64,000 nucleotides of DNA, taken from an uncultured Methanosarcinales archaeon (GTDB taxonomy: Archaea; Nanobdellota; Nanobdellia; Woesearchaeales; CAYPCY01). The position numbers were made by a program, and so were the translations under genes. This document shows positions 1-64,000 of this stretch, piece after piece. Below the pieces are notes generated by a model. The model was not told the DNA's origin. It worked only from the letters and a program-made list of their open reading frames with translations, and did not search any database. Location of the stretch: NCBI GenBank assembly GCA_964409385.1, contig CAYPCY010000001.1, positions 170,546 through 234,545 on the forward strand, in the 5' to 3' direction. The stretch's first letter is position 1; each line of letters begins with the position of its first letter.

Positions 1-1815
1 TTTAATTACTAGTCTCATTTCTTTTTCTTGATCCATATGCCATAATGGACTGAATATTTTCAAGTTTAAATTATCACATATTTTTTCTATTCTTTTCCTT
101 TGATAATCAGAAAATAATGCTCCGGAAACTATTCCTTCAATCTTAAACTTGTCCTTGGCTTGTTTAATTGTCTTTTCCAAGTCTTCTAACTCCTTTTCTT
201 TCTTACCTTCAGTATATCCTGTAACTATTGGAATATCCATTGCTTCAGCTTGTAAATCAACCAGGTGAATGTTTGGTGTGTGAAACATATAAGAGTTTAG
301 ATTCTTGCTTTTCATTGTTATCAAACAAGTAATTTCATAATTTTGCTTCATCATAGTATAAGCTGAAAAAACACTATCCTTCCCGCCAGAGAATAAAGCT
401 CCTAATTTCAAGTTTGGTTTTTTCAAAAACCTACCTAGATATTCTGACTTTCTCTTCAATCCTGCATTTCTAGTTAGTTTTTGTATTGCCCTGTCAAACT
501 TGCTGCCGTATTGTGCTGCTTTCTTCTTTCGTTCTGCAAATTCTTCTGGAATTCCTAATTGTTTAGCAACATCCCTTAAGATTGCCTTGCTACGCCCATC
601 TAGTTTATACTCTGCAGGAATCTTTAATGAATAATCAACTAATTCCTTATCTAAAAACGGTAATCTCAACTCTATACTTTTATTCATTGTTATAACATCA
701 TCCCTGTAAGTATCCCTTTCATAAAGTTTTAACAATCCCGAAACACATTCTTTATTCACTTCTTTAGTTTTAGTATGTCTTTCATAACCCGCAAATATTT
801 CTTCACTTCCCAATCCTGAAAATAAAACTTTAACATTATCTTTCTTAGCCAATTCTGCAGCTGCTAGTATTGTAACTCCAACTCCCACCTTCACGACATT
901 AGTATCTTCGATCAAACTAACTACTTGTTTAATATATTTTTCAACAGAATCCAATTTTACTTTTGCAATCTTAAGTTTAAACCCTAAAGCCTTAGCAACT
1001 TTTTTTGAATATATTAAATCTTCAGGTTCTTTAAAGCCAGGATGGTCAAGAACAGAAACATAACAAGTAAAATCAATATTCTTTTGTTTTAACAACAATG
1101 CTATTAGTGTTGAATCAATACCTCCCGAGAATAAAACACCAAGTTTAACTTTTGGAATTCTCTTTTCTAAAGAATTAACAAGTAAAGACTTTAGTCTTCT
1201 ATCAAGTACTTCCTTACTATTCTTTAATTCAGGCAATATTTTAAAAAAAGGTCTTTTCTTCCTTTCAACCTTCCCGTTCTTAACAGAATAAATTATTACT
1301 TCTCTAGGATTTAGTTCTTCTTCCATCCCTTTCTTTTCAGAACAGAAACTGAATTCTTTTGTAGAATACCATAATGGCTTCACCCCAAGAATATCCCTTG
1401 CCAAATATACTTTATCACCAATCCAATAAGCAAATGCATAAACACCGTCTAATTCATCAAGTGTTTTCATCACTCCCTGCTTATCTAATAATTCCAAAAC
1501 AAGCTCTGCATCATTACTAGAACTTAATGAATATTTCTTACAAAGTTCCTTCCAATTATAAATTTCGCAATTAATTACTAAACAACCCTTTCCTCTCAAA
1601 GGCTGTTTAATATGTGAAACTATTGAATGAAGAACATGACCAATAATATTATTAGAATCTTCAATATTCAATTTATCAATAGAAGCAGAAGTTTCCAAAA
1701 CTGTACCATTATAATATCCACAACCATCCCTACCTCGAGAAGTAATCCTTTCCAAACCTGCTCTTAACTTCACAACAGAGTCTTCCTGGTTGAAATAACC
1801 TATAATTCCACACAT
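1..1815 (-). CDS. Asparagine synthetase B (Ntn glutaminase + synthetase) fused in frame to diphthine-ammonia ligase (Dph6/DUF71 PP-loop); 3' end runs off the window
   Basis: Not in ORF track. Manual translation from ATG at 1815 gives MCGIIG (Ntn Cys). The AsnB motifs FSGGIDS and RKKKAAQYGS follow, then, with no stop across 540-361, KLGALFSGGKDS and SYMFHT typical of Dph6. Own TATA-like TTTATAAA at 1845-1838. Confidence 0.88.
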   Translation of the reverse strand, partial: MCGIIGYFNQEDSVVKLRAGLERITSRGRDGCGYYNGTVLETSASIDKLNIEDSNNIIGHVLHSIVSHIKQPLRGKGCLVINCEIYNWKELCKKYSLSSSNDAELVLELLDKQGVMKTLDELDGVYAFAYWIGDKVYLARDILGVKPLWYSTKEFSFCSEKKGMEEELNPREVIIYSVKNGKVERKKRPFFKILPELKNSKEVLDRRLKSLLVNSLEKRIPKVKLGVLFSGGIDSTLIALLLKQKNIDFTCYVSVLDHPGFKEPEDLIYSKKVAKALGFKLKIAKVKLDSVEKYIKQVVSLIEDTNVVKVGVGVTILAAAELAKKDNVKVLFSGLGSEEIFAGYERHTKTKEVNKECVSGLLKLYERDTYRDDVITMNKSIELRLPFLDKELVDYSLKIPAEYKLDGRSKAILRDVAKQLGIPEEFAERKKKAAQYGSKFDRAIQKLTRNAGLKRKSEYLGRFLKKPNLKLGALFSGGKDSVFSAYTMMKQNYEITCLITMKSKNLNSYMFHTPNIHLVDLQAEAMDIPIVTGYTEGKKEKELEDLEKTIKQAKDKFKIEGIVSGALFSDYQRKRIEKICDNLNLKIFSPLWHMDQEKEMRLVIK

Positions 1816-1845
1816 AAGCTTAGAAATTAAGAATTATTTTATAAA

Positions 1846-2700
1846 TTATCGCAAAAAATTAATCTTCCAAACTTTTTTTCGAGTATCAATAATACATTCT
1901 TCCCCAATAGGAATTGTGAGGTTTGGTTCTTCATGTCCAATTGGTTGATTAAAAATTATCGGACATTTAAAATCTTTAAAAAATTCTTGTAAATAATTAA
2001 GAACATCCTTATCACACTTTGTAAAATACCCTAAAAGTATTCCTTTAACATTCTCAAATTTTCCAGCAAGTTTCAACTGCCACAACGCATCATAAATATC
2101 CCTTCCATTCCAATGATTTTGCTCTAAAAAAAGAATCTTATCACTAGTTTGAAGTTCATACTTGCTACCTAGAGACTTAGTAAGAACCCTAATAGCACCA
2201 CCAACAATCTTACCCTTTGAAAATCCTTTCTTAAAAACATCCTTCTCTTTCATCCTGACAGAATAATTCTTTTTATTCAAGACATTAAATAAACAAGATA
2301 TTGTTTTCTCATCATACCTTTCATTAAATGGCATTGGACCATGTAAACATCTCAATCCAGTCTTTTGATATATTGCATTTAATAAAATGGTAGCATCACT
2401 AAATCCTATTAATACCTTACCAGATTTTTTTATTAAGTTATAATCTAAAAAAGAAATTACTTGTACAGCACCCATTCCACCCCTTGCACAAACTACTATT
2501 TCAGTATCTTCATCCTTGTAAGCCCTATTAATCTCATCATATCTTCTTTCATAATTTCCTGCATAATAATAAAATTTAGAATTAATACTTTTCAAATATT
2601 TTATTTTCCCAAAACCCCACTTTTTTAAGTTTTTTAAAGAATTATTAAATTTCTCCTTAGATAAATGTCCTGATGGAGCAATTAAAAAAACATTTTTCAT
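1846..2700 (-). CDS. S66 family peptidase (LD-carboxypeptidase LdcA / MccF-like)
   Basis: IAPS, ARGGMG, GFSD (Ser), FLEQ (Glu), PIGH (His) triad motifs. Confidence 0.9.
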   Translation of the reverse strand: MKNVFLIAPSGHLSKEKFNNSLKNLKKWGFGKIKYLKSINSKFYYYAGNYERRYDEINRAYKDEDTEIVVCARGGMGAVQVISFLDYNLIKKSGKVLIGFSDATILLNAIYQKTGLRCLHGPMPFNERYDEKTISCLFNVLNKKNYSVRMKEKDVFKKGFSKGKIVGGAIRVLTKSLGSKYELQTSDKILFLEQNHWNGRDIYDALWQLKLAGKFENVKGILLGYFTKCDKDVLNYLQEFFKDFKCPIIFNQPIGHEEPNLTIPIGEECIIDTRKKVWKINFLR

Positions 2701-3629
2701 CTTGTCTTCTTTTCAATAGCATCCACAACTTCACTCTTCAAATTATAAAGTAAATTTCCAGAATAACCATTAATTTGTGGAGAACCTCCTGAAGTGACTG
2801 AAGTGGAAGAACTATTTATTTCCATTACTCTTCCCTGCCTGAAATCTACACAGCCATAAAACATTCCAGTAATATCCGCGACTGTTTTCACAATATTCAT
2901 TTCGTTCACACTAGGATTTGGATTAATTGTTTTCTCTCCTCCTTTTTCTCTAGCGGGTTTACCGACTTTTTCCATAACTCTAGTCATAACAACATCACCA
3001 TCTAAAAAAATATATCTTTTTTCAACTTGTTCTGGCATATATTTTTCAAATATATAATTACTAATCAAGAAAGGATCAAAAGTAAGTAATGATTCTAACC
3101 CATTAAAATAATTAACACCCATACCTCGCGCTCCAATTTTTGGCTTAGCAATTATTTTCTCTTCACTCTCCACTAAATCTTCCAATTCTTCTTTTGAATT
3201 AACCGAGTAAGAATTTATCCAAGGCAAAGGAAGTTTCCTTTGTTTTTCTTTTGACCTGTATGAATTACTGGCTGCATCATTAACCATCATTCCAACTTGT
3301 TTTTCTATTGAATATAATGAATTAATAAAATATGAAATTAAACCATGATTCATTGAATCTTCCGCGACATGATTCACATAAAAAACATCTCCAGAAATCA
3401 TTTCTTCACCTTCTTGTTTAGTCAACTTTCCATTTTTAAACTTGTACTGGTATGGAGTACAAACAAGTTCATCAACAGAATAAATCTGTCTAGGATGAAT
3501 TATTGTAAGATCATGACCTCTTTTATCAAATTCTTCAACCAGATTAACCGTTGATCTAAATTTAGACTGTTTAGAATTTCTTTCAATGTATGGAATGGCC
3601 TCTTCATTAACACTAATTGTTACTTCCAT
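2697..3629 (-). CDS. ATP-grasp amide/peptide ligase, glutathione-synthetase/RimK-like
   Basis: IAKPKIGARGMGV, FEKYM, EKRY, VDF, MEINS; N-terminal STxxLVEEFxKRGH resembles GshB. Confidence 0.75.
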   Translation of the reverse strand: MEVTISVNEEAIPYIERNSKQSKFRSTVNLVEEFDKRGHDLTIIHPRQIYSVDELVCTPYQYKFKNGKLTKQEGEEMISGDVFYVNHVAEDSMNHGLISYFINSLYSIEKQVGMMVNDAASNSYRSKEKQRKLPLPWINSYSVNSKEELEDLVESEEKIIAKPKIGARGMGVNYFNGLESLLTFDPFLISNYIFEKYMPEQVEKRYIFLDGDVVMTRVMEKVGKPAREKGGEKTINPNPSVNEMNIVKTVADITGMFYGCVDFRQGRVMEINSSSTSVTSGGSPQINGYSGNLLYNLKSEVVDAIEKKTR

Positions 3630-4536
3630 CTAATACAACCTCCATCCTTAAATATTTCTTTCTAATACTCTCAATTAATTTCTCTAAAACATTAAATCCT
3701 AATATTCCTTCATATTCAGGCCGGACATTTGGTGTAGGATTATGTTCTATTACTGAATATCCCTCTTCCGTTTTTATCACGTCTAAAACATCAAACTCCG
3801 CCCCTATAGATTCTGCAGCAATCCTACTAAATTCCTTAAGATCTTCTGGAATACTAACTTCTGGAGGTAATATTTTTGATCCTAATGACCTACTTGCCAA
3901 CCATGGCGCTTCTCCATTTGAAGAAATTAAGGTTCTTTTATGATATAATATTACTTCTCCACCTACAATCCACACTCTATAATCATATCCTTCCATTGGA
4001 GAATGAAATTCTTGAAATATTATTCCTCCAGTATAATCTTCTGAAGATTTAATATTATTAATTGCATATTCAACTTCTTTCAAATTATTACATTTTCTTA
4101 AATCAACACCCCTACCTCCCGTATCCCTTTTAACAATTAATGGAAAATTACCCAAACCAAGAATATTAGATTGGATATCATAATTTTCATCATACAATTT
4201 TGTGTTAGGAGTTCTTATATTAACTGATTTCATTAAATTAAAAGAGTGATACTTACTATAATCTGCAAGACTAGCATTGAATGAATTAACAATCAAAAAA
4301 GTCTCATCCAAAGATCTTAAAAGACTAAGTGTTTTTTTCAAAGAATTATAATCCCTATTAGCAACACTAGCATAAACCCTATTTAAGATTAAATCAGGAT
4401 TGAAACTCCTAAAATCTTCCAAAACAGCCATTCTAATATCAAACATTTCAACATCAGAATTAAATTTTTCTTTAAGAATTCTTTTTAATTCATGCTCTGT
4501 CCATTCAAGATCATGATGTAATATTGCTACTTTCAT
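3613..4536 (-). CDS. ATP-grasp ligase, RimK/LysX family
   Basis: ILNRV, TPNT, IVKRDTGGRGVD, IFQEF, DYRVWIVGG, VIEHNPTP. Confidence 0.85.
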   Translation of the reverse strand: MKVAILHHDLEWTEHELKRILKEKFNSDVEMFDIRMAVLEDFRSFNPDLILNRVYASVANRDYNSLKKTLSLLRSLDETFLIVNSFNASLADYSKYHSFNLMKSVNIRTPNTKLYDENYDIQSNILGLGNFPLIVKRDTGGRGVDLRKCNNLKEVEYAINNIKSSEDYTGGIIFQEFHSPMEGYDYRVWIVGGEVILYHKRTLISSNGEAPWLASRSLGSKILPPEVSIPEDLKEFSRIAAESIGAEFDVLDVIKTEEGYSVIEHNPTPNVRPEYEGILGFNVLEKLIESIRKKYLRMEVVLDGSNN

Positions 4537-4537
4537 T

Positions 4538-5266
4538 TTAATTCTCCAAAATTACTTTTTCTTGCAGTGCCTTAGACAATAAAACAGATTTTTCAGCAAT
4601 TATCTTCATAGGATCTATTAATACAGCATCAGTTAGTTTTTGCCCTAGAACCAATGGTATTTCAGTACATCCCATTATTATTAATTCTGCACCGTTATTC
4701 TTGAAAGAATTCACTGCAGTTAATAATTTTGAAGAGGCATCTTCTTTCCTTCCAGCCTTAATACCATTATCTCCATATATTGAATCCATAACTAAAACTT
4801 CTTGTTCAAACTCGCTCAAATCCAAAACTTCAATACCTGATTTTTCAAAAAGATCATGATAAATTCTTGATTTCACAGTTCCGGAAGTTGCTAATAATCC
4901 TATTTTCTTAACATCTGAATATTTCTCACTAATAAATTTTAAAATTTCAGAAATCATATTAACCATTGGTATTCCAATAGCAGAAGAAACCTCATCAATA
5001 AAATAATGGGAGGTATTACAAGGCATTACTATAAACTCTGCTCCTGCATTTTCTAACTTGTGAGCAGTTTTAATCAATTCACTAACTGGACTTACTCCCC
5101 CATAGAGTATTGCTTCAGTCCTATCAGGAATTTTAGGATTATTGAAAATAACTATAGGAACATGGTCCTGATCTTTCTTAACAGGTGTAGATTTTATGAT
5201 TTTATTATATAAGTAAGACGTTGCTTCAGGACCCATTCCTCCAAGTATTCCTATAGTTCCTCTCAT
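4538..5266 (-). CDS. PLP-independent amino-acid racemase (aspartate racemase/RacX family)
   Basis: IGILGGMGPEAT, IPDRT, both catalytic Cys motifs MPCNT and MGCTE. Confidence 0.93.
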   Translation of the reverse strand: MRGTIGILGGMGPEATSYLYNKIIKSTPVKKDQDHVPIVIFNNPKIPDRTEAILYGGVSPVSELIKTAHKLENAGAEFIVMPCNTSHYFIDEVSSAIGIPMVNMISEILKFISEKYSDVKKIGLLATSGTVKSRIYHDLFEKSGIEVLDLSEFEQEVLVMDSIYGDNGIKAGRKEDASSKLLTAVNSFKNNGAELIIMGCTEIPLVLGQKLTDAVLIDPMKIIAEKSVLLSKALQEKVILEN

Positions 5267-5361
5267 TCTAACAATAAGCTAAAAATAAATATATAAATAT
5301 AGAGATAGAAAAACCAGTAGAAAAGGAATCTTTAAATAAAAGTAGTACCTATTCTACAAAA

Positions 5362-6327
5362 ATGTTAAACTACAAAACAAGTAAATTACTATATTTACTC
5401 TCAGAAAAGTGCAGAATAACAAGCAAAGAACTGAGCAAATCCCTAAAAATCAGTCAGCAAACAGCAAGTTACACAGTACTAAACCTGCTAAAGAAAAAAA
5501 GAATCCTAAAATACCAAACTTTAATAGACCCTGCAAAATTCGGATTAATAAACATAATAGCATTCTTTAGATATACAAATTTCGACAATGCAACAACACA
5601 ACAAATAAAAAAACACCTTAGAGAAAACCAATACATTACAAGAATTGAAAATGTAACTCAAGGATCTGACCTAATGGTAGAATATTGCGTTCCCAACCTA
5701 TCCTTATTCAATAAAGAAAATAGAGACTTCCTGCACAAATTCACAAAAAACATAATAATGAGCGATATTTATGTAGTAATAGTCAAACACATTTACAACA
5801 GAAAATATTTAATGAGAAACTCCACACCAACAGAAGTAATTCTTTCAGGAGATAGAGACTTAGTGAATCTAAGCAATCACCAACTACAAGTCCTAGAATC
5901 CTTAAAGAACAATTCTAAAGAATCAATACTACAAATATCTAAAAAAGTAAAACTAGATCCCAAAACAGTAATTAAAATTAAAAAATATTTAGAAAAACAA
6001 TTAATAATTAGAAAATACGGTTCAGTTCTTAATTATTCTTCTTTAGAAATTAATAGAAAACATGTCCTAATACAATTAGATTATGAAAAACCACACGACA
6101 TAAAAAAATTCATAGAATACGCAAAAAATCATAAAAACATAATAGCAGTAATTAAAACACTAGGAAATTATGAAATGTTCATCACTATTGAAAGAACATA
6201 TCCTGAAAGGTCAGTAATGAATGATTTAAGAAAAGAATTCAAAATCTCCGATTACAAAATAATACCTTCTGAAGGAATACTTAAAAAAAATTATGTACCA
6301 AGCAATATCTTTAAGCAAAATATTTAA
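5362..6327 (+). CDS. Tandem (duplicated) Lrp/AsnC-family transcription regulator
   Basis: Two HTH + effector-domain units (ITSKELSKSLKISQQT; SILQISKKVKLDPKTV...LGNYE); divergent from the racemase operon. Confidence 0.8.
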   Translation: MLNYKTSKLLYLLSEKCRITSKELSKSLKISQQTASYTVLNLLKKKRILKYQTLIDPAKFGLINIIAFFRYTNFDNATTQQIKKHLRENQYITRIENVTQGSDLMVEYCVPNLSLFNKENRDFLHKFTKNIIMSDIYVVIVKHIYNRKYLMRNSTPTEVILSGDRDLVNLSNHQLQVLESLKNNSKESILQISKKVKLDPKTVIKIKKYLEKQLIIRKYGSVLNYSSLEINRKHVLIQLDYEKPHDIKKFIEYAKNHKNIIAVIKTLGNYEMFITIERTYPERSVMNDLRKEFKISDYKIIPSEGILKKNYVPSNIFKQNI

Positions 6328-6350
6328 ACAATAAACCTTCCTAATTCGAC

Positions 6351-7874
6351 ATGAATATTAAAGATATGAGCACTTTCTGTAAAAAGAAAGGTTTTGTTTT
6401 CCAAAATAGTGAAATTTATGGTGGACTGTCAGGATTGTTTGATTATGGACCTTTAGGAGTAGAATTAAAAAACAATATTAAAGAAAACTGGTGGAATTAT
6501 TTTGTAAGAAGAGAAGAAAACATTTTTGGAATTGATGGTGCAATATTAAGTCATCAAAATATTTGGAAATCATCAGGGCATGTAGAAAATTTTGAGGATA
6601 TTCTAGTCGAAGATAAAGTTACTAAAAAAAGATTCAGAGCAGACCAACTAATAGAAGATGCTCTAGACATACAAGCAGAAGGACTAACCGCAAAAGATTT
6701 AGGAAAACTAATCAAGGAAAACAAAATAACATCACCTAAAGGAAATCCATTAACAGAACCTAAACAATTCAATCTAATGTTCCAAACATTCATAGGACCA
6801 ACACAAACTAAAGAATCAATCTCATACTTAAGGCCTGAAACTGCACAATTAATATTTACTAATTTCAAGCAAGTTGCAGAAACACAAAGAGCAAAACTTC
6901 GCACTCGGCAGCTGGGTATCCATCCAGCGGATTNNNNNNNNNNTCAAAATTGTCAACAATCCATGAGCATGAAAATTCCTTTTGGAATAGCACAAATTGG
7001 AAAAGCCTTTAGAAATGAAATTTCGCCAAGAGAATTCTTATTCAGGCAAAGAGAATTTGAACAAATGGAAGTAGAATTCTTCCTAAGTAAAGACCAACAA
7101 AATAATTGCAAAAAACTTTCGAAATTCAAAAAAACAAAAATTAATTTTCTTTCATCAAATAACAAAAAAGCAAAAATAGTAACAATAGACAAGATAAAAG
7201 CAACGGATTGGCATAAATACTGGTTAATAAAAAGTTACAAATGGTTCTTAGACTTGGGAATTAACAAAAACAATTTAAGAATTAGAGAACATTCCAAAAA
7301 AGAATTAAGTCATTATAGTTCTGCAACTTTCGATATAGAATATAATTTTCCTTTCGGATGGAAAGAAATTCACGGAAATGCAAATAGAGGAAACTTCGAC
7401 CTAAAACAACATATGAAACATTCCAAAGCAAAATTAGAATTGTATGATGAAGAAACAAAAAAGAAAGTATTACCAGAAGTTATTGAACCTTCCCAAGGAG
7501 TTGATAGAGCATTCTTAGCATTTTTATACGATTCTTTTAATGACGATAAAAAAAGAGGTAATATTGTCCTAAAACTTCATCCTAAACTAAGCCCATACAA
7601 AGTGGCAGTATTCCCATTAGTATCTAATAAGAAAGAACTACTGAAACTATCAAAAACAGTTTATTCAAGTTTAGAATTCAATTCATTCTTTGATAAAGCA
7701 GGAAGTATAGGAAGAAGATATGCTCGTCAGGACGAAATAGGAACTCCATTCTGTATAACTATAGATTTTGACAGTCTAAAAGATAAATCAGTAACAATAA
7801 GAGACAGGAACACAATAAGACAGAAAAGAATAAAAATAAGTAAGTTAAACCAATATTTGAGGGATAAATTATGA
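6351..7874 (+). CDS. glyS: Glycine-tRNA ligase (alpha2 type); contains an assembly gap with foreign flanks
   Basis: EIYGG, DYGPLG, YLRPETAQ, QIGKAFRNEI, REFEQME, VIEPSQG, SIGRRYARQDEIGTP. Confidence 0.96.
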   Translation: MNIKDMSTFCKKKGFVFQNSEIYGGLSGLFDYGPLGVELKNNIKENWWNYFVRREENIFGIDGAILSHQNIWKSSGHVENFEDILVEDKVTKKRFRADQLIEDALDIQAEGLTAKDLGKLIKENKITSPKGNPLTEPKQFNLMFQTFIGPTQTKESISYLRPETAQLIFTNFKQVAETQRAKLRTRQLGIHPADXXXXQNCQQSMSMKIPFGIAQIGKAFRNEISPREFLFRQREFEQMEVEFFLSKDQQNNCKKLSKFKKTKINFLSSNNKKAKIVTIDKIKATDWHKYWLIKSYKWFLDLGINKNNLRIREHSKKELSHYSSATFDIEYNFPFGWKEIHGNANRGNFDLKQHMKHSKAKLELYDEETKKKVLPEVIEPSQGVDRAFLAFLYDSFNDDKKRGNIVLKLHPKLSPYKVAVFPLVSNKKELLKLSKTVYSSLEFNSFFDKAGSIGRRYARQDEIGTPFCITIDFDSLKDKSVTIRDRNTIRQKRIKISKLNQYLRDKL

Positions 7875-8158
7875 AAATAGCAGAAGTTAAAGCAAATGAC
7901 AAAAATGTAAATATTGAAGGTACGATTAAAGAAGTCGGACCTGCAAGAGAGTTTGAACGATTTGGAAAAAGTGGAAAAGTTGCTAATGCAATTTTAGCAG
8001 ATGATTCTGGCGAGATCCAACTAACCCTATGGAATGAACAAGTTGATGAAGCTAAAGAAGGTTCTAAAGCAAAAGTCACTAATGGTTTTGTTAATGAATG
8101 GCAGGGCAAATTACAAGTTAGTGGTGGTAAATTTGGAACTGTTGAATTTGACCAATAG
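7871..8158 (+). CDS. Single OB-fold ssDNA-binding protein (SSB/RPA-like)
   Basis: GKVANAILADDSGEIQLTLW, NGFV...QVSGGKFG. Confidence 0.85.
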   Translation: MKIAEVKANDKNVNIEGTIKEVGPAREFERFGKSGKVANAILADDSGEIQLTLWNEQVDEAKEGSKAKVTNGFVNEWQGKLQVSGGKFGTVEFDQ

Positions 8159-8194
8159 TTATTTAAGTTATTAATTTTTTTTCTTCTCTACTTT

Positions 8195-8268
8195 GGGACC
8201 TTAGCTCAGACTGGGAGAGCACTACGCTGAAGCCGTAGGTGTCCAGGGTTCAAATCCCTGAGGTCTCA
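8195..8268 (+). tRNA. tRNA-Phe(GAA)
   Basis: Acceptor GGGACCT/AGGTCTC-A; anticodon arm CTACG-CTGAAGC-CGTAG; T arm CAGGG-TTCAAAT-CCCTG; no encoded CCA. Confidence 0.95.
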
Positions 8269-8312
8269 TTTTCACGCTCAATAAGTTTCAGCTCAACCAT
8301 CTCACGTTTTCT

Positions 8313-10520
8313 CTAACCAAGCCTAGACACAATAGTTCCTGCAACAAGATTAAAAATTATCATTACAACTAATGCTATGAATGAATAAAGAACAGTACTT
8401 CTAATAAGATTTTGACCTTTTAAGAAACGCTCTTGCAAAACATCAGAACCATTTTCTATCCCATTAACTAATTCTGTAAGTATGAAAACTAGCTGAACAA
8501 CATATATTCCAACTATTATCTGAAAGTAGAAACTCGGAATTCCCTGCCCAAAAACGATCAGATTTGTTAATCCAGCTCCTGCAGTCATTTCAGTACCTTG
8601 ATCCTGCATTGCAGTCATTTGTTCCGATAAACTCCCAAGAATAGTTGTAATCATTGAAGTTATTCCAATAACAATACCTGCTATTGCAGGGGTTAAGAAC
8701 GAAATTTGACTTTTCATATTACTTATTATATCTGACATTAAATCTTTGAGTCTTTCATTAACCCTGTGTATTTCCTTAATATATCTTGAAACATTAATTA
8801 TTGCATAAGATGCTATTCTAGGACCTTTTCTAGCGCTTTCAGTTAGAACTTTCATGGCACTTTCTATCACACTACTAGGATATTTTGTTAAAGATCCTAC
8901 TTTATTATCAAAAATTGCATCTTCAACACTCATTCCTAACTTGTTAATATTTAATGATGTCATTCTAAAGAACTTTCCAGAATTTGTTCCTTCCATAACA
9001 TTTGCTACTTTACTAAATGCTATTTCTGCAGGTAGTCCATCACCCAACCTATTTCCTAATTGGAAAAGTGCAGAAGCAAATTCTTTTTCTAAATTTCTAG
9101 TTTCATCCCTAATTTTTATAACATTCTTACTTCTTAACTTGTAAAATAATCCTGCGCCTAGACCAACTCCAAGAACTATTAACAAACTCATTATCCCAGC
9201 ACCAACACCATAAGGTCCTATAATTCCTGTTTCTGTAGCTCTATACCCAAGAAATTTAAATCCTGGAAGTATTTCTGATTCTGCAAGCAATGCTTCTGAA
9301 CTAAATACCAATTTTGCCAGTAAAGGTGTCAATCCAATAAATATTAATATTCCTGCAACAGCTATTGAAAAAACCAGTGGATTTATTAAAAATTCTTTAT
9401 TGCCAAGTTTTAATCTGACATTCTTATATCTTTTCATTCCAGACTCTTCTGAAATATCTGATTCTCCATAACCTGTTGGTCTTTTCGCAAGTATTGTTCT
9501 TCCTAAATAATAAACTCCTACAGGTATTATTAGATTGTATAAGAAAGCTATATGATACCATTCTATCCCATCCATAAATGATACTGCTAATGGCAGTATA
9601 ACAAGACCTAATATTGGCAAAACAACTCCCAACATATGAAGCATTGTTATTGGACTTTGAAGATCATGTGCATAATGTAACATTTTCTCATAAGTTTCAT
9701 CTAACATAACAGTTAATGATTTTTCTAACGAGTCAATTCTTCTTTCTTCTGACGGTTCGTATAATGAACTTTCTATCAAGTGCATAGCTTCAATAAATTC
9801 CATATTCCACTTTTTCCAAGTGTCTAAATACCTATCTAATGATTCTTTTATAGATCCGAATTTTTCAGTTTCTACATCCCATAATACTTTTTTCAAATCA
9901 TAAGACAATGGCGCCTTTAATCTTTCTGCAGCAAAATTAATTGCTAGTTCAAGATTTGAAGTATGCCTCATGTAAGTAACGATATAGAAAACACATAATA
10001 CCATTTGATTACTTGCTTTTAATCTCCAATTATTAGCTAAGAATATAGGAACTTTTTTCAGTGGCATTATGAAAACTATTGCTATTACTAATGATAATGC
10101 AACAATGAACAAACTAGCAGTGCCAAATAATATAAATGGAATTAGAAAAAAAATCAATATTATACTCATCACTAACACTAAAGGTCCTAATATTGCAAAA
10201 CTTATTACGCCTTTAGGAGTTATGTTCAAATGAGAAATTCTTATTGATTCTTCCATTTCTGGAATATCTTTCTTGTCAGGAGATATAGGTAATATTTTTT
10301 CTGATAGGTTGCATGCTTTTTCATAAAAGCTTTCTTTTTTTGGAATATATGATTCTTTGAATTGTTTATATTCTCTAGAAGAAACAGGTCCGGTAGTTTC
10401 TTGTTTTTTTCCTAGACCTTCCTGTATCTTCTTGCCAAATTCTCTTGACAAATCTCTTATTCTTTCTTTTGCTACTTCTGCTTCCTCTTTTTTACTTCTC
10501 TTTTCAGCCATTCTTTCCAT
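8313..10520 (-). CDS. Type II/IV secretion (T4P) membrane platform protein, TadC/ArlJ-like (start may be 10511)
   Basis: Multi-TM with two GspF-like cytoplasmic lobes (SNLELAINFAA; LFQLGNRLGDGLPAE); directly downstream of secretion ATPase. Confidence 0.8.
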   Translation of the reverse strand: MERMAEKRSKKEEAEVAKERIRDLSREFGKKIQEGLGKKQETTGPVSSREYKQFKESYIPKKESFYEKACNLSEKILPISPDKKDIPEMEESIRISHLNITPKGVISFAILGPLVLVMSIILIFFLIPFILFGTASLFIVALSLVIAIVFIMPLKKVPIFLANNWRLKASNQMVLCVFYIVTYMRHTSNLELAINFAAERLKAPLSYDLKKVLWDVETEKFGSIKESLDRYLDTWKKWNMEFIEAMHLIESSLYEPSEERRIDSLEKSLTVMLDETYEKMLHYAHDLQSPITMLHMLGVVLPILGLVILPLAVSFMDGIEWYHIAFLYNLIIPVGVYYLGRTILAKRPTGYGESDISEESGMKRYKNVRLKLGNKEFLINPLVFSIAVAGILIFIGLTPLLAKLVFSSEALLAESEILPGFKFLGYRATETGIIGPYGVGAGIMSLLIVLGVGLGAGLFYKLRSKNVIKIRDETRNLEKEFASALFQLGNRLGDGLPAEIAFSKVANVMEGTNSGKFFRMTSLNINKLGMSVEDAIFDNKVGSLTKYPSSVIESAMKVLTESARKGPRIASYAIINVSRYIKEIHRVNERLKDLMSDIISNMKSQISFLTPAIAGIVIGITSMITTILGSLSEQMTAMQDQGTEMTAGAGLTNLIVFGQGIPSFYFQIIVGIYVVQLVFILTELVNGIENGSDVLQERFLKGQNLIRSTVLYSFIALVVMIIFNLVAGTIVSRLG

Positions 10521-12736
10521 TCAAAAAATATTTTTTCACTATCTAAAAAACCTGTTTTTTCCTTTACACTATCACTAAGTCTGTGAAATTGATCATTTGC
10601 TTGAACTACAAATTCTGCTTCTAACATTTCAGAATCTTTTTCTTTATCTGAAACGTTTACAATATGCTGTTTAACTTTTGCTCTTAAAAGTATATTATCC
10701 CATAATGCATCCCAATTTCCAGCCCATTCTTTAACATTTCCTGCTATTGACTTTAATATTTCACTCTCTCCATTCATTAAGTCTGGAGTTGGTTTTAGCT
10801 CATCATCTTTAGAATCGTACATCATCAAATTAATAAAACCATTCTCTGACAGTGGATCTTCTTCCCACTTTTTTCTTACTTCAGTAATTTGTGTTACTCT
10901 CCTCCATCTATGAAGGCCATCCCCACTCTTTATTGGATTTGCAACTATTATTATATCTGTCGCTTTAAAACTTGTTTTTGGAACTTCAAGATCATTAACT
11001 ACCCTGTCAAAAACTCCATATGGAGAATCGCCGTGTATTGTTCCTGCAACAACATTTGCTAATGCTCCCACCCTCATTGCTTCGTAAAGTGCTTTAGCTT
11101 CAGTACTTCTAACTTCTCCTACTATTAATGCGGAATCACCCATTCTTAATGTTGTTCTTATTCCCTCATCAGCCGGAACTTCTGTTGTTCCTTTTGTTAG
11201 AGCAGATGCCACTTTCATATGTTGAATATTATAGTTTAAGTCTCTTAATTGTCTTACAGGTAATTCTAGAGTATCTTCTATTGTTATTATTCTATATTTT
11301 CTCATTATTTCAACTAGTAAACTTCCTAATAGTGAAGATTTACCTGCACTTCTGGTTCCTGCAACTAGTAAAGTTCTATTACCATCTATTATGAAACTTA
11401 TTATTCCTGCAGCCAAAGGATTTAACATTTTATATTTTATAAATAATGGAAGAGTCCATGGTTTGTCTCTATGTCTTCTGAATGCAAATGCTAATCCTGT
11501 AGGATTTAGTGGTTTTGAAATTACACCAACTCTTGAATTAGCTACTCCTGGAATATTTATTTCAGTATCTAATATTGGATTTGCTTCATCTAATGGTCTT
11601 CCTGAAAGAAGTCTTAATTTTGTAGCCCATGATTCTGATTCTGTAATTGTTGGTAATATATTTGTTTTACATTCGTCATAATCTTGATGTACTAAAAACA
11701 TTGGACTCTGACCAACAGGACTATTTATTGTAACATCCTGGACTTTTTCGTCTTTCATAAGTATTTCTATAAGTCCAAATCCTACTGTGTACCTTACTAG
11801 TATTTCAGTTAGTGTTTTTTGTTTTTTTTCAGTGAGTTTTATATTTTTATAATTTGCAAGTTCTTCTATTAAGTCCTTTCCAACATTGAAGAATACTTCT
11901 CTCATTCTTTCAGGATTTACAAAGTCTGACTCTTCGGGTTGGTGTTCTGACAATACTGTTTTTGCACCGTCTAATATTTCATACTCGTCCTCTTCTAATT
12001 GAAATTCAGGTGGATTAATATGATAAAGGAATTGAATACTATCTTTTAGTTTGAAAATTACGACTGTTGTTTCTCCTACTTTGTAAGTGTCAACCTCTTC
12101 AGAATCTTTAGGAAAATCAGCCATTAATTTGGTATGCATAAAATCAGGCTTTATGGTTGGTTGAAATATTAATTTGTAAATTCCTCTATCTCCTACTTTG
12201 TATCCTTCAAGGTGTGGTCTGGCAATGCTTATTATTTTAGTTTTTTTTAATTGTTCTTCTAAACTGTTTAAAACTTCTATATATTGTTGTTGACTCTTTA
12301 CTTGTTCCTTATCAACTAATTTTTCAAATAGAATTCTTTCTCTTCTTATTAGTCTATGAAGTTTAACATAACTTCCTATAGGATCTTTTCTTAAAGTATT
12401 AAATATTATATCTTGAATATTATTATATCTAGATTCTGCATTTCCTTTTCCAAACTTTAATGTTTTAAAACTGAATATTTCTTTCTTTCTTACTAAACCA
12501 TCATATAATTTAGCTATTTCTTGTAAAATTATTACTTGAGCAAAGTCGTATTCATAATCTCTCTTTTGATGAAATACTATTTTTGTTGCATTTCCTACTT
12601 CCATTAGAGTATCTACTGCTTTCTCCATGGTTATTTCAGAATCTTCTATTGATGGGACATGAGGAATAGTTTCTGCATTTATTCTTATTATAGTATCTGT
12701 TCCTATTCTTTCAACTTCATAAGTATAATCTACCAT
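10472..12736 (-). CDS. Type II/IV secretion ATPase (VirB11/TadA/ArlI family)
   Basis: Walker A GTRSAGKS, TIEDTLEL, LIVGEVR, GTIHG, RRVTQITE. Confidence 0.92.
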   Translation of the reverse strand: MVDYTYEVERIGTDTIIRINAETIPHVPSIEDSEITMEKAVDTLMEVGNATKIVFHQKRDYEYDFAQVIILQEIAKLYDGLVRKKEIFSFKTLKFGKGNAESRYNNIQDIIFNTLRKDPIGSYVKLHRLIRRERILFEKLVDKEQVKSQQQYIEVLNSLEEQLKKTKIISIARPHLEGYKVGDRGIYKLIFQPTIKPDFMHTKLMADFPKDSEEVDTYKVGETTVVIFKLKDSIQFLYHINPPEFQLEEDEYEILDGAKTVLSEHQPEESDFVNPERMREVFFNVGKDLIEELANYKNIKLTEKKQKTLTEILVRYTVGFGLIEILMKDEKVQDVTINSPVGQSPMFLVHQDYDECKTNILPTITESESWATKLRLLSGRPLDEANPILDTEINIPGVANSRVGVISKPLNPTGLAFAFRRHRDKPWTLPLFIKYKMLNPLAAGIISFIIDGNRTLLVAGTRSAGKSSLLGSLLVEIMRKYRIITIEDTLELPVRQLRDLNYNIQHMKVASALTKGTTEVPADEGIRTTLRMGDSALIVGEVRSTEAKALYEAMRVGALANVVAGTIHGDSPYGVFDRVVNDLEVPKTSFKATDIIIVANPIKSGDGLHRWRRVTQITEVRKKWEEDPLSENGFINLMMYDSKDDELKPTPDLMNGESEILKSIAGNVKEWAGNWDALWDNILLRAKVKQHIVNVSDKEKDSEMLEAEFVVQANDQFHRLSDSVKEKTGFLDSEKIFFEWKEWLKREVKKRKQK

Positions 12737-12886
12737 AACACCCTCTTATATTTTTCAGCAGATTATGTATTTAAAACTTACGAAATCTTAAAGAGATTTC
12801 TAAGATAAAAATATAAAGAATATATTGTGTATATTAATTTTTGTAAAAAAGAAAATAATTAATACTAGTTTCTTTACTTTTTTATT

Positions 12887-13282
12887 ATGGCTGTTGAAAA
12901 ACCTACTTTTGAACCTGAAAAGAAAAAACCTGTTGATAATGCTATTCAAGCCACTTCTCTTAAAACTTCCGATCTTTCCAGGAAATTAAGGATGATGGAA
13001 GATAGATATTCTAGAATTAAGAAAAAAACAGAGTTTAACGAGTCCAGTTTGATTAGTTCCGAACAAGAGTTTAATAAGGAATTAAAAATTTTAATTGATG
13101 ATATTAATTCTTTAAAACAAGATTTTCTTGATTTGAACGAAAATGTTGATATTTTAAAGGAGGAACTATCAAATTCCGTTTCGAGACATGAGTTTAGAAG
13201 TTTACAAAAGTATGTTGATTATTGGGATAATTTTAATTTTTTAACGGAAAAGGACTTAGAAAAATATATAAAAGAAGAATGA
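12887..13282 (+). CDS. Coiled-coil protein, T4P-locus associated, unknown function
   Basis: Heptad-rich ORF; divergent from ATPase. Confidence 0.7.
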   Translation: MAVEKPTFEPEKKKPVDNAIQATSLKTSDLSRKLRMMEDRYSRIKKKTEFNESSLISSEQEFNKELKILIDDINSLKQDFLDLNENVDILKEELSNSVSRHEFRSLQKYVDYWDNFNFLTEKDLEKYIKEE

Positions 13283-13294
13283 TAGGTTGGTATT

Positions 13295-13870
13295 ATGGCT
13301 TTATTCGCTAATAAAGAGGTTGAGATTAAGAAACCCCCTGTTGATAAGGTTAGGGATATGAAACAACAAGGACTTTCTAATAATCAAATTATTGATAATT
13401 TACAAAAAGAAAATGTTCCTTCTTCACTAATTTTTGATGCTTTAAATCAGAGCGATATAAACCCAGAAACTCCTAAGGATGAACCTAAACTTTTAACTCC
13501 AAAGCCAAGTCCCACACTATCTACAGAAACTTCTTCCCAACCTAATAATGAAGAACTTATTGAGGCTATAATTGATGAAAAATGGAATGAACTTCTTAAG
13601 GATATTAATAAGATTATAGAATGGAAGAATCGTATGGATCAAAAAATTGCTGCAATGGATCAAAAAGTTTCTGATTTAAAGGGTGAATTTGATAAATTAC
13701 ATACTGCTGTTGTTGGTAAAGTTGGTGAGTATGACAAGAACATTTTAGAAGTTGGTTCTGATATTAAAGCTATGGAACAAGTTTTTAAGAAAATTCTTCC
13801 TTCTTTCACTGAAAATGTTAAGGAACTTTCTAGAATTACTAAAACTGTTAAAAAGAAAAAATCTTCTTAA
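13295..13870 (+). CDS. Coiled-coil protein with Pro-rich linker, T4P-locus associated
   Basis: N-terminal helical domain, PETPK...PKPSP linker, EELIEAIIDEKW then coiled coil. Confidence 0.7.
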   Translation: MALFANKEVEIKKPPVDKVRDMKQQGLSNNQIIDNLQKENVPSSLIFDALNQSDINPETPKDEPKLLTPKPSPTLSTETSSQPNNEELIEAIIDEKWNELLKDINKIIEWKNRMDQKIAAMDQKVSDLKGEFDKLHTAVVGKVGEYDKNILEVGSDIKAMEQVFKKILPSFTENVKELSRITKTVKKKKSS

Positions 13871-14433
13871 CGTTTTGGTCCTGCCGTTAAAAATAATATT
13901 GTGAACATTGCTATTAACAATAATGCTAACATTCCCAACACTTTAGGATGGAATAATGTTCTATAAAGATTTTTTGTGAATGAATCTGTTGCTGTAGTAT
14001 CTTCAGTATCAGCAATTATCGTCTCATTAGATTGTGTTTTATCCAATGCTAATTGTCCTATAGCGTTTGATAATGCAAAGATTAGAATTACCACTGATAA
14101 AACCACTGTCCAAGTTATTATTCTAGAATCTGCAGTTAGTGCAGCTTTTAATTCAGTCTCACCAGCTCCAAAAAGCCCCAATATTATAATTATGTTTAAT
14201 GCTATGAATCCTAGTATTAAATACCAAGGAAGTGCAAATTCTAAGACTGCCCTTGCAGCTCCAGAGAATAAAAATAATAAAGAAATAGCAAAGGATATTA
14301 TTGCATGAATTCCCCTATTATCTCCAAAGAATTTTAATTTTTCTAGTATTGCATATGTTGTTGCATAAACTAGTATGAAAAGCAAAGCTGGAGAGAAAAA
14401 ATCAAATAATGTAACATCCAAAATCGTTGCCAT
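13867..14433 (-). CDS. Multi-pass membrane protein, paralog 3 of 3
   Basis: Shares P-x-L-x-F...YAILEK-x-K-x-FG...IISF start with two upstream ORFs. Confidence 0.75.
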   Translation of the reverse strand: MATILDVTLFDFFSPALLFILVYATTYAILEKLKFFGDNRGIHAIISFAISLLFLFSGAARAVLEFALPWYLILGFIALNIIIILGLFGAGETELKAALTADSRIITWTVVLSVVILIFALSNAIGQLALDKTQSNETIIADTEDTTATDSFTKNLYRTLFHPKVLGMLALLLIAMFTILFLTAGPKR

Positions 14434-14434
14434 C

Positions 14435-15058
14435 TTATTTCGATAATACCTTTCCTAATTCTTCAAAGAATTTCCCTTTGCTAGCATTCTCTTTAGGAGG
14501 TTCTCTTACTATGAAATAAACTACCAGTCCAAATACTAATATTATCATTAGTAAAGATCTAGTCCTGTAATCTCCTAGAAAGCTTAACCAATAAGGCCAA
14601 TTATAGCCAAAAACTCCTGCTGATGCCAGAAATATAAATACTACCGCTGCCATTGAAAAAACTACTGCAAAACCTGATAAAGAGTTTGACTTGCTCAAAT
14701 CAGCTGGCCCACTCCATATTCCTAATAGTAAAAATAACATTACAATTGCTACTGTAACTAATGCAATACTAGGTAATGAATTATTTATTATGTTAACAAC
14801 ATCATACTGCATATTATAATAAGAACCATAAAATCCTCCAGTAACATGAGGTATAATTACTGATATTGAAATTATTAATGATACTATAACATTAAAGTTC
14901 TTTTTTGGCGTTCCATCCTCGTCAGCTCCAAGAATTTTTGATTTTTGTAATGCTGCATAAGTTATTACAAATATTAGGAAGAAAGGAAGTATTATATCCA
15001 TAACTCCTAAATCTTGTAGGAAATAAATAATATCAGATAATCCACCGTAGTAAGCCAT
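14435..15058 (-). CDS. Multi-pass membrane protein, paralog 2 of 3
   Basis: LGVMDIILPFFLIFVITYAALQKSKILG...NVIVSL; C-terminal IVREP. Confidence 0.75.
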   Translation of the reverse strand: MAYYGGLSDIIYFLQDLGVMDIILPFFLIFVITYAALQKSKILGADEDGTPKKNFNVIVSLIISISVIIPHVTGGFYGSYYNMQYDVVNIINNSLPSIALVTVAIVMLFLLLGIWSGPADLSKSNSLSGFAVVFSMAAVVFIFLASAGVFGYNWPYWLSFLGDYRTRSLLMIILVFGLVVYFIVREPPKENASKGKFFEELGKVLSK

Positions 15059-15086
15059 TTTACTAAATTAATTGATTTGTACTATT

Positions 15087-15635
15087 TTAATCTTTTGCTT
15101 TTTCTTTCTTTTGAGGTTCTCTGACTACTAGCCATATTCCTCCTACTATTACTGCTAAGAAGACAAATGATGAAAATATTTGCGAATTATAATTGCTTAA
15201 TGCCCATTCATAAGCAATATCTAACCACCCTAATTGACCTAGAAATACTAGCATTATTCCAACAAACAAAATTACATAAAAGACATTCTGCCATCCTTTT
15301 GAAAGAGCAAATTCTTCCTCGCCAGTATGGAATGTTCCTACAAGCAATAAAAATAATATTGGAAGTAATAGTAATAATACAAATTGTGCTATTGCACCTA
15401 ATGCAACACCTACTAATTTTGAGGATGCTACGAATGTTAATGCCATGGCAAAGGCAACTATTGAATTAAGTCCTTTTTTTGGATATAATTCATCCCTTAT
15501 TTTTTCCATCCCGAAGATTTTAGTCTTCTCTAGAATTGCAAAAACTATCGTGAAAACCAGTAAGAAAGGCATTATTACGTCAAAAACTCCTAAAGTATCA
15601 AAAAAATCTAAGGTATTCCTGAATGATGACGCCAT
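15087..15635 (-). CDS. Multi-pass membrane protein, paralog 1 of 3
   Basis: LGVFDVIMPFLLVFTIVFAILEKTKIFG...NSIVAF; C-terminal VVREP. Confidence 0.75.
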   Translation of the reverse strand: MASSFRNTLDFFDTLGVFDVIMPFLLVFTIVFAILEKTKIFGMEKIRDELYPKKGLNSIVAFAMALTFVASSKLVGVALGAIAQFVLLLLLPILFLLLVGTFHTGEEEFALSKGWQNVFYVILFVGIMLVFLGQLGWLDIAYEWALSNYNSQIFSSFVFLAVIVGGIWLVVREPQKKEKAKD

Positions 15636-15735
15636 GGTTTGAATTGTGAGAAATTAATATATAAACCTTTCTGTTAAGTTAAAGTAATATAATTTCTTAA
15701 CAACATTTTTATAAGTTAAGTTTTTCCTTTTAATC

Positions 15736-16287
15736 ATGATTAACTCTAAAGAATTGGGTCAAATTAACAAAAGATTAAGAACTTATGATTCTAAGAGAGA
15801 AATTTTAATTAAAAAATCTCGTGATGTTCTAAAACTTAGTAAAGAAATTATTTTTGGTTTACATCGTGGCTCTTCAGTTGAGGGTAAAATTAAATTAATT
15901 AGACAAGAGGTTAAAAAATTAAATATTGAGACTGAGGGTTCTTATAAGATTGCAATCCAGGAGTATGTTGAGGCATTGGCATTTCATAAATTTGTTAATT
16001 CCAGAAAATTATTAACTTTGAAAGAAGCTAAAGTTTCAGACAATCTTTATTTGCTTGGAATAATGGATTTATCTGGAGAAATTTTTAGATATGCTATGAA
16101 TTCTGCTATTAAGGGGGATTATAAAACTCCTGTTGTTTGTCTTGAATTCCTTGATTCTTTATATGGTAGTTTATTAAAATTTGATATTAGAAGGTCTGAA
16201 TTAAGGAAAAAGTTTGATTCTATAAAATATGATCTTCAAAAGCTTGAAAATCTTGTTTTAAACCTAAAACTTAAAAATAGGGATTAA
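15736..16287 (+). CDS. Translin/TRAX (C3PO) family protein
   Basis: REILIKKSRD, QEYVEA, YLLGIMDLSGE, LRKKFD. Confidence 0.85.
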   Translation: MINSKELGQINKRLRTYDSKREILIKKSRDVLKLSKEIIFGLHRGSSVEGKIKLIRQEVKKLNIETEGSYKIAIQEYVEALAFHKFVNSRKLLTLKEAKVSDNLYLLGIMDLSGEIFRYAMNSAIKGDYKTPVVCLEFLDSLYGSLLKFDIRRSELRKKFDSIKYDLQKLENLVLNLKLKNRD

Positions 16288-16299
16288 ATCTTTAGTTTT

Positions 16300-17346
16300 A
16301 TGTATGACTCTAGTAAATTTTTGCATGTTGAAGATATTAAGGTAGATTCTAGTATTATTTCTTTAATGAAAGATGCTGAAAAAATTTATTTTGAGAATTT
16401 TGATGGTAATACTTGGTATGGTCGTTGTATTTTTATTAGTTGGTATTGTTCGATTGCAGATTGTACTTTTTGTTATCGTTCTACTCCTAAGCATGAGAAA
16501 ATGTTTCCTAAAACTTCCAGAAGATCCATGCATTCTATTCTTTTAGAAGCTTTATTTTGCAGAATTTTTAATTGGCGTATTGAATTTCTTACTGGTGGTT
16601 TGGGTATTATGTCCTTTAATGATTTATTAGAGATTGTTGAAAATGTTAGTAAGGTTTTTGGTAGGAAGATTTGGTTGAACCTTGGAGTTTTTTCTAGTAA
16701 ACATTTAGAATTGTTAAAACCTTATGTTTCTGGAATTTGTGGTAGTATGGAAACTTTAAATCCTGAATTACATAAGAAGATTTGTCCTAGTAAGCCTATT
16801 GAGCCTTATGATAAAATGTTTTCTAGAATGGATGGTTTTAGAAAGAGTATTGCAGTTATTGTTGGTCTTGGAGAATCTTTAGAGGATATTAAGTATTTGT
16901 TTGATTTTGTAGAAAAACACGATTTGAATAGAGTTACTATTTATGCTTTAAAACCTGTTAAGGGAACGGGGTTTATCGAAGGTCCTTCTGTTAACGAGCA
17001 TTTTTCTTGGATTTCTTCTTTAAGAATAAGATTTCCTAAATTAGAAATTATTGCTGGAACTAATCTTAGACGATGTGAAGAAGTCGGTTATTTAATGAAT
17101 TGCGGAGTTAATGCAATAACTAAATTTCCTGCCACTAAACAATTCGGAACTAAAAAAGCCCATTTAGTTCATGAACTTATTGAGAATGAAAATAGAAAGT
17201 TCATTAGTAATATTATAAATTATGAAGATATTGACTGGATTGATGAAATTGATAAAGTAGATATTAAACAAGAATATAAGGATGAAATGAAAAAAACTGT
17301 TGTTTCTTACATAAACACCTTCAAAAATCCTATAGATAAACTATAA
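16300..17346 (+). CDS. Radical SAM protein (BioB-like fold) with CX4CX2C motif
   Basis: [30 protein letters not shown]. Confidence 0.8.
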
Positions 17347-18609
17347 ATTTTCTATTAACTTATTTCCAAATTCTGAACATTTAACTTCTTGAGCACCAGT
17401 CATTATTCTTGCAAGATCATAAGTCACTATTTTTTCTTGTATGGTTTTTTTGAAAGAAGTTATTATTAAATCTGCTGCCGTATTCCATCCAATATGTTGT
17501 AACATCATAACTCCAGACAATAATAATGAACTAGGATTAACTTTATCTTTCCCTGCATATTTTGGGGCTGTTCCATGTGTTGCTTCGAATATCGCAATTC
17601 CTGTTTCATAATTTATATTTGCTCCTGGTGCTATTCCTATCCCCCCTACTTGTGCTGCTAATGCGTCAGAAATATAATCTCCGTTCAGATTCATTGTTGC
17701 GATTATATCGTATTCTTTTGGCCTTGTTAATATTTGTTGTAAGAATGCATCTGCTATAACATCTTTAATAATTATTTTTCCTTCATTTAATGATTTGGTT
17801 TGTTGTTTTTCTGCTTTTATTATTCCTTGTTCTTTTTTTATTTTATCATATTGATTCCATGTAAAAACCTTTTCTGAAAATTCTTTTTCTGCTAGTTCAT
17901 AACCCCATTTTTTAAATCCGCCTTCTGTAAATTTCATTATATTTCCTTTATGAACCAAGGTTATGCTTTTACTATTATTTTTTATTGCATGTTTTATTGC
18001 TGCTCTTACTAGCCTTTCAGTTCCTTCTTTTGAAATTATTTTTACGCCTATTCCTGAAGTTTCTGGAAATCTTATTGTTGTTGTTTTCATTTCATTTTTT
18101 AAGAAGTTTATTAGTTTTTTTGCTTCTTCACTTTCGGACTCCCATTCTATTCCTGCATAAATATCTTCAGAATTTTCTCTAAATACAGTCATATTAACTT
18201 GTTCTGGATTTTTCATTACTGAGGGTACTCCCTGAAAATATTTTACTTGTCTCAAGCAGGTGTATAAGTCGAGTTCTTGTCTTAAAGTAACATTCAAACT
18301 TCTGAATCCTTTTCCTACTGGTGTTGTCAACGGGCCTTTTATTGCAATATGATATTGTTTGATTTGTTCTAATGTCTCTTTTGGCAGGTATTCGCCTAAT
18401 TTTTCATATGCTTTTTCTCCTGCATAGATTTCTTTCCAAGATATTTTCTTTTCATTAGCGTATGCTTTTTTTACTGCATTATCTATTACTTGTTTTGTTA
18501 CAGTCCAAATATCTCTTCCTATCCCGTCTCCTTCAATAAATGGAATTATTGGATTGTTAGGTATTTTTAATTTATTATCTTCAAAAATTATTTGTTCTGG
18601 TTCATCCAT
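17341..18609 (-). CDS. icd: NADP-dependent isocitrate dehydrogenase
   Basis: [62 protein letters not shown]. Confidence 0.96.
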
Positions 18610-18713
18610 TTTATTTAGAATATTATTAGTATTATTAAAATTTGCTAAATTTCAAAATACCTTAAAAAAAAACAAGATACATATTTTTAAATCTCTTTTA
18701 CTTATTTAATTAT

Positions 18714-19925
18714 ATGATTATCCGTCCTTCTTGCACTCACACTAAAGATTTTTGTCCTATTTGTTTTAGAAAGCAAGTTTTCATGTCTTATAAGAAGAAA
18801 CAGTTTAAGGATTATGTTTTTGGGAGTACTCCTACTCCTTTTATTGGACGATTTAATTATCCTAATATTAATGTTGGTGTCTTAAATCTTGATTCTCATA
18901 AGGAGGATGCTTCAATTTATGATTCTCCTAAGGAATGGGCTAGGAAGAATTTTTCTATTGAGCAAGTTGCTAATTTAAGAGTTGATCTTATTAATTCTAG
19001 AAGTAAATCTAATGTTAAAGGATCTGAAAAAATTAATGAATTGAGTAGACTTGTTGGCTTGGCTAAAAGACCTGTTGATATGGAAGTTCAGTTTAAGAAA
19101 AAACCTTCTCATGGTTTTAATTTTGATAATTATTCTTCTCCTTCTGGCCCTAAAGCTTTAATTTCTAGAGCTTCTATTACTGAGAATGTTCCTATTGATT
19201 CGCGTGTTGAAAAGGTTCATTCAGATACTGATCTTAAGGCGAATGATGCTTTGACTTATTTGCAAAGTAGGGGGTTTAATGAAACTTTTTTGTCCAGGGC
19301 ATTAAGTGTGGGTGCTTTTGGAAAGAAACTTTCTAGAAAATTAGTTCCTACCCGTTGGAGTATTACTGCTTCTGATGATATTTTGGGGAAGAACTTAATT
19401 GGTAAAATTAAGGATTTTAAAGAGAGTTCTTTCTTGTCTTTTTTTGATGGTTATCTTGGGAATAATTATTTGGTTTTGTTTCTTCCTGGCGTTTGGAGTT
19501 TTGAATTGTTTGAGATTATGGTTTCTAAATCTGTAAATCCTTGGAGTAAGAATAAATTGTTTTATTCTACAGATTATGAATTTTATAATGGTAGAAAATC
19601 TTATGCTGATGAGACTATTGGTGGTTATTATGCTTCTCGTCTTGGTATTGCTGAAAAACTTTTTAGTATGAAGAGGCAAGCTTCAGTTCTTGTTTTTAGG
19701 TTTATTACTGATAATTATTCTATGCCTTTAGGTGTTTGGGTAGTTCGTGAAGCTTGTAGAAAGAGTTTGAATTCGGAAGGTTTTGAATTTTCTGATCATG
19801 AGTTATTATTAAATTATGCTAGAACGCTTTCCAAGAAAAAATTCAATATTGACCTTGATGTAATACTTAGTAAGTCTAAAGTTTTGAAAGAAACTAAATC
19901 TCAAAAGAAGTTGTTTGAATTCTAA
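18714..19925 (+). CDS. Nre-family DNA repair protein with C-terminal PCNA-binding (PIP) motif
   Basis: KLVPTRWSITA, GGYYA, PLGVWVVRE, terminal QKKLFEF. Confidence 0.88.
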   Translation: MIIRPSCTHTKDFCPICFRKQVFMSYKKKQFKDYVFGSTPTPFIGRFNYPNINVGVLNLDSHKEDASIYDSPKEWARKNFSIEQVANLRVDLINSRSKSNVKGSEKINELSRLVGLAKRPVDMEVQFKKKPSHGFNFDNYSSPSGPKALISRASITENVPIDSRVEKVHSDTDLKANDALTYLQSRGFNETFLSRALSVGAFGKKLSRKLVPTRWSITASDDILGKNLIGKIKDFKESSFLSFFDGYLGNNYLVLFLPGVWSFELFEIMVSKSVNPWSKNKLFYSTDYEFYNGRKSYADETIGGYYASRLGIAEKLFSMKRQASVLVFRFITDNYSMPLGVWVVREACRKSLNSEGFEFSDHELLLNYARTLSKKKFNIDLDVILSKSKVLKETKSQKKLFEF

Positions 19926-19960
19926 TAAATTTTATAAGTTAATTAATTCTTCTTTATCTA

Positions 19961-21049
19961 ATGATTTTAAAGTTTTTTTATAAGAATTTGCTTAAAAAAA
20001 TTTTGTTCTTAAGAGATCCGGAGAAGGTTCATAATAGATTTATTAAAATTGGTAAATTTCTTGGGGATAATTCTTTATTTAGAAAATTAATTAAGTCTTT
20101 ATTTTATTATGAGAATAAAAAGTTAGAACAGAGTATTCTAGGTATTAAATTTTCTAATCCTGTTGGTCTCGCGGCTGGTTTTGACAAGGATGCTGAATTA
20201 ACTGATATTCTTCCTTCTTTAGGTTTTGGTTTTGAAGAAGTTGGTTCTATTACTGGCGAGTTTTGTCCTGGAAATCCAAAGCCTCGTCTTTGGAGGTTGA
20301 AAAAATCTAAGGCGCTTGTTGTTTATTATGGTTTGAAAAGTCTTGGTCGTAAAAGAATTTTTTTGAAATTGAAACATAAGCAATTTAGAATTCCTATTGG
20401 TATTAGTATTGCAAGAACTAATATTAAAAAAACTGTTCCTTTACAAGCAGGAATTGATGATTATGTTAATTCTTTCAGGACATTTTCTGGAGTTGGAGAT
20501 TACTTCACTATTAATATTAGTTGTCCTAACACTTGTGGTGGTGAACCTTTTACTAACTCATCTAATTTAGATAAGTTACTTGATGAATTGGATAAAATTT
20601 ATACTAAACATCCTATTTTTTTGAAATTATCTCCTGACTTGAGTAATTCCGAACTTGATAGAATTATTGAATTATCTTACAGGCATAGAATTCATGGTTT
20701 TATTTGTTCTAATTTATCTAAAAAAAGAAATTTTAAGCTTGAGGAGAATATTCCTAAAAATGGGGGTATTAGTGGTAAGGTTGTTGAGGATAAAGCAAAT
20801 AATATGATTAAATATTTATATTCTAAGACCAAGGGGAATTTTGTTATTATTGGTGTCGGGGGTATTTTTTCTGCTGAAGATGCTTATAAGAAGATCAAAC
20901 TTGGTTCTTCTTTAGTTCAGTTAATTACGGGCATGGTTTTTGAAGGTCCTCAATTAATTAAAGAAATAAATAGGGGCTTGGTTAGATTGTTAGAAGAGGA
21001 TGGGTTCAGTAATATTTCTGAGGTTGTTGGTAAAAACCAAAATTATTAA
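19961..21049 (+). CDS. pyrD: Dihydroorotate dehydrogenase, class 2-like (quinone type)
   Basis: DPEKVH N-terminal extension, NPVGLAAGFDK, GNPKPR, INISCPN, LKLSPDL, GGISG, IIGVGGI. Confidence 0.92.
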   Translation: MILKFFYKNLLKKILFLRDPEKVHNRFIKIGKFLGDNSLFRKLIKSLFYYENKKLEQSILGIKFSNPVGLAAGFDKDAELTDILPSLGFGFEEVGSITGEFCPGNPKPRLWRLKKSKALVVYYGLKSLGRKRIFLKLKHKQFRIPIGISIARTNIKKTVPLQAGIDDYVNSFRTFSGVGDYFTINISCPNTCGGEPFTNSSNLDKLLDELDKIYTKHPIFLKLSPDLSNSELDRIIELSYRHRIHGFICSNLSKKRNFKLEENIPKNGGISGKVVEDKANNMIKYLYSKTKGNFVIIGVGGIFSAEDAYKKIKLGSSLVQLITGMVFEGPQLIKEINRGLVRLLEEDGFSNISEVVGKNQNY

Positions 21050-21074
21050 AAGTTCTTTATTCTCAATTGTATTT

Positions 21075-23606
21075 ATGCTTTCGGATAAGGAGATTAAAAA
21101 AAAGTTTAAGTTGGAAGCTAGTAAGTTTCCTGAAAAGTATTATGCTGTTAGTTTCTTGAAGAAGCAGGGTTTTTTTAGGAGTAATTGTTCTAAGTGTAAA
21201 AAGTTTTTTTGGAGTACTGATTCTTCTAGAATTGTTTGTGGTGATTCTTCTTGTGAGGGTAGGGTTTCTTTATTTGATAATAAGTCTGGGAAGAAGATGA
21301 GTTATGTTCAGGTTTGGCTTAAGTATTCTGCTTTTTTCAAGAAGAGGGGATATGAGGTTATTAATCGTTATCCTGTTGTTGCTAGGTGGAATCCTACTGT
21401 TGATTTTACTATTGCTTCGATTGCTGCTTTTCAGCCTCATGTTGTTTCTGGTGAGTCTTTACCTCCTGCTAGAAAACTTGTTATTCCACAATTTTGTTTG
21501 AGGTTTGGTGATATTGATAATGTTGGTGTTACTGGAAGTCATAATACTGGTTTTGTTATGATTGGTCAACATGCTTTTGTTACTCCTTCTGTTTGGAATC
21601 AGGAGAAATTTTTTAGGGATATTTTTGAGTATGCTCTTGAGGTTGTTGGTTTGTCTAGGGATGAATTGACTTTGCACGAGGATGCTTGGGCTGGTGGTGG
21701 TAATTTTGGTCCTTGCATGGAGTTTTTTGCTTATGGTATTGAATTATTTAATCAGGTTTATATGTTGTTTGAACAGGATGGTTTTGGTCGTAAGGATTTG
21801 AAGCAGAAAGTTCTTGATATGGGTTTGGGTATGGAGAGGATTGCTTGGTTTAGTCAGGGTACTGTTACTATGTATGATGCTGTTTTTCCTGAAGCTATTT
21901 CTTTTTTGAAGAAGAAAACCAGGGTCGAGTTTGATTTTGAATTGTTTAAGAAGTTTGCTCCTTACTCTTCTCTTTTAAATTTGGATGAGGTGGATGATGT
22001 TGAGTCTGTATGGGAGGATATTTCTTCTAAAGTTGGTGTTAAAAGTTCTGTTTTAAAAAGTAAGATCAGGCCTATGACTGGTATTTATAGTGTTGCTGAG
22101 CATTCTAGAAGTTTATTATTTGCTATTGCTGATGGTGCTCTTCCTAGTAATGTTGGAGGTTCTTATAATTTAAGGGTTATTTTTAGGAGGGCCTTGTCTT
22201 TTATTGATGAGTTTGGGTGGAAGGTTGATTTTAATGATTTGGTTAGGATTCATGCTAAGAGTTTGAAAATAATTTTTCCCGAGCTTATGTCTAAGGTTGG
22301 TGATGTTTGTAAGATTCTTGATTTTGAGAAGAAGAAGTATGTTGAGAATAGGATTAGGTCTAAGGTTTTGCTTGGTCGTGTTTTAAAATCCCGGATTAGT
22401 GAGAAGAAATTGTTTGAATTGTATGATAGTCATGGTATTACTCCTGATATTGTTAGGTTGGAGGCTTTAAAGTTGAAGGTTAAGGTTGATATTCCTAATG
22501 ATTTTTATAAGCAGATTTCTGAAAGGCATGATAGGAGTTCTAAAATTTCAACTAGGGTTGCTGAAAAGTTTGATATTAGTGTTGTTAGTACTAAAGCTTT
22601 ATATTTTGATGATTATTTACGGCTTTCTTGTAATTCTACTGTTTTAAAGGCTTTTTCTGTTGGTGGGAAGAATTATGTTGTTCTTGACAAGACTGTGTTC
22701 TATCCGACTTCGGGTGGTCAGTTGCATGATATTGGTAGTTTGTCTTTTAAGTCTGGAAAGGTTAAAGTTCTTAATGTTTTGAAGCAGGGAAAGTATATTA
22801 TTCATTTGGTTAGTAAGGGTTTGAAGAAGGGTTTGAAGGTTTCTTGTTTGGTTGATAGGGATAGGCGTGTTCAACTTGCTCAGCATCATTCTACCGCTCA
22901 TATTTTGAATGCTGTTTGTAGGAAAGTGTTGGGGGAGAATGTTTGGCAGGCTGGTGCTGCTAAGACTTTGGAGAAGGGCAGGTTGGATATTACTCATTTT
23001 GAAATTCCTTCTGGTTCTGATGTTAAGAAGATTGAAGTTCTTGCTAATAATATTGTTAAGTCTAAGGTTGAGATTAAGAAGTCTTTTATGTCTCGTTCTG
23101 TTGCTGAGAAGAAGTATGGTTTTTCTTTATATCAGGGTGGTGTTGCTCCTGGTCAGAAGTTGAGGATTGTTGATATTAAGGGTTTGGATGTTGAGGCTTG
23201 TGGTGGTACTCATTTGAATAATACTTTTGAGGCTGGTTTGATTAAGATAGTTAAGGTTTCTAAAGTTCAGGATGGTATTATTAGGTTGGAGTTTGTTTCT
23301 GGTTCTGCTTCAGCTTCTAAGTCTGGTGAGTTTTCTTCTTTGATTAAGGATTTGGAAGGCTTGCTTGGGGTTGAGAAGGAGTTTATTCCTGGTCGGGTTT
23401 CTGAATTATTTAGTTTGTGGAAGAAGGTTCGTAAGTTTAGTAAGAAGGGGAGGAAGGTTGATTTTTCTTTAGTTTTAAATTCTTGTGATAAGGTTAAATT
23501 ATCTGATGAGCAAATTCTTGTTAAGACTGCTTTAATTCTTAACACTCAAAAGGAGCATTTGGTCAAGACTATTTCTAGGTTTTTGAAGGATTTGAAGAAG
23601 GTTTAA
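21075..23606 (+). CDS. alaS: Alanine-tRNA ligase (archaeal type), short C-terminus
   Basis: YPVVARW, ASIAAFQP, CLRFGDIDNVG, WAGGGNFGP, editing QHHSTAH and EACGGTH. Start reassigned to MLSDKE. Confidence 0.96.
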   Translation: MLSDKEIKKKFKLEASKFPEKYYAVSFLKKQGFFRSNCSKCKKFFWSTDSSRIVCGDSSCEGRVSLFDNKSGKKMSYVQVWLKYSAFFKKRGYEVINRYPVVARWNPTVDFTIASIAAFQPHVVSGESLPPARKLVIPQFCLRFGDIDNVGVTGSHNTGFVMIGQHAFVTPSVWNQEKFFRDIFEYALEVVGLSRDELTLHEDAWAGGGNFGPCMEFFAYGIELFNQVYMLFEQDGFGRKDLKQKVLDMGLGMERIAWFSQGTVTMYDAVFPEAISFLKKKTRVEFDFELFKKFAPYSSLLNLDEVDDVESVWEDISSKVGVKSSVLKSKIRPMTGIYSVAEHSRSLLFAIADGALPSNVGGSYNLRVIFRRALSFIDEFGWKVDFNDLVRIHAKSLKIIFPELMSKVGDVCKILDFEKKKYVENRIRSKVLLGRVLKSRISEKKLFELYDSHGITPDIVRLEALKLKVKVDIPNDFYKQISERHDRSSKISTRVAEKFDISVVSTKALYFDDYLRLSCNSTVLKAFSVGGKNYVVLDKTVFYPTSGGQLHDIGSLSFKSGKVKVLNVLKQGKYIIHLVSKGLKKGLKVSCLVDRDRRVQLAQHHSTAHILNAVCRKVLGENVWQAGAAKTLEKGRLDITHFEIPSGSDVKKIEVLANNIVKSKVEIKKSFMSRSVAEKKYGFSLYQGGVAPGQKLRIVDIKGLDVEACGGTHLNNTFEAGLIKIVKVSKVQDGIIRLEFVSGSASASKSGEFSSLIKDLEGLLGVEKEFIPGRVSELFSLWKKVRKFSKKGRKVDFSLVLNSCDKVKLSDEQILVKTALILNTQKEHLVKTISRFLKDLKKV

Positions 23607-23648
23607 ATATTAAAAAAATTTAAATAGTAAATTCTTAATTCCTAGTTC

Positions 23649-24041
23649 ATGTTTCACATTCCTGTTTTAATATTATCAATTATTGGTTTTGGTTTTTCTT
23701 ATTTTATTTATTCTAAAAAGTCTAAGCATGAACCTTTAGAGTGTATGATTGGAGGAACTTGTAATAATGTAGTCAACAGTAAATACTCTTCACTTTTCAA
23801 GGTTGATAATTCTGTTATTGGAATGTCTTACTATGTACTGATGTTTTTTGTTTCTTTAGCTTTATTTTTTATTACAATTAATTCATTACTTTTTTTAGGA
23901 TTATTAGTTATTTCTGGAATTGCTGCATTATCTGCAATAATCTTGACTGGAATTCAAGCTTTTGTTCTTAAAGAATTTTGTGAGTATTGTATTATTCCTA
24001 ATTTAATTAATATTATTATTTTCTTACTAATTTACTATTAG
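23649..24041 (+). CDS. Vitamin K epoxide reductase (VKOR) family protein
   Basis: C-x5-C...V..SKYS loop, 4 TM, CEYC. Confidence 0.88.
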   Translation: MFHIPVLILSIIGFGFSYFIYSKKSKHEPLECMIGGTCNNVVNSKYSSLFKVDNSVIGMSYYVLMFFVSLALFFITINSLLFLGLLVISGIAALSAIILTGIQAFVLKEFCEYCIIPNLINIIIFLLIYY

Positions 24042-24392
24042 TTGGCCGGTCATATAATTATGACCACTTCCACAATATACCGAACAAGAGAATGTGAATG
24101 TTCCTTTTTTATCTGCTACGAATTGAATATCTACTGTTTCTCCAGGAATTAAATTTTCATAAACTTCAAATTCTGGAATGCTTATACCATGTGTTACATC
24201 AGTGCTTTCAATATGAAGTAATACGGTATCTCCTTCATTTACTGTTATTGTTGATGGTTCAAAACTCCATTGTTTTGCAATCATGTTTATTTCTACAGTT
24301 TCACCTTCTCCAGCAGGATAGACAACTTCATCAATACTTGATGAACAACCTATTATAAACAATAGTAGTGTTAGAAACAATAATTTTTTCAT
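24027..24392 (-). CDS. CuA-type cupredoxin-domain lipoprotein (COX2 C-terminal-like)
   Basis: Lipobox IIGC; QWSF, DVTHG, CSVYCGSGHNYM. Confidence 0.85.
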   Translation of the reverse strand: MKKLLFLTLLLFIIGCSSSIDEVVYPAGEGETVEINMIAKQWSFEPSTITVNEGDTVLLHIESTDVTHGISIPEFEVYENLIPGETVDIQFVADKKGTFTFSCSVYCGSGHNYMTGQLIVN

Positions 24393-24441
24393 AAACTTTA
24401 ATCACAAAAAAGTATATATAAATTTTTCTAAAAGAGAAAGG

Positions 24442-24493
24442 CCCTTGGTCAAAACTTTCGGGGGAGGGGTGGTAGAAAATGAATGACCAAGGG
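24442..24493 (-). terminator. 3'-UTR hairpin with large C-rich loop followed by T-rich tract (terminator or sRNA candidate)
   Basis: Perfect 10-bp IR CCCTTGGTCA (24442-24451)/TGACCAAGGG (24484-24493); CCTTTCTCTTTT follows on minus strand. Confidence 0.55.
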
Positions 24494-24507
24494 TTCCACC
24501 ATGAATA

Positions 24508-24924
24508 TTATTTTTTTAAATACTTTAATTGGATTGGGGGTTTTCTTACTTCTTGTAACCACATCAGTCCAACTTTCATCATATTTTTGTTGAATCTTTC
24601 GCTTAGTTTGTAATTTTTTTTGTAAACATCATAGTCTATTATGCCCATTGCTTTCATCGGAGTTAGTATCCTATCGTAAAATTGTCTTTTGTTGTAGGAT
24701 ATTGTTCCTTTCGTTTTCTTCACAATTCCCTTAGTTTCTGCTTCTACTAAGGTTCCTTCGTGAAGTCTTGTTGCAAAAAGACTCATTTCGGTCTTTCCTA
24801 TTATTCCGTCATGAATTTTTAATTCTTCAACGAGCAGTTTACCAACGATGATTTGTTGTTTTGTCGCGAATATTATTTCATATATGTTATCTGGAAAGTT
24901 GAACTGGTCAAATAACACAACCAT
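24508..24924 (-). CDS. Conserved-looking hypothetical protein, possible winged-helix
   Basis: Own TATA box; QFYDRILTPMKAMGIIDYD...YKLS resembles a wHTH recognition helix and wing. Confidence 0.65.
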   Translation of the reverse strand: MVVLFDQFNFPDNIYEIIFATKQQIIVGKLLVEELKIHDGIIGKTEMSLFATRLHEGTLVEAETKGIVKKTKGTISYNKRQFYDRILTPMKAMGIIDYDVYKKNYKLSERFNKNMMKVGLMWLQEVRKPPIQLKYLKK

Positions 24925-25029
24925 TTATGGTATGATACCCTGTATTAATATATAAATATTTCGTTTTGTATACGTTTTCGTATACTAATATTGGAAAGAT
25001 ATTTAAGGTAATAAGATAAACATTAACTA

Positions 25030-25407
25030 ATGAACCATGAAGAAATACTATTCATCTTAGATGAAGGTCATAAAGATTTACAAAAATTAAATGTTAAAAA
25101 AGCATTATTCAACTATAAAATAGCCTTAAAAAACTATAATCCTGACAGTTTATCAAGAAGAAATTCTGAATCTATAGGTAATTCAATATACGAATTATAT
25201 AAAAAATTGAATATTCTGGAAACTATTAAACTAAGTCATAAAGAAGTTGATCTCAAGAACGAAGCATCCTTACAATCTAACTTGATCGAAATTAAGAATA
25301 CATACAGTTCATTAAGTCTTGATTTGTTCGATAATTCTCCTTTTTGCAGTCACATATTAAGAAGTAATGAATATTTTTCTCAAGTTCTTGACAATTTAAG
25401 AAGATGA
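25030..25407 (+). CDS. Hypothetical protein
   Basis: ORF with TATA-like TTTAA about 25 nt upstream. Confidence 0.6.
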   Translation: MNHEEILFILDEGHKDLQKLNVKKALFNYKIALKNYNPDSLSRRNSESIGNSIYELYKKLNILETIKLSHKEVDLKNEASLQSNLIEIKNTYSSLSLDLFDNSPFCSHILRSNEYFSQVLDNLRR

Positions 25408-25628
25408 TTGAATACAACATCAAAGATTATCATATTTACACAAAGATTGAATTTATTGAAAAACCATATTACAAAGTTGCCAAAATAAAATATTGTTTAG
25501 GTCCTGTAAAAAATATCGAGGAAGTTTTCGAAAATCAAGCTAGCAAACTAGAAGTTATTGTTACAGGCTTGGGAAAGAGCAAGACTGAAAGAAAAATTAA
25601 GAGGCTGATTGCACAGCAGCTTTTTTAA
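25404..25628 (+). CDS. Hypothetical protein
   Basis: ATGA overlap with previous ORF. Confidence 0.5.
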   Translation: MIEYNIKDYHIYTKIEFIEKPYYKVAKIKYCLGPVKNIEEVFENQASKLEVIVTGLGKSKTERKIKRLIAQQLF

Positions 25629-27493
25629 AGAAATTATCAATGAAAGATTCATATAATACAGTGACTTTTACTCTCCGAACATCAGGAAATAATCTAAAGT
25701 AAATATCTAAAGCATATCTTTTATCTAAGAAAACAATAACTCCCCTATCTTTCTCGCTACGAATACATCTTCCTGCAGATTGCATTACTTTATTGAATGC
25801 AGGTATTAAATAACCATAATCCCAACCCTTACCAAATTTAGTTTCATAATAATCAATTAGTGATTTAGTTTCTAAATTTGGTTTTTGTAAGGGTAATCCT
25901 ACAACAATTACTGCTTTTAAGAAATCTCCATGTAAATTTATACTTTCAGAAAAACTTCCTGAAGAAACAGCCATTAAACAAGCTCCAGTTTCTTTAAAAC
26001 CCTTAAATTCCTCTAATAATTTCTGTTTTTCTTCCTTTGTTGAATTACTACTTTCTAAAAGCAATGGTTTTTCAGAGAATAAGGTTAGTTTTCTATGAAC
26101 TTCATTTCTTAAGAAATAACTAGGAAAGAATATTATTACATTTCCTGGAACTTTTGATATTATCTTACTACAATGTTCCGCAATATTTTCGTATTGTTGT
26201 TCTGATCTTTCCTTATATTTAGTTGTGGTTTTAGGAACTACTAATAACAATTTATTTTCTTCTGGAAATGGATCTGGATAAGTAATTTCTTTAGTTTCTT
26301 TTGAAAAACCCAATATTTCTTTATACATTGAAGTAGGAGTTAAAGTTCCAGACATTATAATTACTGAAGAACTAACATCTATTACTTCTTTAGCAATAAT
26401 ACTAGGATCTAAGCACCTGTAAGATAAAGTTGTAAAGTCTTCCTCTTTAGATATTATCCTCACATGACCTTCTTCATCCTTGCTCCAGTTTTCTAAAAAA
26501 CCTGCTAGGCTTCCTAAGAATGATATCCTTTGTTCTTCCCTAACAGTATCTGCTAGTTTTTCTAAATCTTTAATTACTTCATCATACTCTACTATTCTGC
26601 TTATTCCTTCTATTAAAAAATTTTTATTAACCCTTTTTTCTGTTTCACCCTCTAACTTCCCAGTTTCGCTCTCTAACAATAANNNNNNNNNNGTCACATA
26701 AAACAATTTTTTCTATTATCGCATTCAATTCAGGATCATGTTTTCTTGATTCTTTTAATGCTCTTGAGAGTATGAAACTATTTATTTTTGCAGATGCTAA
26801 ATCTTTTATTCTCTCTCCTAAATTATGAGCCTCATCAACAATTATTATACTATCCTCTAAATTTTTACCAATTTTTGTTAAAAATCGTTCTCTAATACTA
26901 GGATTGAATAAATAATAATAATCACACACTATAACTTTTGAATTTTCACATAATAAAGTTGAAATTTCATAAGGACACAATCCAGCTTGTTTCATTTCCT
27001 TTTGTATGATTTCAGAATCCAAAGGCGTTCTTTCCTTTAATCTAACAACTGCAAGTTCAGAGTCTATTGTTGTCTTTCCCTTTTTTTTGGTTTTAGAATA
27101 AAAATCACATTTGTCATCTTCCCTTACTGCCTTGCAATATTCTGAAAAGTCTGAACTTGTTAGTGTTTGAACACCTTCTACTGCACATAACCATTTTTTA
27201 CCTACAATACTAGTAACTCCAAAATTCAAATCATATTTTTCTTTTATTTTCTTTGCAGTTTTCAATACTATCCTATGTTGTGTATGTCTTGAAGTCAGGA
27301 AGAATACTGTTTTCTCACTCTTCATAGCATAAGCCAATGCAGGAGCCAATGCTGAGGCTGTTTTTCCTATGCCTGTAGGTGCATTAATAACCAAATTATT
27401 AGAATTATTAACAGCATCTCTAACTTCTTGAACTAATGAAGACTGTATTTTTCTAAAATTTTCATGGGGAAAGAGAACTTCTTCTGAATTCAT
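25597..27493 (-). CDS. xpd: XPD/Rad3 Fe-S DNA helicase (appears as two ORFs only because of the N-gap at 26683-26692)
   Basis: APTGIGKT, four Fe-S Cys ending in CPYE, DEAH, SGTL, FFPSY, QSAGRCIR; start MNSEEVLFPH. Confidence 0.9.
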
Positions 27494-27521
27494 GAAGATA
27501 GTAAGCCAATCTATTTTATAA

Positions 27522-28259
27522 CTATTTGGTCTTCCTGTCCAGTCTAGATCTTGTTTTAGAAATTTGTTGTGATACTTTTTTTCCTGCTTGTTTAGCATGG
27601 TGTTTTAAAGTATCAAATCCTAAATTCATTCTTGTCTTGAAATTTTCTATTTGTGGTTTTTTCCTTGAAAGTTGTAATTGCCATTCTATACTGTATTGAT
27701 TCATTATTTTATGCTTGTCTTTTTTTGTATCTCCATACTTGTCAAAGAATACTACTTCATTAATTTCTCTAGAAAGCTGTCTTTTCTCAAACCCTAAAAT
27801 TTCTTCGCTATAACCTAATGGAATTATTAGTTCAGGCCTTGCTGTTTTTGGTATGTATAAAAGATCCCTAACTCCTGATTCTTGAAATGCAAAAATATAA
27901 TTAAATGCAACTCCTACATCAGTTGCTGCTAAACTTATTTGATTTCCTACAAATGCACAGTTTTGTATAGTGTATAAACTTCCTGCTTGTCCAAATCTTT
28001 GTTTTATGGAGTCTAACTCTCCACAAACTACTATTACTGCTGGAGCTTTTGCTAAATAGCCTTGGTTTGGACAGTATGTTGCTAGTTTCCTTATAATATC
28101 AGGATTTTCAACCAGTATTAAATTCCAATTTTGGAGGTTGCCTGCAGAAATAGCATAATTTCCTGCTTCTAATATGGCAGTAATTTTATCAAATTCAACT
28201 CTAGCATTTAGAAACTTCTTAGTCCTTTCTACTCTTTGTATTAATTCGAAAAATTCCAT
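27522..28259 (-). CDS. Nitroreductase family protein with C-terminal extension
   Basis: ILEAG.YA.SAGNLQNW, APAVIVVC, IPLGY. Confidence 0.8.
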   Translation of the reverse strand: MEFFELIQRVERTKKFLNARVEFDKITAILEAGNYAISAGNLQNWNLILVENPDIIRKLATYCPNQGYLAKAPAVIVVCGELDSIKQRFGQAGSLYTIQNCAFVGNQISLAATDVGVAFNYIFAFQESGVRDLLYIPKTARPELIIPLGYSEEILGFEKRQLSREINEVVFFDKYGDTKKDKHKIMNQYSIEWQLQLSRKKPQIENFKTRMNLGFDTLKHHAKQAGKKVSQQISKTRSRLDRKTK

Positions 28260-28277
28260 TTTAAAAAAAGAAAAAAT

Positions 28278-28347
28278 CCCCTCTTTGTTGAGGGGTTAGA
28301 ATAATTTGCCTTCTTAATCGTTGGGGGTGATTAGCATGAAGGCAAAT
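28278..28347 (-). terminator. Two hairpins in the ftsZ 3' region (terminator and possible sRNA element)
   Basis: IR ATTTGCCTTC/GAAGGCAAAT with inner TAATC/GATTA; second IR CCCCTC/GAGGGG followed by T-run on minus strand. Confidence 0.6.
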
Positions 28348-28355
28348 AAAGAACA

Positions 28356-29429
28356 TTACTTGACAATCTCAATGCCTAGTTCTTCGCTCATCCGTTCTCT
28401 GTTTGCAGTCTTTTCCCTTTCTGTTTCTCTTCCTAAGACCCATGGACTACTTACTCCTGTAATTATTGTCATTACAGTAAGTTTTCCTTTCATTTCTTCA
28501 GTAACCCTTGCTCCCCAGATTACATTGGCATCTTCGTCCATGCTTTCAGTCACTAGTTCTCCTACTTTGTTTATTTCATCAAGAGTAAGATCTGGACCTC
28601 CAGATATGTGGATTATAGCTCCGCTTGCTCCGTCATAGTTAACATCTAGTAGTGGGTTTGATAATGCTCCCCTTACTGCTTCTTCTACTTTATTATTAGT
28701 ATCTGAAGCTCCTACTCCGATTACTGCAACATCTCCATTAGTCATTATTGTCTTTACATCTGCAAAGTCTAAATTAACTAATGATGGAACAGCTATTGTT
28801 TCTACAATTCCCTTAATCATTGTTGAGATTAATTCGTTAGCTACTGCGAAAGCTTGTTGTAATGGCAAGTTTCCTGCAATTTCAACTAGTCTATTATTGT
28901 CTAAGACTATTGCAGTATCTGCAACTTTTCTTAGCTGTTGTAAACCAAATTCTGCCTTATCTACTCTTGCTCTTTCAATCTTGAAAGGCATTGTTACAGT
29001 CCCTATTACTATAGCTCCTGTATCTTTAGCTACTTGTGCTATTACTGGTGCAGAACCTGTTCCTGTTCCTCCACCCATTCCTGAACATACAAATACTAAG
29101 TCTGCTCCTTTCATAGATTCTTTAATTTCATTGATTGATTCTTGAGCTGCTTCTGCTCCTTTTTGTGGGAATCCTCCACAGCCTAGGCCTCTTGTTAGGT
29201 CTTTTCCTATTAGAAATTTCCTGTCAGCTTCGGTAATTTTCAAATGTTGTTGGTCAGTATTACAAGCTATTATTTCAGCTCCCTTAATACCTTTTTTGTA
29301 TAACCAGTTAACAATATTGTTTCCGGCTCCACCAGTTCCTACTACTTTAATATTCGCTTGGCTTAGGTCTAGTTCTTCAACTCCCATCGCTTCAGCATTT
29401 TTTTTTGCTTGGTCTATTACAAAATCCAT
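28356..29429 (-). CDS. ftsZ: Cell division GTPase FtsZ
   Basis: [29 protein letters not shown]. Confidence 0.98.
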
Positions 29430-29527
29430 TTTATTATCTCCCCCTTCGAGTTTTTTTTATTGTGAGCATTACAACTAACGAAAAGTTTATATACTAGTTA
29501 GCACACTACTCTTTTAGAAACAAAATT

Positions 29528-29570
29528 TGTTCGCCAAAACAAATATCTTTTATCTTGTGTTCGCCAAAAC
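29528..29570. promoter_or_regulatory. 13-bp direct repeat pair upstream of ftsZ
   Basis: TGTTCGCCAAAAC at 29528-29540 and 29558-29570 (30-bp period). Confidence 0.5.
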
Positions 29571-29667
29571 CAAGATCTGATTTTTTTTACAACTTTTATT
29601 CTGTCAAGTTTATATATAAATATTATTAACTTTAAAAGTATAGTTTATAAAATATAGTTTGTAAAGG

Positions 29668-30201
29668 TTATTTTTTATACAACACTTTCTTCTTGCCTGG
29701 ATATAGGCCCATGTCAGTCATTTGCTTGAATTGTGCCGCTTCCAGAGTTAACATTGAAATAGTAAAATTATATTTTGTTTTTATGTCGTAGATCAAGCTT
29801 TTTAATTTGGTTTGATTATCTATATCTCCAATAACTAAGAGATTTGCCTTATCTTTATCCTCAGTTCCATGTAAGACTATGTATTGAACTCCTTCAACAT
29901 TCTTTGCTTTGTCTATAAACTCTTGGATTGCAGAGACTTTTTCTTCTATAAAACTAGAAATGAATTTAACTTGTTCATTATTTGCTATTCTATACAGCTT
30001 TAATTTTTTTATCTTAACCCTTTCTATAATGTTTAGATTTGTTAATGAATTAATTATTCTATATACTGTTGTTATTGGGACTCTTGCTTTCTTACTTATC
30101 TCTTGAAGGTAGAATTCATCTTCAGGATTTCTTAATAATAGTTGAATTATCTTTAATATCTTCTTATCAAATAAGTTTTCTAATAGGTGTTTTCTGTCCA
30201 T
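29668..30201 (-). CDS. wHTH regulator fused to degenerate minimal-nucleotidyltransferase-like domain
   Basis: FYLQEISKKARVPITTVYRII HTH; IVLHGT...ANLLVIG lacks the DxD catalytic acids. Confidence 0.7.
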   Translation of the reverse strand: MDRKHLLENLFDKKILKIIQLLLRNPEDEFYLQEISKKARVPITTVYRIINSLTNLNIIERVKIKKLKLYRIANNEQVKFISSFIEEKVSAIQEFIDKAKNVEGVQYIVLHGTEDKDKANLLVIGDIDNQTKLKSLIYDIKTKYNFTISMLTLEAAQFKQMTDMGLYPGKKKVLYKK

Positions 30202-30234
30202 TTACCACTTTAATTTCTTAAATCTATATAAAAG

Positions 30235-30270
30235 TTTCCATTTATGAAAAGATGTTTTCATTTTTGAAAA
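30235..30270. promoter_or_regulatory. Tandem palindromic operator-like sites TTTYCA-N4-TGAAAA
   Basis: TTTCCA-TTTA-TGAAAA (30235-30250) and TTTTCA-TTTT-TGAAAA (30255-30270), adjacent to the TATA box of the wHTH gene. Confidence 0.55.
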
Positions 30271-30272
30271 CA

Positions 30273-31916
30273 CTATTGTGAAGAATACAAAGACCTAACT
30301 AACTCAATACTAGAAACATCCTTCTTATCAGTTCTCAACCTTAAAATTCTTGGAAACCTCAACGCATACTCTGAAGAATAACTAGGACTTTTCTGAATCT
30401 CTTCATAAGCCACTTCCACAATAATCTCTGGTTTTATTTTAACTTCCCTACCATTCTCTTCCTGAACTAAAGGTTTAATCAAATTAGTTAATTCCTCAAA
30501 AGTCAAACCTTCAGACTTCTCCTTAACACCAGTACCAACCTTACCCACTTCTTTTCCTTCCTTACACGCTAGAGTATATGAAGTAATCCAACCACTTCGT
30601 TTTCCCTTACCCCATTCACCACCAACAATTACCAAATCTAAAGTTTCCATAATACTCTTTAGCTTCAGCATATGACCCACCCGAGCCCCTGGTTTGTATG
30701 GCGCTTCAAGATTCTTAGCCATGGCACCCTCAAAACCCTCTTTTAAAGCGTCTTCATAGAATTTCTTAGCTTTAGTTACTGAATCTGTTATTATACCTGT
30801 AGATACTTGTATCAATCCGGGTTTTTTAGGTATTATTTTCTCTATAAGCTTTCTTCTTTCCTCGAATGGTTTATCAATCAAAGACTCACCATTAAGATAA
30901 AGAATATCAAAAACATTCAGTTCTACAGGTAATTTCTTTGCAGTAAGTTCAATATCAAACTTTCTTTTTATCCTTTGAGAAATCTTCTGGAATGGTAAAT
31001 GTTTTTTTGTTTTTGGATCATAACCAACCGCTTCACCATCAATAATAAAATCACCCTTCACTTTCTTTATTGCCTGTATCAAATCAGGAAATTGTTTACT
31101 CACATTATCCAATCTTCTAGTGAATATTCTAACATCACTTCCTCTCTTGTGCGCTTGAATCCTAAAACCATCAAACTTATGTTCAATCATTACTTTCTTC
31201 AAATTATCAAACACACTTTCAACATCCTTCGCCTTTATTGCAAGCATCACTTTCAAAGGAGTAAATAATTCAATCCTTGCTTTCTTTCCAGAAAGTACTT
31301 GTTCAACCACTTTACTAAAGTCACTCGTGAAGTCATAAGCCCTCTGCACTAAACCAGTATTTTCTTTCGTTTTAGTTAAGAAAGCCAGAACTATAGCATC
31401 CCTTAAAGTCCCCTCGCCAATTCCAACCCTTAAATCTCCAAGAACAGTCCTAACAATATATTTCGCTTCTATTCCAGAAGAATTACCTAATAATTCCGAG
31501 ATTAAACTTAGTTTCTTCTCAGTGCTTGAAAGTCCTTCTATCAAAGCTAACTTCTCCAAATTAGAAAAAACTTTCTCCACAGTTAATTTTTTTGAGAATA
31601 GAGTAACTTGTTTCTTTCCAGTAAATATTTTCTCTGCAACTTCTCCCAAATCACCAATTTCACGCCATAAACTAATTATTTCTTTAGATTCCCTTCCTGA
31701 AGATGAAGCCATCACTTTCAATACTAACTTGTCTGAAACTCCTAACACTCTAGAATCCCATATTGGAAATACTCTTCCCTGAACAAGAAGAATAACATCA
31801 CCCAATAACTTCTTATTAGTTTTTCTTAATAACTCTGCAAGAATATCAGTCTTTTTCAGTCTCTTACTCGTAGAATAAAGCTTTTCATAATATTCTGCAA
31901 GCACTAAGTATTTCAT
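30273..31916 (-). CDS. lig: ATP-dependent DNA ligase
   Basis: HKFDGFRIQAH, DGE, FDIL, EGAMAK, LRFPR. Confidence 0.96.
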   Translation of the reverse strand: MKYLVLAEYYEKLYSTSKRLKKTDILAELLRKTNKKLLGDVILLVQGRVFPIWDSRVLGVSDKLVLKVMASSSGRESKEIISLWREIGDLGEVAEKIFTGKKQVTLFSKKLTVEKVFSNLEKLALIEGLSSTEKKLSLISELLGNSSGIEAKYIVRTVLGDLRVGIGEGTLRDAIVLAFLTKTKENTGLVQRAYDFTSDFSKVVEQVLSGKKARIELFTPLKVMLAIKAKDVESVFDNLKKVMIEHKFDGFRIQAHKRGSDVRIFTRRLDNVSKQFPDLIQAIKKVKGDFIIDGEAVGYDPKTKKHLPFQKISQRIKRKFDIELTAKKLPVELNVFDILYLNGESLIDKPFEERRKLIEKIIPKKPGLIQVSTGIITDSVTKAKKFYEDALKEGFEGAMAKNLEAPYKPGARVGHMLKLKSIMETLDLVIVGGEWGKGKRSGWITSYTLACKEGKEVGKVGTGVKEKSEGLTFEELTNLIKPLVQEENGREVKIKPEIIVEVAYEEIQKSPSYSSEYALRFPRILRLRTDKKDVSSIELVRSLYSSQ

Positions 31917-31994
31917 ATTAAGAATTAATTGTTAGAAGTATAAAAAAGTATTGTAATAAACAATTTTTTAAATAAACCTCATTTCCAGAAAACC

Positions 31995-32747
31995 ATGAGT
32001 TTATACATTATTAGTCTGGGACTTCACGACTACAAGGATATTTCAATTAAGGCTTTAGAATTAATTAAAGATTGTAACATCCTTTATCTAGAAAACTACA
32101 CTTGCAAGTATAAAGAATCTATAGAAGAGTTAGAAAAGAAGTTTAATAAAGAAATCATACCTGCAGACAGAACATTAGTTGAAAATAATGCAGAAACTAC
32201 AATTTTAGAAAATGCTAAAACAAAACATGTTGGTTTTTTAGTAATTGGTGATGCAATGTCTGCAACTACTCATTCAGACATTTTCTTAAGAGCTAAAAAA
32301 CTAAACATTAAAACACATGTTATTCCAGGTTCTTCAGTATTTACTGCAATAGCAATTACTGGATTACAACTTTACAATTTCGGAAAGACGGCAAGCATTC
32401 CATTCAATACAAATAGTTTCAAGCCAGAAACATACTATAATATTCTAAAAGAAAACAAAAACTTACACACTCTAATGCTTTTAGACTTAAAAAAAAACAA
32501 GTTCATGACAATAAAGGAAGCAATAAACAACTTGTTAGACATAGAGAATAAAAGAAAAGAAAATGTGTTCACTGAAAACACTTTGTGTATAGGCTGTGCT
32601 AGACTTGGAAGTTTAAATCCGAAAATAATAGCTGGATCTGCAAAAGAACTTAAAAATGAAGATTTCGGAGAACCAGTCCATTGTTTAATAGTTCCTGGAA
32701 AGTTACATTTTAAAGAAGAAGAAATGATTAACATATACAGAAAGTAA
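31995..32747 (+). CDS. dph5: Diphthine synthase
   Basis: LYIISLGL, YLENYT, IGDAMSATTH, GLQLYNFG, HTLMLLD, HCLIVPG. Confidence 0.93.
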   Translation: MSLYIISLGLHDYKDISIKALELIKDCNILYLENYTCKYKESIEELEKKFNKEIIPADRTLVENNAETTILENAKTKHVGFLVIGDAMSATTHSDIFLRAKKLNIKTHVIPGSSVFTAIAITGLQLYNFGKTASIPFNTNSFKPETYYNILKENKNLHTLMLLDLKKNKFMTIKEAINNLLDIENKRKENVFTENTLCIGCARLGSLNPKIIAGSAKELKNEDFGEPVHCLIVPGKLHFKEEEMINIYRK

Positions 32748-32791
32748 TACTTTGTAAGAACATTTTTAAATCTTAAAACACTCCATCAATC

Positions 32792-33625
32792 ATGAAGAAA
32801 AGAATAACATTAACCATAGACAAAGAAATACTAAAAAAAATAGATTCCTCAGTAGATAACAACATAATAAAAAACAGAAGCCACGCTGTAGAATTACTAC
32901 TAAGAAACTCACTACAAACCAACGCACCCACAAAAGCACTAATTTTAGCAGGTGGTGCAGACAGAATAATAGAATTAGAAGGAAAACAAATTCTTCAAAG
33001 CCTAATAAAAATAGACGGAAAAACAATTATTGAAAGAAATATCAACTTATTAAAAAATCACGGAATTAAAGACATAATAATTTCCTTATGCAAAGAACAA
33101 GAAGGACTAAAAACACACTTAAAAGATGGTGCAGAACTAGGAGTTAATATAACCTACTTAAAAGAAGACGAACACCTAGGAACTTCAGGATCAGTAAGAG
33201 AAGCAAGAAAACACTTTAACGACACATTCCTAGTATGCAATGCTGACGAAATAAAAGATATCGACATTAGCAAAATGTACGAATTCCACAAAAGTCACAA
33301 CGGAAAAGCAACTATCGCCTTAACAACATCCGCAGACCAGTCAGACTATGGAGTTGCAGTATTAAATGGTCATAAAATAATCACATTCGTCGAAAAACCA
33401 GTCAGAGGTTCAGAACCATCCAAACTAATAAATGCAGGATTATACATTTTAGAACCTGAAATCATAAGCTTACTACCAGAAGGATACAGTAGATTCGAAT
33501 ATGATGTTTTCCCAAAACTAGCCGCTGAAGAATCACTAAATGGTTTCGTATTTTCAGGACAATGGTTTTCACTAGATTCAGTAGAAAAGTACGAGAAAGC
33601 CAAAAGATACTGGAAAAACAAGTAA
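32792..33625 (+). CDS. Ribbon-helix-helix domain fused to sugar-phosphate nucleotidyltransferase-like domain with degenerate signature
   Basis: MKKRITLTID...NRSHAVE (RHH); ALILAGG, LGTSG, YGV, FVEKP, INAGLY; GxGTR..P..PK replaced by ADRII. Confidence 0.8.
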   Translation: MKKRITLTIDKEILKKIDSSVDNNIIKNRSHAVELLLRNSLQTNAPTKALILAGGADRIIELEGKQILQSLIKIDGKTIIERNINLLKNHGIKDIIISLCKEQEGLKTHLKDGAELGVNITYLKEDEHLGTSGSVREARKHFNDTFLVCNADEIKDIDISKMYEFHKSHNGKATIALTTSADQSDYGVAVLNGHKIITFVEKPVRGSEPSKLINAGLYILEPEIISLLPEGYSRFEYDVFPKLAAEESLNGFVFSGQWFSLDSVEKYEKAKRYWKNK

Positions 33626-33659
33626 AATTTTTAAAACAGTTCTTTTTTTCAAAGTCTAT

Positions 33660-33752
33660 AGTCCCGTAGTGTAGCGGCCAATCATCTCAGCCTTTGGCAG
33701 AAATCATTTCTGAAGACAGCTGAGGACCCCAGTTCGAATCTGGGCGGGACTA
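33660..33752 (+). tRNA. tRNA-Gln(TTG) with 20-nt intron (33698-33717) at 37/38
   Basis: A1-U72 acceptor AGTCCCG/CGGGACT; anticodon stem TCAGC/GCTGA; BHB central helix CTTT/GAAG with 3-nt bulges. Confidence 0.95.
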
Positions 33753-33757
33753 TACTT

Positions 33758-34057
33758 CTAAAACAAGGATCCTGCAATAACTCCTAGAATAAATACTAAC
33801 AAACTCATTGCAAACAAGAACAAATTAAACTTTATTGTTGCCTTCTCTTGACCAGTTCTTAAATAAAATACATATAATCCAATAAATGAAAATAATGTCA
33901 CAACCAATAATGGAATTGCATAATCAGTTATTTCAGTCGGTTGTTCTACAGTTCCGAAGGCAGACCCTACAACATCCGCAGCTCCTGAAAATGCCAAACC
34001 AAATATGCTCCCAGTAGCGAATAATAGACAACCTACAATCACATAATCCTTTATCAT
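33758..34057 (-). CDS. Small membrane protein (about 3 TM)
   Basis: Hydrophobic segments; TATA upstream. Confidence 0.65.
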   Translation of the reverse strand: MIKDYVIVGCLLFATGSIFGLAFSGAADVVGSAFGTVEQPTEITDYAIPLLVVTLFSFIGLYVFYLRTGQEKATIKFNLFLFAMSLLVFILGVIAGSLF

Positions 34058-34133
34058 GAGTAACTAAACAAGTTTTTCACTTAAATATATTTCGATAATA
34101 TTTAAAAATAGATACTAATTTCCAAGTAAAAGA

Positions 34134-34188
34134 ATAAGTTGGTGAAAGCTCACTTATATCAAGAAACACACACTCAAGATTTCTTGAT
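34134..34188 (+). promoter_or_regulatory. Structured 5' leader of rps15 (candidate ribosomal-protein leader)
   Basis: ATAAGT/ACTTAT stem capped by GAAA tetraloop, abutting ATCAAGAAA/TTTCTTGAT stem; TATA at about 34101. Confidence 0.5.
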
Positions 34189-34204
34189 CAAAGGTAATAA
34201 AAAA

Positions 34205-34660
34205 ATGGCTAGAATGCATTCAAGAGACAAAGGAAAATCAAGAAGTACTAAACCAATTGCAAAAAAAGTTCCTTCTTGGGTTAGTTATAAAACTAAAGAA
34301 GTTGAAAAATTAGTAGTAAAACTTTCTAAAGAAGGAAATTCTACTGCAAAAATAGGATTATACTTAAGAGATTCTTATGGAATTCCTAATGTTAAATTAA
34401 TAACTAAGAAAAGCATTTCAGAAATATTAAAGAATGAGAAAATATATCCTGAAATTCCTGAAGATTTAATGGCACTTATAAGAAAAGCAGTTAGTATTAG
34501 AAAACACAGGGAAGATAATCACAAAGACAATACTTCTAAAAGAGGACTTCAACTAACAGAATCTAAAATCAACAGATTATCTAAATATTACAAAAAAACA
34601 AGTGTTTTAAGTAGAGATTGGAAATATGATCCTTCAAGTATTAAGTTACTTGTTGATTAA
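34205..34660 (+). CDS. rps15: 30S ribosomal protein uS15 (S15P/S13e)
   Basis: [38 protein letters not shown]; start reassigned from 34139. Confidence 0.96.
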
Positions 34661-34935
34661 AGTAAAGATCTGGCCTCTCTAATATGTTGGGCTAGATTTT
34701 CTCCTTTTTTTGTTAAGGTTAGAATTTTTAATCTTCCTCTTTTTTGGAAAACAATAAGTCCTGCCTTATTCATTTCTTTTAATAATTTCACAACATGAGA
34801 ATAAGTACAATCTATAGTCTTAGCAAGAGTAGACGCATAAATTTCCTTGTCAGATTCTAGAAGTGTAACTAATAACATCGCAGGCTTCTCTCTAAATATG
34901 ACATCAAAATACTTGCTTTTTCTGAAATTAAACAT
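34657..34935 (-). CDS. Winged-helix DNA-binding protein
   Basis: [20 protein letters not shown]...GR.K..LT.KG. Confidence 0.8.
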
Positions 34936-34973
34936 ATCTACTTTACCCCCAAATAACTAAAGTATATTTTTCT

Positions 34974-35094
34974 TATATAAAATTTATGAAAACAAATTTT
35001 AATACCGACAGAAGTTTTTCTTCTGTCTCGTATATAAAATTTATGAAAACAAATTTTAAATCTAGAAAAGTTTATACTTTTCTAATTATATAAA
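34974..35094. repeat. 29-bp direct repeats separated by different perfect hairpins
   Basis: TATATAAAATTTATGAAAACAAATTTTAA at 34974-35002 and 35031-35059, partial at 35087; spacers GACAGAAG/CTTCTGTC and TAGAAAAGT/ACTTTTCTA. Confidence 0.85.
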
Positions 35095-35120
35095 TTTTGT
35101 TATTAATAATTAAGTAATAA

Positions 35121-35192
35121 TGCTCACGCGAAGAATTGAACTCCGACTTTAAGGTCCGCAACCTTATGTCCTATCCTTTAGACGACGAGAGC
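35121..35192 (-). tRNA. tRNA-Arg(GCG), one U-U mismatch in acceptor stem, overlapping upstream CDS
   Basis: GCTCTCG/CGTGAGC-A; anticodon arm TAAGG-TTGCGGA-CCTTA; T arm CGGAG-TTCAATT-CTTCG. Confidence 0.85.
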
Positions 35193-36015
35193 TCTCCTTA
35201 ACTCTTTGCCAATAATAAGATCCTGGCTTTTTTACTAGTGATTCATATTTTAGTTTCAAAGTAGGAAAGAAATATTTTAAATTTTTTGGAACTACTCTTA
35301 ATGAAGTTGATGCCCTTCCTGAAATTTTGAATTCTTTACCAATAACATCAGTCTTCTTTTTTCTTACACTTTCTAAAAATTCTTCAGGAGTTGAAGCTTC
35401 TGCAAATGTTTGAACACTTCCTAATTGTTTTAAAGTATGAGCATCACTGCCTCCTGTAATTATAGAATTATTTTTTATTGAATAATTAATAGCACGTTCG
35501 TTCATTTTCTTTGTTAAAGAACCACAAACAACTTCTATCCCATTAACTTTCTTCAACAAATCTTCACTAACAAAGTTTCTTTTTACTGACTTCATAATTC
35601 CCATTTGAGATGGTGCGAATGGATGTGCAAAACTCATTACTGCATTGAATTCTTTTGCTTTTTCAACATAATAATAAACTGAAAGTTTAGTTGCAGAATA
35701 AGGATTTTTTCTCTTGTTTTTTTTAATAAACTTCTCGTAAAATTCTCTTCCCTCCTTAAAATTATTAAAATAAGTCAGTATATGCGGTCCTTCCTTACTT
35801 GAAAATTCCATTCCTGGAATTAAAAGGATTTTTTCACTTTTTATTCTACATCCTAAAACAGTATTATGGTCTGTTAGTGCAAAACCGAATTTTTCTTTCT
35901 CTGCCTTCTTTATCATATTTTTAACTGTTGTGAAACTATCACTGTATCTTGAATGACAATGCATATCAACTCCTGAAAAACCTTCCGTAAATTTTGGAAT
36001 TTCTTTTTTTATCAT
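35164..36015 (-). CDS. PHP-domain phosphoesterase
   Basis: DMHCHS.YSD, ALTDHN, PGME, AHP, GGSDAH. Confidence 0.9.
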   Translation of the reverse strand: MIKKEIPKFTEGFSGVDMHCHSRYSDSFTTVKNMIKKAEKEKFGFALTDHNTVLGCRIKSEKILLIPGMEFSSKEGPHILTYFNNFKEGREFYEKFIKKNKRKNPYSATKLSVYYYVEKAKEFNAVMSFAHPFAPSQMGIMKSVKRNFVSEDLLKKVNGIEVVCGSLTKKMNERAINYSIKNNSIITGGSDAHTLKQLGSVQTFAEASTPEEFLESVRKKKTDVIGKEFKISGRASTSLRVVPKNLKYFFPTLKLKYESLVKKPGSYYWQRVKESSRRLKDRT

Positions 36016-36650
36016 TTTATTGCTATTGTTGATGGTGCTCGCCTACCAACTACTGGTCCGTCTTTAACTTGAAATCCTGTCCTTGCCATATTCACTCTTA
36101 CTTTTGATGAGCAACTATAAGTTGTTAATCTACTTCCTTGTTTCATTAAATTATAAACTTGAGTAAAAATTTTTTCAGTCCATAATTCTGGATTTGCTTT
36201 CGGACTAAAAGGATCAAAAAAAACAGCATCATACTCCTCTGTAAGTTTCAATAAAGCAGTCCTTAAGTCTTCAATCATTAATTTAATATTAATATTTTCT
36301 GGTAATTTTTCTTTAGTAACAACTTTTTTAATCATCCAATAATTCTCTATTGACGGATTTAAATTCTTTATTTCCTTAATTATTTCCAGATCTTTCTCAA
36401 TAGCGACTATTTCTATTTTACAATTAGGATTTGTTTTCAATGCTTCATCAATAGCAACTGCTGAATTATATCCTATTCCAAAACAAATATCAAGAATCTT
36501 CAATTTGCCAGTTTTTGCAACTTCCCTAACCCTAGCTGGTTCGACATGTTTCTTTAATGCTTCTTCTATACCTCCAGATACTGAATGATAACATTGTTTT
36601 GATTCTTCATTATAGAAAGTTTCAGAACCATCTTTTGTAATTAATTTCAT
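36012..36650 (-). CDS. MnmC/MnmD-like SAM methyltransferase
   Basis: TKDGS.T, YHS, LDICFGIGYN, FFDPFSP..NPELW, TTYS. Confidence 0.88.
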   Translation of the reverse strand: MKLITKDGSETFYNEESKQCYHSVSGGIEEALKKHVEPARVREVAKTGKLKILDICFGIGYNSAVAIDEALKTNPNCKIEIVAIEKDLEIIKEIKNLNPSIENYWMIKKVVTKEKLPENINIKLMIEDLRTALLKLTEEYDAVFFDPFSPKANPELWTEKIFTQVYNLMKQGSRLTTYSCSSKVRVNMARTGFQVKDGPVVGRRAPSTIAIK

Positions 36651-38191
36651 GATATTATTAATGCTATAATTCCAGCAATTACTCCATATATTATAAAAGG
36701 AAATATTGTTCTTCTTATAATTTTATGGTCTTCTCCTTCTATTCCAACAATTGCAGATGCTGTTACAACATTATTTATTGAGATCATATTACCAATAGCT
36801 CCTCCTATTGAATGAATTGCTAATATCAAAACAGGACTTAATCCCAACAATAAGGAAGTTTCATACTGAAAACTCCCTAATAATAAGTTTGAAACAGTAG
36901 CAGAGCCTGTAATGAACGCTCCTATCCCACCAACAAATACTGCCATAAAAGGCCATAAACTTCCAAAGAATGAAGCCGCCCAACCAGCCATTACTATAGG
37001 CATCGCTTCCTTTCCTGAAACATTAATTCCTGAATTTATCAGTATTTGAACAAATGCCGTTAGAAAGGCAATTGTTAAGAACGGTTTTTCTAGTTTTTTA
37101 AACGCTGTAATGAATGGTTTTTTGAAATCTTGCTTATGCTTTAATGCAAAAACAATTCCAACAAGAATAAACAAGAATCCTGGATTATAAACTAAATTTA
37201 AAGAATGATTGATTTCTGAAACACTTACTAAAACAGAAAGTTTTGAAATTAAATCTTTAATTCCTAATTCTGGAAGTCTAGTAATTAATAAGAATAAAGA
37301 AACAAGCAAGTAAGGAGCTGCAGCAGTAAAAAAGTTTAAATTTGACTTTTTTAATTTCTTTGCTTTCTCATGAGGGAAATGCCATTCTTTTTTTGGAACC
37401 AGAAATTTTTTCTTTGTTGTTAACACTAAAAAACTTCCTCCTATTAGAGATGCTAGTAATGATGGAAATTCAGGACCTAAAAATTTTGCTGATAACACGT
37501 AAGGAACTAAAAAACAAACTCCTGCCCATAAGCAATAAGGCAGAATTTCTTTGAAGCTTTTTAGTTTCTCCTTTAAGGGTTGTTTCACAAATGAGAGCAT
37601 CATTAGTATTATCATGCTTGGAACTATAATTCCCGTAATGTGTAATAAAGTGGTTTGATAAGTTAATTCTTGTATTGGAACTGGAATTCCTTTAAGTCCT
37701 AAAACTATTGGTGTTCCTACAGCTCCAAAAGTTACTGCAGTACTATTAGCTACTAGTGCTACTGCAACTGCTGATAAGGCAGGAAACCCTAGAATTACTA
37801 GTAATGGAGCTACTATTGCTGCGGGAGTTCCAAAACCAGCAACTGCTTCTAAGAAACTTCCAAAAATCCAAGTTAGTATTATTGCTAATATTCTTCTATC
37901 TTTAGAAATTCTTGTAAGATGATACTCTATTGCTTCCATATATTGGCTTTCTTTCATAACATTCAAAAAGAATATTGCGCCAAGAATTATTAATAAAATT
38001 TCAAGAGCAATTAATACTCCTTTTACTGAAGAAGCAAGTATTATTAGTGGACTGACCTGCCAGTAAATTAATGTTATTAATACTGTTGAAACCCATGTTA
38101 TTGGAGAAGCGAAAAATGCTGATTTTTTGAAAATTACAATTAAGAAAAAAATTAGTATTAATGGGAAAAAAGAAAGGAAAACTTCCATCAT
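36647..38191 (-). CDS. L-lactate permease (LctP family)
   Basis: FLEAVAGFGTPAAI, FGAVGTP, GAFITGSATVSN, GGAIGNMI. Confidence 0.92.
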   Translation of the reverse strand: MMEVFLSFFPLILIFFLIVIFKKSAFFASPITWVSTVLITLIYWQVSPLIILASSVKGVLIALEILLIILGAIFFLNVMKESQYMEAIEYHLTRISKDRRILAIILTWIFGSFLEAVAGFGTPAAIVAPLLVILGFPALSAVAVALVANSTAVTFGAVGTPIVLGLKGIPVPIQELTYQTTLLHITGIIVPSMIILMMLSFVKQPLKEKLKSFKEILPYCLWAGVCFLVPYVLSAKFLGPEFPSLLASLIGGSFLVLTTKKKFLVPKKEWHFPHEKAKKLKKSNLNFFTAAAPYLLVSLFLLITRLPELGIKDLISKLSVLVSVSEINHSLNLVYNPGFLFILVGIVFALKHKQDFKKPFITAFKKLEKPFLTIAFLTAFVQILINSGINVSGKEAMPIVMAGWAASFFGSLWPFMAVFVGGIGAFITGSATVSNLLLGSFQYETSLLLGLSPVLILAIHSIGGAIGNMISINNVVTASAIVGIEGEDHKIIRRTIFPFIIYGVIAGIIALIIS

Positions 38192-38736
38192 TCAAGGAGG
38201 GGTTGTGCAGTAAAATTATCCATGGGCATATTAACTAAGGATATTACTCCTGTTAATAATAATACAATACTTATTATTAATGGTATAAAAACTATAATTA
38301 ATGATTTTGTCGTGCTTAATTTATGAACATTCTTGAGTACTGAAACATTTACTACGAATATCCACAATCCAGCAACCCAAGAAAGAAACAATCCTAATAT
38401 TGGAATTGCCATAACCCATTGAATTTCATAAAGACTAGCATAAGACCTGAAGTATTCAATTAGTTTTCCTTTACCTCCAAAAAGTAATGCTAGTAAGTGG
38501 TATAATAAAGTAACTATCCAGACTCCCGCAAGCATTGTTATAACGCCAATTATCATGAATATTATTACGAAAGGACCTGTAAATATTCCTATTCCAAAAC
38601 CAAAAGCTAAACCTAAAATTACTAAAACCCAATGTGCAAATTTAGTATTTGTTTCATCTTTTGAAAAACTTGAGATTGTTTGTTCATTAAAAGTTAGCAT
38701 TTCAAATGCTTGTTTTATTTTGTTTCCGAACCCCAT
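38188..38736 (-). CDS. YIP1-family membrane protein
   Basis: HLLALLFGGKG, VHKLSTTKS; about 5 TM. Confidence 0.75.
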   Translation of the reverse strand: MGFGNKIKQAFEMLTFNEQTISSFSKDETNTKFAHWVLVILGLAFGFGIGIFTGPFVIIFMIIGVITMLAGVWIVTLLYHLLALLFGGKGKLIEYFRSYASLYEIQWVMAIPILGLFLSWVAGLWIFVVNVSVLKNVHKLSTTKSLIIVFIPLIISIVLLLTGVISLVNMPMDNFTAQPLLE

Positions 38737-38766
38737 GATTACACCTCTTAAAAATTTAAGAAGTTC

Positions 38767-39105
38767 TCATATATAAATATAGTAGATTATGGAAGTTAAT
38801 AAGTATAAACTTGTTACTTTCCATTCTGAATCTTTCAATCCTAGAATTAGCATGTAAGGAAGTAAATAATAAGAATTTGTTACTAGTGGAATTAAAAAAT
38901 TTAAACTTTCAGATTTGAATTTTATTAGAAATAATGCTATTAATATTGCAAATAATTTATAATAACCTTGTAAAAAATAAGCAAAAATAACAATTAATAA
39001 AATTTTTGAGAATATTTGAAGAAAGGAATCATAATCTTCTTTTGCAATTTTCCTAATTATTAATCCTGCAGGATATGCTAAGAATATTATTAGGAATTCT
39101 ATCAT
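38767..39105 (-). CDS. Hypothetical membrane protein
   Basis: Hydrophobic ORF, ATGA-coupled to upstream gene. Confidence 0.6.
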   Translation of the reverse strand: MIEFLIIFLAYPAGLIIRKIAKEDYDSFLQIFSKILLIVIFAYFLQGYYKLFAILIALFLIKFKSESLNFLIPLVTNSYYLLPYMLILGLKDSEWKVTSLYLLTSIIYYIYI

Positions 39106-40190
39106 AATGATTTCACTATTTTTTCTTTATATCCTTTTAGAAAACTTATTACTCCTGCTTTTTCATGACCTCCTCCTGAAATCATAGCATTAGGAAATTT
39201 TTTTCTTAATTGTTCCATAAGTTTAATTACTGAATCATTAGTTCTTATTATTATGAATTCTGGACCTATTCCGTAAACTGAATATTTTTTCTCAAAATAA
39301 TCATATAACATTCCAATACTTCTTCCACTTGGGGGATATTCTCTAGAACAATAATTCTCTAAATCAACAAATATTTTGTTTCCTTTCTTTTCATGATGTT
39401 TCTTTAAGGTTTCTAATTGTTTCTTTTTTACTTCTTGAATTTTAGGATGTAATAATTCTATTAATTCTTTGGTTAGTGTACTTTGAAAAAATAGTTTGTC
39501 TACAGTATTTTGTCCTTCAAAATATTTTACTGCTGATATTTCGTAATCTATCACTTCCGAATTTTTTTTCAGTTCTTCTAAATTTCCAGGATAATATTTT
39601 TTTATTATTTCTTTTGGACATTTATCTGTTATTCCTGCTATTGCTGCAATTCTTCTTAAATCTTCATTTTTTTTCAGAATGTTTGATAATTCGCATGCAA
39701 GCATTGCCGAACAGAATTCGCTTCCTTTTCCTTTTGCATGAGGATTTAACATTACTGAAGGTTTTATTCCTTTAGCAATTACATGATGATCAACAACTAT
39801 TATTTTTGAGCCTAATAATTTTATTTTTTCTATTGAAATTTCATTTTCCATTCCACTTCCAAAATCAGTTAGTATTATTAGTGGTTTTCTTTTTCCAAAT
39901 CTTTCAGAATCTAGTATTGTTTGTGCATCTCTTGATGCGTCTGTATAATTGTAGAATGGCGTTCTATTTGGTATTCTTCTAAAGTAGAATCTGAAATTTG
40001 TCGGATTTTTTTTTTCTTTTATTACTTGTAATATTGCTTTTTCTAACGCAATTCCTGCACCGTATCCATCACAGTCTGTATCATGTCTTATTATTATTTG
40101 TCTTCCTTCAGTTATACTTCTAACTATTAAGTTTTTAGCTTTCTCAAATTCTTCTTTTAAAATTTCTATTACTTCATGATTAATTAGCAT
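39102..40190 (-). CDS. DHH/RecJ-like phosphoesterase
   Basis: RHDTDCDG, LTDFG, VDHH, GGGHEKA. Confidence 0.88.
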   Translation of the reverse strand: MLINHEVIEILKEEFEKAKNLIVRSITEGRQIIIRHDTDCDGYGAGIALEKAILQVIKEKKNPTNFRFYFRRIPNRTPFYNYTDASRDAQTILDSERFGKRKPLIILTDFGSGMENEISIEKIKLLGSKIIVVDHHVIAKGIKPSVMLNPHAKGKGSEFCSAMLACELSNILKKNEDLRRIAAIAGITDKCPKEIIKKYYPGNLEELKKNSEVIDYEISAVKYFEGQNTVDKLFFQSTLTKELIELLHPKIQEVKKKQLETLKKHHEKKGNKIFVDLENYCSREYPPSGRSIGMLYDYFEKKYSVYGIGPEFIIIRTNDSVIKLMEQLRKKFPNAMISGGGHEKAGVISFLKGYKEKIVKSL

Positions 40191-40191
40191 T

Positions 40192-40443
40192 TTAGTATTT
40201 CCATGGAGAATGTCCCCATTGTATTAGCAGATCTGCACCTAATCTTTTGGCTTCTAATGGCGTATCACAAGCTCCAAAGCATGATCCACTCCAGATTATC
40301 ACTTCTGCTTTTGTTTCTTTTCTTAAATGATCTACTATTTCTTTGCCTTTGATTTTTATTCCATCAGGCAATTGTATAACTACTTTTTTTGCTTTTTCTT
40401 TGTTTATTTTTTCTACCGCTTTTTCTAATTCTAAATTATACAT
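40192..40443 (-). CDS. Dph2 N-terminal domain only (split diphthamide synthesis protein)
   Basis: VIQLPDG, SCFGACD, LLIQWGH; 83 aa, next gene starts 1 nt after the stop. Confidence 0.85.
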   Translation of the reverse strand: MYNLELEKAVEKINKEKAKKVVIQLPDGIKIKGKEIVDHLRKETKAEVIIWSGSCFGACDTPLEAKRLGADLLIQWGHSPWKY

Positions 40444-40478
40444 AATACTTTTGAAAGAAGTCTATTTTATAATTATTT

Positions 40479-40592
40479 CTACTCTTGAAAGAAATCTTCC
40501 AGTTCTTCTACTGAAAGATCTTTTGAATTAAGAGCTTTTTGAAAATTTGATTTTTTCTCTCTTAATTGATTTAGTACTTGGTTGTCTTCCAT
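40479..40592 (-). CDS. Putative 37-aa protein
   Basis: MEDNQVLNQLREKK...LEDFFQE; TTTATAAA about 25 nt upstream; not in ORF track. Confidence 0.45.
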   Translation of the reverse strand: MEDNQVLNQLREKKSNFQKALNSKDLSVEELEDFFQE

Positions 40593-40657
40593 ACTTACAA
40601 AAAAAAGAATTCTTTTTATAAAGGTTTCGGTAAAGTAATAACTAATAAGTAACAACA

Positions 40658-40951
40658 CTATTTATATGGTCTTCTAGTATATTTTTTGCAAGAATGACAA
40701 TAAACAATAATCCTTGATTTTCTCAGCCTAATATTACAATTATCTCCAGGAACTAAATATTCTTTACAATGCTTACAAAATCTAATTTTATGTTCTGATT
40801 TCAACCTTAAATTAGTCTTCATAGCATATTTCCTAATCAATTGAACATACCTGTTCCTAAGACTTTGTTCTTTAACTTTAAAAGCGAAATCTAACAATTC
40901 CTTTATCCTATCTGAAGCAATAGCCTTTTCCCTTTTCGGATTCCTTCTCAT
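40658..40951 (-). CDS. rnp4: RNase P protein Rpp21/Rpr2
   Basis: IASDRI..L, RYV, FCKHC...CHSC. Confidence 0.9.
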   Translation of the reverse strand: MRRNPKREKAIASDRIKELLDFAFKVKEQSLRNRYVQLIRKYAMKTNLRLKSEHKIRFCKHCKEYLVPGDNCNIRLRKSRIIVYCHSCKKYTRRPYK

Positions 40952-41721
40952 CTTCTAAAAAAGTTAGTTTTTACAAATTCTAATTCCAGTTCTTTTAATA
41001 AACTTAAAACTCTTTGCTTTTCCTTTCCCAAACCATCATAATCCAATGCAATTATTGCTTTAGAACCTGATTTTCCTAAAGCTTCTTTCAATAAATTCTT
41101 ATCAAGACTTTCAAGTAGATACTTAGGACAAACATGAGAAAGAGCATATTCTTCAGTATCTTGAATTTTTAAGAAGCTTCTACAATAATGAGTTCCGCCA
41201 ATACCAAATACAGGAATTACTTGTTTTTCACTCTTCTTAAAAGTCTCGACTAGTGTTTCAATAATTATTTCTGCATAATCCTTATTCTTCCAAGCTTCCT
41301 CTTTAGAACCAATTTCTACAAACATAGAAGGTTTTTCAACATAAGGACCATGATGAGTAGCTTCCATAGTAACTTCAATATCTAACTTTTTAATTTTAAG
41401 ATTTTGAAAATAAGTTTTCATCCAGAAAGAACTAGTTATAACAATTTTATTCTTAAAACCGCCAAATTTATTCTTTCCAAAATTACCTATTGGATGAACA
41501 GTCAATGAATCTACTCCTGCTTTTGAAACATGTTTTGATAAAAAAACATACAAATCAGCATCAACATCTAAATTATTCATATCAAGATGTAATTCATTAA
41601 AGGAATAAAGTTTCAATAATTTACTTCCTAACTTTAATTCTTCACCATATTTTTCTCTAAAAACAAATGCTAGATTAACTGAAGCCTCATCTTGTTTTGA
41701 CTCAATAAGTGCAATTTTCAT
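40948..41721 (-). CDS. dtdA: D-aminoacyl-tRNA deacylase (archaeal DTD2)
   Basis: FLSKH, LTVHPIGN, EATHHGP, FVEIGS, GGTHY, CPKY. Confidence 0.92.
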   Translation of the reverse strand: MKIALIESKQDEASVNLAFVFREKYGEELKLGSKLLKLYSFNELHLDMNNLDVDADLYVFLSKHVSKAGVDSLTVHPIGNFGKNKFGGFKNKIVITSSFWMKTYFQNLKIKKLDIEVTMEATHHGPYVEKPSMFVEIGSKEEAWKNKDYAEIIIETLVETFKKSEKQVIPVFGIGGTHYCRSFLKIQDTEEYALSHVCPKYLLESLDKNLLKEALGKSGSKAIIALDYDGLGKEKQRVLSLLKELELEFVKTNFFRR

Positions 41722-41772
41722 AATATTAACTGATTTAATAACATTTTAAAATATTGGCACATTAAAAGAATT

Positions 41773-41943
41773 ATGAATAAGGACTTACTAAACTGGATTT
41801 TCGGATTATTCCTATTAATACTAGGTTTTGGCTTGCTTTCAGAATTCATTATTGAATTTGCCAAGATAACTATCGGAATAGTTCTTGTAATTGTGGGATT
41901 ACACTTCTTAAAAAAGAAAAATTATCAAGTTTTCAGGTTTTAA
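41773..41943 (+). CDS. Putative 56-aa two-TM membrane protein
   Basis: MNKDLLNWIFGLFLLILGFG...IGIVLVIVGLHFLKKK; TTTTAAA upstream; not in ORF track. Confidence 0.55.
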   Translation: MNKDLLNWIFGLFLLILGFGLLSEFIIEFAKITIGIVLVIVGLHFLKKKNYQVFRF

Positions 41944-43066
41944 GAGCTTCCAAACCCGGTAATTTTTTACTTGAAATAAACTCTAGTAATGCGCCCCCTC
42001 CTGTTGAAACATGATAATATTTATGAGCAAGATTTAATGAATTGACTGCTGAAGCAGTATCCCCGCCTCCAATAATTACTTTTGAAGGATGCTCTGCTAA
42101 AAATTTGGCTATTTCGCTAGTTCCTTTCGAGAACTTTCTTATTTCAAAAATTCCCATCGGACCATTCCAAAATACTAATTTTGCCTTATCCATTAAAAAT
42201 TCAAATTCTTTAATTGATTCTTCAGCAACATCCACTCCATAAACACCCTTAGGAATTGCATTTAATTCATAATTTCTAACTCTAGACTTCCCATTAAGAT
42301 CCTCACTACAAACTACAGTTCTAGGAAGTATTATTTTACTAGATTTAATTAGTTCTAAACATTCAAACTCATATTTTTTTTCATGTAATGAATTTCCTAT
42401 ATTATATCCTAATGCTTTGTAAAAAGTGAATATCATAGCACCACCAAGCAAAATTTTAGAAACTTTAGGCAGTAAAGCTCTTATTAATGGCAATTTAGTG
42501 CTTATTTTAGCACCTCCGAGAATCACAATGAACGGTTTTTCAGGTTTTTTTCTTATTAATTCAAGAATTTCAACTTCCTTCTCTAAAGACAATCCCGCAT
42601 AAGAAGGTAAAAATTTAGTTATTGAATGTATTGAAGCATGCTTTCTATGACTTACTGAAAAAGCATCATTAACATAAACATCAGCTAATGAAGCTAGTCT
42701 CTTAGCAAATCTTATTCCATTCTTTTCTTCTTCTGGATGAAACCTTAAATTTTCTAATAATACAATCTTTGCTTTAGGCACTACATCAACACAATCATCT
42801 AATTTTTCAACTTTCACTTCTAATAATTTAGAAAGTCTTTTTCCAACAGGATCCATTCTGAACTCTGCCTGTTTTCCTTTAGGCCTTCCCAAATGAGACA
42901 TTAAAAGCACTTGTGACGCCCCATTTTCTAATAAAGTCTTTATTGTAGGTAATGATTCCCTAATCCTGGTATCATCCATAATAACATTATCCGCAATAGG
43001 AACATTATAATCTGTTCTTACTATAACTCTCTTTCCTTTAACAGATTTTTTTGTAAATGATTTCAC
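41933..43066 (-). CDS. pgk: Phosphoglycerate kinase (GTG start)
   Basis: RTDYNVP, SHLGRP, LLENLRF, GGAK, WNGPMG, GGGDT, VSTGGGA. Confidence 0.97.
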   Translation of the reverse strand: MKSFTKKSVKGKRVIVRTDYNVPIADNVIMDDTRIRESLPTIKTLLENGASQVLLMSHLGRPKGKQAEFRMDPVGKRLSKLLEVKVEKLDDCVDVVPKAKIVLLENLRFHPEEEKNGIRFAKRLASLADVYVNDAFSVSHRKHASIHSITKFLPSYAGLSLEKEVEILELIRKKPEKPFIVILGGAKISTKLPLIRALLPKVSKILLGGAMIFTFYKALGYNIGNSLHEKKYEFECLELIKSSKIILPRTVVCSEDLNGKSRVRNYELNAIPKGVYGVDVAEESIKEFEFLMDKAKLVFWNGPMGIFEIRKFSKGTSEIAKFLAEHPSKVIIGGGDTASAVNSLNLAHKYYHVSTGGGALLEFISSKKLPGLEALKT

Positions 43067-43150
43067 AAAGTTATTCTCTATATTTTTTTATATATATCTT
43101 TCGATCCATTTCGAAATAAATATATATCATGAAATTAAAAAAAACATAGA

Positions 43151-44026
43151 ATGAAACTAAAAATTCTTTTTTTATTCACGATTTTACTTAGTTTCTCAGC
43201 ATTTTCAGAAACTTTAGTTCTTGATTTATATTCTTTAAGTAATATTCCTATTGAAGGACGACTTGTTGAGTTTAATATTAATGGTGAATCTTCTTTGATC
43301 TATTCAGAAACTAATTCATACTCTTTAGAATTATCTCCAGGCAGTTACTTTATTGAAGTTTTTGTTAAGAATGAAAATTCTGCTAATGAGTTTTATAATA
43401 ATCTAGAAGTTGTTCTTTCTGAAGATACTAGTTTAAACATAAATTTGTTCCAGGTAGGAACTATTACGGGATTTGTCTTTGACAATAAAGAAAAACCAAT
43501 TCCTGAATCTGCAGTATATGTTGATTGTGTGAATACTTATTATGAACCTGGAGAGTCATTAACTAATGATATCGGCTTCTTCACTATAGATAATGCTCCT
43601 GTTGGTTCTTGCATTGTTTATGCAATTCATGACGAAACATTAGGTTATGCTGAAGTTTCTTTAATCGCTGGAGAAACTTCCTCAACTAATATTTATTTAG
43701 ATAAACAACTTTCAGAACCTCAATTAGCAACTGTACTGATAACAATAGTAATTTTGATTTCGTTAATTGTTTTCGGAATAAAAAAATATTTGAAAAAAGA
43801 CAAGTCAATTCCTGTATTAAAAACTTTAAGAGGTAATGAAAAGAAAATTTTTGAATACCTTAAAGGAAAGGGTGAAGTTTGGCAGTCTGAAATCATGAAA
43901 GAACTTAACATTCCCAAGACTAGTTTATACCGTGCACTTACTAATTTGAAGGATAAAAACATAGTTCATGTAAAAATTCATGGAAATAATAAACAAGTAC
44001 AAATTCAAGATTGGCTTCGTCACTGA
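43151..44026 (+). CDS. Membrane-anchored transcription regulator: signal peptide, beta-sandwich ectodomain, TM, C-terminal wHTH
   Basis: Signal peptide; GTITGFVFD..PI..V carboxypeptidase-regulatory-like repeat; TM; QSEIMKELNIPKTSLYRAL. Confidence 0.8.
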   Translation: MKLKILFLFTILLSFSAFSETLVLDLYSLSNIPIEGRLVEFNINGESSLIYSETNSYSLELSPGSYFIEVFVKNENSANEFYNNLEVVLSEDTSLNINLFQVGTITGFVFDNKEKPIPESAVYVDCVNTYYEPGESLTNDIGFFTIDNAPVGSCIVYAIHDETLGYAEVSLIAGETSSTNIYLDKQLSEPQLATVLITIVILISLIVFGIKKYLKKDKSIPVLKTLRGNEKKIFEYLKGKGEVWQSEIMKELNIPKTSLYRALTNLKDKNIVHVKIHGNNKQVQIQDWLRH

Positions 44027-44047
44027 ATTCCAAAATAAGTAGTAGTT

Positions 44048-44095
44048 TGGAACCTTGTTGGTTCTGTTTGGTACTTTAATGGACCTTAAGAACCT
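44048..44095 (+). promoter_or_regulatory. Helically phased GG-led hexamer (GGAACC-like) direct repeats upstream of TATA box
   Basis: GGAACC 44049, GGTTCT 44060, GGTACT 44070, GGACCT 44081, GAACC 44090; TTTAATAA at 44104. Confidence 0.55.
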
Positions 44096-44158
44096 AAAAA
44101 GCGTTTAATAAATGGTTCGCCAACAAAGTACTACCTCGCAATTAGACGGGGCACAAAG

Positions 44159-45787
44159 GTGAAAAACAAAATGAAAAAAACAATTCAAAGCATGTTTATG
44201 ATGGCTATCTTGCTTATGAGTTCCGTTTTCGGAGCTGTACAAGAAGACATTAATGAACAAAGCTTAATAGAAACAGGCATTTCATCTCAACTACCTAGTG
44301 TAGTTAAGCAATGTGATGCTTATAGAATAGTAAAAGAAGAACCAACCAGGGATAAATACTGGGAAAAACTGGGTCTTGAAACACTTAAGCACAAAGATAT
44401 TGTGGCTTATAAGATTCAATGGTTCAGTGGTGCTTGGAGTGACTGGTTCATTACAGGCGACAACGACGTAGATTGGAAACACAATCTAGATGGTAGTAAA
44501 AGAAGAGTATGGAGTTATTTTACTGATCATAACCATATTTACATTCAATGTAAGAATGGTAATGAACAACCCATCTCACTACCTTCTCAACCTATATCAA
44601 TAGTTGATGAAGCAATTGTTAGCAATAAGCTAATTCTTAATGAGAATGATGCTGAAGCTTTCAGACAATTAACTACTAGAAGAAGTTTTGATTCAAGTTA
44701 TGACTTGAACAATGACGGAGTAGTTAACGAAGCTGATGCTAAAGCATTACTAAAAAAGATTGATTTCTTTGATAGTTACTTATCTAAGAATGGGCAGTTA
44801 GATGCTAATGATATTAATGTTTATTCCCAACTTATTACAGAAGGTAATTCTGATGTTCTTGGTAATTCAGAATTTGACTGGAATAATGACGGAAGTATTG
44901 ACGTTTTAGACGTTCAATTATTCATTAATTTCATGAAGAAATTTAATTTCTTTAATGAAGTATCAACTGGTATAGCAGTTCAAGAACCATTGCCGATTGT
45001 TAAACCAATAATTCTTCCTAGTCAGGAAGAACCAGGATCTGAGGGAAACACACCAATATCTGTAGTTCCTTCATTCCAAGAATATAAACCAAAACCTAAA
45101 CCAAGACCTATAATTTTACCTGTAAAGGAAGAATTTAAGTCATATTTAGTTAATGGTTGGAATTTAGTTACACTTCCTTCCGAACTTGTTAAGTTCGAAA
45201 ATAAAGGATGTGCAGCTGATAAGAAACTTAAAGCTTATGTTTGGATTAAAGAAGAACAAAAGTATTTAAGCTTGCCAAAGGCTAAGGATTACTTGGGAAG
45301 TAGGTTTAACAAATACTTAGCAACTAATGGATTTTGGATTCACTCGTTAAACCAGTGTACTTTCTATGCGGAAGTTACTGGAAGAGACATTCAACCTCAA
45401 GAAATTAGTCTTGTAGCAGGATGGAATCTTGTTCCTTCAAAGAATAATGAAGGAAGCACAAGAAAACATATTGAAAAATTCTGTGATAATGCAAAGTATT
45501 TTGTTTGGGATGAACACTTTCAATCTTGGATTAGCGCATCTAATGATTTAACTACTATGCTTGTTAAAACTGAAAAACCTTGTAAACTTTCAAGTTTACT
45601 TAATGGAGAAATCCCTAGTTTTCCAGAACTTAACAAAGTTAAAGTTAGAGATGCTAAAATAAGACAAAGAGTTCAACCTGAAGCTATTCTTGAAGAAAAC
45701 TTTACAGAAATAACAAATATTATAAAGAAACAACAAGATATCTTCAATAGAGTTTTTGAAACAATACAAAGTATAGCTATGAGGTGA
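44159..45787 (+). CDS. Secreted multidomain surface protein with dockerin/EF-hand-like Ca-binding loops
   Basis: Signal peptide; Trp-rich module; DLNNDGVVNEAD, DWNNDGSIDVLD; Pro-rich linker; two GWNLV repeats. Confidence 0.75.
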   Translation: MKNKMKKTIQSMFMMAILLMSSVFGAVQEDINEQSLIETGISSQLPSVVKQCDAYRIVKEEPTRDKYWEKLGLETLKHKDIVAYKIQWFSGAWSDWFITGDNDVDWKHNLDGSKRRVWSYFTDHNHIYIQCKNGNEQPISLPSQPISIVDEAIVSNKLILNENDAEAFRQLTTRRSFDSSYDLNNDGVVNEADAKALLKKIDFFDSYLSKNGQLDANDINVYSQLITEGNSDVLGNSEFDWNNDGSIDVLDVQLFINFMKKFNFFNEVSTGIAVQEPLPIVKPIILPSQEEPGSEGNTPISVVPSFQEYKPKPKPRPIILPVKEEFKSYLVNGWNLVTLPSELVKFENKGCAADKKLKAYVWIKEEQKYLSLPKAKDYLGSRFNKYLATNGFWIHSLNQCTFYAEVTGRDIQPQEISLVAGWNLVPSKNNEGSTRKHIEKFCDNAKYFVWDEHFQSWISASNDLTTMLVKTEKPCKLSSLLNGEIPSFPELNKVKVRDAKIRQRVQPEAILEENFTEITNIIKKQQDIFNRVFETIQSIAMR

Positions 45788-45791
45788 TAAT

Positions 45792-46037
45792 TTGAACAAA
45801 ATTTTATTTTTTATTTTTTTTATTTTTTTAATTGGATGCGCACAACCCTCAGGTAGTGCACCGACAGAATGTGTTACGGGAGTTTTTGATTCTTATGGTG
45901 ACTGTTGCGAACAAGTTTATGAAGAAGATTGTGAATTTGGTTATGTGGAAGGCAGTTGTAATAGTGAATGTATGGAAGATCCTAATGTAGATTTAGTATT
46001 TGAGGAAGATCCTGACATTGAACCTCCTGGAATTTAA
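45792..46037 (+). CDS. Small acidic Cys-rich lipoprotein
   Basis: Lipobox LIGC; six further Cys; SD GAGGTGA before TTG start. Confidence 0.7.
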   Translation: MNKILFFIFFIFLIGCAQPSGSAPTECVTGVFDSYGDCCEQVYEEDCEFGYVEGSCNSECMEDPNVDLVFEEDPDIEPPGI

Positions 46038-46086
46038 TCATTCATAACGAAGAGCATAGTCACTAGATTTTCCTAGCTTTGTTCTA

Positions 46087-47292
46087 CTATTCGTATCTGA
46101 GAGCATCTACAGGTAATAATTTACTTGCTTGTCTAGCAGGCATTAATCCAGAAATTGCACCAATGAATAAAGCAAAGAATAAACAACCTATAACTAGTTC
46201 TAAAGGGAATATTGGTTGTAACATTTGATATCCTGCATCAGTAGCAATTCTTCCTCCTAATGTTGAAATACCCCATCCTAAACCAACTCCTAAACTTCCT
46301 CCGAATAATCCAACCATTCCTGACTCTATAAAAAATATAAGAAGAATATTATGATTTTTTGCTCCTATTGCTTTTAGAATTCCTATTTCTTTCGTTCTTT
46401 CAAGAACAGTAGTATACATTGTATTCATAATATTAACTCCCGCAACTACCAGACTAATAAAAGCTATTAATACAAGAACACCATTTATAACACCAAGAAT
46501 ATTATTGAAAGTCTGTATTAATTGTTCATAAGTCATTATAAAAAAGTCTTCTTGTCCTTCTTTTTGATCTTTGAATTTTCTTAATTTTATGGTTGCTTTG
46601 TCAGCAATATCGCCAGGATTTATTCCTTTTTGAACCCTCGCAATCGCAAACTGGAATTTATCTTTAGTTTCAGGCATTAAACTTTCAAAACCTTCATTTG
46701 TCAAGTAAATATTACTATCATCTTGAGGATTGCCAACCGGTTCATAAAAACCAACAATTTGGAATTCTTCCCCATTAATTTTTATTTTATCCCTTAGTCT
46801 TAATTGAGTTTCATAAATCTTTTTCGGCAATTGATAATTATATCCCATAACAACTTTCTTTTTATCTCCTTTTTTCAAATCTCTACCACTATGAAGCTTG
46901 AGAGTGTACACTTCCATTATTAATTGTTTATAATTCATATTTTGGCTTCCCATAAACACAAATTTTTTGCTTCTGTCATGTTCTATCTGGGCTACTGAAA
47001 AATAAACTCCTGTTGTTTCATCAATCCCATTAATTTTACTTAAAAAATCAACTTCTTCTTTTTCTATAAAGAAATTCTTATCCGTTCCCGGAGCCCCAAT
47101 TCCTTTTGATTGAATAATTAATTTATCTGTTCCAACTTCTGAAGAAATAACATCTACAAAATTACTTAATCCCTGACCAAAACTTACTAAAGTAAAAATA
47201 GCAGCTATTCCTATAAGTATTGATAATATTGTTAGAAAACTTCTTAATTTTCTATGTCTTAAATTATCCCACGCATATTTTATATAATTCAT
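46087..47292 (-). CDS. ABC exporter permease, MacB/FtsX family
   Basis: RKLRSFLTILSI.IG, NTMYTTVLERTKEIGILKAIGA, PVDALRYE. Confidence 0.92.
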   Translation of the reverse strand: MNYIKYAWDNLRHRKLRSFLTILSILIGIAAIFTLVSFGQGLSNFVDVISSEVGTDKLIIQSKGIGAPGTDKNFFIEKEEVDFLSKINGIDETTGVYFSVAQIEHDRSKKFVFMGSQNMNYKQLIMEVYTLKLHSGRDLKKGDKKKVVMGYNYQLPKKIYETQLRLRDKIKINGEEFQIVGFYEPVGNPQDDSNIYLTNEGFESLMPETKDKFQFAIARVQKGINPGDIADKATIKLRKFKDQKEGQEDFFIMTYEQLIQTFNNILGVINGVLVLIAFISLVVAGVNIMNTMYTTVLERTKEIGILKAIGAKNHNILLIFFIESGMVGLFGGSLGVGLGWGISTLGGRIATDAGYQMLQPIFPLELVIGCLFFALFIGAISGLMPARQASKLLPVDALRYE

Positions 47293-48509
47293 TTTGCAAA
47301 TCTTAAGGAATCAACAGGATTGAGTTTTGATGCTTTAATTGCAGGTATTGTTCCTGCAATACAACCTATAATAAATGAAAAAAGAACTGCACCTATTATT
47401 AATGAAAAACTTATGTTTGCCTGTATTAAATCAGTTCCTAATTGTTTACTTCCTAGAAATGCCAGACTTTTCGCAATTCCTATTCCTAATATCACTCCTA
47501 TCATTCCACCAAATAATCCAACCATTCCTGACTCTATCAAAAATAAAGAGAAAATATCAGAATTCTTTGCTCCTATTGACTTCATAATCCCTATGTCTTT
47601 TGTTCGTTCAATAACTGCTGTAAACATAGTACTACTTATTCCAATTCCTCCAACAATTAATGAAATTCCTGCGATTATGTAGACAAAAAGTTGGACTGCG
47701 AATAGTGTCGAGTCTAGAGAGTCTAAGACATCGACTGCTAATTCTACAGTGAAATCTTCCTCTCCCTCTTCAACATTTCTTTCTTTCCTTAATATTTTTT
47801 CAATTTCTTGTTTTACTTTTTCAGAATCTTCACCTTTTCCTATTTGTATTGCAATAACACTTGCTTCGTCTTTCTTATCATACAAATCACGCATTACTTC
47901 CTCATTCATAAATACTATATGGTCTAAAAGAAAACTTCCAAGTTCTTTTCCAACTCCCACAACCTGAAATTGTTTTTTTTGGATTAGTATTCTATCTCCA
48001 GAACGAATTTTTTTCTCAAAATCATTATTCGCCAAGTGATTGCCTAGGAAAACTTTGTTTCCATCCCCATCTTTTAATAATCTACCTTCTGCAGATTTTA
48101 AACCAACCATATTTTCAATTACTGTTCTCTCGTTTCCTGAAGGTAGACTACCAACCATCATAACTTCTGTTTCTCTAGAAAATTCTACCTCTGCAGATTT
48201 TATTAATCTCGGAATTACATATTTTACTCCAGAAATTTTTTCTAGTTTAGGAACTAAGTCAGTATTTAATTGGTTTACAACTCCACTTCCTGGAGGTCCT
48301 GCAAATTGAATTCCTCCATCTCTCACAGTTATTATGTCTGCGCCTAAAAAACCAAATTGGGAAGTTACTGTAGATCTCAAACCCTCTCCTAATCCAATTA
48401 GAGAAACAACTGCTGCAATTCCAATAAAAATTCCTAGCATTGTCAGCCAGGACCTTAATTTTCTATGTTTAATGTTTTGCAGCACTAATTTTAGATAATC
48501 TGCTTTCAT
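47289..48509 (-). CDS. ABC exporter permease, MacB/FtsX family (start probably 48509; alternative 48521)
   Basis: RKLRSWLTMLGI.IG, ERTKDIGIMKSIGA, PVDSLRF. Confidence 0.92.
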   Translation of the reverse strand: MKADYLKLVLQNIKHRKLRSWLTMLGIFIGIAAVVSLIGLGEGLRSTVTSQFGFLGADIITVRDGGIQFAGPPGSGVVNQLNTDLVPKLEKISGVKYVIPRLIKSAEVEFSRETEVMMVGSLPSGNERTVIENMVGLKSAEGRLLKDGDGNKVFLGNHLANNDFEKKIRSGDRILIQKKQFQVVGVGKELGSFLLDHIVFMNEEVMRDLYDKKDEASVIAIQIGKGEDSEKVKQEIEKILRKERNVEEGEEDFTVELAVDVLDSLDSTLFAVQLFVYIIAGISLIVGGIGISSTMFTAVIERTKDIGIMKSIGAKNSDIFSLFLIESGMVGLFGGMIGVILGIGIAKSLAFLGSKQLGTDLIQANISFSLIIGAVLFSFIIGCIAGTIPAIKASKLNPVDSLRFAK

Positions 48510-48672
48510 AATATACTCCATATATTCTGAAGCCCAGAATACTTTGTATTCTTATGTTTCATAATATACTCTTTATATTCTGAAGCCCAGAATACTTTGT
48601 ATTCTTATGTTTCATAATATACTCTTTATATTCTGAACTTCTGAATTTCTTTGAAATTCAGTAAGTTTCATA
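48504..48672. repeat. Tandem hairpin repeat (53, 53, 56 bp units) bounded by TTTCATA direct repeats
   Basis: TTTCATA at 48504, 48557, 48610, 48666; units 1 and 2 differ at 2 nt; internal IRs AATATA/TATATT, AGAATAC/GTATTCT, CTGAATTTC/GAAATTCAG. Confidence 0.9.
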
Positions 48673-49891
48673 GTTTTTTCTTCCTGTAAATAACTCCTGA
48701 AACAACAACTATTATTACCAGAATTAAAATTATTAGACCTGCTTTGCTTTTTGGACCGTTAAGTTCTTCTTCTTTGAACATTTTCAGTTCTAAACTTGTT
48801 GAATATTCTGAAAGTTCATTATTATCTGAACGAAATGTTAAGAAGACTGGAAGTTCAACTTTATTGTTTGAAGAATCTACTCTTATCTTAAATTCTGCAG
48901 TATCAAAATCATCACTTTCTAAATTTCCTATATATACTGAATTACTTTGTGATAAAACTTCAAAATTTTCATTTTCTTTCAATTCCAGAGTTAAAAATCT
49001 TATATCTCCCAATCCTTTATTTATTATTTTTATCAGTACATCCCCATTAGTTTTCTCCTTAGTTATTTCTGTAGAGTCTATAATAACTTCAATTTCTGGA
49101 TTACTCATTATAACTATCGAAACAAGTTCTGAGGACGAATATTCTGTGTCTAAAGCATCAAGATAATTTATTGTTACTGGAACTTTGTAAATTCCTGAAG
49201 AAGCGTCATTATTTGTTCTTATTGTAAAACTAATTTCTTTTTCTTGTCCTGGAAGGAGACTCTCTAAAGTTTTAGTTTTTCCAGAACCTATAATTCCAAA
49301 AGGATATTCTATTAAGTTTGTACCTACTACTCTAGGATCTAGATCCATTGATAATTTAATATTTTTTAGTTTCAAACTATCTAAATTTTTTAGTTTAAAA
49401 ACTAAATCTTTGCTTGATCCTGATTCTAGTTCAGGATTCTCTACTTTTTCAATTCCTAAAATTGCGTCTGGTGATTGTACATTAACAGTGATTTCTTTTG
49501 TTACCCAAGTAGTACCATCGTCAGTAAATTTAACTTTTATTTCATTATCTCCAGGAACTGCATTTTCGTCAGTATAAATTTTAAATTCCATCACTACTTG
49601 ATCTAAACTTCCTACTTTTCCAAGACTTCTTAAATGATCTTGCGATTGATGTAGTGTGAAAGGATAATTATCAACAAATTCTAGACTGAAAGCTTCAGAA
49701 TCTTTATTACCAAAATTTTCTGCTTTAATCCATAATGTAAAGTATTTTCCTGGTTCTACAGGGTATGGTTCGTATTTTAAAGAATCAATTCTGAAGTTTG
49801 CAAAGTCTGAAACATAAGGTGCTAATGTTTCATTTAACGCTGTCGTAAAACTAGCCAATAATAACATAGACAATATTATAGCAACCCTCAT
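48668..49891 (-). CDS. COG1361-type S-layer-domain membrane-anchored protein of ABC exporter operon
   Basis: Signal peptide, YEPYPVEPG, Ig-like repeats, YIGNLESDD, C-terminal TM + basic tail. Confidence 0.82.
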   Translation of the reverse strand: MRVAIILSMLLLASFTTALNETLAPYVSDFANFRIDSLKYEPYPVEPGKYFTLWIKAENFGNKDSEAFSLEFVDNYPFTLHQSQDHLRSLGKVGSLDQVVMEFKIYTDENAVPGDNEIKVKFTDDGTTWVTKEITVNVQSPDAILGIEKVENPELESGSSKDLVFKLKNLDSLKLKNIKLSMDLDPRVVGTNLIEYPFGIIGSGKTKTLESLLPGQEKEISFTIRTNNDASSGIYKVPVTINYLDALDTEYSSSELVSIVIMSNPEIEVIIDSTEITKEKTNGDVLIKIINKGLGDIRFLTLELKENENFEVLSQSNSVYIGNLESDDFDTAEFKIRVDSSNNKVELPVFLTFRSDNNELSEYSTSLELKMFKEEELNGPKSKAGLIILILVIIVVVSGVIYRKKKL

Positions 49892-50571
49892 CTTTCCTTT
49901 TCTACCATTCCATCCTTTAAATAATTTACTCTATCAGCATTTTCTGCAATATATTTATCATGAGTAACTACTACTATTGTTCTGTTTTCTTTTTTATGTA
50001 ATTTTTTAAGAAAATCCATCATTGATTTGCCTGTTTTACTATCTAGATTTCCTGTTGGTTCATCTGCCAGTATTACTTCAGGATTATTTGACAATGCTCT
50101 TGCTATTGCAACTCTTTGTTGTTGTCCTCCTGATAATTCTGTAGGCTTATGGTCCATTCTATCATCCAATTCTACCATTCTTAAGAGTCTTTCAGCTCTT
50201 TTTTCCCTTTGTTCTCTGTTTAAACTTTGAAAAAGCATTGGCAGCATAATATTTTCTTTTGCTGTTAGAGTATTTACTAGGTTGAATGATTGGAATATAA
50301 ATCCTATCTTCTTTCCTCTCACTTGTGCTAATTGACTTTCGGTCATTTTACTAATATCTTTCCCGTCCAGAAATACCGTTCCTTTTGACGGAACGTCTAA
50401 ACAACCTATCATATTCATTGCAGTACTTTTTCCACTTCCTGATGGTCCCATTATTGAAACAAATTCTCCTTTAGACACTGAAAAATCTAATCCTCTTAAC
50501 GCTTCTACTTTAACATTACCCATTTGATAAACTTTCCATACATCCTTAACTTCAATTATTTTCTTGCCCAC
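49888..50571 (-). CDS. ABC transporter ATP-binding protein (LolD/MacB type; GTG start)
   Basis: GPSGSGKS, IGFIFQ, LSGGQQQR, LADEPTGNLD, VTH. Confidence 0.95.
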   Translation of the reverse strand: MGKKIIEVKDVWKVYQMGNVKVEALRGLDFSVSKGEFVSIMGPSGSGKSTAMNMIGCLDVPSKGTVFLDGKDISKMTESQLAQVRGKKIGFIFQSFNLVNTLTAKENIMLPMLFQSLNREQREKRAERLLRMVELDDRMDHKPTELSGGQQQRVAIARALSNNPEVILADEPTGNLDSKTGKSMMDFLKKLHKKENRTIVVVTHDKYIAENADRVNYLKDGMVEKER

Positions 50572-50645
50572 AGTTTAAGAAAAAAGAATCCATCATATTT
50601 TAATCTATCGTAACTTTTTTAAAATAATGCCCTTTCTGAATATTA

Positions 50646-51242
50646 ATGCGTAGAAAAAGAAAGGATAATTCTAAAAGAAAACAACTGCTTGTTGCAGTAT
50701 TTTTTTCACTACTAATGGTTACTAGTATATTTGGGATTATTTTAGGGAACAATCAAGGATCTCAAGATTTTCCATTTACTAATTCTGAAGGTGAAGAGTT
50801 TCTTTTTTTAATTGATGAGAACGGTTATTATAATTATAATAATATTCAATTTTTCTATCATCCTTCACAACTTTCTTATTTAGATTTTCCTTCAGGAATT
50901 ATTTATGATTCTAAATCTTTAATCTTAACTTTTAATTCTTCATTATCAGTTCAGGAAGTTTCATATATTGACCAAGTCCAAAAACAGATTGCTTCTGATT
51001 TAAATGCTCTTGGAAAGCCAGTTACTAGAGGTGTTTCTGAAGAGTCTATTATTTATTCAGAATTTCCAGTTCTTGATTGTGATGATGCAAATCTTGAGAC
51101 TCCAGTATTATTCTTTCAAGAAGGTAATACTAGCGTAGTGATTTCTGATAATTGTGTTTTAATTTCTGGATTTACTAATGATTTTTATGCTTATAGAGAT
51201 GCGATATTATTTTCACATCTTGGTGTTTTAAAAAATGGTTAA
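50646..51242 (+). CDS. Membrane-anchored protein of unknown function (paralog A)
   Basis: Basic N-terminus, one TM, FFYHP, PVLDC...NCVLI. Confidence 0.7.
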   Translation: MRRKRKDNSKRKQLLVAVFFSLLMVTSIFGIILGNNQGSQDFPFTNSEGEEFLFLIDENGYYNYNNIQFFYHPSQLSYLDFPSGIIYDSKSLILTFNSSLSVQEVSYIDQVQKQIASDLNALGKPVTRGVSEESIIYSEFPVLDCDDANLETPVLFFQEGNTSVVISDNCVLISGFTNDFYAYRDAILFSHLGVLKNG

Positions 51243-51858
51243 AAAAAATATTGGTGGAAGAAAGGAAGATGACTCTTTGTTTAAGGTTATTAGTATAATA
51301 CTCCTTGTATTTGTTGCTTTTTTCCTTGCAGGTTATTTCTTGAAAGATTCAGGAAATACTGTGGTGTATAATGATATAACCTTCAGAAAATCTGGCGATG
51401 TTTGGGTTGGTGAATTTAAGTATTTCGGGCAGTATTATAAGGTTCCTTTCTATTACAATCCTAACGAGGTCTTAGATATTATTGTTAATACTGATGCTAC
51501 TGATCCTATATTACAAATTGACAGGTCTAGGGGTTGGTTTATTGTTAGTGTAGATCCTGACATTCCTGCTTATATGGGTGTTGCAGGCACTCAAATTGCT
51601 AGGGTTACTGGAACTAGGTATGGACTACTTAATATTCCTACAAAGGCAGCTTTTTATTCAACTCCCAATTTTGAGACTGAAGAGCCAATAATTGATTGTT
51701 CACAAGCATATCATAATTTGGTTGTTCTACATTTACAAGTTGGGGAAGAAAACAGTATTATTAGAGAAGGATATTGTATTACATTAACTGCTATTGACAA
51801 GGAAGGCGCTTACATGGCTGCTGATAGGTTTGTTTATGAACTTTTAAAAATTATATAA
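51235..51858 (+). CDS. Membrane-anchored protein of unknown function (paralog B)
   Basis: One TM, FYYNP, PIIDC...YCITL, DRFVY. Confidence 0.7.
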   Translation: MVKKNIGGRKEDDSLFKVISIILLVFVAFFLAGYFLKDSGNTVVYNDITFRKSGDVWVGEFKYFGQYYKVPFYYNPNEVLDIIVNTDATDPILQIDRSRGWFIVSVDPDIPAYMGVAGTQIARVTGTRYGLLNIPTKAAFYSTPNFETEEPIIDCSQAYHNLVVLHLQVGEENSIIREGYCITLTAIDKEGAYMAADRFVYELLKII

Positions 51859-51910
51859 AATTTTCAAAAGGAAATTTTAAATTTAGAACTGAAAGTTCTA
51901 ATTATGTAAA

Positions 51911-52489
51911 ATGCATTATTTTTCGAGAGAGCAAGATTCAGAATTTAATCCTTCTAAAATTGATTTTCAAGTTTCTGGTGTTAGTTTTGAATTTTTTACT
52001 GCGTCCGGTGTTTTTTCAAGAAGAAATATTGATAGGGCCTCAAGATTATTAATTGAACGTGCTGAAATTTCTGGTAAGAAAGTTTTGGATCTTGGTTGTG
52101 GTTGGGGTTCTGTTGGTATTTGTTTGAAAATATTACATCCAGAATTGGATATTACTTTGAGCGATATTAATCTTAGGGCTTTAAAGCTTAGTAGGATGAA
52201 TAAGAAATTGAATAAAGTTCAAGTGTCAGTAGTTGATTCTGATGGTTTTAAAAAGCTTGAAAAGTTTGATACTGTCTTGTTTAATCCTCCTCAGACTGCA
52301 GGGAAGAAAGTTTGGCAGAGGTTAATTCTTGAGGCTAAGGATCATTGTAAGAATTTGCAGGTTGTTGCTCGTCATAACAAGGGAGGAAAGAGTATTTCCG
52401 CTTTTATGGATGAAGTTTTTGGTAATGTTTCTGTTGTTAAGAGAAAGAGTGGTTATAGAATTTATGCTTCTTTCAATACTTCTTCATAA
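51911..52489 (+). CDS. Small class I SAM methyltransferase (RsmC/MTS family)
   Basis: MHYFS, GVFS, VLDLGCGWG, FNPP. Confidence 0.9.
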   Translation: MHYFSREQDSEFNPSKIDFQVSGVSFEFFTASGVFSRRNIDRASRLLIERAEISGKKVLDLGCGWGSVGICLKILHPELDITLSDINLRALKLSRMNKKLNKVQVSVVDSDGFKKLEKFDTVLFNPPQTAGKKVWQRLILEAKDHCKNLQVVARHNKGGKSISAFMDEVFGNVSVVKRKSGYRIYASFNTSS

Positions 52490-52809
52490 TAAACTAGTCT
52501 AGGTCCTAATCCTGCTTTTAATATTGCTGATATTACTGCTATATGTTCTTTTCCTGTTCCGGAAGAAATATTTACGGCAACTTCTGTTTCGGGAAGTCCC
52601 TTTAATTTTTCAGTTATTGAATTTCTTATTTCTTTTATTGAATTGTTAAAGTCACAAATTATGAATTCAGTGTTTGGAAATGAAAATTTTTCTTTTCCGA
52701 AATTATTAGTTATTATGAATATTTTATCCCATTCTTCGCTTTTTAGAATGTTTATTACTTCAGTCCAGGTTCCTTTTCCAGTACTTAATAATGCTATTAT
52801 TGTTTTCAC
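52462..52809 (-). CDS. Small Rossmann-like protein, possible stand-alone CARF-like domain
   Basis: LLSTGKG, DKIFIIT, VAVNISSGTGKE. Confidence 0.55.
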   Translation of the reverse strand: MKTIIALLSTGKGTWTEVINILKSEEWDKIFIITNNFGKEKFSFPNTEFIICDFNNSIKEIRNSITEKLKGLPETEVAVNISSGTGKEHIAVISAILKAGLGPRLVYYEEVLKEA

Positions 52810-52996
52810 AATATAAGTTAGAGGTTATTGTTTTTAAAAATTAACTGAATATAAATCTTTCAGAAGTTCAAAACTTAAAGAGTTTTGTAACTTTTATTGC
52901 TATTTGCTTTATTTTTTCAAGAAATTTGTTTTTTCTCTTCTTTTTTTGAAGTAAGTCTAATAAAAATCTTTATTTGTTTATTATTTGGTGATAAAT

Positions 52997-53143
52997 ATGG
53001 ATTTACAAAAGAAATTGGAAAAACAACCTATTATTGAAACTAAAGTTGCTAAGAGCGAAGATGGAAAGTGGCTAATGCATAAGACTATAATTACTGATAT
53101 TAAAGCAGTTAATTATTATGATAAGGTTCTTACAGAAGAATAA
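52997..53143 (+). CDS. Putative 48-aa protein
   Basis: SD GGTGA then MDLQKKLEKQPIIETKVAKSEDGKWLMHKTIITDIKAVNYYDKVLTEE; not in ORF track. Confidence 0.7.
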   Translation: MDLQKKLEKQPIIETKVAKSEDGKWLMHKTIITDIKAVNYYDKVLTEE

Positions 53144-53175
53144 GATTTTTATATATTCTTTTTTTATTTTTATTT

Positions 53176-53985
53176 ATGTTTTACACTTCAAAGGATGGTT
53201 TTAAGATTTATTATAAATTTTTGAATAAACAATTTGGGAAGCCAGTCCTTATTTTTTTGCATGGTTGGCTTGGTAATTGGACTACTTTCAAGAAAGAAAT
53301 TAATCATTTCCAAAAAAAATATTCTATTTTATACTTGGACTTTAGGGGTCATGGACTTTCTGACAAGCCAATAAAACTTAAAGATTATAATATTATTAAG
53401 TTAAGAAGGGATATTGAAGGTATTATTAAGAAAGAGAACATTTCTAAAGTTACTCTTGTTGGTTTTAGCATGGGGGGAATGGTATCATTATTGTTTACTG
53501 TTAAACATCCTGAACTTGTGGATAAACTAGTTTTAATTAATACTACTCACAAAAATCCTTTTTTCAGTTCTAAAAGTTCTTATATTAAGAATCATAAGAA
53601 TTTTTTTAAGATACTTTGTGACTTCATTGTTAAAAACACCAAAATTAAGAAAGAGCATTATTCACATGTTGATTTTGATATTTCAAAACTTAAAAATGCT
53701 AATAGTTTAAACATTACTTTTAATAGTCTTTTGAACATTCCATTACATTCAGCATTTGCAACTTTTGAGGGAATGTTTAATTATAAAGTCAGGGGAATTT
53801 CTAAAATTGAAAGTCCTACTTTAATTATTTCAACTACTGATGATCCTTTATTTTCTGCAAGTATTGAGAAAAAACTTGCTAGAAATATTAAAACTTCAAA
53901 GCATATTATTAAGAAAGGAACTCATCATTTAATAATTCAAAAACCTAATGAAGTTATTAAGGAAATTGAAAAGTTTATTAAGTAA
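53176..53985 (+). CDS. Alpha/beta hydrolase
   Basis: FLHGW, DFRGHG.S, GFSMGG, C-terminal His. Confidence 0.9.
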   Translation: MFYTSKDGFKIYYKFLNKQFGKPVLIFLHGWLGNWTTFKKEINHFQKKYSILYLDFRGHGLSDKPIKLKDYNIIKLRRDIEGIIKKENISKVTLVGFSMGGMVSLLFTVKHPELVDKLVLINTTHKNPFFSSKSSYIKNHKNFFKILCDFIVKNTKIKKEHYSHVDFDISKLKNANSLNITFNSLLNIPLHSAFATFEGMFNYKVRGISKIESPTLIISTTDDPLFSASIEKKLARNIKTSKHIIKKGTHHLIIQKPNEVIKEIEKFIK

Positions 53986-54003
53986 TTTAATATTTTTAAG
54001 ATT

Positions 54004-54561
54004 ATGTTATTCACTCTTGCCGAAATAATTGATGTTTTAATTATGACTTTTGGAGTTGGATTTATATTTATGGACTTGTTTGATCACAGACAATTCAACA
54101 GACCTGAAGATTATTTGAAAATTAAGAGTGGGTTTGCTTGGGATCGTTTATTATTTGCTTCTGGAATTGTTGCTCCCGCCATAATATTGCATGAGTTAGG
54201 TCATAAGTTTGTTGCTTTATCTTTTGGTTTTCAAGCTACTTTTCAAGCTGCTTATGTTTTTCTTTTAATTGGTATAGTATTAAAACTTGTTAGGTCTCCA
54301 TTTATTTTTTTCGTTCCTGCTTATGTCTTAATTTCTGGTGTTGGAACTACTACTCAATTTGGTATTGCTGCTTTTGCAGGTCCTTTTATTAATTTAGTAT
54401 TGTGGGGTCTTTCGTGGGGTTCATTGAAATTTTTGAAATTGAAGAAGAAGACTTCTTATGCTCTTGCATTATCTGCTAAGATTAATATGTTCTTGTTTAT
54501 TTTTAATATGTTGCCAATTCCTGGTTTTGACGGAAGTAAAATTTGGGGTCTTATTTTCTAA
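54004..54561 (+). CDS. M50 (site-2) membrane metalloprotease
   Basis: HELGH, AGP..N, NMLPIPGFDG. Confidence 0.9.
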   Translation: MLFTLAEIIDVLIMTFGVGFIFMDLFDHRQFNRPEDYLKIKSGFAWDRLLFASGIVAPAIILHELGHKFVALSFGFQATFQAAYVFLLIGIVLKLVRSPFIFFVPAYVLISGVGTTTQFGIAAFAGPFINLVLWGLSWGSLKFLKLKKKTSYALALSAKINMFLFIFNMLPIPGFDGSKIWGLIF

Positions 54562-54593
54562 AAATTTAAATAGTATCTATGTTGTTGTAATAT

Positions 54594-56182
54594 ATGCTCA
54601 AGTGGATTATTATTACTGGTGGTGTTCTTTCTGGTCTTGGTAAAGGTATTGTTTCTAGTTCTATTGGTGCTTTACTTTCTGAATATAAAGTAATTCCTGT
54701 AAAATGTGATGGTTATTTGAATGTTGATCCTGGAACTATGAATCCTATAGAGCATGGTGAAGTTTTTGTTCTTGAAGATGGTGGGGAGGTTGATATGGAC
54801 TTTGGCCATTACGAAAGATTTTTGAATATTAATTGTAAGTTTGGGCGGAATTTAACTTCTGGAAAGGTGTTTCAGTCTGTTATTGAAAAGGAGAGGAAAG
54901 GTCATTATCTTGGCCAGACTGTTCAAATGATTCCTCATGTTACTAATGAGAGATTAAGGATCGTTTGTTAAATATTGCTTCTGATGAGAATGCTGATATT
55001 ATGCTTGTTGAGATTGGCGGTACTATTGGTGATATTGAGAATGAATTATTTATTGAGGCAATTCGTCAATTAAAATTGGAGCATGGGAAAGATAATTTTT
55101 TGTTTGTTCATCTTACTTACTTGCCTGAATTATATGGTGGGGGTGAACAAAAGACTAAGCCTACACAACAGAGTACTAAATCATTATTAGAAAGGGGTAT
55201 TCAACCTGATATTATTGTTGGTAGGAGTGAACATATTATTTGTCCTAAGAATAAGAAAAAGATTGCTTTATTTTGTAATGTTGAAGAAGATGATGTTATT
55301 AGTGATCCTGACACTTCTTCTGTTTATGACCTTCCACTAATTTTTCAGAAGGAGAATCTTCATGAGAGAATATCTTCTAAATTGAAAATTAAAATTTCTA
55401 ATAGTCTTTCTACTTGGAGTGAACTTGTTAAAACTCCTAAGAATAAAAAGGTTAATATTGCAATTTGTGGAAAGTATACTGACCTTCAAGATTCTTATGT
55501 TAGTATTGTTGAAGCTTTGAATCATTCAGGTTTCCATTTGGGTGTTGATGTTGAACTTGCTTTTGTTGATACTGAGGAAGAGTTCGAGCATGATTTGAAG
55601 AATATGGATGGAATTATTGTTCCTGGAGGTTTTGGTTCTAGAGGTAGTGAGGGTAAAATTAATGCTATAAAGTATGCTCGTGAGAATAATATTCCTTTCT
55701 TAGGATTGTGTTTTGGTATGCAACTTGCAGTTGTTGAATTTGCAAGGAATGTTTGTGGTATTTCTGACGCGTGTAGTAGTGAAGTAAGTAATAATTCTGA
55801 AAATAAAATTATTGATTTCCTTCCTGGTCAGGAGGGTGTTGACAAGGGGGGTAGTATGAGGCTTGGGAAGTATCCTTGTAATTTAGTTCCTGATTCTTTA
55901 GTTAGTAGAATTTATTGTTCTGATAATATTTTTGAGAGGCATCGTCATAGACTTGAGGTTAATCCTTCATATCAGGATGTTCTTGAGAAGAATGGTTTGT
56001 TAATTTCTGGAAAGAGTCCTGATGGTAAACTTGCTGAATTTATTGAACTTCCTTCGCACAAGTTTTTTGTTGCTACCCAGGCCCATCCTGAATTAACTAG
56101 TAAATTATTAGTTCCTAATCCTGTATTTAAGGAGTTTGTTAAGACTTGTTCTTTGATTGAAGTAGAACCTATTTCTAACTAG
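54594..56182 (+). pseudogene. pyrG: CTP synthase interrupted by a 2-nt insertion (frameshift or sequence error)
   Basis: [21 protein letters not shown] in ORF1; EIGGTIGD, KTKPTQ, GLCFG, RHRH, QAHPE in ORF2. Removing AG from GAGAGA (54948-54953) restores PHVTNEIKDRL. Confidence 0.9.
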
Positions 56183-56220
56183 ACAAAGATTTTAATTTAA
56201 TTCTAATTAAACAAAATTAA

Positions 56221-56553
56221 TTAAGTAAGAACTGCTTCTAATTTGTAAGCTACACTCCCATTTTGATATACTGGTCCTTTATTATATCCTGTTCCCTTAT
56301 AATCGTAGAATATGTATACTTCTCCAAACTTTTTCTTATTAATTTTAACTGTGAAGTCTCTTTCATAACTCATATCTGTAGTGTTTTCTCCTAGACTATT
56401 TTTAATAAATTTTAGGGCGGCACCTATATTTTTAAAATCCCCTTTAGATTCCCACTTTTTTCTAAGAAGTCCTCTTCCTCCTTCAGAGTATAACCTAACT
56501 TTTAACTCTAATTTTTCTAATTGTGATATTACTTCTTTAAATTCTTTAGTCAT
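56221..56553 (-). CDS. Hypothetical protein
   Basis: ORF with SD GAGGT. Confidence 0.6.
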   Translation of the reverse strand: MTKEFKEVISQLEKLELKVRLYSEGGRGLLRKKWESKGDFKNIGAALKFIKNSLGENTTDMSYERDFTVKINKKKFGEVYIFYDYKGTGYNKGPVYQNGSVAYKLEAVLT

Positions 56554-56663
56554 TTTTTATTTACCTCACTATTTTATAATAAATAATTCATTTGGTAGTA
56601 TAAAAAAGTTTTGTATAATTTAAAACACAAAACTATTTAAAGAAATTACTAGTTCTTTAGCTC

Positions 56664-56825
56664 ATGGATTGTATTTCATGCAAGATTCAAATAACTAATA
56701 TGGAAGGAACTACTAATTTTCCTTGTCCTAATTGTGGAAAGTTTGAAATAGTTAGATGTCCTCATTGTAGGAAGATAGTTTCTAAGTATGAATGTCCTGA
56801 ATGTAAGTTTGAAGGTCCTAATTAA
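56664..56825 (+). CDS. Small zinc-ribbon protein (DUF1610/HVO_2753-like)
   Basis: Not in ORF track; four CxxC (CISC, CPNC, CPHC, CPEC), ends FEGPN; directly upstream of aEF1-beta as usual in archaea. Confidence 0.9.
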   Translation: MDCISCKIQITNMEGTTNFPCPNCGKFEIVRCPHCRKIVSKYECPECKFEGPN

Positions 56826-57101
56826 ATGGCTCAAGTTATTATTACTATGAAGATAATGCCTTCAAGTCCTGAAGTTAATCTTCAAGATTTGGCTGATTCT
56901 GCTTCTAAAATTATTGAAAAGCATGAGGGTTTTCCTGGAAAGGTTGATTTTATTCCTGTTGCTTTTGGTTTACAATCTGTGAATATTATTTTTACTCGTG
57001 ATGAGGCTAAGGGTAGTATGGATGATATGGAAGAAGAACTTGCTGATTTAGAAAATGTTAATTCTGCAGAAATAGTTGATGTTAGGAGAGCTGTCGGATA
57101 A
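56826..57101 (+). CDS. ef1b: Elongation factor 1-beta
   Basis: KIMPSSPEVNL, PVAFGL, VNSAEIVDV. Confidence 0.93.
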   Translation: MAQVIITMKIMPSSPEVNLQDLADSASKIIEKHEGFPGKVDFIPVAFGLQSVNIIFTRDEAKGSMDDMEEELADLENVNSAEIVDVRRAVG

Positions 57102-58065
57102 TTTTTATTAATTCTTTCTTATTTCTTGTTCTTACTCCTGAACCTGCAAAATGTGTTTCGTAACATTTTATTCTTTCTAGAATTTTTTCTTTTTTTACTA
57201 CTGAAGTTTTTAATTCCTTTCCTATCTCGTGAGTGTCGTAATATCCTATAATGTTTGATTTATAATCTTGAAATAGTAAATTATAGAATTTGTTTTTAGG
57301 TAGTTTTTTTATTAATTTTTCGTCTCCTAGTTTTCCTGTCCATAATGGTCCTGCTTTTTGGAATTTTTTGTGTTTTTTTAAGATATTATTGGCTTCAGTT
57401 TTTGAATTTAGTATTTTAAAGAATACTCTGTAATAATGATCTTTTGAATAACTTATTATTGGTATTAATGCTTTTTCTTGTTGTACTCCTAATAATTGTG
57501 TTGCTCTTATTAGTATTCTTAATCCTATCTCGTGTTTTAAGTAGTTTCTTAATGGTTCTGCCCAGTATCTTCTTTGGCAAACTTTTGGGTAGGTTCCTGC
57601 CAGGCTTGAAGTGTCCGTGGCAGTTATTGCTATTATTCCTTCATGTTTTATTTTTGCAATTGCTGATTGCATGAATTTCATTGGACTTCCGTAAGGGTCT
57701 ATGTCTATATAGTCAAAAAAACAGTTTCTTCTTAAGAAAATATTTGCTTCTGTACTTTGAATATGAATTTCTTTTTTTATATTATTTAGTTTCATTCCTT
57801 CTTTTATTTCTTTTTCAAAATTTTTCTTTATGTCATTAACGTAAACTTCTTCTGCTTGTTTTACTTCTTTTATTATCCTAAATGCTCTAATTCCTGAAGC
57901 TGCTAGTGGTAATGCTATTTTTATTTTTTTATTGAAATAATTATTTAATACGTCTATTGTAACATCTCGATTTAGTTTCATTACTGGATTATAGAATGTT
58001 TCTTGGTTTTTGCTTACTATCTCTTGTATTTTTCCTTTAATTTTTGCTTTTCCTTCAGTAATCAT
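57082..58065 (-). CDS. trm1: tRNA (guanine26-N2)-dimethyltransferase, compact
   Basis: FYNPVM..NRD, ASGIR, DIDPYGSP, ITATD, HEIGLRIL, GPLWTG. Confidence 0.92.
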   Translation of the reverse strand: MITEGKAKIKGKIQEIVSKNQETFYNPVMKLNRDVTIDVLNNYFNKKIKIALPLAASGIRAFRIIKEVKQAEEVYVNDIKKNFEKEIKEGMKLNNIKKEIHIQSTEANIFLRRNCFFDYIDIDPYGSPMKFMQSAIAKIKHEGIIAITATDTSSLAGTYPKVCQRRYWAEPLRNYLKHEIGLRILIRATQLLGVQQEKALIPIISYSKDHYYRVFFKILNSKTEANNILKKHKKFQKAGPLWTGKLGDEKLIKKLPKNKFYNLLFQDYKSNIIGYYDTHEIGKELKTSVVKKEKILERIKCYETHFAGSGVRTRNKKELIKIIRQLS

Positions 58066-58106
58066 TCTTTTTTGTAAAGTTTAGTTTTTTAAAAAAGTTT
58101 ATATAC

Positions 58107-59132
58107 TTGAATAATAAAATTATTAGTATGGCATTGTCAGATAAGGAGATGGTTCTTGGTATTGTCTTACTAGTTGCAGTTATTGGTCTTATGATTGTTG
58201 GTGGTGATCTTGCTGGTAAGGCTTTTGAAAGAGGTTTAAAACAGGATTTTACAAAAGCTGACATTGACAAGTCTAAACTAGTTCAAAAACCTTCAATTGT
58301 TCAAATAACAGATGGTCCTGGAATTTCTGAAAGTGGTTCTTCTGAAGAAGAATTCTCTGGAATTATTGGTGATGTTAATGATGATGGTACTGTTAATGTT
58401 CTTGACATGGTTAATCTTGTTAATGCAGTTACCGGAACTTCAACAGCCGCAACTTCTTGTTCTTCAGACATTTGTGCGGGAGATTTAACTTACTTGTTAC
58501 ATAATGAAAATAGCAATTTTCCTCAAGAAATAGGTCTTGATTTGATGGATGCTGTTTGGCTTTCTAATTGCTTAATAGATTTTCAGGGAACTTGCGAGAG
58601 TATTGTTCCTGGTTGTATGGATACTGATTCAACATATTATAATGAAGATGCTAATATGAATTGTTGTTGTTCCAATAATTTCTTGTCAGCAATTGTTTTT
58701 CCAGTTTCACCAACTAATGTTTATTCAGGAACTCCAATAGCTTTCAGTATTGAGTTAAGTTTTAATTTTGAAGCTCAACTTCCTGAGGGTTTTAATGAAG
58801 AAGGCTTCATTGATGTATTTAATGAGGGTATTGATGAGAATATTTTTTCTTTCCAATTACTTGATGAATTATCCGAGTATGACAATTCTGAATATTTCCA
58901 GTTTTTAGGAAGTGCCGAATATTCTGATACTCATAAGAAAATTTACAATTTTGTTTATAATTCTCCTGAGGTTGAACAAACATCGTCGGGAAGGTTTGCA
59001 GTCACTATTGATATTAATCATGAGGGGTTTAGTCAATATTTTTCTTTCCTTGCTGATTTTGATGAGGATGGTATTCATGATTACATAACTATTAAGGTTT
59101 ATGATGAAGAATCTTCATCTACCGAGTCTTAA
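58107..59132 (+). CDS. Acidic membrane-anchored/secreted protein with dockerin-like and Cys-rich segments
   Basis: N-terminal TM; GDVNDDGTVNVLD; GCMDTDSTYYN. Confidence 0.7.
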   Translation: MNNKIISMALSDKEMVLGIVLLVAVIGLMIVGGDLAGKAFERGLKQDFTKADIDKSKLVQKPSIVQITDGPGISESGSSEEEFSGIIGDVNDDGTVNVLDMVNLVNAVTGTSTAATSCSSDICAGDLTYLLHNENSNFPQEIGLDLMDAVWLSNCLIDFQGTCESIVPGCMDTDSTYYNEDANMNCCCSNNFLSAIVFPVSPTNVYSGTPIAFSIELSFNFEAQLPEGFNEEGFIDVFNEGIDENIFSFQLLDELSEYDNSEYFQFLGSAEYSDTHKKIYNFVYNSPEVEQTSSGRFAVTIDINHEGFSQYFSFLADFDEDGIHDYITIKVYDEESSSTES

Positions 59133-59168
59133 ATATATTTTTAAAGACCTTCTTTTTCTTTCCTTCTT

Positions 59169-60914
59169 ATGAGAAGTCCTATAGTTTCAGTTTTGGGTCA
59201 TGTTGATCATGGTAAGACTAGTATTTTGGATTGTATTAGGAGGAGTTCTGTTACTAGTGGTGAGTCTGGGGGTATTACTCAGTCTATTGGTGCTTCTATT
59301 GTTCCTATTGAGTCTATTAAGAAGAATTCTGAAAATTTGCTTTCTTTGACTAAGACTAAATTGGATATTCCTGGATTGTTGTTTATTGATACTCCTGGTC
59401 ATGCTGCTTTTTCTAGTATGAGGTCTCGTGGGGGTAATCTTGCTGATATTGCTGTTTTAGTGGTTGATATTAATGAGGGTTTTAAGCCGCAGACTATAGA
59501 GGCTGTTGAGATTTTGAAGAGTTTCAAGACTCCTTTTATTATTGCTGCTAATAAGCTTGACTTAGTTCCTGGTTATAGAAAGGTTGATGATTTATTGCTT
59601 TCTGATCTTGGAAAACAGAGTTCTAACGTTCGGGAGAGTGTTGATACTAAACTTTACGAGTTAGTTGGTAAGATTCATGAAAAATTCTCTTTGAATGCGG
59701 ATAGGTTTGATAGGGTTGATGATTATACTAAGAAAATTGCTATTATTCCTTGTAGTGCTGTTCAAAATTTGGGGGTTTCTGAACTTTTAATTATTGTTTC
59801 GGGCATGGCCCAGAAGTTTTTGGAGGATTCTTTAAAGATTGATGTTAAGGGTTTTGCTAAAGGTACTGTTTTGGAGGTTAAGGAGGAGAAAGGATTGGGT
59901 AATTCATTGAATAGTATTATTTATGACGGTACTTTGAAAGTTAATGATTGTATTGTCTTTGCAGGTATTGAAAAGGCTATTGTTACTAAGGTCAGAGCAT
60001 TATTTCTTCCTCAAGAACTTAGTGAAATGAGAGATAAGAAGACCAAATTCAAGTCTGTCAAGGAAGTTCATGCTGCTGCAGGAGTGAAGATTGTTTGTCC
60101 TTTGCAAGAACAGGTCCTTTCTGGTATGGCTTTTGAAACTTGCAATAAAGAGTCCATTAATGAAGTTTCTAATAAATTACAGGAGCAAGTTTCTGACATT
60201 TTCATAAATACTGATTCTGACGGTATTATTGCCAAGGCGGATAGTATTGGTGGTTTGGAAGCATTAGTTAAATTATTGAAAGAGCATAATATTAAGATTA
60301 GAAAGGCTAGTATTGGTAATATTACTAAGAAGGATATTATTGATGCTGAATCTTCTAAAAATTCTTTTTTACGAGTTGTTCTTGGTTTTAATGTTTCGTT
60401 AGATGGAACTCCTGAAAAGGCTAAAATTATAACTTCTGACATTATTTATAGGCTTATTGAAGATTATGAAGCGTGGATTAAAGATGTTAAGAAGGAGCTT
60501 GAAGAGAAAGAAGTTGATAAGCTTGTAAGACCTGCCAAATTAGAAATTTTACAAAATTGCATTTTTAGGCAGAGTAATCCTTGCATTTTTGGTGTTGAGG
60601 TTCTTTCTGGAAAGATAAAGAGTGGAATTCCGGTAATGAACAAGAATGGCGATAGACTTTCAGTTATTAAGAGTATTAATATTGAGAATAAGGCTGTTTC
60701 TTATGCTGAGAAGGGAAAGCAAGTTGCTATTTCCTGTCCTGGAATTACTGCTGGTCGTCAGATTAACGAGCAGGATATTTTATACTCTTCAATTTCAGAA
60801 AGTGATTTTAGGGAATTAAAAAGATTGAAAGAATACTTGTCTAATGATGAAATTTCTATTTTGAAAGAGATTGTTGAGATTAAGAGAAGGAAAAATCCTG
60901 TCTGGGGTATATAA
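59169..60914 (+). CDS. infB: Translation initiation factor aIF5B (IF-2)
   Basis: GHVDHGKT, GGITQ, DTPGH, NKLD, FRQSNP. Confidence 0.96.
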   Translation: MRSPIVSVLGHVDHGKTSILDCIRRSSVTSGESGGITQSIGASIVPIESIKKNSENLLSLTKTKLDIPGLLFIDTPGHAAFSSMRSRGGNLADIAVLVVDINEGFKPQTIEAVEILKSFKTPFIIAANKLDLVPGYRKVDDLLLSDLGKQSSNVRESVDTKLYELVGKIHEKFSLNADRFDRVDDYTKKIAIIPCSAVQNLGVSELLIIVSGMAQKFLEDSLKIDVKGFAKGTVLEVKEEKGLGNSLNSIIYDGTLKVNDCIVFAGIEKAIVTKVRALFLPQELSEMRDKKTKFKSVKEVHAAAGVKIVCPLQEQVLSGMAFETCNKESINEVSNKLQEQVSDIFINTDSDGIIAKADSIGGLEALVKLLKEHNIKIRKASIGNITKKDIIDAESSKNSFLRVVLGFNVSLDGTPEKAKIITSDIIYRLIEDYEAWIKDVKKELEEKEVDKLVRPAKLEILQNCIFRQSNPCIFGVEVLSGKIKSGIPVMNKNGDRLSVIKSINIENKAVSYAEKGKQVAISCPGITAGRQINEQDILYSSISESDFRELKRLKEYLSNDEISILKEIVEIKRRKNPVWGI

Positions 60915-61369
60915 TGCAAGTTCTTAAAGCTTTAAATTCTAAAGAAAAAAAGGTTTTGTTTAATATAATAAATTCTCAGTGGGATTGTGATTTTTCTAGT
61001 TCAGAATTGTTTTACAGGAGTAGTAAGGATAAGGTTTACTTACTTTCCGATTTTGATTCTGAACTTGTTGATACTGTTAAGATTGATCGTCTTGGAGTTT
61101 ATTTTGGGACTTTTATGAATTCTGGCTTTAGACTTAGTATTGAAGGTTCTCAAATTATTGGTCCTATTGCTAAAAAGCGTGTTTTAGAACTTGATGATAA
61201 ACAATTTTCTGATTGGTTTGCTGGCGAAGATTTAGATATTGAAGGAAGTAATGGGATTCATATAATAAAGAATAATAATGATTTTTTTGGTTGTGGAATT
61301 ATTAAAAATAATAATTTGAGTAATTATATTACTAAGAGTAGAAGAATTAGAGTTTCTAAACAACTTTAG
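60914..61369 (+). CDS. Stand-alone PUA-like domain (RsmF/NOL1 C-terminal type)
   Basis: LGVYFG, FRLSIEGSQ, WFAGEDL, GCG, NYITKSRR. Confidence 0.75.
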   Translation: MQVLKALNSKEKKVLFNIINSQWDCDFSSSELFYRSSKDKVYLLSDFDSELVDTVKIDRLGVYFGTFMNSGFRLSIEGSQIIGPIAKKRVLELDDKQFSDWFAGEDLDIEGSNGIHIIKNNNDFFGCGIIKNNNLSNYITKSRRIRVSKQL

Positions 61370-62483
61370 GTGTTAAATATTGCATTACTCTTTGTTTAAA
61401 TGCGTCTAATAATTGCCGTCCTGGTTTTCTTAAGTTTTTTCTAAAGCCATCCCTTCTTGCATATAAGTCATGTCTTCTGGAGCCTATCTGATCTATATAT
61501 ACATTAAATAAATCTTTCAAATGCACTCTTATATAATGCTCTCCTGTTTCGTACGGTTTTTCACTCATCAAGTCTGGAAAAGGAAATTGTAATGTTCCTT
61601 TATAATCTTTTTTTGTTGGTCCTGCAAGCATATGAACTACTTTTAGATTTCTTCTGTCTGGAAGTTTATAAAAATCTTTTACATCTGGAGTGTCGAAAAT
61701 AGTTATTATGTTCCTTTTCATTTTTGTTACAACATCATTTTTTTCTTCTATAGTTCCTGGAGCGTGCATTCCTACTATCATAAATGCTGAAAAATCATAT
61801 AATCTTATACTTTCAAATCCTAAACGTGTTTTGTTCAGTCCAACTTTACATCTTGATCTATAAAGTTGTTCAGCTAGTTTTGCTGCTATTCTATCTTTAG
61901 ATTTAGTTTTTCTCTGACCGCCTATTGGAGACTTATTTCCTGTTTTTATGATATCAACATGAAGATTTACTGATTCTCTTTCCATACTATCAAGCCAAGG
62001 ATCACTATATGTCATTGAAGGATGAAAATGTTCTCTTATTTTATCTATTTTTTCTAGTATATTCTCTTCAAGACCTAATTTTTTTTCTATTCGTCCAATT
62101 AAAGATCTTTTTCCGTTTGATAATAAATCTTTTGAGGTTATTGCATTAATTAATTCCGCTTCATTAGTTATTTCTAGACTATAACAACTACCTTTTCCAC
62201 AAAAAACACCCATTGCACTCATTGTTTTTCCATAAATAAAATCTCTTATTGTTTCTAGATTTTTTATTTTTCCTGGAACTATATAATCTCTAACTAGAAA
62301 TTCTACATTTTCATTTAGTTCAAATCCTAACTCGCTAGGTTTATGAAATGGAAGAACTAGTAATTTTGATAATTCCATTGAGTAAAGTTTTTCTCTAGTT
62401 TCGTCTGGAACATTTATCATTAAGTCTATGATATAATCATCCATGTTTTGTTTTTCCATACTATCTTCAAGCGTATTTTGCAT
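61356..62483 (-). CDS. Hypothetical protein with divergent RelA/SpoT-synthetase-like C-terminal region
   Basis: Ordered motif mimics KTKSKDRIAAKL, LYDFSAF, KDFYKLP...VVH, IRVHLKD, GSRRHDLY. Confidence 0.5.
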   Translation of the reverse strand: MQNTLEDSMEKQNMDDYIIDLMINVPDETREKLYSMELSKLLVLPFHKPSELGFELNENVEFLVRDYIVPGKIKNLETIRDFIYGKTMSAMGVFCGKGSCYSLEITNEAELINAITSKDLLSNGKRSLIGRIEKKLGLEENILEKIDKIREHFHPSMTYSDPWLDSMERESVNLHVDIIKTGNKSPIGGQRKTKSKDRIAAKLAEQLYRSRCKVGLNKTRLGFESIRLYDFSAFMIVGMHAPGTIEEKNDVVTKMKRNIITIFDTPDVKDFYKLPDRRNLKVVHMLAGPTKKDYKGTLQFPFPDLMSEKPYETGEHYIRVHLKDLFNVYIDQIGSRRHDLYARRDGFRKNLRKPGRQLLDAFKQRVMQYLTPKVV

Positions 62484-62514
62484 TTTAATTTGGGGATTTT
62501 AGGAATGGTTGAAA

Positions 62515-62907
62515 TTATTTAAACGTTTCTATACTAACTGTCACTGTAGAGTTAGAATTTTTTAATTGTTTTATGAAGTTTCTTGATAAGTCTTTGCTTG
62601 ATTTACTTGCTTGAATTCCAAATGTTCTTTCTGATAAAAAATTGCTTTTTCTTATTACTAATTCTTTATCATCTTGAAAGTTTTTATTTATTTCACAAGT
62701 TAATTCTTCTTCTAACTTGTTAGTTTTTAAGATTATTCTTGCTTTCTTGTTGTTTTTAACGAATTCTTTCAGTTTTTTTAAGTTAAAATTAGAATTTACT
62801 CCTATTATACAGTCTCCTGATTCAGTTAAATAATTCTCTTTAGTGAATTCTAAAGTATTTTTATGACTTCCTTTTATTAGATTATGTCCTTTCGCTTGGA
62901 ACTTCAT
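62515..62907 (-). CDS. DUF371 family protein
   Basis: AKGH, HKNTLEFTKE, GDCIIGV, VIRKSNF..ERT. Confidence 0.85.
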   Translation of the reverse strand: MKFQAKGHNLIKGSHKNTLEFTKENYLTESGDCIIGVNSNFNLKKLKEFVKNNKKARIILKTNKLEEELTCEINKNFQDDKELVIRKSNFLSERTFGIQASKSSKDLSRNFIKQLKNSNSTVTVSIETFK

Positions 62908-63134
62908 AGAATGTCTTCGATAGGTTTTTTCTTGGTTTTTGCTTTTTCTGCTTGTTTTCCCATTTCTTCAGCTTCTTTTTCCAAGTCAACACCTAAATCC
63001 TTAAGTTCTTTAACATGCATTTGCATTAATTGCTCTACAATACCTAATATTCTCATTAATTCCATTCTTTCCTTAGCTAGAGTAGCTAAAGATCCCTTGT
63101 GAAATCCTGTTTGTTCATCTTTTGATTCAGCCAT
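62904..63134 (-). CDS. Small hypothetical protein
   Basis: FHKGSLATLAKER helix; TATA upstream; ATGA-coupled to DUF371. Confidence 0.7.
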   Translation of the reverse strand: MAESKDEQTGFHKGSLATLAKERMELMRILGIVEQLMQMHVKELKDLGVDLEKEAEEMGKQAEKAKTKKKPIEDIL

Positions 63135-63165
63135 TATCTTAAAGAATTAGGTTTAGTATAAAAAA

Positions 63166-63747
63166 TTAACTACAAGATCCTGCATTACAACTTCCTGAAG
63201 TACAATCTGAATTAGTTTCACATTCTTGTCCAGAATCGCAATTTTCTGCAACTCCAAGGTCTAGAACCACAGAATCTTGTTCTCTTGAAAATGTTGGGCT
63301 TGAAGCTTCACATCCCGTTCCTAAATACATTTTATTTCTTGACGCAAATTTAACGAATGAAGTTACTTTATTGCTTGTTGCTTCGAAGTATTTGGCTAAA
63401 GGACTTGAAGGACTAGTAGTCAAACCATATAATCCTACTGTTAAACTATTATTAAATCCCACAGGCTCCAAAAATTTCACTGGGGAAAAGAATGGAATTC
63501 CTTGACCTGCAAGAAAAGAATTAACTCCTGTTGATATTGTTAAACTAGTATTAAAAAATTCATAACTTCCTGATTGTCCCAAGCCCCAATAAGTATCAGG
63601 TAATAAACTAGTAAAAATTCCTGGAATTATTTGGTCTGCAGGGTGTGATGGATCTCTATCAGTGTCTGAATCAGCCAATACTGTGAAAGAAAATATTATT
63701 ATTAGTATTGATAATGTTATTTTTCTCATTATCTTATTTTCTATCAT
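63166..63747 (-). CDS. Secreted protein with Cys-rich C-terminal module
   Basis: Signal peptide; terminal C-x5-C-x5-C-x4-C-x4-C. Confidence 0.65.
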   Translation of the reverse strand: MIENKIMRKITLSILIIIFSFTVLADSDTDRDPSHPADQIIPGIFTSLLPDTYWGLGQSGSYEFFNTSLTISTGVNSFLAGQGIPFFSPVKFLEPVGFNNSLTVGLYGLTTSPSSPLAKYFEATSNKVTSFVKFASRNKMYLGTGCEASSPTFSREQDSVVLDLGVAENCDSGQECETNSDCTSGSCNAGSCS

Positions 63748-63765
63748 TTTCTTATATATATTTTT

Positions 63766-64000
63766 CTATCCTACAAGTTCATGACAAGATTCTTTAATTG
63801 ACTCGTCTTGAATTTCTTCACATAATTCGTAATCGCCAGTAATTATGGCTTGTCTATAAATATCTTCATCACTTGTTGCTGATGTGGCTTTTTCAGAAGC
63901 TTCTAAACATTCTTGTCTTAAATAATCATCTTTTAAATCTTCACAAGTGGTTTCATTACCTCTTAACATATTCCTAAATTCTTCTTCTTCTTCAAGAAGT
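63766..64000 (-). CDS. Partial protein with repeated C-x2-(I/L)-x-D-x6-C motifs; 5' end outside the window
   Basis: Frame open to window edge; CEDLKDDYLRQEC, CEEIQDESIKESC. Confidence 0.65.
   Translation of the reverse strand, partial: LLEEEEEFRNMLRGNETTCEDLKDDYLRQECLEASEKATSATSDEDIYRQAIITGDYELCEEIQDESIKESCHELVG

Follow-up and report, generated by a model that had tools for sequence, protein, structure and literature searches.

An aspartate racemase and an ATP-grasp D-aspartate ligase (Aslfm/AslA) are encoded together by racD-asl in Enterococcus and Lactococcus. Compared by description, the operon analyzed here resembles this pair in that a PLP-independent aspartate-type racemase lies beside an ATP-grasp amide ligase, which would allow a D-amino acid to be made and then ligated. 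It differs in comprising two ligases, one of the RimK branch (denoted AG1) and one of the GshB branch (denoted AG2), together with an S66 peptidase and an Lrp regulator in an archaeal host. The murein-precursor acceptor of racD-asl, moreover, has no synthesis pathway in the genome at hand, as no Mur ligase exceeded the cut-off. Glutathione synthesis by GshA and then the ATP-grasp enzyme GshB likewise uses two ATP-dependent ligations to build a small peptide whose breakdown calls for a hydrolase of its own, and E. coli GshB (1gsa) is the nearest solved fold to AG2 (TM 0.70); here, however, the first ligase is RimK-like and not GshA, and the ligases are accompanied by a racemase and an S66 peptidase.

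The alpha-L-glutamate ligases RimK, LysX, MptN and CofF are the best solved and curated relatives of AG1, with which they share the RimK ATP-grasp domain, but AG1 lies below every family and equivalog cut-off, and targets of the bacterial S6 or LysW type are not indicated. Family S66 contains LdcA/YkfA and also takes in MccF, which cuts aminoacyl-nucleotides instead of L-D peptide bonds. The S66 protein of the operon has both domains, the Ser-Glu-His triad and the fold of these enzymes, with LdcA-like length and architecture; unlike them it belongs to a distinct short subfamily and is linked to ligases, not to murein-recycling or microcin genes. Finally, closthioamide assembly, as described in one report (PMC7183216), pairs the ATP-grasp enzyme CtaD with the papain-fold transacylase CtaG, much as cassettes related to ours pair ATP-grasp enzymes with a DUF3335 protein; a carrier protein, a decarboxylase and DUF3335 are missing from our locus, which has S66 instead. 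Literature searches yielded no paper on this cassette, the composition of which seems to be undescribed, in agreement with the preliminary description of the locus.

Organization of the operon

The operon lies in a 64,000-nucleotide stretch of archaeal DNA, hereafter the window. Its coordinates and all three junctions in the list of open reading frames match the four co-oriented, tightly packed genes described earlier: the racemase and AG1 genes are separated by 1 nt, AG1 and AG2 overlap by 17 nt, and AG2 and S66 are joined by an ATGA overlap (Table 1). The two cysteines of the racemase, the intact triad of the S66 peptidase and the two Lrp-like modules encoded on the strand opposite to the operon were likewise borne out. 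None of the four genes has a paralogue in its own 798-kb genome. No conserved carrier or small target gene was found in the operon and its related loci, nor was an exporter or other conserved partner that would hint at a role.

Table 1. Features of the operon and its divergent regulator (positions in the window).
Feature	Position	Strand	Length	Basis or remark
S66 peptidase, short form, LD-carboxypeptidase architecture	1846..2700	-	284 aa	ORF list and Pfam
AG2, divergent ATP-grasp ligase, glutathione-synthetase-like fold	2697..3629	-	310 aa	Small family without curated model
AG1, RimK-like ATP-grasp ligase	3613..4536	-	307 aa	RimK domain
PLP-independent aspartate-type racemase, first operon gene	4538..5266	-	242 aa	Asp_Glu_race, TIGR00035
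Divergent intergenic region, AT-rich; presumed promoters and operator	5267..5361	.	95 nt	Sequence inspection
Tandem Lrp/AsnC-type regulator, two predicted HTH-plus-ligand-domain modules	5362..6327	+	321 aa	Divergent from operon

The regulator matched HTH_24 (33.6 bits) and HTH_AsnC-type (28.5 bits, cut-off 27), and Lrp-like NCBIfam matches span residues 7-109 and 174-303. The AsnC_trans_reg score was 17.8, under the cut-off of 25, for the window protein and 44.6 and 37.2, over the cut-off, for its orthologues in loci L018 and L019. In L016, L018, L019 and L024, too, the cassette is flanked by a divergently oriented homologue of the regulator. The intergenic region of the window contains no inverted repeat with 6-nt arms, and inspection by eye of the equivalent regions in these four loci gave no obvious shared motif.

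The racemase and its genomic neighbors

The racemase scored 143.4 bits against Asp_Glu_race (Pfam cut-off 31) and 222.3 bits against TIGR00035, the model for PLP-independent aspartate racemase (cut-off 93.1); it also exceeded the equivalog cut-off for the cysteate racemase CuyB (NF052483; 229 vs 190 bits), and its substrate may be either aspartate or cysteate. Among solved structures it comes closest to 1jfl, the aspartate racemase of Pyrococcus (E 1.9e-59, residues 4-230), and its catalytic-type cysteines are Cys83 and Cys200.

The racemase belongs to a subclade linked to ATP-grasp ligases: in a 400-genome sample of the phylum, such a ligase adjoins all seven of the closest racemase orthologues. 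Homologues of AG1, AG2, AG3, S66 or M55 were found in none of the fetched flanks of the next 20 racemase homologues (30-38% identity). Seen from the cassette, the racemase is an accessory member and not a constant part, lying beside AG2 in two of 11 loci for which 1 kb or more of upstream flank was available. A query with the window racemase found no counterpart in genomes G086, G128, G377 and G384, all of which have AG2 and S66. Since few AG2 loci include the gene, many cassettes may depend on L-substrates alone or on D-amino acids taken up from outside.

Two divergent ATP-grasp ligases

AG1 contains a RimK domain (PF08443, 51.5 bits, cut-off 21), and the nearest solved structures by sequence are RimK and LysX/ArgX. 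All RimK, LysX, MptN and CofF cut-offs were nevertheless missed (71.8 against 143.4 bits for rimK_fam, TIGR00768, and 32.2/331, 54/275.6, 61.3/350 and 41.4/300 for the others). The 141 relatives of AG1 come from DPANN, from a single Thorarchaeota record and from Patescibacteria records.

For the small family that includes AG2 there is no curated model. AG2 remained below the thresholds of GSH-S_ATP (PF02955; 19.8 vs 23) and of the GshB models NF003573 (24.2 vs 272) and TIGR01380 (23.7 vs 299), and by the first of these GshB scores it is no orthologue of GshB. The score of 21.4 bits for the TTL profile PF03133 passed the cut-off of 20.1, yet the match covers only 98 of 292 profile positions (E 1.7e-4), and TTL structures were absent among the fold matches listed; AG2 was not assigned to this family. 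A word-indexed search returned seven relatives; a profile search of 1.84 billion representatives returned 197 matches at E<=1e-3, 34 of them at E<=1e-30. The AlphaFold model (pLDDT 94.5) matched GshB best and RimK next, and in an alignment of 48 sequences Lys127, Lys162, Asp262 and Asn272 are invariant and Glu270 is nearly so. AG2 is thus predicted to adopt a GshB-like three-domain ATP-grasp fold with the ATP and Mg ligands in place, a resemblance of fold and not orthology. No NCBIfam match to AG1 or AG2 at E<=0.01 is named D-aspartate ligase; as neither protein reaches an equivalog model, their chemistry is a prediction only.

A short subfamily of S66 peptidases

Both Pfam domains of Peptidase_S66 were recognized (N-terminal 109.2 bits, cut-off 25; C-terminal 99.5 bits, cut-off 23.7), and the triad Ser101/Glu193/His256 does not vary across an alignment of 40 sequences, some of them bacterial. 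For the predicted model (pLDDT 97.2), mutual coverage of the folds was highest with LdcA of P. aeruginosa (1zrs; TM 0.89/0.86, rmsd 2.1 Å). The chains of MccF exceed the window protein by 45-50 residues, and their alignment to it falls into two segments; normalized to MccF length the TM-score was 0.77, compared with 0.86 for LdcA. Against the muramoyltetrapeptide carboxypeptidase equivalog of LdcA (NF008424) the protein scored 102.2 bits, with a cut-off of 378. The cassette-linked proteins form a distinct short subfamily, set apart by a gap in scores between 237 and 181 bits, with members in DPANN and in a single record labelled Patescibacteria. By tblastn, AG1 or AG2 lay beside S66 in none of 16 further S66 loci fetched, 15 of which encode proteins about 30% identical to the window S66 and one, L035, a protein 53% identical. 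The S66 gene of L035 is accompanied by a different ATP-grasp gene, and the other 15 stand in unrelated contexts without ligases.

Conservation of the cassette and its variants

A gene-neighborhood search of the kind proposed in the preliminary description showed that the cassette recurs across DPANN archaea in an arrangement that exceeds chance. Of 18 distinct related loci, 16 have S66 next to AG2; AG1 is encoded in 12 of the 15 AG2 loci that include upstream sequence and so could be assessed. Pairwise divergences across 10 loci were correlated (Mantel r 0.83 for AG1-AG2, 0.73 for AG2-S66 and 0.49 for AG1-S66). The core of the cassette is AG2 and S66, usually with AG1, and both the racemase and the Lrp regulator are accessory; the earlier proposal of a conserved unit holds for the ligases and the peptidase, but not for a fixed set of all four genes.

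Three of five sister cassettes carry a Peptidase_M55 D-aminopeptidase and a C39-like DUF3335 protein in place of S66. The DUF3335 gene (PF11814) occurs in L005, L051, L052 and L055, and M55 and GH3 genes are found in sister loci. FtsZ adjoins the cassette in L005, L006 and L034, and in the window the orthologue of this FtsZ is encoded at a distance of 22 kb.

Genome context

In the 798-kb genome, whose completeness is rated at 100%, no match to the Mur ligase family PF08245 exceeded the cut-off; in control searches the family was found in 13 of 14 genomes, and over the cut-off in 12. Murein synthesis is accordingly not supported, which fits the earlier statement that DPANN archaea lack murein. 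The same genome encodes two proteins with murein lytic-transglycosylase (SLT) domains over the cut-off, which makes bacterial cell-wall peptides a live context, and the organism is likely a symbiont of bacteria.

A predicted pathway to a D-amino-acid peptide

We consider it somewhat better than an even chance that the operon specifies a cytoplasmic, non-ribosomal pathway to a D-amino-acid peptide of about three residues, which is turned over by its own peptidase. The racemase would convert L-aspartate to D-aspartate, most likely the D-amino acid of the peptide, although the choice between D-Asp and D-Glu was reached by inference. AG1 and AG2 would contribute one amide bond apiece by way of an acyl phosphate, in an order that we infer and through putative peptide or isopeptide linkages. 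The LD-carboxypeptidase-like S66 enzyme would then hydrolyze an L-D bond at the C-terminal end of this product and so set its level or recycle it, and the tandem Lrp protein would link expression to amino-acid supply. In a cell sustained by the hydrolysis of scavenged peptides, a small peptide would be shielded by a D-residue or an iso-linkage, which would make a private peptidase necessary. The linkage of racemase and ligase and the replacement of S66 by M55 support such a peptide, with one ligase per bond and a dedicated peptidase. What stands of the earlier D-Asp/D-Glu proposal is hence a conserved unit whose peptidase and racemase point to a D-amino-acid peptide; the roles suggested for it in surface modification, as a host mimic or as an osmolyte are conjectural.

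In bacteria, the families S66, M55 and GH3 take part in murein recycling, and with M55 and GH3 present in sister loci the cassette could instead serve the salvage of bacterial cell-wall peptides. The hydrolases and the racemase would then degrade imported murein stem peptides, D-Asp or D-Glu would be converted to the L-form for an amino-acid auxotroph, and the ligases would re-use the pieces. The two SLT genes agree with this, as do two reports, one describing a muramoyltetrapeptide carboxypeptidase in many Pacearchaeota genomes and proposing peptidoglycan as an amino-acid source (PMC11537232), the other describing large murein-transglycosylase proteins in small Pacearchaeota and Woesearchaeota (PMC8204110). 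We nevertheless regard salvage as unlikely, because catabolism has no need of two ATP-consuming ligases, yet these are the most constant partners of the S66 subfamily (16 of 18 loci). The sub-threshold LdcA score, the lack of an SBP_bac_5 oligopeptide-binding protein in the genome and the ligase-free contexts of 15 of the 16 other S66 genes, the exception being L035 with another ATP-grasp gene, also speak against it.

The likeness of AG1 to RimK and LysX/ArgX, the similarity of the AG2 fold to GshB and RimK, its short TTL match and the C39-like DUF3335 gene accompanying the cassette in L005 would fit a RimK-style system in which AG1 and AG2 lengthen a target protein at its acidic C-terminus and S66 removes the added residues; Pseudomonas RimK operons include a trimming protease. 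M55 enzymes, on the other hand, are known to act only on short peptides, so that the exchange of S66 for a D-aminopeptidase makes the protein tag considered in the preliminary description less likely. A racemase and a D-aminopeptidase suit free short peptides and not protein tails, the operon has no conserved carrier or small target gene, and the adjacent FtsZ, whose tails are not acidic, looks like lineage synteny; such tail modification is quite improbable. Bacterial ATP-grasp ligases also make Trojan-horse dipeptide antibiotics, and for a likely symbiont of bacteria one may envisage a toxic peptide or aminoacyl conjugate directed against host or competitor, from which S66 would protect the producer in the manner of MccF. 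By sequence and fold S66 is equally near to MccF immunity proteins and LdcA, but it is shorter than MccF, probably lacks the extra loop with which MccF binds the nucleotide moiety of its substrate, and gives the lower TM-score with MccF, and neither the operon nor its relatives contain a warhead-synthesis, exporter or MccB-like adenylating gene, which leaves an antimetabolite with self-immunity very improbable.

The variant cassettes bear on the preferred D-amino-acid peptide pathway in two further respects. PF11814-like papain-fold proteins can be biosynthetic transacylases that work with ATP-grasp enzymes, according to the closthioamide report (PMC7183216), and by this precedent the peptidases of the cassettes need not be hydrolases. 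Three or four ATP-grasp genes are present in cassettes L019, L053, L054 and L017, as expected if each bond has its own ligase.

Organization of the operon and identity of the encoded enzymes

The four co-oriented, tightly packed genes and the divergent tandem Lrp/AsnC regulator recognized in the preliminary description were borne out by the list of open reading frames (ORFs), the domain matches and the gene junctions (1 nt between racemase and AG1, 17 nt shared by AG1 and AG2, and an ATGA shared by AG2 and S66). Relatives of the window are Pacearchaeota and Woesearchaeota (DPANN) records. Its genome (denoted G000; contig C1) comprises 798 kb in 15 contigs, is rated 100% complete and contains no paralogues of the racemase, the two ATP-grasp ligases (denoted AG1 and AG2) or the S66 peptidase. 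On visual inspection, a hydrophobic signal-like stretch was absent from the start of all four proteins, and the chemistry is therefore taken to be cytoplasmic. Comparison of five Lrp-operon intergenic regions revealed no common palindrome, and the idea of an operator shared among these regions was set aside.

Features of the cassette and the FtsZ gene in the window
Feature	Positions	Strand or orientation	Basis or remark
Racemase	4538-5266	minus	ORF list and Pfam/NCBIfam
AG1, RimK-like ligase	3613-4536	minus	ORF list and Pfam/NCBIfam RimK domain
AG2, second ATP-grasp ligase	2697-3629	minus	ORF list; sub-threshold GSH-S_ATP match, short TTL match
S66 peptidase	1846-2700	minus	ORF list and both S66 domains in Pfam/NCBIfam
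Lrp regulator (321 aa, two Lrp-like modules)	from 5362	divergent from operon	
FtsZ orthologue	28362-29435	minus	22 kb from the cassette

The catalytic residues are all in place. The Ser-Glu-His triad of S66, previously noted as intact, is invariant in an alignment of 40 sequences (Ser101/Glu193/His256), and both Cys83 and Cys200 are present in the racemase. Invariant residues comprise K136, D252, E264 and N266 in AG1, and K127, K162, D262 and N272 in AG2, where E270 is nearly invariant. The nearest solved structure to the racemase is the aspartate racemase of Pyrococcus horikoshii (1jfl; E 1.9e-59), and the protein scores above the cut-offs of two models, one for the amino-acid racemase subfamily and one for cysteate racemase; these matches suggest, rather than prove, aspartate as the likeliest substrate.

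AG1 belongs to the RimK branch of ATP-grasp enzymes and falls below every equivalog cut-off. A word-indexed search yielded 141 relatives, assigned by their source labels to DPANN archaea, one Thorarchaeota record and Patescibacteria; one Patescibacteria-labelled contig (45,929 bases) carries homologues of both AG1 and S66. AG2 is rare: a word-indexed search yielded seven relatives, and HMMER, run over the full set of 1.84 billion representatives, gave 197 matches at E<=1e-3, of which 34 reached E<=1e-30. Its AlphaFold model (pLDDT 94.5) is most similar to Escherichia coli glutathione synthetase (1gsa; TM 0.70), followed by RimK, PsnB and ArgX, and an ESM Atlas search returned only generic GSH-S_ATP and RimK clusters. 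The two ligases are distant homologues of each other (hhalign probability 98.6%, 15% identity). The S66 model (pLDDT 97.2) gave its best two-way superposition with the LD-carboxypeptidase of Pseudomonas aeruginosa (1zrs; TM 0.89/0.86); MccF proteins are longer, and the LdcA equivalog was missed by far (102 bits against a cut-off of 378).

Conservation of the AG2 cassette

AG2 loci were drawn from species-representative genomes, a 400-genome sample of the phylum and metagenomes. Removal of near-identical copies among the fetched loci (L022=L002, L023=L003, L027=L004, L031/L032=L006, L030=L029, L015=L005) left 18 distinct loci, the window not counted. S66 adjoins AG2 in 16 of these; the exceptions are L002, in which AG2 is followed by oxidoreductase genes, and L028, in which a trypsin-like peptidase takes the place of S66 (L028 2102-3037 (+)). 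AG1 lies upstream of AG2 in 12 of the 15 loci having upstream sequence (it is missing in L017, L018 and L020), and is broken into two ORFs in L024. Upstream flank of 1 kb or more was available for 11 loci; of these, two have the racemase (L005, L016) and four a divergent tandem Lrp (L016, L018, L019, L024), the complete arrangement of the window recurring in L016. The neighbourhood search thus upheld the proposed co-occurrence of the four genes for the two ligases and S66, but not for the racemase.

Over 10 loci, sequence divergence is correlated between the genes of the cassette (Mantel r 0.83 for AG1-AG2, 0.73 for AG2-S66, 0.49 for AG1-S66), which would fit inheritance as a unit, as it would any set of vertically inherited genes. 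AG2 is present in 6 of the 400 other genomes of the sample, some S66 homologue in 54 (one of them an unpublished genome, G395) and a racemase homologue in 76. The S66 proteins of AG2 cassettes constitute a distinct short subfamily, at whose edge bit scores drop from 237 to 181. Neither AG1 nor AG2 was detected by tblastn beside 16 further S66 loci; identity to the S66 of the window is ∼30% in 15 of them and 53% in L035, where a different ATP-grasp gene and an unknown gene of 414 aa lie ahead of it.

Association of the racemase with ligases and D-residue peptidases

Although few AG2 cassettes contain the racemase, its own subclade is tied to ligases. ATP-grasp genes adjoin all seven of its closest orthologues in the sample (42-54% identity; genomes G391, G286, G133, G251, G287, G026 and G123): two belong to cassettes of the window type and five to cassettes, with or without AG1, that contain a different GshB-like ligase, denoted AG3. 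By comparison, homologues of AG1, AG2, AG3, S66 and Peptidase_M55, the families covered by the search, were absent from the fetched flanks, some ending at contig ends, of the next 20 racemase homologues (30-38% identity); one of these has a DUF3335 gene 3 kb away.

In three of the five AG3 cassettes, S66 is replaced by a Peptidase_M55 D-aminopeptidase together with a C39-like DUF3335 protein. The same racemase-ligase core therefore bears two peptidase families known for D-residue substrates, which is the strongest support for a D-amino-acid peptide as the product. The presence of three or four ATP-grasp genes in L017, L019, L053 and L054 is consistent with one ligase per bond.

Proposed pathway and alternative explanations

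As the likeliest reading, held with moderate confidence, we favour a scheme in which the racemase would supply D-Asp, AG1 and AG2 would form one amide bond apiece, and S66 would cleave an L-D bond at the end of the peptide and so provide for its turnover. Lrp would set expression according to amino-acid supply. We infer the substrates, the order of ligation, the linkage and the role of the product. A private stereospecific peptidase would be sensible if the peptide were designed to withstand the general peptidases of a peptide-scavenging cell. Papain-fold proteins of the PF11814 type can serve as biosynthetic transacylases alongside ATP-grasp enzymes (PMC7183216), and the 'peptidases' of these cassettes could therefore make bonds instead of cutting them.

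Two genes with SLT (murein lytic-transglycosylase) domains above the Pfam cut-off lie outside the window in the same genome (G000:C1:56622-57017 and 59862-60239). No Mur ligase was found above cut-off in this genome, so that synthesis of its own murein or pseudomurein is not supported. The presence of SLT genes without a Mur ligase is in keeping with the idea, put forward in the literature, that such archaea attach to bacteria, and the lytic-transglycosylase genes indicate that the DPANN carriers probably live on them. The SLT genes also speak for salvage of murein peptides, as does a published proposal (PMC11537232, PMC8204110) that Pacearchaeota gain amino acids from peptidoglycan via muramoyltetrapeptide carboxypeptidase. 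Salvage is nevertheless unlikely: it leaves unexplained the two ATP-spending ligases that are the constant partners of this S66, and an SBP_bac_5 peptide-binding protein was not found in the genome.

Still less likely is a scheme in which a protein tail is tagged in the manner of RimK and S66 erases the tag; it agrees with the family of AG1 but is at odds with the racemase and the D-aminopeptidase, and no conserved target gene was seen. It is quite improbable that the product contains D-Asp and imitates a murein stem peptide or cross-bridge, to be used on the wall of a bacterial host, for example by being exchanged into host peptidoglycan or by blocking its transpeptidases, with S66 as an L-D exchange or trimming enzyme; if true, this would be the first archaeal D-amino-acid peptide pathway, and one targeting a bacterial host. 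An antimetabolite with MccF-like immunity is very improbable, warhead and export genes being absent.

The preferred scheme, ligation with a racemase-supplied D-residue, has a known counterpart in the racD-asl pair of Enterococcus and Lactococcus. The cassette resembles this system and two-step glutathione synthesis in its working but is a member of neither: the cut-offs for GshB, RimK, LysX, MptN, CofF and LdcA were all missed, and the murein acceptor of racD-asl would here have no Mur ligase above cut-off to provide it. The preliminary description had named no archaeal system of this composition, and our search of the openly readable literature likewise turned up no description of the cassette. 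ATP-grasp peptide synthesis with one ligase per bond and a racemase is already a known kind; new here are the lineage and ligase branches without curated models, which AG2 and its sister ligases add to the GshB/RimK group.

D-amino acids and racemases are widespread in archaea, and we know of no archaeal pathway that consumes D-amino acids. In the present case, ATP-grasp ligases and D-residue peptidases accompany one racemase subclade, in genomes of ∼0.8-1.2 Mb with few biosynthetic genes. That a cassette costing two ATP per product is retained implies an important product, which could be a small peptide proof against proteases and serving as reserve, protectant or signal, or a molecule used on a bacterial host. 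Being small and self-contained, the cassette lends itself to expression in E. coli with LC-MS analysis of the product, which opens the question to direct test.

Neighbouring genes and additional observations

Protease genes recur around the cassette: besides the trypsin-like gene of L028, large subtilase (S8) genes flank it in L003 (3520-6279 (-)) and L024 (9866-12736 (+)). In L020 (genome G128), an opine/octopine dehydrogenase gene separates the AG2-like ligase from S66. In L017 (genome G086), AG2, AG3 and S66 have near them a PLP-dependent gene of the Ala_racemase_N type and an unknown gene of 411 aa; the 411-aa protein has a 440-aa homologue in the racemase cassette L053, and comparison with Pfam assigned none of the 411-440-aa proteins of L017, L035 and L053 to a family.

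In L005, L006 and L034, and likewise at the sister cassette L053, an FtsZ gene is found no more than a few kb away from the cassette. The distance in the window and the C-termini of FtsZ, which end in GIDFL-like peptides and not in acidic tails, speak against a functional link based on tubulin-tyrosine ligase; we read the proximity as conserved lineage synteny.

Thirty nt downstream of S66 starts a gene for a 694-aa AsnB-Dph6 fusion (window 1-1815 (-), continuing to 269 bases before the window start; G000:C1:170276-172360). It joins a complete glutamine-dependent asparagine-synthetase-like protein (GATase and Asn_synthase), with the N-terminal Cys2 present, to a diphthine-ammonia ligase (Dph6) domain, and may be a glutamine-fed diphthamide amidation enzyme. 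The whole fusion occupies one open frame in ∼17 of the 40 relatives searched; others have a shorter gene with Asn_synthase alone and encode Dph6 separately. The NAGGN dipeptide trio contains an amidotransferase; membership of the fusion in the cassette by this analogy was set aside because, among the cassette loci compared, the two adjoin again solely in the close relative L021, and the fusion is probably a housekeeping gene.

At 4 of the 16 further S66 loci (L036, L038, L045 and L049), the S66 gene, a distant homologue (∼30% identity) without ligase partners, has an aminoacyl-tRNA synthetase gene in its vicinity: AlaRS, a class I synthetase, TyrRS/TrpRS two genes off, and an Asp/Lys/Asn-type class II enzyme with a 1-nt gap. 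Because MccF-type S66 enzymes cleave aminoacyl-adenylate analogues, this adjacency could, by analogy, be more than chance. In the window itself, a glycyl-tRNA synthetase gene (6351-7874) lies directly beyond the Lrp gene. Of two 10-N runs (6934-6943 and 26683-26692), the first falls inside this gene and appears as XXXX in its translation. A 95-nt tRNA-Lys (UUU) predicted by ARAGORN at 33659-33753 (+), absent from the Rfam tRNA model matches at gathering threshold, may be an intron-containing archaeal tRNA.
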